From assembly GCF_000023205.1 (NCBI RefSeq), contig NC_012803.1:1500001-1532000 (forward strand): a stretch of 32,000 bases of DNA. The letters run 5' to 3'. The notes below the pieces were generated by a model, which was not told where the DNA came from, ran no database searches, and saw only the letters and a program-made list of their open reading frames with translations. The position numbers and the translations under genes are program-made. Position 1 is the first letter of the stretch; every line of letters begins with the position of its first letter. This document shows, piece by piece, positions 1-32,000 of this stretch. The DNA is from Micrococcus luteus NCTC 2665 (GTDB lineage: Bacteria > Actinomycetota > Actinomycetes > Actinomycetales > Micrococcaceae).

Positions 1-178
1 CGAGCGCGGCGAGCACCACGAGGACGCACAGCACGGTCACGCCGGAGCGGGATCGGGGCAGCGGGGCGGGCACCACCGAGAGCGGCGTGCGCTCCTGCGG
101 AGCCGGCCGCGCAGGGGCGACGGGGGTCGACCCGGGGCGCAGCGACCCCGCGATCCGTGCGTGTGCGGCCATGCTCAT
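1..178 (-). CDS. FtsL-like / Rv2164c-like membrane protein, N-terminal part (gene continues beyond the window start)
   Basis: ATG at 178-176 on the minus strand, 14 nt after the rsmH stop. Translates MSMAAHARIAGSLRPGSTPVAPARPAPQERTPLSVVPAPLPRSRSGVTVLCVLVVLAAL: a Pro/Arg-rich tail followed by a hydrophobic helix. The slot after mraZ-rsmH is where ftsL sits in dcw clusters. Confidence 0.5.
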   Translation of the reverse strand, partial: MSMAAHARIAGSLRPGSTPVAPARPAPQERTPLSVVPAPLPRSRSGVTVLCVLVVLAAL

Positions 179-192
179 CTCCTCGTGCAGCG

Positions 193-1242
193 TCATGCCG
201 TGGTCCTGGACGTCCTGATCTTCTCAACCGCCCGCACTTTCGCGGAGGAGGCGCGACGGTTCTCTGAGATCTCTTCTTCGGTGGGCTTCTCGGTGCCACG
301 GGTGAGCACCCGCACCACGGGTTCGTGCTCCTCCAGCACCACCGGGAACCCCGGGGGCGCCGTGGACGTGGCCCACGCGCTCAGGTGTCGCTTCGTGATG
401 CGGTCCTCGAGGGAGTGGTAGCTCATCACCACGAGGCGGCCGCCCACGTGGAGGGCGTCGAGGATGGCGGGCACGGCGGCGTCGAGGATGTCGAGCTCCT
501 CGTTCACGGCGATGCGCAGGGCCTGGAAGGTGCGCTTGGCCGGGTGCCCGCCGGTGGCCCCCGCGGCGACGGGGACGGCCGAGCGGATCACCTCGACGAG
601 GCGTCCGGTGGTCTCGATGGGTGCTTCGGCGCGGGCTCGGACGATGGCCCGTGCGATGGGGCCGGCGAAGCGCTCCTCGCCGTCGCGACGGATGATGCGG
701 CGCAGTTCCTGCTCGTCCAGCTCCGCCACGAGTGTCGCGGCGGAGCGCTCGGCGGTGTCGTCCATGCGCATGTCCAGCGGAGCGTCGTAAGAGTAGGCGA
801 AGCCGCGCTCCCGGTCGTCCAGCTGGTAGGAGGACACGCCGAGGTCGTAGAGCGCGGCGTCGACCTTCGTGACGCCCGCGGCGGCCATGGCCTCGGGCAC
901 CCGGTCGTAGGTGCCGTGGAAGGGGATCACACGGTCGGCGAGGGGGCCGAGGCGCTCGGCGGCCATGGCCTGGGCGTGGGCGTCGCGGTCGATGCCGATG
1001 ACGCGCAGGTGGGGGAACCGGGTCAGCAGGGCCTCGGTGTGCCCGCCCATGCCCAGCGTGCCGTCGACGGCGACGGGCGTGCGGCCAGCCTCGAGCGCGG
1101 CCTGGACGGCGGGGGCGAGGAGGTCGACGACGCGGTCCCGCATCACGGGCAGGTGGCGGTCCTCCGGGCGCGGCTGGCCTGCGTCCACTCTCGACCTCCT
1201 GCTCACATCGCGGTCCTGGCGGACCTCGGGCGGGATCCCCAT
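193..1242 (-). CDS. rsmH: 16S rRNA (cytosine1402-N4)-methyltransferase RsmH (MraW)
   Basis: 349-aa ORF with RsmH hallmarks HLPVM..VVDLL, the SAM motif DGTLGMGGHTEALL, YDLGVSSYQLD and SYHSLEDR. It lies immediately downstream of mraZ. The exact start is uncertain; it may be internal to the ORF. Confidence 0.9.
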   Translation of the reverse strand: MGIPPEVRQDRDVSRRSRVDAGQPRPEDRHLPVMRDRVVDLLAPAVQAALEAGRTPVAVDGTLGMGGHTEALLTRFPHLRVIGIDRDAHAQAMAAERLGPLADRVIPFHGTYDRVPEAMAAAGVTKVDAALYDLGVSSYQLDDRERGFAYSYDAPLDMRMDDTAERSAATLVAELDEQELRRIIRRDGEERFAGPIARAIVRARAEAPIETTGRLVEVIRSAVPVAAGATGGHPAKRTFQALRIAVNEELDILDAAVPAILDALHVGGRLVVMSYHSLEDRITKRHLSAWATSTAPPGFPVVLEEHEPVVRVLTRGTEKPTEEEISENRRASSAKVRAVEKIRTSRTTA

Positions 1243-1330
1243 CCGTCCGCCGCCGCGCCTGGCCCAGGGGAAGACGGGTCAGGTGCGGCGGCGTCGGCTG
1301 GAGGTCTCGCTCGAGGTCGGGTGGTCACGG

Positions 1331-1762
1331 TCAGAAGACGCCGGGCAGGACGTCCTCGTCGGTCTCGGAGAAGGCGGCTTCCTGCTCGGCGAGGTAGGTG
1401 TTCCAGGACTCCGAGTCCCAGATCTCCACTCGCGTCCCCGCGCCGATCACGGTCACGTCCCGGTCCAGCCCCGCATACTGCCGCAACGGCGCCGGCACGG
1501 TCACCCGACCCTGCTTGTCCGGGACCTCGTCCGACGCCCCCGAGAGGAAGACGCGGATGTAGTCACGGGCCTGGCGGGAGGACAGTGGAGCCGACCTCAT
1601 CTGCTCGTGGACCCGCTCGAACTCACGAGCGCTGAACACGTAGATGCAGCGCTCCTGACCCCGGGTCAGGACCAGCCCCTCCGCCAGCTCCTCGCGGAAC
1701 TTGGCGGGGAGGATCAGCCGGGACTTCTCGTCGAGCCGGGGGGTGTACGTGCCCAAGAACAC
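1331..1762 (-). CDS. mraZ: Transcriptional regulator MraZ
   Basis: 143 aa. The N-terminus [26 protein letters not shown] and a second SpoVT/AbrB-like repeat ([15 protein letters not shown]) are typical MraZ. It is the first gene of the dcw cluster. Confidence 0.95.
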
Positions 1763-1823
1763 GGCACACCCCCTGGCTCGTCAAGCGGTCCCTCCCGACC
1801 AAGGTCGGGACCCATGCTCTCTC

Positions 1824-1854
1824 CTTCCCTCCACATTACCCCACTTCCCTCCAC
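1824..1854 (-). promoter_or_regulatory. Candidate MraZ operator: three GTGGR boxes at 10-bp phasing upstream of mraZ
   Basis: The minus strand reads GTGGAGGGAAG-TGGGGTAAT-GTGGAGGGAAG. The 11-bp unit (plus strand CTTCCCTCCAC) occurs at 1824-1834 and 1844-1854, with a GTGGG box between them, so GTGGR starts are 10 bp apart. The site lies 62-92 nt upstream of the mraZ start. Confidence 0.5.
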
Positions 1855-2084
1855 CATCAACCCCGGACGCGGGTCCCGGCGCCACGGGCGTGTCGAGGCC
1901 CCCCGAGTCCGGCGCGCCATCCCGCGGGTCCCGGGGCCGGCGTCGCCGTGGAGGGACGTGAAGGACCGGTGGGCCCCGGTGGAGGGCCGCGGCGACGACG
2001 GGGCCTCGAGCAGCGGAAAGGCCCCGATCCGGAGCGGATCGGGGCCTGGAGTGGAGGATAGTGGGGGCCCGGCGGGCCAGGCGC

Positions 2085-2471
2085 TCAGTCGCCTCCGGCG
2101 CGCCGCTCGTCCCAGCGCCGCTCGAGGCGGCCCATGAAGTCGCCGCCTCCCTGCCGTCGCGGTGCGCCCGACCGGCGGGCCTCCGGGCCCGAGGCCCCGG
2201 AGGCGACAGCGCGCGGCCGCGTGGTCAGCAGGAAGATGCCGGCCCCGATGACGACGACGCCGAGCACGCCCAGGAGGATCGCGTGGTTGGCGACCCCGAG
2301 GACCACGACGAGCAGCCCGACCACTGCGAGGACGGCCCCGGCCACGACGCGACCCACGGGCAGCCGATGCCGCCCCGTGTCCGCCATCTGGGTGGCCAGC
2401 CGGGGGTCCTCGGTGCGCAGCTGCTGCTCCAGCTGGTCCAGCATCCGCTGCTCATGCTCTGAGAGGGGCAT
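2085..2471 (-). CDS. DUF3040 family membrane protein
   Basis: Internal ATG at 2471-2469 of the 221-aa ORF gives 128 aa. The protein starts MPLSEHEQRMLDQLEQQLRTEDPRLATQM (DUF3040 signature helix), followed by two hydrophobic segments. The upstream part of the ORF is Arg/Pro-rich junk. Confidence 0.8.
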   Translation of the reverse strand: MPLSEHEQRMLDQLEQQLRTEDPRLATQMADTGRHRLPVGRVVAGAVLAVVGLLVVVLGVANHAILLGVLGVVVIGAGIFLLTTRPRAVASGASGPEARRSGAPRRQGGGDFMGRLERRWDERRAGGD

Positions 2472-2604
2472 GGCGACTCCTTCGAACGCGGCCTCCGACA
2501 CCTCCGGGACCGGGAGGGGACGCCCGCGCGTCCGACTTGCCCTCCAGGATAGGACCTGCCGCCCCACCCTAGCCAGGTGGCGACGTCGCCGGCCCCGGAA
2601 CCCC

Positions 2605-3900
2605 TCACTCCCGGTCCGGGCCTCCGGGGCCCGGCCGCGGCGCGTCCCGGCGGGCGTCGGCGCGGGCCTCGCGGCGACCCAGCAGCGACGCCGGCCGCAC
2701 GGCCGCCGTCGGGAAGCGCCGGGCGACGGCGTCCAGGGCGGCCTCGGCACCAGCCCAGTCGCCCGCCTCCGACGCCTCGCCCTCCGTCCCCCAGGCGGGA
2801 CCGCCGAAGAGCGCCTCCTGGGCCGGGGGCTGATCGGCCTCGTCCCCGAGGCGCTCGGCGCGCACGCCCACGAGCCGGACCGGATGCGGCCGTTCGGCGT
2901 GCAGCTCGCGGACGAGCCGCCGCGCCGGGCCGAGGAGGTCGTGGCCCGTGGCGGTCGGCCGGGCGAGGCGGGCGGTGCGGCTGCGGACCGACCCGTCCGG
3001 CGCCTTGAGGCGGACCGTCACCGCGCCGGCGGTGACCTGCTCCGCACGCAGCCGGGCCGCGACCCGGTGGCACAGGCGCAGGACCTCCGGGTCGACGCCC
3101 ACGACGTCGACGGGGTCGACGTCGAAGGTGTGGTCCGCGCCGATGCTGCGGGCCGCCGGGCGCGGGGCGACGGGGCGCGGGTCGATGCCCCGGGCGAGCG
3201 ACGCCCACTCCCGGCCGGCAGCCCCGAACGACGCCTCCAGCCGCGCGGGGTCCACCCGGGCGAGGTCACCGATGGTCGCCACCCCCCGCCGGGCGAGCCG
3301 CTCGGCCGCCTTGGGGCCCACGCCCCACAGCCGGCCCACGGGCAGCGGATGGAGGAAGTCCAGGGTGCGCTGCGGCGGCACGATCAGCAGGCCGTCGGGC
3401 TTGGCCGCGGTGGACGCCGTCTTGGCCACGAACTTCACGGCCGAGCCGCCCACGGTGCACGGCAGCCCCAGCGCTGAGCGGACGCGCTCCCGGATCAGGT
3501 GGCCGATGTGCTCGGGCGGGCCGAGCCGGCGGCGGGCGCCGGCGACGTCGAGGAACGCCTCGTCCACGCTGAGCTGCTCCATCACGGGGGTCACGTCCGC
3601 GAGCACGGCCATCACCTCGGCGGAGACGGCCCGGTAGAGCTGCTGGCGCGGCGGGATGACCACGAGGGGTGGGCACAGGGCGCGGGCGTGCGCCAGGGGC
3701 ATCGCCGAGCGGACCCCGTAGGCCCGCGCCGCGTACGAGGCGGAGAGCACCACGGACCGGCCGCTCGGGGCGGCGACGGCGGCGGGACGCCCCTCGAGGT
3801 CGGGCTGTTCGCGCAGCTCGACGGACAGGAAGAACGCGTCCATGTCCACGTGCAGGATCGTCGCCTCATCGCGGGGTGCAGCGGGCGCGGTCTCGGACAT
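2605..3900 (-). CDS. dinB: DNA polymerase IV (Y-family translesion polymerase)
   Basis: 431 aa. ILHVDMDAFFLSVE (catalytic Asp motif), SIDEAFLDV-like LSVDEAFLDV, and the little-finger region LPVGRLWGVGPKAAERL. Confidence 0.93.
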   Translation of the reverse strand: MSETAPAAPRDEATILHVDMDAFFLSVELREQPDLEGRPAAVAAPSGRSVVLSASYAARAYGVRSAMPLAHARALCPPLVVIPPRQQLYRAVSAEVMAVLADVTPVMEQLSVDEAFLDVAGARRRLGPPEHIGHLIRERVRSALGLPCTVGGSAVKFVAKTASTAAKPDGLLIVPPQRTLDFLHPLPVGRLWGVGPKAAERLARRGVATIGDLARVDPARLEASFGAAGREWASLARGIDPRPVAPRPAARSIGADHTFDVDPVDVVGVDPEVLRLCHRVAARLRAEQVTAGAVTVRLKAPDGSVRSRTARLARPTATGHDLLGPARRLVRELHAERPHPVRLVGVRAERLGDEADQPPAQEALFGGPAWGTEGEASEAGDWAGAEAALDAVARRFPTAAVRPASLLGRREARADARRDAPRPGPGGPDRE

Positions 3901-3956
3901 GGACCGAGCCTATCCGGGACCGGCGAGCCGCCGCGCGGCGCGGCTAGGGTGGGGCC

Positions 3957-5078
3957 ATGCCCGCCGACGTCGCCGTCCCCCGCCCCCGCCCCCGTCCCGC
4001 CGACCAGGACCGCTTCCGCGCCGCCGTCGCCGACGCCCTCGACCGCCTGCTGGCGGAGCACCGCGAACTCGCCCGGGGCATCCACCCGCTGACGGCGCCC
4101 CTCGTGGACGCGATCGCGGACCTGACCGCGGGCGGCAAGCGCCTGCGCGCCGTCCTGGCCTGGCTTGGCTGGCGGGCGGCCGGTGGCGAGGCGGAGGACC
4201 CCCGCATCGCCGAGGCGGGCGCGGCGTTCGAGCTGTTCCAGGCCGCGGCGCTGATCCACGACGACATCCTCGACCGCTCGGACACCCGCCGCGGGATGCC
4301 CAGCGTGCACCGCCGCTTCGAGTCCCTCCACCGGGAGGCGGGCTGGCGCCACGCCGCGGAGCACTTCGGCGTCTCCGCCGCGATCCTCGCCGGCGACGTC
4401 GCCCTGGGGATGAGCGAGACGGCCTTCGCGCGCGTCCTCGCCGGCACGCCCCGGGAGGACCGGGCGCGGGCCGAGCTCGCGCGGATGCGCTTCGGCGTGA
4501 TGGCGGGTCAGTACCTCGACGTGGTGGCCGAGATGGCCCCGGCGGCGCGCGATGCCCGGGAGGCCGAGGCGGCCGCCGAGGCGGTGGTGGAGCACAAGTC
4601 GGCGCGCTATTCGGCGGTGCACCCGCTGGCCCTGGGCGGGCTGCTGGCGGGGGCGGACGACGGGCTGGTGACCGCGTTCGCCCGGGTGTCGCTGCCGTTC
4701 GGCATGGCCTTCCAGTATCGGGACGACCTGCTCGGCGTGTTCGGCGATCCGGCGACCACGGGCAAGCCCGCGGGAGACGACCTGCGGGAGGGGAAGCAGA
4801 CGGTGCTCATCGCCCGCGCCGTCGAGCTGCTCGCCCCGGACGAGGCCGTCGCGCTCGACGCGGACCTCGGCGATCCCGACCTCGGCGCGGACCGGGTGGC
4901 CCACTGGCAGGCCGTCCTCGAGGCGTGCGGTGCGCGCCAGGCCGTCGAAGAGCGGGTCGCGGTGCTCGCGCACGAGGCGGCCGGGGCCGTGGCGGGCCTG
5001 CTCGCGCACGGCGTCCCCGAGGACGTGAGCGCCGAACTCACGCGGCTGATCGACGCATACACGTCGCGCCGCCACTGA
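3957..5078 (+). CDS. idsA: Polyprenyl diphosphate synthase (geranylgeranyl-PP synthase type, IdsA-like)
   Basis: 373 aa. First Asp-rich motif LIHDDILDRSDTRRG and second motif FQYRDDLLGVFGD. Same relative position as idsA2 in mycobacterial synteny. Confidence 0.88.
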   Translation: MPADVAVPRPRPRPADQDRFRAAVADALDRLLAEHRELARGIHPLTAPLVDAIADLTAGGKRLRAVLAWLGWRAAGGEAEDPRIAEAGAAFELFQAAALIHDDILDRSDTRRGMPSVHRRFESLHREAGWRHAAEHFGVSAAILAGDVALGMSETAFARVLAGTPREDRARAELARMRFGVMAGQYLDVVAEMAPAARDAREAEAAAEAVVEHKSARYSAVHPLALGGLLAGADDGLVTAFARVSLPFGMAFQYRDDLLGVFGDPATTGKPAGDDLREGKQTVLIARAVELLAPDEAVALDADLGDPDLGADRVAHWQAVLEACGARQAVEERVAVLAHEAAGAVAGLLAHGVPEDVSAELTRLIDAYTSRRH

Positions 5079-5090
5079 GCCGCACGGACC

Positions 5091-5114
5091 CCGCGGGCGG
5101 ATGGCCGCCCGCGG
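5091..5114. terminator. Perfect 10-bp-stem hairpin between the convergent idsA and Rv2175c-like genes
   Basis: CCGCGGGCGG-atgg-CCGCCCGCGG. No U-tract, as is common in high-GC actinobacteria. Confidence 0.45.
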
Positions 5115-5120
5115 GTCGGC

Positions 5121-5519
5121 TCACCAGGCCAGGGCCTGGGCGCGGCGCCGGATCTCGGTCTTCCGACCGTCCCGGAGCGCGTCGATGGGCCGGCCGGGCA
5201 ACGACTCGTCCTCGGTGAACAGCCAACGGAGAGCCTCCTCGTCGGAGAAGCCGGCGTCGGCCAGCAACACGAGCGTCCCCTGCAGGGAATCGAGCACGCC
5301 GGTCTCGGTGAGGAACAGCGCCGGCACGGACCGCACCGCGGGCGCGGGGCGACGCACGGCCAGCAGGCGGCGATCATGCACGAGGTTGTGGACGCGGGTC
5401 ACGCGCTGGTCGAGGCGCTCCGCCACGTCGGGCACGGAGAGCCACTCGCCCACGAGGGCGTCGAGCTCGGCGGGGATCGCGTCAGCGGGGACCGGGGTGT
5501 CGGAGGAAGTGGTGCTCAC
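5121..5519 (-). CDS. Rv2175c-like winged-helix DNA-binding protein (Ser/Thr-kinase substrate family)
   Basis: GTG at 5519-5517, 132 aa: VSTTSSDTPVP..LVGEWLSVPDVAERLDQRVTRVHNLVHDRRLLAVRR..FSDEEALRWLFTEDESLPGRPIDALRDGRKTEIRRRAQALAW. The rest of the 535-aa ORF upstream is antisense to the LysM/SLT gene and is rejected. Confidence 0.75.
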   Translation of the reverse strand: MSTTSSDTPVPADAIPAELDALVGEWLSVPDVAERLDQRVTRVHNLVHDRRLLAVRRPAPAVRSVPALFLTETGVLDSLQGTLVLLADAGFSDEEALRWLFTEDESLPGRPIDALRDGRKTEIRRRAQALAW

Positions 5520-5714
5520 GGGCGCCAGCCTACGTGGCCGCCGACGGGCCCGGCCCACCGCGCCCCAGACGGCATGGATCTCAGTATGGTCACGAAGATC
5601 ACAATCCGATAACATCGCCGAGGCTCCATGGCCGGGCGCCGACGTCGTCGGTCGACCGCGGGGGCCACGGGTCCCACCCGTCACTTCCCCGTCGTGTTCC
5701 ATCCGCCCGATCCG

Positions 5715-6902
5715 ATGCCGAGGTCTGCCGTGCCCCACACCCCCGTCCGCTCCCGCCGCCTGCGCTCCGTCCTGACCGGCGGCGCAGTGCCCCTGCTGCT
5801 GCTCACCGGTCTGCCCGCCCAGGCCCACGCCCAGGAGGCGGCGGTGCACACCGTGCGCCCGGGCGACTCCCTCACCCGGATCTCGGCCGCCCGCGGCGTC
5901 TCCGTCGCCGACCTGCTGCGGTTCAACGGCCTGGGCCTGGAGACCGTGCTCTACCCGGGTGACGAGCTCCGCCTGACCGGCGCGGCGGCCCCGGCCCCGG
6001 CCCCCGGGACCTACACGGTGCAGCCGAACGACGGGTGGTGGGTCATCGCCCGCCGCACCGGTGTCTCCGCCGCGCAGCTGCAACGCCTCAACGGCATGAG
6101 CGCCTCGAGCATGCTCCACCCGGGCATGGTCCTGACCACGCAGCGCACGGCCGCCGCACCGAAGGCCCCCGCGTCGACCGCCCCGCCCACGGCCCCCGCC
6201 ACCGCGCCGGCGTCGAAGGCCCCGACGGCGGCCGGCGGGACGGTCCGGTACACCGTGGTCTCCGGCGACTCCCTCTGGGGGATCTCCCAGCGGTTCGAGG
6301 TCTCCATCCCCCGTCTGCGCGAGCTCAACGGCCTGACGCGGGCCTCGACGCTGCACCCCGGCGACGTGCTCGTGATCTCCGACGGCACCCTCGAGGTGGA
6401 GCCGGTCTCCGCCGTCCAGGCGGTCGGCGACACCTTCCTCGGGCGCACCTACGCGCCGCACGTGACGGCCTCGGCGAACGAGAACCTGCGCCTGCTGCGC
6501 TCCGTCCCGCAGCCCACCCCCGAGCAGATGCAGCAGATCGTCCGCGAGACCGCCGAGCGGATGGGCGTGGACCCTCGCCTGGCCCTGGGCCACGCGTACA
6601 CCGAGTCCCGCTTCCGCATGGCCTCGGTCTCCCCCGGCAATGCCGTGGGGGCGATGCAGGTCATCCCGATCACGGGCGAGTTCGCCTCGGAGCTGGTGGG
6701 CCGCGAGCTGAACCTGCTGGACCCCCACGACAACGTGGTGGCCGGCGTTGCGTTCATCAAGTACGTGCAGGACCGCACCCCCACCCTCGATGAGGGCATC
6801 GGGGCCTACTACCAGGGCCTCGGCGGAGTGCTGGACAGCGGCCTGAACCCGGAGGCACGGGACTACGTGGCCAAGGTGCGCGCCGCGATGGCGATGTTCT
6901 GA
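5715..6902 (+). CDS. Secreted 3xLysM + SLT-domain lytic transglycosylase
   Basis: Signal peptide MPRSAVPHTPVRSRRLRSVLTGGAVPLLLLTGLPAQAHA (Tat-like SRRLRS). Three LysM repeats (HTVRPGDSLTRIS.., YTVQPNDGWWVIA.., YTVVSGDSLWGIS..). C-terminal SLT motifs AYTESRF, GAMQV, AYYQG. Codon third-position GC rises sharply at about 5715. Alternative starts are GTG 5730 (GAGG 6 nt upstream) and ATG 5628 (poor codon usage). Confidence 0.85.
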   Translation: MPRSAVPHTPVRSRRLRSVLTGGAVPLLLLTGLPAQAHAQEAAVHTVRPGDSLTRISAARGVSVADLLRFNGLGLETVLYPGDELRLTGAAAPAPAPGTYTVQPNDGWWVIARRTGVSAAQLQRLNGMSASSMLHPGMVLTTQRTAAAPKAPASTAPPTAPATAPASKAPTAAGGTVRYTVVSGDSLWGISQRFEVSIPRLRELNGLTRASTLHPGDVLVISDGTLEVEPVSAVQAVGDTFLGRTYAPHVTASANENLRLLRSVPQPTPEQMQQIVRETAERMGVDPRLALGHAYTESRFRMASVSPGNAVGAMQVIPITGEFASELVGRELNLLDPHDNVVAGVAFIKYVQDRTPTLDEGIGAYYQGLGGVLDSGLNPEARDYVAKVRAAMAMF

Positions 6903-6957
6903 TCCGCCGGCGGCGGACCGCCCCGAGGGGGTCCGCCGCCTGTCCTACCCTGGGACG

Positions 6958-8895
6958 ATGAGCAGCGCACGCCGGGACCCCCTCGTGGGGGGCATCGTCG
7001 ACGGCCGCTACCGGGTCGTCGAGCGGCTGGCCCGGGGCGGCATGTCCACCGTCTACCTGGCCGTGGACGAGCGTCTCGACCGCCAGGTGGCGCTCAAGGT
7101 CATGCACCCGCACCTGGCGGAGGACCCCGTCCTCGTCGGCCGGTTCGAGCAGGAGGCCAAGACGACGGCGCGGCTGTCCCACCCCCACGTCGTCGCGGTC
7201 CTGGACCAGGGCCACACCGAGGCCGAGGACGGCGACGTGCTGGCCTACCTCGTGATGGAGCACGTGCCCGGCCGCACGCTGCGCGCCGTCATCCGGGACC
7301 GTGCACCGCTCTCGCCCCGGGAGGCGCTGCGGTACCTGCGTCCGCTCGTCGACGGCCTGGCCGCCGCGCACCGCGCCGGACTGGTCCACCGGGACGTGAA
7401 GCCCGAGAACGTGCTCGTCCGCGAGGACGGCCGGGTGACGGTCGCGGACTTCGGCCTCTCCCGCGCCGCCACGGCCCACACCATGGCCGGGCAGGCCGTC
7501 GTGGGCACGCCCGCCTACCTCGCCCCCGAGCACATCGCCGGGGCGCCCGCCGACGCCCGCTCCGACGTGTACGCCGTGGGCATCATCCTGTTCGAGCTGC
7601 TCACGGGCCGCCAGCCGTACACCGCGGCGACCGCGCTGCAGGTCGCCTACCGGCACGTCCACGAGCGGGTCCCCGTGCCGTCCACGCTCCACCCCGGGCT
7701 CCCCGAGGACCTCGACGACCTCGTGCTGTGGTGCACCGAGCCGGACCCGGCCGACCGGCCCGCCGGTGCCGGCGAGCTCCTGCACCGCATCGAGGCCGTG
7801 GCGGCGGGCCTGGACCCCGACGAACCGGACCGCAGCCCCGCCGCGGGCCCGGGCGCGGAGCCGGCGGCGGCCGCCCCCGCCGCCGATGGCCTCGAGGACG
7901 CAGCCCCGGACGGGGACCTGCAGACCCGGGCCCTCGACGCCGGCGACCATCACGCGACGCGCGTGCTCCCCGCCCTGGCTGAGTCCGCCCTCGACGAGGA
8001 CATGACCGACGTCATCGACACCCGTGCGGCGACGCACAGGGGCGACAGGCGGCCCGCCGCGCGCCCGGCGGTGCCGATCGGCCCGCTCGCGGTCGACCCC
8101 GCTCCGGCGGACCGGCATCCGGGGCGCGGCTCCCGGCGGCGGCTGCGTCGGGCGGCCCGCCGCCCCGCCCTCGACCTCGGCCAGGGCACCGGCCGGGCCG
8201 CGGCGATCGGCGCGGCCGTGACCCTGCTGCTCACCGGCGTCGCCCTGCTGCTGGGCTGGACGCTGGGCTCCGGCGGCCTCGGAGTCGGTGGCGTGGCGGT
8301 GGTCCCCGACCTCGACGGGCTGGCCCGGGAGGCGGCGGAGGAACGGCTGACCGCCGCGGGCTTCACCGCGGCGGTCACGGCCCGGCATGACGAACTCCGC
8401 ACGGAGGGCACGGTCGTCGCCAGCTCACCCGCGGCCGGGGAGCCGGCTGGGCGCGGCGCCCCCGTCGAGCTCACCGTCTCCGCCGGCCCCGCGCCGGTGC
8501 CGGTGCCCGACCTGACCGGCGTCGTGATCCGGCAGGCCCACGGCGTGGCCCGGGACGCCCGATTCACCGTGGAGGTCGCGGAGCGCCGCACCGATCCCGC
8601 AGTGCCGGCCGGGGCCGTGATCGAGCAGCACCCGGCCCCCGGCGAGCAGGCGACGCCGGGCACCGCGGTCCGCGTGGTGCTCTCCGAGGGCCGCGCCATG
8701 CGCCCGGTGCCGGACATGACCGGGCAGGATCCGGAGACCGCGCACACGACGCTGGCGGACGAGGGCTGGGACGCCCGCGTGCATCGCCTGCCGCTGCCGC
8801 TCTCCGCCCGGGGCGAGTCCCGGGTCCTGCACCAGTCCCCCGCCGCCGGGACCGCGCTGCCGGAGGGCACCGCGGTCCACGTCTGGGTCGGCTGA
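6958..8895 (+). CDS. pknL: Ser/Thr protein kinase with transmembrane helix and three C-terminal PASTA repeats (pknL position)
   Basis: 645 aa. Hanks motifs VALKVM, HRDVKPENVLV, DFGLSR, GTPAYLAPE. TM segment AAAIGAAVTLLLTGVALLLGW. Three PASTA-like units each begin VPDL/VPDM. Confidence 0.9.
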   Translation: MSSARRDPLVGGIVDGRYRVVERLARGGMSTVYLAVDERLDRQVALKVMHPHLAEDPVLVGRFEQEAKTTARLSHPHVVAVLDQGHTEAEDGDVLAYLVMEHVPGRTLRAVIRDRAPLSPREALRYLRPLVDGLAAAHRAGLVHRDVKPENVLVREDGRVTVADFGLSRAATAHTMAGQAVVGTPAYLAPEHIAGAPADARSDVYAVGIILFELLTGRQPYTAATALQVAYRHVHERVPVPSTLHPGLPEDLDDLVLWCTEPDPADRPAGAGELLHRIEAVAAGLDPDEPDRSPAAGPGAEPAAAAPAADGLEDAAPDGDLQTRALDAGDHHATRVLPALAESALDEDMTDVIDTRAATHRGDRRPAARPAVPIGPLAVDPAPADRHPGRGSRRRLRRAARRPALDLGQGTGRAAAIGAAVTLLLTGVALLLGWTLGSGGLGVGGVAVVPDLDGLAREAAEERLTAAGFTAAVTARHDELRTEGTVVASSPAAGEPAGRGAPVELTVSAGPAPVPVPDLTGVVIRQAHGVARDARFTVEVAERRTDPAVPAGAVIEQHPAPGEQATPGTAVRVVLSEGRAMRPVPDMTGQDPETAHTTLADEGWDARVHRLPLPLSARGESRVLHQSPAAGTALPEGTAVHVWVG

Positions 8896-8919
8896 GCCGG
8901 GGCGTGCCCGGCCGCGCGG

Positions 8920-10332
8920 TCAGGCCCGCGGCGCGCGGCGCTCGGGGTGCGAGAGGGCCTCGGTGACCTTGAACGCCATCTCCAGGGACTGCTGGTGGTT
9001 CAGCCGCGGGTCGCACAGCGTCTCGTAGCGGGCGTCGAAGTCGGCCTCGTTGATCGGGTCGGAGCCGCCCAGGCACTCGGCGACGTCGTCGCCGGTCAGC
9101 TCGACGTGCATGCCGCCCGGGTGCGTGCCGAGCTCGCGGTGCACCTCGAAGAAGCCGCTGACCTCGTCCATCACGTCCTCGAACCGGCGGGTCTTGTAGC
9201 CGTTGGCCGCGGTCACGGTGTTGCCGTGCATGGGGTCGGTGACCCACACCGGCTCCAGCCCTGCGTCGCGGACGCCCTCGACGATGCCGGGCAGCACGTC
9301 CCGGATCCGCTCCGCACCCATGCGGGTGATGAAGGTCAGGCGGCCCGGCTCGCGCTCCGGGTCCAGCCGCTCGGCGAGCTCGAGCGCGTCCGCGACCGTG
9401 GTGGTCGGGCCGAGCTTCACGCCGATCGGGTTGCGGACCCGGGAGAGGAAGTCGACGTGGGCGCCGTCCACCTGGCGGGTGCGCTCGCCGATCCACAGGA
9501 AGTGGGCGCTCGTGGCGCAGGGGTCGCCGCTGCGCGAGTCCACGCGGGTCAGGGCGCGTTCGTAGTCGAGCAGGAGCGCCTCGTGGGCCGAGTAGAACTC
9601 GGTGCGGCGCATGGCCTCGAAGTCCACGCCCGCGGCGTTCATGAAACGGACCGCGCGGTCGATCTCGGCGGCCATCTCCTCGTACTGGGCGTAGGCCGGG
9701 TTGGCCATGAAGCCCTGGTTCCACTGGTGCACGCTGCGCAGATCGGCGAAGCCGCCCTGGGTGAAGGCGCGGACCAGGTTCAGGGTGGAGGCGGAGGTGT
9801 GGTACGCCTGCACCATCCGTCGGGCGTCGTGCCGGCGGGCCTGCTCGGTGAACTCGTAGCCGTTCACGATCTCGCCGCGGAAGCTGGGCAGCGTGACGCC
9901 GTCGCGGGTCTCCGTGTCCGAGGACCGCGGCTTCGCGAACTGGCCGGCGATCCGACCCATCTTCACGACCGGCATGGAGGCGCCGTAGGTCAGCACCGCG
10001 GCCATCTGCAGGATGGTCTTCACCCGGGCGCTGATCCGGTTGGCGGTGGACCCGGCGAACGTCTCAGCGCAGTCGCCGCCCTGCAGGAGGAACGCGCGGC
10101 CCTGGGCGACGTCGGCCAGACGGGCGCGCAGCAGGTCGACCTCGCCCGCGAAGACGAGCGGGGGCAGAGCGCTCAGCTCGGCGACGGCGGCGTGGTGATC
10201 GGCCTCGTCCGCCCAGGACGGCGCCTGCGCGATCGGCAGCGAGCGCCAGTGGTCCAGACCGGGGATGTCGGCGGCGCCCTCCGAGATGGCGGTGCCGAAG
10301 GCCAGGATCTTCTCGCGGGGGTCTTCAGTCAT
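8920..10332 (-). CDS. aroG: Class II 3-deoxy-7-phosphoheptulonate (DAHP) synthase
   Basis: ATG at 10332-10330 gives 470 aa starting MTEDPREKILAFG..WRSLPIAQAPSWAD. Class II family motifs LLQGGDCAETF, KMGRIAGQFAKPRS, WIGERTRQ and DPMHGNT. The upstream 184 codons of the ORF are Arg/Gly junk. Confidence 0.92.
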   Translation of the reverse strand: MTEDPREKILAFGTAISEGAADIPGLDHWRSLPIAQAPSWADEADHHAAVAELSALPPLVFAGEVDLLRARLADVAQGRAFLLQGGDCAETFAGSTANRISARVKTILQMAAVLTYGASMPVVKMGRIAGQFAKPRSSDTETRDGVTLPSFRGEIVNGYEFTEQARRHDARRMVQAYHTSASTLNLVRAFTQGGFADLRSVHQWNQGFMANPAYAQYEEMAAEIDRAVRFMNAAGVDFEAMRRTEFYSAHEALLLDYERALTRVDSRSGDPCATSAHFLWIGERTRQVDGAHVDFLSRVRNPIGVKLGPTTTVADALELAERLDPEREPGRLTFITRMGAERIRDVLPGIVEGVRDAGLEPVWVTDPMHGNTVTAANGYKTRRFEDVMDEVSGFFEVHRELGTHPGGMHVELTGDDVAECLGGSDPINEADFDARYETLCDPRLNHQQSLEMAFKVTEALSHPERRAPRA

Positions 10333-10403
10333 GCACACCAGGCTAGGGGCCGCGGGCCGCGCCCCGGTCTGGGCGTCCCCGGATGACGACGCGCGGGCCC
10401 CGC

Positions 10404-11111
10404 TCAGTCGCGGGCGCGCGGCGGAGCGGCCATGCGGCCCGCCTTCACGTCCGCCGCGTAGGTGTCCACGTACTCCTGGCCCGACAGGCGCCGGATGGCC
10501 TCCATGATCTCGTCCGTCACCTCCCGCAGCACCCGGCGGTCGTCGGCGGCCTCGGCACGGCCGGAGAAGTCCAGCGGCTCGCCGAAGATCATGCCCAGGC
10601 GCCGGATCCGCGGCAGCACGTGGCCGATCGGCTGGACCCGGTCCGTGCCGATCATCGCGATGGGCACCACGGGCGCGCCCGAGGCCAGCGCAAGCTTGGC
10701 CACGCCGATCCTGCCTCGATGCAGCCGCCCGTCCGGGCTGCGGGTGCCCTCCGGGTAGATCCCGAGCAGCCGGCCCTCCCGCAGCGCCTCGAGGCCCGCG
10801 TCCAGCGAGCGCAGGGACGCCTCTCCGCCGGAGCGGTCCATGGGCAGCTGGTTCGCGGCCTCGAAGAACCGGCGGGTGACCCACCCCTTCACGCCCGGGC
10901 CGGTGAAGTACTCGTGCTTGGCCAGGAAGTGCACCTGGCGGTCGAGCATGGCCGGCATGAACACCGAGTCCGAGACGGACAGGTGGTTGCTGGCCAGGAT
11001 CGCCGGCCCCTCGGTCGGCACGTTCCCGAGGCCCTTCACCCAGGGGCGGAACAGCAGGCGGGTGGCCGGAGCCACGGCGAACGTCTTGGCGGACCAGTAG
11101 AACGTGGACAC
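10404..11111 (-). CDS. plsC: 1-acyl-sn-glycerol-3-phosphate acyltransferase
   Basis: 235 aa. Acyltransferase block I NHLSVSDS (HX4D) and block III YPEGTRSPDG. Confidence 0.85.
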   Translation of the reverse strand: MSTFYWSAKTFAVAPATRLLFRPWVKGLGNVPTEGPAILASNHLSVSDSVFMPAMLDRQVHFLAKHEYFTGPGVKGWVTRRFFEAANQLPMDRSGGEASLRSLDAGLEALREGRLLGIYPEGTRSPDGRLHRGRIGVAKLALASGAPVVPIAMIGTDRVQPIGHVLPRIRRLGMIFGEPLDFSGRAEAADDRRVLREVTDEIMEAIRRLSGQEYVDTYAADVKAGRMAAPPRARD

Positions 11112-11179
11112 GAGGGCCTTCCGGTCGGGGCGGTCGGGTGCCTGCCCATCGTACGGTTCCCCTGCCTTACCCTGGCACC

Positions 11180-11950
11180 ATGCCCCGCCCCGTCGCCGTC
11201 GCCCCCGAGGACCTCCCCCTGCGCCTCATGCCCGCCGCTCCCGCCCGGCGCGACCACTGCGTCGTGCTCCTGCACGGGTTCACCTCGACTCCGGCCTCCG
11301 TCCGCGCCTGGGCCGAGGGGCTCGCGGCAGGCGGCTCCCCCGTGAGCGTGCCCCTGCTGCCGGGGCACGGCACCCGGTGGGAGGACCTGGCCGCCACCGG
11401 TGCGGACGAGATCCGCGCCGCCGTCCGGGCCGTCGTGGACCTCGAGCTCGCCCGACACGGCCGCGTGGTCATGGCGGGCATCTCGATGGGCGGCGCCCTC
11501 GCGCTCGACGCCGCGGCCCACCGACCCGTGGCCGGGGTGCTCGTGGTGAACCCCGCGCTGCGCTTCGCCAGCCCGCTCGCCCCCTTCGCCCCGCTGCTGG
11601 CCCCGTTCGTCCCCACGGTCGACCCGATCGCGGACGACATCGCGGACCCGACGGCGCGCGAGCGCGCCTACCCCCGCACGCCGACGGCCGGCGTCGCCGC
11701 CCTCGGCCGCATCCAGCGGGCCGCCCGCCGCGCCCTGCCGCAGATCACGGCGCCCGTGACGGTCTACCGGTCCGCCCGCGACGCCGTCGTGCCCGCCTCG
11801 AGCCACCGGACCCTGGTGCGGGGCCTGCGCCAGGCCCCCGTGGAGGTGGTGGGACTGCCCCGCAGCCGCCACGTCGCCACGCTCGACTACGACCTGCCGC
11901 TGCTGATCGACCACGGCCGGAGCGCGGTCGCCGCCATGACGACGCACTGA
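11180..11950 (+). CDS. Alpha/beta-fold hydrolase (esterase / lysophospholipase-like)
   Basis: VVLLHGFTSTP, the nucleophile elbow GISMGGALAL, and a C-terminal SRHVATLDYD (His). The start could also be ATG 11138. Confidence 0.75.
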   Translation: MPRPVAVAPEDLPLRLMPAAPARRDHCVVLLHGFTSTPASVRAWAEGLAAGGSPVSVPLLPGHGTRWEDLAATGADEIRAAVRAVVDLELARHGRVVMAGISMGGALALDAAAHRPVAGVLVVNPALRFASPLAPFAPLLAPFVPTVDPIADDIADPTARERAYPRTPTAGVAALGRIQRAARRALPQITAPVTVYRSARDAVVPASSHRTLVRGLRQAPVEVVGLPRSRHVATLDYDLPLLIDHGRSAVAAMTTH

Positions 11951-12065
11951 GTCGCGCCCCGGACCCCACCGCTCCCGGTTGTAGAGTGTGCGTGACACGA
12001 CTCACACTTACTTCCGTTCTGCCGACCACCGGTCGTCGGAACCGACCCAACGCCCGAGGAGTCCC

Positions 12066-13901
12066 ATGCACGAGATCAGCGAGCCGTACCAGCCCCGCCT
12101 GTCCCCGGAGGCGAACATCACGGACTTCCTGGAACGCCAGGCCACGGAGCGTCCCGACCACGGCCTCTTCGCGGTGGCGGACGCGCAGGATCAGTGGACG
12201 GACGTCTCCGCCCGGGACGCCCGCGAACGCGTGCGGGCCCTGGCCAAGGGGCTCATCGCCGCCGGGATCCAGCCCGGGGAGACGGTCGGGCTCCTGGCCT
12301 CCACCCGCCTGGAGTGGACACTGGTCGACTTCGCCATCTGGTATGCCGGCGCGGTCACCGTGCCCGTGTACGAGACCTCCTCCGTCAGCCAGGTGTCCTG
12401 GATCATCGAGGACTCGCACGTGCGCGCCGTCGTGACCGGGAACGAGGACCTCGCCAAGACGGTGCGGGACGCGGTGCAGCGCGAGGGCCTGCCGGAGCTG
12501 ATCGGCCTGTGGACGATGGACCCGGCCGACGGCGCCCCCGGCTCCGGTCTCGAGGCGCTCGTCGCCCTGGGCACGGACGTCACCGATGAGGAGCTCGAGA
12601 CGCGCCGGTCCTCCGCCGGCCTGGCCGACCTGGCGACCATCATCTACACCTCCGGCACCACGGGCCGACCCAAGGGCTGCGAGCTCACGCACGAGAACTT
12701 CGCGGAGCTCGTCAACCAGACCCTGTCCTCCTCGCTCGGCGACGTCGTGCGCCAGGACACCTCCACCGTGCTGTTCATCCCCCTGGCGCACGTGTTCGCG
12801 CGCTTCGTCTCCGTGCTCACCGTCGCCGCGGGCGCACGCTGCGGGCACGTCTCGGACATCAAGCGGCTCTCGGTCTCCCTGCAGACCTTCCAGCCGAGCT
12901 TCGTGCTGGCCGTGCCGCGCGTGTTCGAGAAGATCTACAACGCGGCGCTGCTCAACGCGCAGAGCGGCGGCAAGGAGAAGATCTTCCGCCGTGGCGCGGA
13001 CGTGGCGATCCGCTGGTCCCGGGCGCTGGACTCGGGCCAGATGACGGCGCCCCTGCGGCTGCAGCGCGCGTTCTACTCCGCGCTGATCTACCGCCGGATC
13101 CGGACGGCCATGGGCGGCCGGCTCGCGTACGCGGTCTCCGGCGGCGGCCCCCTCTCCACCGACCTGGCGCACTTCTTCCGCGGCGTGGGCGTGACCATCC
13201 TCGAGGGCTACGGCCTCACCGAGACGACGGCCCCCATCACCGTGGGCCGGCCGGACCGGCTGAAGATCGGCACGGTCGGACACCCCCTCGGCGGCAACCA
13301 GGTGCGGATCGCCGAGGACGGCGAGATCCTCACGCGCGGCACGTCGCTGATGCGCGGCTACCACAACCGGCCGGAGGCGAACGAGGAGGCTTTCGAGGAC
13401 GGCTGGTTCCGCACCGGCGACCTCGGGGCCCTGGACGACGACGGCTTCCTCACGATCACCGGCCGCAAGAAGGAGCTGCTGGTGACGGCCGGCGGCAAGA
13501 ACGTGGCACCGGCGATGCTCGAGGACGCGATCCGCAGCGACGCGCTCATCTCCCAGGTGATGGTGGTCGGCGACGGCAAGCCCTTCATCGCGGCGATCGT
13601 CACCCTCGACACCGACACCCTGCCCGCGTGGCTCGCCGCGAACGGGCTGCCGAAGGACCTCGACGTCGCCGCGGCCGCACGCGAGGACGCGGTGCGCCGC
13701 CACATCCAGGAGGCCGTGGACAAGGCCAACAGCCTGGTCTCGCGCGCCGAGGGGATCCGGGAGTTCCGCATCCTCGACCGCGACTTCTCCCTGGAGGAGG
13801 GCCATGTGACCCCGTCCCTGAAGATGCGCCGGTCGGCGATCATGAAGGACTTCGCCGCGCAGATCGCGGACATCTACGGGGAGCCCGCCCCGCAGAACTG
13901 A
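12066..13901 (+). CDS. fadD: Long-chain fatty-acid--CoA ligase (FadD15-like AMP-binding enzyme)
   Basis: ATG 12066 (MHEISEPYQP..). AMP-binding motif IIYTSGTTGRPKGCELTH, plus GYGLTETT, TGDLG..DDGFLTITGRKKELLVTAGGKNVAP. Confidence 0.9.
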   Translation: MHEISEPYQPRLSPEANITDFLERQATERPDHGLFAVADAQDQWTDVSARDARERVRALAKGLIAAGIQPGETVGLLASTRLEWTLVDFAIWYAGAVTVPVYETSSVSQVSWIIEDSHVRAVVTGNEDLAKTVRDAVQREGLPELIGLWTMDPADGAPGSGLEALVALGTDVTDEELETRRSSAGLADLATIIYTSGTTGRPKGCELTHENFAELVNQTLSSSLGDVVRQDTSTVLFIPLAHVFARFVSVLTVAAGARCGHVSDIKRLSVSLQTFQPSFVLAVPRVFEKIYNAALLNAQSGGKEKIFRRGADVAIRWSRALDSGQMTAPLRLQRAFYSALIYRRIRTAMGGRLAYAVSGGGPLSTDLAHFFRGVGVTILEGYGLTETTAPITVGRPDRLKIGTVGHPLGGNQVRIAEDGEILTRGTSLMRGYHNRPEANEEAFEDGWFRTGDLGALDDDGFLTITGRKKELLVTAGGKNVAPAMLEDAIRSDALISQVMVVGDGKPFIAAIVTLDTDTLPAWLAANGLPKDLDVAAAAREDAVRRHIQEAVDKANSLVSRAEGIREFRILDRDFSLEEGHVTPSLKMRRSAIMKDFAAQIADIYGEPAPQN

Positions 13902-13911
13902 ACGCCCCCTC

Positions 13912-13950
13912 GACGACGGCGCCCGGCCCCCGCGGCCGGGCGTCGTCGTC
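13912..13950. terminator. 17-bp-stem hairpin between convergent fadD and the mtr-like gene
   Basis: GACGACGGCGCCCGGCC-cccgc-GGCCGGGCGTCGTCGTC, with one G-T pair. It sits in the 62-bp gap between two converging stops. Confidence 0.55.
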
Positions 13951-13963
13951 CCCGCGGGTCCGG

Positions 13964-15427
13964 TCAGAGCAGACCGGAGTCCGGCACGTCCAGGCCCAGC
14001 AGCGCGTTCTCGACGACCTCGGTGAGGGCCGGGTGGGGCCAGTACTGGCCCCGCGCGAGCCGGTGGGCGTCGATGCCGAACGCCATGCCGGTCACGAGCG
14101 GCTGGATGAGGTTCGCGGCCTCGTGCCCCAGGATGTGCCCGCCCAGGATCCGTCCGGTGGCCTTCTCCGCGACGACGGTGCACACACCCTCGGTGTCCTC
14201 CATGGCCCAGCCGTAGGCGACGTCCCCGAAGGACTGGGTCTTCACCGTGATCGCGTCCGCGCCGTAGTCGGCGAGCGCCTGCTCCACCGTGAGCCCGACG
14301 GAGGCCGCCTGCGGGTGGGTGAACACGGCCGCCGGCACGGGGCCGAGCGTGTTGGCGCGGAGGTCGTCCGGATGCTCCAGGTTGTGCGCGACGACGCGGG
14401 CCTCGTGGTTGGCCACGTGCTTGAGCTGCCACGTGTTGGCGACGTCCCCGAGCACGTAGACCCCCTCCACCGGCGCACCGTCGGAGAGCGCGCGCTGGTG
14501 CTCGTCGCTGGCCAGGACGCCGTCGTCGGTGACGTCCAGTCCCGCGGCGGCGGGGTCGAGGCGGTCCGTGTTCGGCGTCCGGCCGACCGCGATCAGCACC
14601 GCGTCCGCCTCGATGGCCTCCTCCACGATGCCGGTCTGCTCCTGGCCCTCCGCGCGATCCAGGCGCACCCGGACCCAGCCGTCCGCGGCCCGCTCGGCGT
14701 CCTCGACCGGTTCGATCCCGGCCGGGGTCCACCCCGTGCGCAGGTCCCACCGTCGGGCCGCGATCCTCGTGAACGTCGTGGACACGGACATGTCGTGCTG
14801 CTTGAGCAGCCGGTGGCCGCGGTTGACCTGGACGACCTCGGTGCCCAGCCCGGCGAAGACGGACGCGAACTCGCAGGCGATGAACCCGCCGCCCACCACG
14901 AGCAGCCGCCGCGGCAGCCGATCCAGTCGCATGACGGTGTCCGAGGTGTGCACCGACGGCAGGTCCAGACCTGGGATCTCCGGGAGGGTGGGCCGCGACC
15001 CCGCGGCGACCACGACCTGGTCCGCCGTGATCTCCCGACCCGAGGCGGTGCGCACGCGGCGGGGACCGACGAAGCGCACCTCCTCCTGGATCACGCTCGT
15101 GTAGTCCAGATCATCCCGGCGGTAGCGCAGCCCGTCCCGGCTGATGCCGTCGATGCGCGTGAAGATGCGGTCCCGGATGGCCGGGAAGTCGGCGCCCGTG
15201 AACTCCAGCCCCACCCCGAGGCTCCGGGCCTCGGGCGGCAGCGCCGCCAGGCTGGCCGGGTAGGCGTACATCTTGGTGGGGATGCAGCCGACGTTCAGGC
15301 AGGTGCCGCCGAACGTGCCGGAGTCGGCGATCACGACGCTCCGGCCCTTCCAGTGTTCGCTGACCAGGGAGTTCCCCGATCCGGATCCGATGATGAGCAG
15401 GTCGTGGTGTTCCGCAGTGGTGGCCAT
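13964..15427 (-). CDS. mtr: Mycothione reductase-like FAD/NAD(P) pyridine nucleotide-disulfide oxidoreductase
   Basis: MATTAEHHDLLIIGSGSGNS (Mtr-type dinucleotide fold), redox-active disulfide GGTCLNVGCIPTK, C-terminal dimerisation domain with the HPALTE motif. Confidence 0.8.
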   Translation of the reverse strand: MATTAEHHDLLIIGSGSGNSLVSEHWKGRSVVIADSGTFGGTCLNVGCIPTKMYAYPASLAALPPEARSLGVGLEFTGADFPAIRDRIFTRIDGISRDGLRYRRDDLDYTSVIQEEVRFVGPRRVRTASGREITADQVVVAAGSRPTLPEIPGLDLPSVHTSDTVMRLDRLPRRLLVVGGGFIACEFASVFAGLGTEVVQVNRGHRLLKQHDMSVSTTFTRIAARRWDLRTGWTPAGIEPVEDAERAADGWVRVRLDRAEGQEQTGIVEEAIEADAVLIAVGRTPNTDRLDPAAAGLDVTDDGVLASDEHQRALSDGAPVEGVYVLGDVANTWQLKHVANHEARVVAHNLEHPDDLRANTLGPVPAAVFTHPQAASVGLTVEQALADYGADAITVKTQSFGDVAYGWAMEDTEGVCTVVAEKATGRILGGHILGHEAANLIQPLVTGMAFGIDAHRLARGQYWPHPALTEVVENALLGLDVPDSGLL

Positions 15428-15508
15428 GCCTCCCAGGATAGGCACGGGCCCGGACGCGTGGCGTCCGGGCCCGTGGGGTGGCCCGCCGGCGGCGGGCTCA
15501 CGCGGGGC

Positions 15509-18500
15509 TCACTCGATCACGAGCAGCAGGTCCCCGCCGTTGACGGGCGTGATGCCCTCCGTGACCACGCGGCGCACGGTGCCCGCGGCCTGGGCCGTGA
15601 TCGCGGCCTCCATCTTCATCGCCTCGATCGTGGCCACCGCCTGGCCGACCTCGACGGCGTCGCCCTCGGCCACCTGGACGGTGACCGAGCCCGCGAACGG
15701 GGCGGCGACGTGGCCGGGGGTGCCGGGGTCCGCCTTCTCCGCGGTCCGCACGGTGGACTCGATCGAGCGGTCGCGGACGGTCATCTGGCGCAGCTGGCCG
15801 TTCAGGGTGACCATCACGGTGCGCATGCCCTTCTCGTCCGGCTCGGAGACGGACATGAGGGTGGCGAGCAGCCGCACACCGCGTCCGAGCGAGATGACGT
15901 GCTCGCGCCCGGGGACGAGGCCGTAGAGGAAGTCGCGGGTGTGCAGGGTGACGGTGTCCCCGAACTCCTCGCGGTGCGCCTCGAACTCCTTCGTGGGGCC
16001 GGGGAAGAGCAGGCGGTTCAGCACCCCGCGGCGGGTCTGTCCGGCCTCGGCGAGGGCGCTCGAGTCCTCCGCGGAGATCTCCACCATGCCCGCGCCCTCG
16101 CGGCGACCCTGGAGGGCCTTGGTCCGGAAGGGCTCCGGCCAGCCGCCGGGCGGGTCGCCGAGCTCACCGCGCAGGAAGCCGATCACGGAGTCCGGGATGT
16201 CGAACTCCTGCGGACGCTCCGCGAACTCCTTCGGGTCCACGCCGGAGCCGACCAGCTGCAGCGCCAGATCGCCCACCACCTTGGAGGACGGGGTGACCTT
16301 GACGAGGTGGCCGAGCAGGTCGTCGGCCGCGGCGTACATCGACTCGATGGCCTCGAACCGCTCCCCCAGGCCGAGCGCGATCGCCTGCGTGCGCAGGTTG
16401 GACAGCTGGCCGCCCGGGATCTCGTGGTGGTACACGCGGCCGGTCGGGGCGGGCAGCCCCGCCTCGAAGGGCGCGTACGCCGAGCGGACGGACTCCCAGT
16501 AGGGCTCCATCGCGGTGGCGGCCTCGAGGCCGAGACCGGTGTCCCGCTCCGTGTGCTCGAGCGCCGCCACCAGGGCGGACAGCGGCACCTGGCTGGTGGT
16601 GCCCGCCATGGACGCGGTGGCCGCGTCGACGGCGTCCACGCCGGCCTCCGCCGCTGCGAGCAGGGTGGCCAGCTGACCGCCGGCGGTGTCGTGCGTGTGC
16701 AGGTGCACGGGCAGGTCGAACTCGGCGCGCAGGGCGGTGACCAGCTCGCGCGCCGCGGCGGGCCGCAGCAGGCCCGCCATGTCCTTGATCGCCAGGACGT
16801 GGGCGCCGGCGTCGACCATCCGGCGGGCGAGGCCCAGGTAGTAGTCGAGCGTGTAGAGCGTCTCCTTCGGGTCCGTCATGTTGCCCGTGTAGCACAGGGC
16901 CGCCTCGGCCACGGCGGTGCCCGTGGCACGCACCGCCTCGATGGCCGGGGCGATCTGTTCGACGTCGTTGAGGGCGTCGAAGATGCGGAACACGTCGACG
17001 CCGGACGCCGCGGCCTCGGCCACGAACGCGTCCGTCACCTCGGTGGGGTACGGCGTGTATCCCACCGTGTTGCGGCCGCGCAGCAGCATCTGGATCGGGA
17101 TGTTCGGCAGCTCTGCGCGCAGCAGCTCGAGGCGCTGCCACGGGTCCTCGTGGAGGAAGCGCAGCGCGACGTCGTACGTCGCCCCGCCCCAGGCCTCCAC
17201 CGAGAGCAGCCCCGGCAGGGTGTGCGCGACGGCGGGGGCGGCGGCCAGCAGGTCGCGCGTGCGGACGCGGGTGGCCAGCAGGGACTGGTGGGCGTCGCGG
17301 AACGTGGTGTCCGTGACGGCCAGCGCGGTCTGCTCACGCAGGGTGCGGGCGAAGCCCTCGGGGCCCTGCTCCAGCAGCACCTGACGCCAGCCGTGCGGGG
17401 GCACCGCGTCCTCGTTCCGACTCGGGCCGTCGAAGGGCGAGCGGTCCGGCTCCTGGTGCTTGTCGCCCGGGTGCTCCGGGAGGCGGTCACGAGGGTCGAT
17501 GCCCTCGACGCGCGGGCCGTGCGGCTGGTTGACGGTGACGTCCACGAGATACTGCAGGGCCTTGGATCCGCGGTCCTGGGAGCGGTTCACCGTGGCCAGC
17601 TCGGGGTGCTTGTCGATGAAGTCCGTGGCGACGTCGCCGCTGAGGAACTGCGGGTCGTCCATCACGTTCATCAGGAACGGGATGTTGGTGGCCACGCCGC
17701 GCACGCGGAACTCTGCCAGGGCGCGGCGCACGCGGCGCACGGCCGTGGCGTAGTCGCGTCCGCGGCAGGTGAGCTTGACCAGCATGGAGTCGAAGTGCGG
17801 GCTGATCTCCGCACCGGCGTAGATGGTGCCGCCGTCGAGGCGCACACCGGAGCCGCCGGCCGAGCGGTAGGCGGTGATGGTGCCGGTGTCCGGGCGGAAG
17901 CCGTTGGCCGGGTCCTCGGTGGTGATGCGGCACTGGATGGCGAAGCCGCGGACCTGGAGGGCGTCCTGCGTGATGCCCAGCTCGGGCAGGGTGGCGCCGG
18001 CGGCGATGCGCAGCTGCGCGCCCACCAGGTCCACGTCCGTGACCTCCTCGGTCACGGTGTGCTCCACCTGGATGCGGGGGTTCATCTCGATGAACACGTG
18101 CTGGCCCGCACGCTCGCCCGCCGTGTCCACGAGGAACTCGACGGTGCCCGCGTTGACGTACCCCATCTCCTTGGCGAAGGCGACGGCGTCCCGGTGCAGG
18201 GCCTGCCGGATCTCCTCGTCCAGGTTCGGGGCCGGGGCCATCTCGATGACCTTCTGGTGGCGGCGCTGGAGCGAGCAGTCCCGCTCGAAGAGGTGCACGA
18301 CGTTGCCCTCGCCGTCGGCGAGGATCTGCACCTCGATGTGCCGCGGACGCAGGACGGCCTGCTCGAGGAACACGGTGGGGTCGCCGAAGGCGGTGTCCGC
18401 CTCGCGCATCGCGGCCTCGAGTGAGCCGCGCAGGTCCTCGCGGCGCTCGACGCGGCGCATGCCGCGGCCGCCGCCTCCGGCGACGGCCTTGACGAAGATG

Positions 18501-19027
18501 GGGAAGCCGATCTCCTCGGCCTGCTCCAGGAGCCACTCGACGTCGGCGCTCGGGTCCGAGGAGGCCAGGGTGGGGATGCCCGCACGCTTGGCCGCGCGCA
18601 GGGCCTCGACCTTGTTGCCGGTCAGCTCGAGGACGTCGGCGGGCGGGCCGACGAAGGTGATCCCGTTCTCGGCCGCGGCACGGGCCAGGCCGGCGTTCTC
18701 CGACAGGAAGCCGTAGCCCGGATAGATCGCGTCGGCCCCGGCGTCCTTCGCCACGCGGATGATCTCGTCCACGTCGAGGTAGGCGCGCACGGGGTGGCCC
18801 TCCTCGCCGATGCGGTAGGCCTCGTCCGCCTTCTGGCGGTGGATCGAATTGCGGTCCTCGTAGGGGAAGACGGCGACGGTGCGGGCGCCCAGCTCGTAGC
18901 AGGCGCGGAAGGCGCGGACAGCGATCTCGCCGCGGTTGGCCACCAAGACCTTGGAGAAGACGGCGCCGGCTCCGGTCGACCCGGCCGCGTCCTCTGGAGG
19001 GGTGAAGTTCTCGACAGGTGCGGTCAT
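15509..19027 (-). CDS. pyc: Pyruvate carboxylase
   Basis: About 1170 aa. Biotin carboxylase N-terminus KVLVANRGEIAVRAFRA, carboxyltransferase TIM-barrel region (LLRGRNTVGY, HTHDTAG), C-terminal biotinyl motif EAMKME. Start taken at ATG 19027; it could be slightly different. Confidence 0.95.
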   Translation of the reverse strand: MTAPVENFTPPEDAAGSTGAGAVFSKVLVANRGEIAVRAFRACYELGARTVAVFPYEDRNSIHRQKADEAYRIGEEGHPVRAYLDVDEIIRVAKDAGADAIYPGYGFLSENAGLARAAAENGITFVGPPADVLELTGNKVEALRAAKRAGIPTLASSDPSADVEWLLEQAEEIGFPIFVKAVAGGGGRGMRRVERREDLRGSLEAAMREADTAFGDPTVFLEQAVLRPRHIEVQILADGEGNVVHLFERDCSLQRRHQKVIEMAPAPNLDEEIRQALHRDAVAFAKEMGYVNAGTVEFLVDTAGERAGQHVFIEMNPRIQVEHTVTEEVTDVDLVGAQLRIAAGATLPELGITQDALQVRGFAIQCRITTEDPANGFRPDTGTITAYRSAGGSGVRLDGGTIYAGAEISPHFDSMLVKLTCRGRDYATAVRRVRRALAEFRVRGVATNIPFLMNVMDDPQFLSGDVATDFIDKHPELATVNRSQDRGSKALQYLVDVTVNQPHGPRVEGIDPRDRLPEHPGDKHQEPDRSPFDGPSRNEDAVPPHGWRQVLLEQGPEGFARTLREQTALAVTDTTFRDAHQSLLATRVRTRDLLAAAPAVAHTLPGLLSVEAWGGATYDVALRFLHEDPWQRLELLRAELPNIPIQMLLRGRNTVGYTPYPTEVTDAFVAEAAASGVDVFRIFDALNDVEQIAPAIEAVRATGTAVAEAALCYTGNMTDPKETLYTLDYYLGLARRMVDAGAHVLAIKDMAGLLRPAAARELVTALRAEFDLPVHLHTHDTAGGQLATLLAAAEAGVDAVDAATASMAGTTSQVPLSALVAALEHTERDTGLGLEAATAMEPYWESVRSAYAPFEAGLPAPTGRVYHHEIPGGQLSNLRTQAIALGLGERFEAIESMYAAADDLLGHLVKVTPSSKVVGDLALQLVGSGVDPKEFAERPQEFDIPDSVIGFLRGELGDPPGGWPEPFRTKALQGRREGAGMVEISAEDSSALAEAGQTRRGVLNRLLFPGPTKEFEAHREEFGDTVTLHTRDFLYGLVPGREHVISLGRGVRLLATLMSVSEPDEKGMRTVMVTLNGQLRQMTVRDRSIESTVRTAEKADPGTPGHVAAPFAGSVTVQVAEGDAVEVGQAVATIEAMKMEAAITAQAAGTVRRVVTEGITPVNGGDLLLVIE

Positions 19028-19137
19028 GGTTGGGAGTGTGTCACACCGCACGCGAGTTCCGCCTCGTGTCGCGCACACTCACCGCTGCGAGACGAAAGAT
19101 GACTGGCTCGGCCCTCCGGGGCGCCCGCGGTGGAGGG

Positions 19138-19701
19138 TCAGGCGGAGCGGCGGGCCCGACGCCGCCCGGCCAGCTCGTCCCCCGGCTCGGGGGCGCCCAC
19201 CACGCTCTCGCGCGGCAGCTCGGCGAGGCTGCCCTCGACCTCGCGCCACACGCGGCCGACGGCGATCCCGAAGACGCCCTGGCCGCCCTGGACGAGGTCC
19301 ACGACCTCGTCCGCCGAGGTGCACTCGTACACCGAGGCGCCGTCGCTCATCAGGGTGATCTGCGCCAGGTCCTCGACGCCCCGCTCGCGCAGGTGGCCCA
19401 CGGCGGTGCGGATCTGCTGGAGCGAGACGCCGGTGTCCAGGAGGCGCTTGACCACCTTGAGGACGAGGATGTCGCGGAACGAGTACAGCCGCTGGGAGCC
19501 GGAGCCGGAGGCGCTGCGGACCGTGGGGGCCACGAGATCCGTGCGGGCCCAGTAGTCGAGCTGGCGATAGGTGATGCCGGCGGCCTTGCACGCGGTGGGA
19601 CCGCGGAAGCCGACGTCGTCGCCCTGGGTCCTGCCCTCGTCGAAGAGCGTGCCCTGGGCGCCGAGCGCAGGGGGCCGGCCAGGACCTGCAGTGGGTGTCA
19701 C
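19138..19701 (-). CDS. MerR-family transcriptional regulator (Rv1830-like)
   Basis: ITYRQLDYWARTDLV..SGSGSQRLYSFRDILVLKVVKRLLDTGVSLQQIR. The GTG at 19701 is preceded by GGAGG (19708-19712 on the minus strand). The ORF track start at 19746 is also possible. Confidence 0.85.
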   Translation of the reverse strand: MTPTAGPGRPPALGAQGTLFDEGRTQGDDVGFRGPTACKAAGITYRQLDYWARTDLVAPTVRSASGSGSQRLYSFRDILVLKVVKRLLDTGVSLQQIRTAVGHLRERGVEDLAQITLMSDGASVYECTSADEVVDLVQGGQGVFGIAVGRVWREVEGSLAELPRESVVGAPEPGDELAGRRRARRSA

Positions 19702-19913
19702 GGGGAACCTCCTGGTGCGGGGCCCCCGGTGCGGGGAGGGGGACACGACCGTCGCGTGCCGCCGGTGACCGTGGCGGCGCTCCCCGGTGACCGTGGGGAG
19801 GACGACGGAGGCGCCCCGGGTGGCGGGGCCCTCATCCCCTCGAAGGTACGCGCGGGTCCGGGGGCGGTCAACGAAGCCGGCGGCGAGACCGCGCCGTGTC
19901 GCACCGGCTCCGC

Positions 19914-20429
19914 TCAGGCGAAGTCCTCGGGGCGCACCGTGTCCAAGAAGTCGCGGAAGTCCTCGACGGCGCGCTCCTGGCCGGCGTCCTCCTCCCCCGT
20001 CCGCGCCGGCATGCCGGCGTCCGCGAGCACGGCGGGGGTGCCGAGCACGGGGGCGTCGGCGCGCAGGGCGACCACGACGGCGTCCGACGCGCGGGCGTCG
20101 ACCCGGGCGCCCGTGGAGAGCACGAGCTCGGCGTGCACGACCTCGTCCCGGACCTCGGTGAGCCGCACCCGCACGACCTCGGCGCCCAGGGCGTCGACGG
20201 CGGCCAGGAGCAGCTCATGGGTGAGGGGCCGGGGCGCGCGGACGCCCTCGAGCGCGAGCGCGGCGGCGGCGGCCTCGGGCGCGCCCACCCACAGCGGGAC
20301 CATCGTGCGGCCGGGCGGGTCCACCAGCAGGATCACGTGGTGCTGTTCGGGCAGCTCGACGCGCACGCCGAGCACGGAGAGCGGCACGTCGCCGGCGTCG
20401 TCGGCGGGCACGGGGCGCGGCTCAGTCAT
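19914..20429 (-). CDS. Bifunctional nuclease family protein (DUF151, Rv1829-like)
   Basis: ATG 20429 gives 171 aa: MTEPRPV..LSVLGVRVELPEQHHVILLVD..VPLWVGAPEAAAAALALEGV..PLTHELL. The start overlaps the upstream merR stop (ATGACTGA). Confidence 0.8.
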   Translation of the reverse strand: MTEPRPVPADDAGDVPLSVLGVRVELPEQHHVILLVDPPGRTMVPLWVGAPEAAAAALALEGVRAPRPLTHELLLAAVDALGAEVVRVRLTEVRDEVVHAELVLSTGARVDARASDAVVVALRADAPVLGTPAVLADAGMPARTGEEDAGQERAVEDFRDFLDTVRPEDFA

Positions 20430-21165
20430 CCCACTGCTCCAGCCCCACGGCCACGAGGGCCGCATGCAGCCGCAGGCTGGCCTGCGCGATCTCGCGTGCC
20501 GAGCGGGCCACGCGGGGGCGGGTGCCGGCGTCGCGGCGGGCCTGCAGCGGGGCGACGGCGCGCTCCACCAGGCCCAGTTCGCGGTCGGCCGCGGCCCGCA
20601 GCGGGCGCAGGTGCCGGGGCTCCAGGCCGTGGCCCGCGAGCACGACGGCGGCCCGGGCCACGTCCATCGCGTGGCTCGGGTAGCCGCCGTCGGGATCGAC
20701 GGGCAGGAGCGAGTACTGATCCAGCTCGGCCAGCAGCTCCTCGCCCGCACCGGATTCGGCGGCGAGCTCGGCGCGGGTCCACGACCGGCGGCCCCCGGCG
20801 ACCTCGCGGCCGAGCCGCTCCGCGTCCGAGGACGCCGGGACCGCTGCGGTCCCGGGCATGCCGGTGGGGCGTTCGCCGCGGTCCAGCGCGGCCAGGTGGT
20901 CGGCGATGACCTTGAGCGGCAGGAAGTGGTCGCGCTGCAGCGCGAGGACGAACCGGAGCCGGTCCACGTCCTCGGGCCGGAAGCGCCGGTAGCCGGCGGG
21001 GGTCCGCTCGGGCAGCACGAGGCCGCGGTCCTCCAGGAAGCGCACCTTGGACGCGGTGACGCCGGGGAATTCGGCTTCGAGGGCGGCCACGACCTCGCCG
21101 ATGCCCAGCCGGCCCGCAGGGCGGGCGGTGGGGACGGCGTCGGGGCGCGGGCGCGGATCGGTCAC
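20422..21165 (-). CDS. MerR-family regulator (Rv1828 / corynebacterial FtsR-like)
   Basis: 247 aa. IGEVVAALEAEFPGVTASKVRFLEDRGLVLPERTPAGYRRFRPEDVDRLRFVLALQRDHFLPLKVI. Conserved position directly downstream of garA. Confidence 0.85.
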   Translation of the reverse strand: MTDPRPRPDAVPTARPAGRLGIGEVVAALEAEFPGVTASKVRFLEDRGLVLPERTPAGYRRFRPEDVDRLRFVLALQRDHFLPLKVIADHLAALDRGERPTGMPGTAAVPASSDAERLGREVAGGRRSWTRAELAAESGAGEELLAELDQYSLLPVDPDGGYPSHAMDVARAAVVLAGHGLEPRHLRPLRAAADRELGLVERAVAPLQARRDAGTRPRVARSAREIAQASLRLHAALVAVGLEQWDD

Positions 21166-21177
21166 GAGGATGACGGC

Positions 21178-21603
21178 TCAGCCCCGCGCAGGCCCGGCGT
21201 AGTACGTGAGGCGGTACTTGCCGATCTGCACGTGCATCCCGGAGCGCAGCAGGATCTCGTCCACGCGGTCGTGGTTCACGAAGGTGCCGTTGAGGGAGTT
21301 CAGGTCCACGAGCCGATGGCCGCCGTCCTCGGCCCGGAACTCCGCGTGACGACGGGAGACGGTGACGTCGTCGAGGAGGATGTCCGCGTCCGGGTGGCGC
21401 CCCACGGAGACCACGTCCTCGTCCAGCAGGAAGCGGGCGGACTGGTCCGGGCCCTCGTGGGCGAGCAGCAGCGCGGAACCGGCCGGGAGGGCGCGGATCG
21501 CGTCCGACTCCTCACGGGTGAGGTCCGCCGAGACCAGCGGCGCCAGCTCGGTGAGGTTGATGGCGGAGGTGGACAGGTCCGGTTCACGTCCGGGCTGGTT
21601 CAT
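21178..21603 (-). CDS. garA: FHA-domain regulator GarA/OdhI (inhibitor of 2-oxoglutarate dehydrogenase)
   Basis: ATG 21603, 141 aa. LPAGSALLL..GPDQSARFLLDEDVVSVGRHPDADILLDDVTVSRRHAEFR..LVDLNSLNGTFVN..IQIGKYRLTYYAGP closely parallels OdhI/GarA. Confidence 0.9.
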   Translation of the reverse strand: MNQPGREPDLSTSAINLTELAPLVSADLTREESDAIRALPAGSALLLAHEGPDQSARFLLDEDVVSVGRHPDADILLDDVTVSRRHAEFRAEDGGHRLVDLNSLNGTFVNHDRVDEILLRSGMHVQIGKYRLTYYAGPARG

Positions 21604-21704
21604 GGGGTGCTCCTGTGCGGGGGCCGGCGCCGCGGCGCCGGAGGGAGAGACGAAGGGGACGCCGTCGCCCCGCCAGCCAGCGGCGGGGCGACGGCGGACG
21701 GGGC

Positions 21705-22091
21705 TCAGCTGGTGTGCGAGGCGTAGCCCTCGGCGTCCATGAGGCCCTCGAGCTGGGCCTCGTCCGCGAGGGTGATCTCGAACAGCCAACCGCCCTCGTA
21801 GGGGGCGGAGTTGACCAGGCCGGGCTCGCCGTCGAGCTCGTCGTTGACGGCGGCCACGGTGCCGGAGACCGGGGCGTAGATGTCCGAGACGGACTTCGTG
21901 GACTCGACCTCGCCCACCGCGGTGCCCGCGGTGACCTCGGTGCCGACCTCCGGCAGGTCCACGTACACGACGTCACCCAGCGCATCCTGGGCGAAGTCGG
22001 TGATGCCCACGCGGACCGTGCCGGCGGCACCGGCCTCGGCGATCCACTCGTGCTCGGCGGAGTACTTGAGGCCTTCGGGGATGGAGCTCAT
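21705..22091 (-). CDS. gcvH: Glycine cleavage system protein H
   Basis: 128 aa. YSAEHEWI, with the lipoyl-lysine motif [16 protein letters not shown]. Confidence 0.95.
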
Positions 22092-22176
22092 GGAGTGCGC
22101 GTCCTTTGTGTGGTCGGGAGTGATGACGTCGTCTCGCAGACTACCGAGCGGCGCGTGACTCGCGCCACTGGCGCGC

Positions 22177-23732
<1,556 letters not shown>

Positions 23733-23811
23733 GGGAGTCAGAGCAAACTCCCCGCCCGATGACGCCGATCACATCCGCGGCCCGGGCGGCGTCCGTCCTA
23801 GAGTGGAGGCC

Positions 23812-24333
23812 GTGTCCGCCACCTCCGAGATCGCCCGTGCCCGCTCCCTCATCCGCGTGGTCCCCGACCATCCCAGCCCGGGCGTGGCCTTCCAGGACAT
23901 CACGCCCCTGCTCGCCGACGCCCGCGCTCTGAGGGCGTGCGTCGAGGCCCTGGTGGCGCCGTTCGAGGGGCGCTTCGACCTCGTGGCCGGCCTCGAGGCC
24001 CGCGGGTTCCTGCTCGCCGGGGCGGCCGCCGTCCTGACCGGCACCGGCCTCGTGCCGCTGCGCAAGGCCGGGCGCCTCCCGGCTCCCGCGGCCCGTGCGG
24101 ACTACACGCTGGAGTACGGGACCGCGAGCATCGAGGTCTCCGAGGACCTGCGGGCCGGGTCACGGGTGCTCCTGCTCGACGACGTCCTCGCCACGGGCGG
24201 CACCCTCGCCGCCGGCCGACGGCTCATCGAGGCGCGGGGCGCGGAGGTGGTGGGCGCGGCCTGCCTGCTGGAGCTCACGGCCCTCGGCGGCCGGGCCGTC
24301 GTGCCGGACACGCACGTGCTGTTCGCGGCCTGA
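23812..24333 (+). CDS. apt: Adenine phosphoribosyltransferase
   Basis: GTG 23812, 173 aa. PGVAFQDITPLL, GLEARGFLL, PRPP-binding loop VLLLDDVLATGGT. Confidence 0.9.
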   Translation: MSATSEIARARSLIRVVPDHPSPGVAFQDITPLLADARALRACVEALVAPFEGRFDLVAGLEARGFLLAGAAAVLTGTGLVPLRKAGRLPAPAARADYTLEYGTASIEVSEDLRAGSRVLLLDDVLATGGTLAAGRRLIEARGAEVVGAACLLELTALGGRAVVPDTHVLFAA

Positions 24334-24397
24334 ACCGCCCCGCCTCACCCGATGGGGAGTGGCGGGCCGGGCGGCCCGCCCCGGGTACGACGAAGCC

Positions 24398-24420
24398 GGA
24401 GCCTTGCACTGCAGGGCTCC
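24398..24420 (+). terminator. Possible apt terminator hairpin
   Basis: GGAGCC-ttgcactgcag-GGCTCC followed by GCTTTGG. Confidence 0.35.
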
Positions 24421-24430
24421 GCTTTGGTCG

Positions 24431-24445
24431 ACGTGGTCGGGCTAG
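24431..24445. repeat. Left copy of the 15-bp direct repeat ACGTGGTCGGGCTAG (att-like copy of the tRNA-Pro 3' end)
   Basis: Identical to 31196-31210. The last 1-3 nt overlap the terminus of the IS5-type element. Confidence 0.9.
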
Positions 24446-24953
24446 GGCATGTCTGACAATCGTTTTGACCATGCGAGCACAGCATTCAGGACCACAGCGG
24501 CCCTGTAGATGATCGCGTACTTGTCATACCGGGTCGCCAGGCCCCGCCACTGCTTCAGGTGAGCGTACTGACGCTCGATGACGTTGCGGCCCTTGTAGGC
24601 GTCCGCGTCGAGGCTGACGGGGCGCCCGCCGCGGGCACCGCGCCGTCTGCGGTGGCCCTGCTGGTCGGCCGGTTCGGGGATGACCGCTTTGATCCCACGG
24701 GCACGTAGGTGGGTGCGGATCGCCCGGGAGGAGTACGCCTTATCGCCCAGCACGGCCTCGGGGCGGGTCCGGGGGCCGCCCTACTGGCCGGGTCACGCGC
24801 AGCTGCTCCAGAAGAGGAAGCAGCATCGGGGAGTCCCCTGCCTGGCCGGGGGTGATCAGGCTGACCAGCGGCAGCCCGGTCCCATCGACGAGCTGATGGA
24901 TCTTCGTGCTCAGCCCGCCACGGGAGCGCCCGATGCCGTGATCGGCCGGCTCC
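24442..24953 (-). pseudogene. IS5-family transposase DDE segment, split over two further frames
   Basis: The middle part REEPADHGIGRSRGGLSTKIHQLVDGTGLPLVSLITPGQAGDSPMLLPLLEQLRV is in one frame. The C-terminal part VLGDKAYSSRAIRTHLRARGIKAVIPEP..YKGRNVIERQYAHLKQWRGLATRYDK is in another. The break coincides with the G5 run at 24771-24775. With G4 the text reads ..RPVGRPRTRPEAVLGDKAYSS. Confidence 0.75.
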
Positions 24954-25386
24954 TCACGCGGATTCTTGTAGTTCGATCCATCCCCCTGTGTGGCGGGTGA
25001 TGTTCGTCGCGTGCTGGTGGGCGCGGGCGATCGTGGAGTCCACCGAGACCGACCAATCGATCAGGCCTTCGGCGTCAGCGGCGGCGGTCAGCGTGGCCAG
25101 CACCGTGTCCCAGGTGCCTTTTTCGGCCAAGCGCCGATGCCAGGTCCACACGGTCTGCCAGGGCCCGTAGACCTCGGGCAGATCCCTCCAAGCGATTCCG
25201 CACCGGTACCGGTAGATGATCGCCTCCACCATGGTGCGGGCGTCGGCGAACGGCCTGCCGGCGCGGCCGGTCCGGGTCGGGAGCATGGGGGCGATCAACT
25301 CCCATTGGGCGTCGGAGAGCATCTGGAACCGGGACATGTCCCCAGGGTCTCAGCTGACTCGTGCATCTATTCTCAGACACGCCCTA
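24443..25386 (-). mobile_element. IS5-family (IS427-group-like) insertion sequence, about 0.94 kb, transposase decayed
   Basis: Imperfect terminal IRs TAGGGCATGTCTGACAATCG (24443-24462) and the reverse complement of 25367-25386, TAGGGCGTGTCTGAGAATAG (17/20 match). If the element proper is GGGC..GCCC, it is flanked by a TA/TA duplication. It encloses transposase segments in three frames. Confidence 0.8.
24954..25337 (-). CDS. IS5-family transposase, N-terminal (OrfA / DUF4096-type) segment
   Basis: MSRFQMLSDAQWELIAPMLP..AIIYRYRCGIAWRDLPEVYGPWQTVWTWHRRL..VDSTIARAHQHA. Confidence 0.85.
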   Translation of the reverse strand: MSRFQMLSDAQWELIAPMLPTRTGRAGRPFADARTMVEAIIYRYRCGIAWRDLPEVYGPWQTVWTWHRRLAEKGTWDTVLATLTAAADAEGLIDWSVSVDSTIARAHQHATNITRHTGGWIELQESA

Positions 25387-25438
25387 AGACGTTGCTCAAG
25401 CATGTGCGGCTCTCGCGAGCGGGCTTCCGTGCCGAGTG

Positions 25439-26350
25439 CTACCAGCTCAGGTCGTGACAGCCGTCGCTGCCGGCGCCCTCCACTTGCAAGGTGGCATGGG
25501 CGATACCGTAACGGTCGCGCAGCACCCGGCGCGCGCCGGCAAGCACGGCGCCGTGGTCCGCGCCCTGGTCAGCGACCAGGTGGGCCGTGGCCACGTTCAT
25601 CCCCGACGTCAGGGTCCACAGGTGCAGGTCGTGGACCTCCTCCACCCCCTCGACCGCGTCCAGGTCACCGGTGACGTCCTCCGGGTCCACCCCTTCCGGG
25701 GCGTGCTGGCCCAGCACCGCGATCACCTGCCTGCCCAGAACCACCGCCCGGATGATGACGAAGACCGCGATGAGCGCCGCGACCACGACGTCCCAGATCG
25801 GCTGGCCGGTGAGGATGATCAGCACGCCGGCGACCATGACACCCACCGACCCGGCGGCGTCGGCGATCACCTCGTAGTAGGCGCCCTTGACGTTCAGGCT
25901 GTCCTTGGCCCCGCTGCGCAGCAGCAGCATGGAGATGATGTTGATCACCAGGCCGGCGAAGCCGACCGCGAGCATGGCGCCGGAGGCCACCTCCGGCGCG
26001 TCGCCCAGCCGGCTGATGGCCTCGACCACCACGTACACCCCGACCGCGAGCATCGCCAGCACCGCCAACGCCGAGGCGAACACCTCGGCCCGGTAGGAGC
26101 CATAGGTGCGTGGCCCCGTGGAGTCTGGCCGGCTCGCGATGCGCGTCGCCAGCAGCGCCGCACCCAGCACCACCACATCGGCAGCCATGTGCCCGGCATC
26201 CGACAGCAGCGCCAACGACCCCGACACCAGCCCCGCGACCAGCTCGATCAGGAAGAAGCCCGCCGTCAGGGCGAACGCCCCCGCCAGCCGCCGACGGTAG
26301 CGGCCACCGGCATGCCCGGTCGCCGGGGCATGGCTGTGTCCCGCCCCCAT
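25439..26350 (-). CDS. czcD: Cation diffusion facilitator (CDF) divalent-metal efflux transporter (CzcD/ZitB-like)
   Basis: 303 aa. His-rich N-terminus GHSHAPATGH, TM2 motif LALLSDAGHMAADV, six TM segments, C-terminal cytoplasmic domain HDLHLWTLTSG. Confidence 0.9.
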   Translation of the reverse strand: MGAGHSHAPATGHAGGRYRRRLAGAFALTAGFFLIELVAGLVSGSLALLSDAGHMAADVVVLGAALLATRIASRPDSTGPRTYGSYRAEVFASALAVLAMLAVGVYVVVEAISRLGDAPEVASGAMLAVGFAGLVINIISMLLLRSGAKDSLNVKGAYYEVIADAAGSVGVMVAGVLIILTGQPIWDVVVAALIAVFVIIRAVVLGRQVIAVLGQHAPEGVDPEDVTGDLDAVEGVEEVHDLHLWTLTSGMNVATAHLVADQGADHGAVLAGARRVLRDRYGIAHATLQVEGAGSDGCHDLSW

Positions 26351-26724
26351 CAGCCCTGCCCCTCGTGGCGGGCGTGCTCACGGGAGACGTCCAGCAGCAT
26401 CCGCACATGCCCGTCAGCGAGGCGGTAGTACACCATCCGCCCCTCCCGGCGGCTCTCGACCACCCCAGCGGTACGCAGCACCCGCAGCACCTGGGACACC
26501 GACGCCTCCGCGACATCTACCGACGCCGCCAGGTCACACACGCACAGCTCGCCGGCCTCCAGCAACGCATACAGCGCCCGGGCACGGCGCGGGTCCCCCA
26601 GGAGCTTGAACAGCCCGGCCAACCTGCCGGCCTCGCGCTCGTCGGGGATCCTCTCCCGGGTCAGCGCCACCTTCTCCGGATGGACGGCGGTGACCTGACA
26701 CGAATCCAACGGCGTCACACTCAT
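26350..26724 (-). CDS. ArsR/SmtB-family metalloregulator
   Basis: LFKLLGDPRRARALYALL, ELCVCDLA (alpha3 Cys site), wHTH SVSQVLRVLRTAGVV, and an alpha5-type DGH-x10-HARH tail. The stop shares one nt with the CDF ATG (TGATG). The start could be GTG 26739. Confidence 0.9.
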   Translation of the reverse strand: MSVTPLDSCQVTAVHPEKVALTRERIPDEREAGRLAGLFKLLGDPRRARALYALLEAGELCVCDLAASVDVAEASVSQVLRVLRTAGVVESRREGRMVYYRLADGHVRMLLDVSREHARHEGQG

Positions 26725-26742
26725 GCCACGACCATACACCTA

Positions 26743-26756
26743 TGCAGATATCAGCA
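26743..26756. promoter_or_regulatory. Candidate ArsR operator (imperfect palindrome) in the divergent intergenic region
   Basis: TGCAGATATCAGCA: 6 of 7 pairs are complementary around GATATC. It lies 19 nt upstream of the arsR ATG at 26724 and between the two divergent arsR-type genes. Confidence 0.3.
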
Positions 26757-26802
26757 GCGGGAGCCACACACGAGAGGTCAGCAGGTTCTGTATGGTCAGC
26801 GC

Positions 26803-26930
26803 ATGCTGACTATTGCTTCGCGGCTGGACGTGATGAACCGGCTGGGCCGGGCGATGGCCGACCCGACCCGCTCCCGCATCCTCATGACACTCCTCGAGGG
26901 CCCGAGCTACCCGGCGGTACTCGCCCGCGA
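26803..26930 (+). pseudogene. Truncated second ArsR-family regulator (N-terminal ~43 codons only)
   Basis: MLTIASRLDVMNRLGRAMADPTRSRILMTLLEGPSYPAVLARD, after which the similarity stops abruptly where IS256-family remnant DNA begins. Confidence 0.65.
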
Positions 26931-26935
26931 CCAAG

Positions 26936-27587
26936 GTGTTGTGGGTCATGAGGTTCTTGCCACGAGGCCCGGGCTGAGATGAGACGAGCGGGCCTCTCCC
27001 GCAGGATGGAAGTTCCTACACCACCCACGGCGGTGTGCCCGAAGTCGCAGTGGCCCGCGGTGAAAGCGCTGCTGCACAGCGTCTACACCCAGCCCGACGT
27101 CGAGGCGGTGATCGCCCAGTACGAGCACATGATCGACAGCCTGGCCACCCATCTGCCGGCCGCTGCCGAGCACCTCGAGGGCGCCCGCGATGAGGTGCTC
27201 ACGTTCACGAAGTTCCCGTAAGGAGGTGTGGAAGAAGATCTGGTCGAACAACCCGAACGAACGGCTCAACAAGGAGATCCGGAGACGCACCGACGTCGTC
27301 GGCATCTTCCCCAGCCGAGTCGCGGTGATTAGACTCCTCGGCGCGGTGCTGGCCGAGCAGCACGACGAATGGACCGAATCACGGCGCTACATGAGCCTGG
27401 AATTGCTGACCGCGACCGACACGATGCTCGCCGAAGCAGCCGCGAAAGCCGCGGCTGAACAAGCCGCCCTACAGGTCAGCGACACCATGACCGACGACCC
27501 CGGCCAAGCGGCACTCGCCGCCTGACAACCCACCCGACCACGAGGAACCCGACAAAGCCTCGATACACCACTCAAAAGGACTTGACC
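26936..27587 (+). mobile_element. 5'-truncated IS256-family remnant with its right terminal repeat
   Basis: The right end CGATACACCACTCAAAAGGACTTGACC (27561-27587) has reverse complement GGTCAAGTCCTTTTGAGTGGTGTATCG, which resembles IS256-type termini (AAGTCC..TGTGTA). The left boundary is approximate. Confidence 0.55.
26979..27525 (+). pseudogene. IS256-family (Mutator-type) transposase, C-terminal third only, with a 1-nt frameshift
   Basis: [38 protein letters not shown] then, in the +1 frame, [51 protein letters not shown]. The break is at about 27219. No N-terminal two-thirds is present. Confidence 0.8.
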
Positions 27588-27920
27588 ATGGCTATGCCCG
27601 AGACCGACCTGCTGCGCATCGGCCGCTGGTGCCGTGAACGCGTGCCCGAGCACCTGTGGGATCAGGTGAGAGTAGAAGCCGAGATCGCCGACCGGCACGT
27701 CACGATCATCGAGACGCGGCCGCCGTGGGACGGGCAGGGCGACTGGACGCGGTTCCCGGTCGCGCGCCTGCGATACACCGTCAAGACCGGCCAGTGGAGC
27801 ATCTACTGGTGTGACCGGCACATGAAGTTCCACGAGTACACGAAGAGGCGCCCGACGAAGAACGTCCAGAGTCTGCTCGACTACATCGGCAGCCACCAGG
27901 ATCCGATCTTCTGGGGCTGA
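27588..27920 (+). CDS. DUF3024-like protein of unknown function
   Basis: About 110 aa: RHVTIIETRPPWDGQGDWTRFPVARLRYTVKTGQWSIYWCDRHMKFHEY..LLDYIGSHQDPIFWG matches my memory of the DUF3024 pattern. The ATG at 27588 directly abuts the IS256-remnant terminus (alternative starts TTG 27582, ATG 27594). Codon usage is less GC3-biased than in the core genes. Confidence 0.65.
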   Translation: MAMPETDLLRIGRWCRERVPEHLWDQVRVEAEIADRHVTIIETRPPWDGQGDWTRFPVARLRYTVKTGQWSIYWCDRHMKFHEYTKRRPTKNVQSLLDYIGSHQDPIFWG

Positions 27921-27934
27921 GAGCTCCCACGGCC

Positions 27935-28162
27935 GTGTCGGTACTCACCGCTACGGTCGGGAGTATGAGCGAAGAGCAATGGGATGAAGCGGCCTTCCGC
28001 GCATCGATCCCGGCCGCGCGCGAGAAGGTTGAGTTTGCCGCTAGGTTCTGCGAGATCGGCCCCTCACAGCCCCGCTGGGATAGTCACCGTCCCGTCGTCG
28101 AGTTGATCTTCTATCTCTGCAAGCTCGACTACGACATCAAGGTGCTCCTGCTGCCTTCCTGA
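27935..28162 (+). CDS. Orphan hypothetical ORF (75 aa; possibly from ATG 27965)
   Basis: Open frame in a lower-GC patch that ends 5 nt before the IS3 left IR. No recognisable motif and no convincing RBS. Confidence 0.3.
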   Translation: MSVLTATVGSMSEEQWDEAAFRASIPAAREKVEFAARFCEIGPSQPRWDSHRPVVELIFYLCKLDYDIKVLLLPS

Positions 28163-28221
28163 CCGATTGAAGCGCCCTGGGTTTGTTGGAGGCTCCTGAC
28201 CTTGGAAACGAGGATGGAGTT

Positions 28222-28566
28222 ATGCCGAAAGAGCAGACAGCGGGGAAGCCGACGACGCGTCGGTATTCGCCGGAGGAGAAGGCCGCGGCGGTCCGGATGG
28301 TGCGGACGCTGCGTGCCGAGCTGGGAACCGAGCACGGGACTGTGCAGCGGGTCGCGACGCAGCTCGGATACGGGGTCGAGTCCGTGCGGAGGTGGGTCAA
28401 GCAAGCCGACATCGACGACGGCGTCACCTCTGGCGTGAGCAGCGCTGAGGCGCAGCGGATACGTGAACTGGAGCAGGAGGTCCGGGAGTTGCGACGGGCC
28501 AACGAGGTCCTCAAGCGTGCCGCGTCTTTCTTCGGGGCGGAGCTCGACCGCCACTACCGGAAGTAG
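28222..28566 (+). CDS. IS3-family transposase OrfA (HTH + leucine zipper)
   Basis: MPKEQTAGKPTTRRYSPEEKAAAVRMV..VQRVATQLGYGVESVRRWVKQ..RIRELEQEVRELRRANEVLKRAASFF. AGGATGGAG lies upstream of the ATG. Confidence 0.85.
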   Translation: MPKEQTAGKPTTRRYSPEEKAAAVRMVRTLRAELGTEHGTVQRVATQLGYGVESVRRWVKQADIDDGVTSGVSSAEAQRIRELEQEVRELRRANEVLKRAASFFGAELDRHYRK

Positions 28567-28865
28567 TCGCGTTCATCGACGCGAACAAGGATGACCTGGT
28601 CGACGGTCCCCGGCTCGGAGTCGAGCTCATCTGCACGCTGCTGCAGGTGGCTCCGAGCAGCTACTACGCCGCCAAGACCCGCGCCCCCTCGGCTCGCGCG
28701 GTGCGGGACGAGGAGCTGATCCCGCAGCTGGTCGAGCTCGGGGAGACGAACTACCGCGTCTATGGAATCCGCAAGCTCTGGAAAGCCGCCGGCCGGGCGG
28801 GGATCATGATCGGCCGAGACCAGACCGCTCGGCTGATGCGCGCTGCAGGCATCGAGGGTGCGCGG
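28449..28865 (+). pseudogene. IS3-family transposase OrfB, 5' part (-1 frame), cut by the IS256 insertion
   Basis: -1 frame open from 28449: ..PPLPEVVAFIDANKDDLVDGPRLGVELICTLLQVAPSSYYAAKTR..YGIRKLWKAAGRAGIMIGRDQTARLMRAAGIEGAR, then IS256 IR sequence. Confidence 0.8.
28858..28865. repeat. Target-site duplication GTGCGCGG (left copy) of the IS256-family element
   Basis: Identical 8-mer at 30300-30307, immediately outside both IRs. Confidence 0.9.
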
Positions 28866-30299
28866 GGGCGTGTCAACTTGTCTGTGTAAGCGGGGTGGTC
28901 ACAGGTAGGGGTTGATCCGGTCGGGGTAGGCCGCGGCGAGCTGGGCGAGGGCCTGCTTCCAGTTCGTGACGGCCTGGCCTTCGACGAGCCGGCCCTGGGC
29001 TTTGCGCTGGCCGGCGGGTTTGCCCCGGTCCCGAGCGCGTTCGGCGGCGCGTTTGTCTTCGATGTTGCAGATCGCCAGCCAGAGCAGCTTCACCGCCGCC
29101 TCGGTCGAGGGGAAGTGGCCGCGGTTCTTGGTCACCTTCCGTAGCTGGAAGTTCAGCGACTCGATGCTGTTGGTCGTGTAGATGACCTTGCGGAGCATGG
29201 GTGGGAACTGCAGGAACGGGATGAACCGCTCCCAGGAGTTCGCCCAGGTCGCGGCTGCAGACGGGTACTTCGTGCCGAGCTCGGAGGCCTCGAACTCGGC
29301 CAGCGCCTTCCTCGCGGTCTCTTCGTTGGGGGCGGTGTAGATCGGCTTCAGCGCGGCGGCGACCTTCTTGCGGTCCTGGTAGGCCACGAACCGCATCGCG
29401 GCCCGGATCAGGTGAACCACGCAGGTCTGGACCATCGAGTCCGGCCACGTCGCCTCGATCGCCTCCGGCAGGCCCTTGAGCCCGTCGCAGCACACGATCA
29501 GCACGTCCTGCACGCCCCGGTTGGCGAGATCGGCGCAGACGTGGGCCCAGAACGCCGAGCCCTCGGTGTCCTGGACCCAGATCCCCAGCACGTGCTTGAT
29601 GCCCTCGAGGTCCACGCCGACGGCGATGTAGGCGGCACGGTTGAGGACCTGGCTGTTCTCTCGGATCTTGATCCGGATTGCGTCGAGATAGATCACCGGA
29701 TAGAACTCCTCCAGCGGCCGCGACTGCCACGCCAGGACCTCTTCGCTCACGGCGTCGGTGATGTTGGAGATCGTCTCGTGCGACAGGTCCGTGCCGATCG
29801 TGGAGGCCAGGTGGTGCTGGATGTCCCGGATCGTCATTCCGCCGGCATAGAGGCTGATGATCATGTCATCCAGGCCCCCGAGGCGCCGCTGGCCCTTGGG
29901 CACCAGGCGCGGGGTGAACGACCCGCCCCGGTCTCGCGGGACGTCCAGCTCGATCGGCCCGACCTCGGACTCCACGGTCTTCGGGGTGGTCCCGTTGCGG
30001 GAGTTGGCGTGCTTCGGCGCCTCGCTCGAGCCCTTCTCGTAGCCCAGATGGCTGGTCAGCTCGGCCTGCAGGCCCCGCTCGAGCGCGGCCTTGACCAGCG
30101 CGGGCACGAACCCGCCGTCACCGGTGAGCTCGACGCCGCCCGCGTCGATCTGCGCGAACAGGGCATCAAGCTGCCCTGAGGCTTTCAGCTGCTCGACCAG
30201 GTCCTGGCCCGAGGGCTCGCCTGGGTTCTTCTCGTCGATCATGGTCATGATTCTTACCGTTCCTCTCGGTACGGCTTACACAGACCATCTGACACGCCC
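28866..30299 (-). mobile_element. Intact IS256-family insertion sequence (1434 bp)
   Basis: 26-bp IRs GGGCGTGTCAACTTGTCTGTGTAAGC (28866-28891) and the reverse complement of 30274-30299, GGGCGTGTCAGATGGTCTGTGTAAGC (23/26). Perfect 8-bp TSD. A single 449-aa transposase ORF. Confidence 0.92.
28899..30248 (-). CDS. IS256-family (Mutator-type) transposase
   Basis: 449 aa. LVKAALERGLQAELTSHLGYEK, PRDRGGSFTPRLVPK, IYLDAIRIKIRE, VCCDGLKGLPEAIEATWP, QTCVVHLIR, YTTNSIESLNFQLRKVTKNRGHFPS. Confidence 0.95.
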   Translation of the reverse strand: MTMIDEKNPGEPSGQDLVEQLKASGQLDALFAQIDAGGVELTGDGGFVPALVKAALERGLQAELTSHLGYEKGSSEAPKHANSRNGTTPKTVESEVGPIELDVPRDRGGSFTPRLVPKGQRRLGGLDDMIISLYAGGMTIRDIQHHLASTIGTDLSHETISNITDAVSEEVLAWQSRPLEEFYPVIYLDAIRIKIRENSQVLNRAAYIAVGVDLEGIKHVLGIWVQDTEGSAFWAHVCADLANRGVQDVLIVCCDGLKGLPEAIEATWPDSMVQTCVVHLIRAAMRFVAYQDRKKVAAALKPIYTAPNEETARKALAEFEASELGTKYPSAAATWANSWERFIPFLQFPPMLRKVIYTTNSIESLNFQLRKVTKNRGHFPSTEAAVKLLWLAICNIEDKRAAERARDRGKPAGQRKAQGRLVEGQAVTNWKQALAQLAAAYPDRINPYL

Positions 30300-30307
30300 G
30301 TGCGCGG
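30300..30307. repeat. Target-site duplication GTGCGCGG (right copy)
   Basis: See 28858-28865. Confidence 0.9.
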
Positions 30308-31027
30308 CGGTCGAAGAGGGTCAAGACCACCCGGCCGGACCCGGCCTCGGCGCGGCACCCGGACCTCGTGAAGCGGGAGTTCACCGCGCCTGCCCCGAAC
30401 CGGCTCTGGGTCACCGACCTGGCGTTCGTGCCGACGTGGGCCGGCGTCGCGTACGTCTGCTTCATCGTCGACGCGTTCAGCAGGATGATCGTAGGGTGGC
30501 GGTGCGCGTCACACATGCGCACCGAGATGGTCCTCGACGCGATCGAGATGGCCCGCTGGTCCCGCGGCGCTCGCCACGAGGACCTGCGCTGTCACAGCGA
30601 CGCGGGGTCTCAATTCACCTCCATTCGCTACGGCGAACGCCTCGCCGAGATCGGAGCGACACTGTCGATCGGGACCGTCGGGGACAGTTATGACAACGCC
30701 CTGGCCGAGACCGTGAACGGCTATGACAAGGCCGAGCTCGTCCGCGGACCCGCACGGCCAGGTCCCTGGCGAACGGTCGAGGACCTCGAGCTCGCGACCC
30801 TCGGGTGGGTGTCCTGGCACAACACGCAACGCCTCCACGGCTACCTCGGCGACGTCCCACCCGCCGAGTTCGAGGACACGTTCTATGCTGTCGAAGCCGG
30901 CCGCGAACAGTTGTCGGAATCAAATAGCGCGAGTCTCCATCAGACCCAGGGCGCTTCAGGGCCAACGCTCTGGTCACCGACGAGATCGATTTTGGATCGA
31001 GCCGCTCGGCCACTGAGGACGTTCTGA
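30308..31027 (+). pseudogene. IS3-family transposase OrfB, 3' part (DDE catalytic core)
   Basis: Continues in frame after removing the IS256 and one TSD copy: RSKRVKTTRPDPASARHPDLVKREFTAPAPNRLWVTDL..VDAFSRMIVGW..HSDAGSQFTS..GDSYDNALAETVNG. The frame reads through the IRR and stops 69 nt outside the IS. Confidence 0.8.
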
Positions 31028-31114
31028 ATTCCCGGGGATATAAGTCGAGCCGAACGCCGAACCGTAGGGTCTGTCTCGATCAGTTTGTGCTAAGGAATAT
31101 GTCAGGCACGGAAA

Positions 31115-31153
31115 GAGGCCCAGGCGCTCCCCTCGAGGGAGTACCTGGGCCTC
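31115..31153. terminator. Long nested hairpin 45 nt downstream of the tRNA-Pro 3' end
   Basis: GAGGCCCAGG-cg-CTCCC-ctcga-GGGAG-ta-CCTGGGCCTC. Flanked by TCTTTCC on the minus strand and ATTCCATTTTCCC on the plus strand. Confidence 0.5.
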
Positions 31154-31195
31154 ATTCCATTTTCCCTCGTCAGATGCGGACTCTGACCCGTGGGA

Positions 31196-31210
31196 ACGTG
31201 GTCGGGCTAG
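31196..31210. repeat. Right copy of the 15-bp direct repeat ACGTGGTCGGGCTAG (the genuine tRNA-Pro 3' end plus 3 nt)
   Basis: Identical to 24431-24445. Covers tRNA positions ..C-TAGCCCG-A-CCA on the minus strand. Confidence 0.9.
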
Positions 31211-31275
31211 CGGGATTTGAACCCACGACCTCTTGACCCCCAGTCAAGCGCGCTACCAAGCTGCGCCATAGCCCG
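31199..31275 (-). tRNA. tRNA-Pro (anticodon GGG), CCA encoded
   Basis: Minus strand: CGGGCTA-TG-GCGC-AGCTTGGTA-GCGC-G-CTTGA-CTGGGGG-TCAAG-AGGTC-GTGGG-TTCAAAT-CCCGC-TAGCCCG-A-CCA. Full cloverleaf, 77 nt, U33, G37. Confidence 0.93.
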
Positions 31276-31651
31276 TGGCGAATCGCGGTCATCCGCGCTT
31301 CAGCACCCCACGAGCATACCCCACCCGCACCGCCGGACGCGAATCCGGAGCGGGCCGGCCGGGCCGTCGTCGTCAGGGGCGAACGGCGCGACACTACCGG
31401 AACGTGAACAAGGGGCCCACGTCCTCTTCACAGACGTGAACCCCTCATCCCTTGACCGAGGGCCACCCGACCGAGAGTCCCCCAGCGACCGCGGCCCCGG
31501 CGCACCGGTGGGCCTGGCGGTCTGCACGAACCCTCTCATGACTGAGGGTGCAGTCGTGCACGGGTGAAGCGTAACACGCTGAGCCGCTCCGATCCGCCGT
31601 TCCGGGCGGGTCGAAGAGGCGTGTCGGGGGGCATAGATCCCCGTGGGAGGG

Positions 31652-32000
31652 TCAGTACGTGAAGGTCCGGTCCCCCACGCGGAATTCGACGTCCTTCAGG
31701 TCCGGGATGGCGTTGCGGGCCTGCTCCGCCGCCTCCCGCATCGTCTCCTCGAGGACCTGGGGATCGGCCTCGAGCAGGGACTGGCCGTACTCGATGACCA
31801 CCTTCCCGTCCTCCCGGAGGGCCTCGACGTCGACGATGTCCGAACCGGAGGGCAGGGATCGCGTCAGGTCCTCGACGACCTCGGCGGCGCGCTGGTCCGC
31901 CTCTGCGAGGGCGTCCTCGGCCTCCTGGCGCAGCTGCCCCAGGTCCACGCGGTCCGACGCGTCCGCCTCCAGCTCGCTGATCCGGTCCTCGGCCTGGGCG
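31652..32000 (-). CDS. Hypothetical acidic protein, C-terminal part (frame stays open to the window edge)
   Basis: ..AQAEDRISELEADASDRVDLGQLRQEAEDALAEADQRAAEVVEDL..VIEYGQSLLEADPQVLEETMREAAEQARNAIPDLKDVEFRVGDRTFTY. High GC3 coding signal, no recognisable family. Confidence 0.55.
   Translation of the reverse strand, partial: AQAEDRISELEADASDRVDLGQLRQEAEDALAEADQRAAEVVEDLTRSLPSGSDIVDVEALREDGKVVIEYGQSLLEADPQVLEETMREAAEQARNAIPDLKDVEFRVGDRTFTY

Follow-up and report, generated by a model that had tools for sequence, protein, structure and literature searches.

A 6.75-kb island at tRNA-Pro(GGG) of Micrococcus luteus NCTC 2665 is very probably the eroded remnant of an integrated element

Within the window, a stretch of 32,000 nucleotides from Micrococcus luteus NCTC 2665, positions 24431-31210 are very probably what remains, in decayed and immobilised form, of an integrative mobilisable or conjugative element that resided at tRNA-Pro(GGG). 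Its integration is deduced from the anatomy of the region and from comparison with other strains, whereas its decay can in part be read directly and is in part reconstructed. The features of the region are the following (window coordinates, strand):

23812-24333, + strand: apt, adenine phosphoribosyltransferase, core gene of the left flank (Pfam Pribosyltran)
24397-24421, + strand: apt terminator hairpin CGGAGCC...GGCTCCG (sequence reading), abutting the tRNA 3' end in strain L120
24431-24444, + strand: putative stump of the displaced original tRNA-Pro 3' part, an attR-type remnant in which the ACG flank is followed by 11 tRNA nt
24445-25384, - strand: IS5-family element, 940 bp, inserted at the CTAG of the stump (Pfam)
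25439-26350, - strand: CDF (cation diffusion facilitator) metal efflux gene (Pfam Cation_efflux and ZT_dimer)
26350-26739, - strand: ArsR/SmtB-type regulator paired with the CDF gene (Pfam HTH_5)
26800-26933, + strand: second arsR, of which about 43 N-terminal aa remain before the IS481-type end truncates it
26934-27028, + strand: IS481-family terminal fragment, 95 bp; L115, L109 and L091 have an IS481-type element whose end matches it at 92% identity
27029-27570 (right boundary approximate), + strand: IS256-family 3' remnant, Transposase_mut C-terminus (Pfam)
27588-27920, + strand: DUF3024 gene, conserved tRNA-proximal cargo of the old island (Pfam)
27935-28162, + strand: orphan ORF, 65-75 aa, invariably found with DUF3024 (conserved in strains)
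28169-30948, + strand: IS3-family element, interrupted by IS256 (Pfam HTH_21, rve, rve_3)
28866-30299, - strand: intact IS256-family element inside IS3, 449-aa transposase (Pfam Transposase_mut, E = 1.5e-116)
30949-31195, - strand: tRNA-proximal arm including a hairpin at 31115-31153 (L172 alignment; 97-99% conserved in strains)
31196-31210, + strand: right repeat copy, 3 nt of flank (31196-31198) and the final 12 nt of the functional tRNA (31199-31210)
31199-31275, - strand: intact tRNA-Pro(GGG) (ARAGORN), same sequence as the tRNA of the empty-site strain L120

The sequence ACGTGGTCGGGCTAG is present at 24431-24445 and 31196-31210, exactly where the first-pass annotation had placed it, and these are the only copies in the window when up to two mismatches are allowed. 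ARAGORN detects one tRNA in the window, tRNA-Pro(GGG), and its coordinates confirm that the right copy consists of the last 12 nt of the tRNA, which end in ...CCCGACCA, and 3 nt downstream. The island thus begins at the 3' end of an intact tRNA gene and carries a direct repeat of the tRNA 3' part, the 14-nt stump, at its far end. Because other copies of the IS5-type element begin with GGGCATG after TA, base 24445 (G) is the first base of this element, and the repeat outside the IS is the 14-mer at 24431-24444, as had been suspected of the core before the IS arrived. It had further been argued that a specific 15-mer is expected far less than once by chance in 32 kb. This holds for the specific sequence, as the tRNA-end 14-mer was contained in none of 200 shuffles. 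It does not hold for repeats of this length, which are common in the window (about 73% G+C): there are 14 exact direct repeats of at least 15 nt and 51 of at least 14 nt, while in first-order Markov shuffles 7.3 different 15-mers and 24 different 14-mers recurred, counted k-mer by k-mer without merging into maximal repeats. Repeat counts lie above the shuffle level in the window, and repeat length alone is therefore no evidence. A second exact repeat pair, 24288/31356, likewise brackets the island. What is non-random is that this 14-mer is the 3' end of the tRNA, taken together with the strain comparison. In our reading of the sequences it is this comparison, rather than the 15-mer repeat itself, that settles the question of origin.

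Relatives were reached by exact-protein look-ups with apt alleles and with alleles of a 159-aa neighbour. The apt product (173 aa) is identical to the M. luteus NCTC 2665 protein; when it was compared with genome contigs, the matches listed included Microbacterium and other distant genomes at no more than 65% identity, none of them with a tRNA beside apt. The empty site anticipated by the first-pass annotation exists in M. luteus GCA_006704135.1 (L120), where the tRNA 3' end directly adjoins the apt terminator, nothing lies between them and the core is present once: the apt stop codon and terminator hairpin are followed by cttagtcgACG, then by TGGTCGGGCTAGCGGG... and the complete tRNA. This was the one empty-site genome among the M. 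luteus contigs inspected; the outgroup contig L186 carries the tRNA, with apt out of reach on the contig. No fewer than 18 further M. luteus loci, from 16 assemblies and 2 metagenome contigs (L084, L111, L113, L114, L116-118, L177-L185, L150 and L155), hold a 45-nt copy of the tRNA 3' part on the apt side. Its start, CTGGGGG in the anticodon loop, is invariant in the 18 loci, and in most of them the copy is accompanied by the ACG flank. The true identity segment would accordingly stretch over 45 tRNA nt (anticodon loop to CCA) and 3 further nt, and the 14/15-mer would be what the IS insertion spared of it. The left copy has the same outer flank as the empty site, GTCGACG, which makes this copy, and not the right one, the original tRNA end of the host. 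With these refinements to core length and host end, the proposal of site-specific integration into a tRNA 3' end, followed by immobilisation and erosion, is upheld.

A search of relatives for integrase-bearing islands at tRNA-Pro(GGG), another suggestion of the first reading, turned up two kinds. In L172 and L173 a tyrosine integrase gene, the stop codon of which lies 159 bp from the intact tRNA, is followed by HTH_17, AAA_25 and WhiB genes, and the far end matches that of L084, where the order is 181-aa gene, WhiB, 45-nt stump and apt. In NCTC 2665 the tRNA-proximal 125 nt (31074-31198) are homologous to the L172 arm between tRNA and integrase: 93 of 130 alignment columns are identical (72%), the first 17 nt (the shared CGT and 14 nt of arm) agree completely, and the hairpin stem differs by one compensatory pair, GAGGCCCAGG/CCTGGGCCTC in the window vs GAGGCCCCGG/CCGGGGCCTC in L172. 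From this arm homology only, we infer that the recombinase of the window island was a tyrosine integrase. The second kind, in L161-L171, is an element separate from the window island. Its short core (about 12 nt) interrupts the host tRNA, and the element itself supplies a divergent tRNA-Pro(GGG), of the same isotype; in L161 it encodes a VirD4-type (type IV) coupling protein and an SSB.

The least decayed version of the island itself is found in L179 and L185, where the stump is followed by a TrwC relaxase gene (872 aa), SIR2-STAND, several IS, IS256, DUF3024 and the orphan ORF; the L179 locus ends within the first part of the IS3 transposase gene. Many strains have a truncated relaxase of 463 aa, and in many the part from DUF3024 to the tRNA is 97-99% identical to the window. 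The site of L143 is occupied in tandem, with an old arm and a 45-nt stump followed by a younger island. We considered whether this arrangement of arm, core and other flank is the attP of a free circular form and rejected this, as IS3 precedes the arm and a different island follows. No free element with the tRNA-derived core was found in the PLSDB plasmids, the INPHARED phages or IMG/VR. Cargo at the site in sister strains includes Hachiman, type III restriction-modification, SIR2-STAND and AbiTii. The passages searched in the M. luteus comparative genomics paper PMC7890812 do not describe this locus.

The island measures 6751 bp, of which 4355 bp (64.5%) are IS-derived by the boundaries set here, in keeping with the earlier estimate of about two thirds, and Pfam agrees with the contents as they had been listed. 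Its non-IS genes are limited to the CDF/ArsR metal-efflux pair, DUF3024 and the orphan ORF, and its G+C content is 64-70%, as against 70-75% in the adjacent left flank (21000-24500). The IS5-family element has the inverted repeats GGGCATGTCTGA/GGGCGTGTCTGA and a transposase in two parts, DUF4096 and DDE_Tnp_1 (Pfam), of which L101 holds an intact 297-aa version. Other copies of the element show a TA duplication at YTAR targets; in the window it is preceded by GCTA and followed by TAAG. These flanks are also compatible with simple insertion into an already short stump and, as read here, do not fix the order of truncation. At the same position as the IS256 remnant, other strains have a full 427-aa copy of its transposase. 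The DUF3024 gene is 97-99% conserved beside the tRNA in many strains; its companion, the orphan ORF, has no Pfam match. The IS3-family element, with inverted repeats TGAAGCGCCCTGGGT, has no visible target duplication (flanks gat and ggg), and an uninterrupted copy exists in L103. The IS256 inside it is bounded by an 8-bp target duplication, GTGCGCGG, at 28858-28865 and 30300-30307, and its copies in other strains are 99.5-100% identical. The two IS256-family pieces of the window are different elements with unlike ends.

The history of the left half is less uniform. The nearest match found for the CDF/ArsR pair is a pair on a Kocuria rosea plasmid (77.5% nt identity), and blastn did not find the pair in the other-lineage loci compared; it may never have been part of the integrating element. 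The arsR fragment matches the ArsR encoded by the conjugative element of L161, which occupies the same tRNA (36/43 aa, 84%; 82.8% nt identity). A relationship between the window CDF and that of the L161 element was considered as well and rejected: the two are unrelated, and the match is limited to the arsR fragment. These observations would suit a mosaic of at least two arrivals, in which one old element supplied the repeat and the DUF3024/arm end and most of the left half came later, the CDF/ArsR pair and the arsR fragment being acquired either by IS-mediated capture or with a second element in tandem. Tandem islands do occur at the site, as in L143, and all internal junctions of the window are IS ends. 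We nevertheless consider this history improbable, as the window contains no second stump or internal attachment site and the arsR fragment, oriented as inside the ICE at this tRNA, could equally be original cargo; it would in any case alter the history of the island and not its nature. Far less probable still is an ancestral origin of the DNA that separates apt from the tRNA, in which case L120 would have become empty by later deletion and the short repeat would have arisen incidentally, not through site-specific integration. The single empty-site genome among the M. luteus contigs inspected and the occupation of nearly all strains speak for this, but a 45-nt direct duplicate of the tRNA from anticodon loop to CCA is the signature of integrase-mediated insertion and already contradicts it, and contents that vary widely among strains, a G+C content below that of the core and live integrase-bearing elements at the same site also stand against it. 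Finally, a chance repeat beside a tRNA gene at which IS elements merely accumulated, for which the 14 long repeats and the other bracketing pair could be cited, is hardly credible, as the repeat corresponds to the tRNA 3' end with single-base precision and its 14-mer is missing from all shuffles, and it is already refuted by the 45-nt length in sister strains and by the exactly one copy in the empty site.

For an integrated element that decayed in place, we propose the following course. In an ancestor of Micrococcus luteus, a tyrosine integrase would have inserted the element with the 3' part of tRNA-Pro(GGG) as its target. Recombination would have taken place inside a segment of 48 nt identical in element and host, which is made up of tRNA positions 33-77 (anticodon loop to CCA) and CGT. 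The copy of this segment that the element brought with it would have restored the functional tRNA at 31199-31275, and the host's original 3' part would have been displaced by roughly the length of the island to its place beside the apt terminator. IS3, 250 bp from the tRNA, occupies the place of the integrase gene of intact relatives; an adjacent deletion, suggested because IS3 has no target duplication, may have taken away int and xis. In the NCTC 2665 lineage the IS5-type element would have inserted into the CTAG of the displaced tRNA piece, and loss of the DNA beyond it would have spared only 14 nt of the stump and eliminated the relaxase end. One arsR gene and another IS256 copy were probably cut short by IS481 and IS256 events, and an IS256 has recently inserted into IS3. 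The presumed survivors are DUF3024 and the orphan ORF as old cargo, the arsR fragment and the lineage-specific CDF/ArsR pair. The island can no longer excise because there is no recombinase, the attR core is truncated and the distal arm is missing.

The loss of integrase and excisionase, already remarked on in the first-pass annotation, is borne out by Pfam analysis of ORFs and by tblastn. No PF00589 integrase was present among the window ORFs submitted to Pfam, and no Xis/excisionase in the window. Two integrases from the same site gave chance-level tblastn matches in the window and none in the tRNA-proximal arm, and neither tblastn nor three-frame translation revealed an integrase remnant in 30949-31100. 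Because the integrase is missing here, though it lies beside the tRNA in intact relatives, we regard the window copy as a remnant and not as a functional island member. Pfam detects no relaxase, coupling protein or mating-pore genes in the window, such as an ICE or mobilisable element would have. Nor is the CDF/ArsR pair arranged as in a composite transposon, being flanked by the IS5-type element on one side and the IS481 fragment on the other. FtsK/SpoIIIE-type Tra, Rep and Pra/Pif domains, which would mark a pSAM2-like AICE, are absent from the window and from the L172 element.

Two further matters concern the site more than the window itself. One is the fate of the stump, which also speaks for the integration reading. 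Three lineages each have it truncated by an IS of another type, at CTAG or no more than a few bases away: IS5-type in NCTC 2665, IS481-type in L109, L115 and L176, and IS3-type in L089-L098, L110 and L112. At this palindrome the IS481-type elements occur in both orientations, and the IS3-type elements lie within a few bases. It is possible, and we say so tentatively, that the apt/tRNA-Pro(GGG) junction is a species-wide M. luteus hotspot for several kinds of element, whose attachment site is repeatedly cut off by IS; CTAG may have been struck independently by IS5-type and IS481-type elements, each strike immobilising an island. The other is the tRNA strategy of L161-L171, a conjugative-type element with its own tRNA, which may be one so far described for mycobacteriophages. 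The window island itself opens no new question: it is an ordinary case of a degenerate tRNA island, and genomic islands of this kind are common and well understood. For the annotation of the M. luteus type strain, a 6.75-kb accessory island is delimited and its origin explained, and more generally the locus shows cleanly how a tRNA-integrated element can be eroded and immobilised by insertion sequences.

Among known systems, the island is like tRNA islands and ICEs with tyrosine integrases in its insertion at the tRNA 3' part, the regenerated tRNA, the direct repeat at the far end, the integrase beside the tRNA in intact relatives and the MOBF/TrwC relaxase in the least decayed version. It also shares with them a strain-variable cargo (metal efflux in the window, defence systems elsewhere), a G+C content below that of the core and presence/absence polymorphism within the species. 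Unlike them, the window copy has lost integrase, excisionase, relaxase and most of attR, and IS DNA makes up two thirds of its length. pSAM2 of Streptomyces ambofaciens, an actinomycete ICE, reportedly integrates into a tRNA-Pro gene as well, with an att identity segment said to run from the anticodon loop through the 3' end over 58 bp, compared with 45+3 nt in M. luteus. The FtsK-like Tra, RepSA, Pra and Pif of pSAM2 were seen in none of the M. luteus tenants, the relatives having instead a TrwC relaxase, a VirD4-type coupling protein or an AAA_25 protein. The tRNA-dependent lysogeny of mycobacteriophages (Guerrero-Bustamante and Hatfull 2024, PMC10865867) resembles L161-L171 only, in which a short core splits the tRNA and the element brings its own tRNA of the same isotype, but that element encodes a type IV coupling protein and an SSB and no phage genes, whereas the window island regenerates its tRNA in the classical way.

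The 15-mer ACGTGGTCGGGCTAG occurs as two exact copies in the whole window, at 24431-24445 and 31196-31210, and thus brackets the island as the first-pass annotation had proposed; no third copy was found in the window when up to two mismatches were allowed. A single tRNA gene was found in the window, that for tRNA-Pro(GGG) at 31199-31275 (minus strand). As had been claimed, the right copy of the repeat consists of its last 12 nt (...CTAGCCCGACCA) and the next 3 nt, which places the island downstream of the tRNA 3' end. The additional claim that a 15-mer of this kind is improbable by chance in 32 kb has to be corrected. Exact direct repeats are common in this window (~73% G+C), with 14 of at least 15 nt and 51 of at least 14 nt, and first-order Markov shuffles contained ~7 repeated 15-mers and 24 repeated 14-mers (unmerged k-mer counts, not maximal repeats). 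The tRNA-end 14-mer was present in 0 of 200 shuffles. A second exact 15-mer pair, CGGCCGGGCCGTCGT, at 24288-24302 (within apt) and 31356-31370 (upstream of the tRNA), brackets the island too, and was put down to chance in G+C-rich DNA. The length of the repeat alone is no evidence; its coincidence with the tRNA end, together with the comparative data, is.

The window's apt product is identical to the one of M. luteus NCTC 2665 / ATCC 4698. For this comparison, loci from dozens of other M. luteus assemblies were found through allelic variants of apt and the 159-aa gene beyond the tRNA (L numbers denote such loci and metagenome contigs). The NCTC 2665 island is also present in LS483396.1 and CP007437.1 (L082, L083). 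In L120 (GCA_006704135.1), the 159-aa gene, a tRNA-Pro(GGG) identical to that of the window and apt are adjacent and there is no island; behind the apt stop, ...gccggagcccgcgctgcgggactccggcttagtcgACG is joined directly to TGGTCGGGCTAGCGGG..., which is followed by the complete tRNA. The predicted empty site, with the apt terminator joined to the tRNA 3' flank and a single copy of the core, is thus present in this strain. The site is polymorphic, including an empty state, the repeat is the 3' part of the tRNA, and the tRNA is intact. Because the outer flank of the left window copy is GTCGACG, as in the empty site, the comparison shows that the left copy is the original chromosomal tRNA end and that the 3' part of the present tRNA is derived from the element.

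A 45-nt copy of the tRNA (TGGTCGGGCTAGCGGGATTTGAACCCACGACCTCTTGACCCCCAG), spanning CCA to the anticodon loop, lies on the apt side in L084, L111, L113, L114, L116-L118 and L177-L185, as well as in two metagenome contigs (L150, L155). The three bases before it are ACG in most loci and ATG in L084, and the copy terminates at one fixed nucleotide regardless of the DNA beyond, so that the identity segment is 45+3 nt. An identical 45-nt stump was seen in a metagenome contig of another taxon (L156:4380-14503, 62% G+C), where it is followed by a homologous flank, an OLD-family ATPase and DruA, with a tyrosine integrase 9 kb away; elements related to these therefore use tRNA-Pro outside Micrococcus as well.

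In other lineages the stump is severed at CTAG or within a few bases of it, by a different IS in each lineage. The junction (slash) reads GGGCTA/GGGCATG in NCTC 2665 (IS5-type), GGGCTAG/CTGT in L109, L115 and L176 (IS481-type, both orientations), and GGGC/TGCTGCG in L089-L098, L110 and L112 (IS3-type). Two other copies of the IS5-type element have the flanks CTTA/../TAG and CCTA/../TAG, which indicate that TA is duplicated at YTAR targets. The stump's CTAG agrees with this target, and IS481 also favours CTAG. IS5-type and IS481-type elements inserted independently at CTAG in different M. luteus lineages, and an IS3-type element lies within a few bases of it; the stump CTAG (window 24442-24445) looks like a hotspot at which insertions truncate the attachment site. 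The right flank of the IS5-type element in the window, TAAGACG, holds no continuation of the tRNA copy; either the DNA beside the element was deleted, or two IS copies recombined. Alternatively, there may have been a simple IS5-type insertion into a stump that was already shortened.

Pfam searches of the submitted ORFs bore out the genes and IS elements that had been listed for the island.

Features of the island (window coordinates; "Pfam" marks assignments from these searches)
24445-25384, minus: IS5-family element, DUF4096 and DDE_Tnp_1 parts, split (Pfam)
25439-26350, minus: CDF metal efflux gene (Pfam)
26350-26739, minus: ArsR regulator (Pfam)
26800-26933, plus: arsR N-terminal fragment
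26934-27028, plus: IS481-type end fragment, 95 bp
27029 to ~27570, plus: IS256-family 3' remnant (Pfam)
27588-27920, plus: DUF3024 gene (Pfam)
27935-28162, plus: orphan ORF
28169-30948, plus: IS3-family element (Pfam)
28866-30299, minus: intact IS256 element within IS3, 8-bp duplication GTGCGCGG (Pfam)
30949-31195, minus: non-coding arm, 247 bp

With these boundaries, 4355 of 6751 bp (64.5%) are IS-derived, in line with the earlier estimate of about two thirds. The insertion of IS256 into IS3 is recent, since it is absent from locus L103. The G+C content of the island (64-70%) is below that of the adjacent left flank (70-75% at 21000-24500). The genes outside the repeats are core genes, as had been stated: mraW, mraZ, dinB, PknB, pyruvate carboxylase, gcvH, a POT transporter and apt were found in the rest of the window. 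Among the window ORFs submitted to Pfam, none had an integrase or excisionase domain, which agrees with the reported absence of both. The transposase of the IS5-type element is split into two ORFs here and is a single 297-aa ORF in CP035298.1 (L101); the copy in the window may therefore be inactive. The POT-family peptide transporter gene adjoining apt (22177-23711, minus) has a 1-nt deletion near 23292 relative to other M. luteus; it is called as pieces of 363 aa and 143 aa, not 511 aa, and the NCTC 2665 gene is probably a pseudogene.

Three kinds of occupant were observed at the tRNA-Pro(GGG) site, two of which (L172/L173 and L161-L171) are the integrase-bearing islands that had been anticipated in relatives. 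The first, in L172/L173, is intact and ~10 kb long. The intact host tRNA is followed by an arm with a hairpin and by a tyrosine integrase gene (447-460 aa) whose stop codon lies 159 bp from the tRNA; a 199-aa gene, HTH_17, a 792-aa AAA_25 gene, three genes, WhiB and a 181-aa gene come after it. In L084 the 181-aa gene and WhiB adjoin the 45-nt stump, and both ends of the L172-type element are therefore known. Two proteins of L172 (13597-20414) resemble small and large terminase subunits weakly and below threshold; the element may be a phage satellite rather than plasmid-like. Homology exists between its first 125 nt past the tRNA and window 31074-31198: 93 of 130 columns match, with identity throughout the first 17 nt (CGTTCCCACGGGTCAGA, made up of the shared CGT and 14 nt of arm), and the one pair that differs in the hairpin stem is compensatory (GAGGCCCAGG/CCTGGGCCTC versus GAGGCCCCGG/CCGGGGCCTC). 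The NCTC 2665 island thus has the integrase-proximal arm of the L172 family; integrase-bearing relatives with a homologous arm exist, and the window is without a recombinase. The homology ends where the int gene would start, and an IS3 without target duplication comes next.

The second kind of occupant is the old island in various states of decay, best preserved in L179 and L185. There the order is apt, 45-nt stump, a gene for an 872-aa TrwC/MOBF relaxase, SIR2-STAND, several IS, IS256, DUF3024 and orphan ORF; the L179 locus ends within the first part of the IS3 transposase gene. Read from the tRNA side in other strains, the part from DUF3024 to the tRNA is 97-99% identical to the window; the old island DNA common across M. 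luteus comprises DUF3024, the orphan ORF and the arm. Cargo in other strains comprises type III restriction-modification with KAP NTPase or DUF6414/AAA genes (L129, L132, L133), and a Na/Ca exchanger or P-type ATPase. Anti-phage cargo among L084, L129, L132, L133, L179 and L185 consists of these type III systems, HamA plus helicase (Hachiman-like) and SIR2-STAND; no Hachiman-like, type III restriction-modification or SIR2-STAND cargo was found in the NCTC 2665 island.

The third kind (L161-L171) is of conjugative type and carries a tyrosine integrase, HTH_17, SSB, a VirD4/TraG coupling protein, CDF, ArsR and an SBF-like transporter. The arsR fragment of the window matches the ArsR of the L161 element in 36 of 43 aa and has the orientation expected within an element integrated at tRNA-Pro(GGG). 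Kinship of the window CDF with that of L161 was considered and rejected, as the two are unrelated. By blastn, the CDF/ArsR pair had no match in any other-lineage locus compared; a Kocuria rosea plasmid carries the best-matching pair (77.5% nucleotide identity). The window pair may be original cargo or may have been acquired later through an IS. In L161:10858-12459 (also L162-L165, L168-L171 and L175) the host tRNA-Pro is not rebuilt, and one element end was recovered: the host gene breaks off after ...CTTGACTGGGGGTCAAGg, and 45 nt further lies the element's own complete, different tRNA-Pro(GGG), CGGGATGTGG...CATCCCGACA.

In metagenome contig L143 (4840-8608; also L146-L148), an IS3 fragment, the 250-bp arm of the window, ACG, the 45-nt stump and a younger island with AbiTii and HEPN genes stand in tandem, which shows repeated use of the site within a single lineage. 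In L111:12022-20522 the stump and a truncated relaxase gene are followed by acyl-CoA carboxylase genes, and in L121:11567-20480 genes found at 7-11 kb in the window come after the tRNA and an IS3 fragment. As the island ends join distant core regions, this suggests an IS-mediated inversion with a breakpoint in the island.

In the history we propose, a tyrosine integrase would have recombined attP and attB inside the 48-nt segment, an IS3-associated deletion would have taken out int and xis, and an IS5-associated deletion the remainder of the stump and the relaxase end. With a 14-nt core and no distal arm, there should be no excision even if integrase were supplied in trans. The observation made in the first-pass annotation is confirmed, and its interpretation is supported and refined.

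The island is a textbook tRNA-integrated island in a terminal state of decay. Lacking the integrase and the relaxase of a functional integrative element, the window copy is a remnant only. No description of it was found in the literature searched, which was of limited reach. Of greater interest are two observations outside the window, namely the recurrent IS insertions at the stump CTAG in sister strains and the conjugative-type element, which splits the host tRNA and supplies one of its own. In pSAM2 of Streptomyces the identity segment spans tRNA-Pro between the anticodon loop and the 3' end. That of M. luteus recalls it, although no pSAM2-type functions were found in the M. luteus material. 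tRNA-dependent lysogeny has been described for mycobacteriophages (PMC10865867); the L161-type element resembles it and differs in being a non-phage element.
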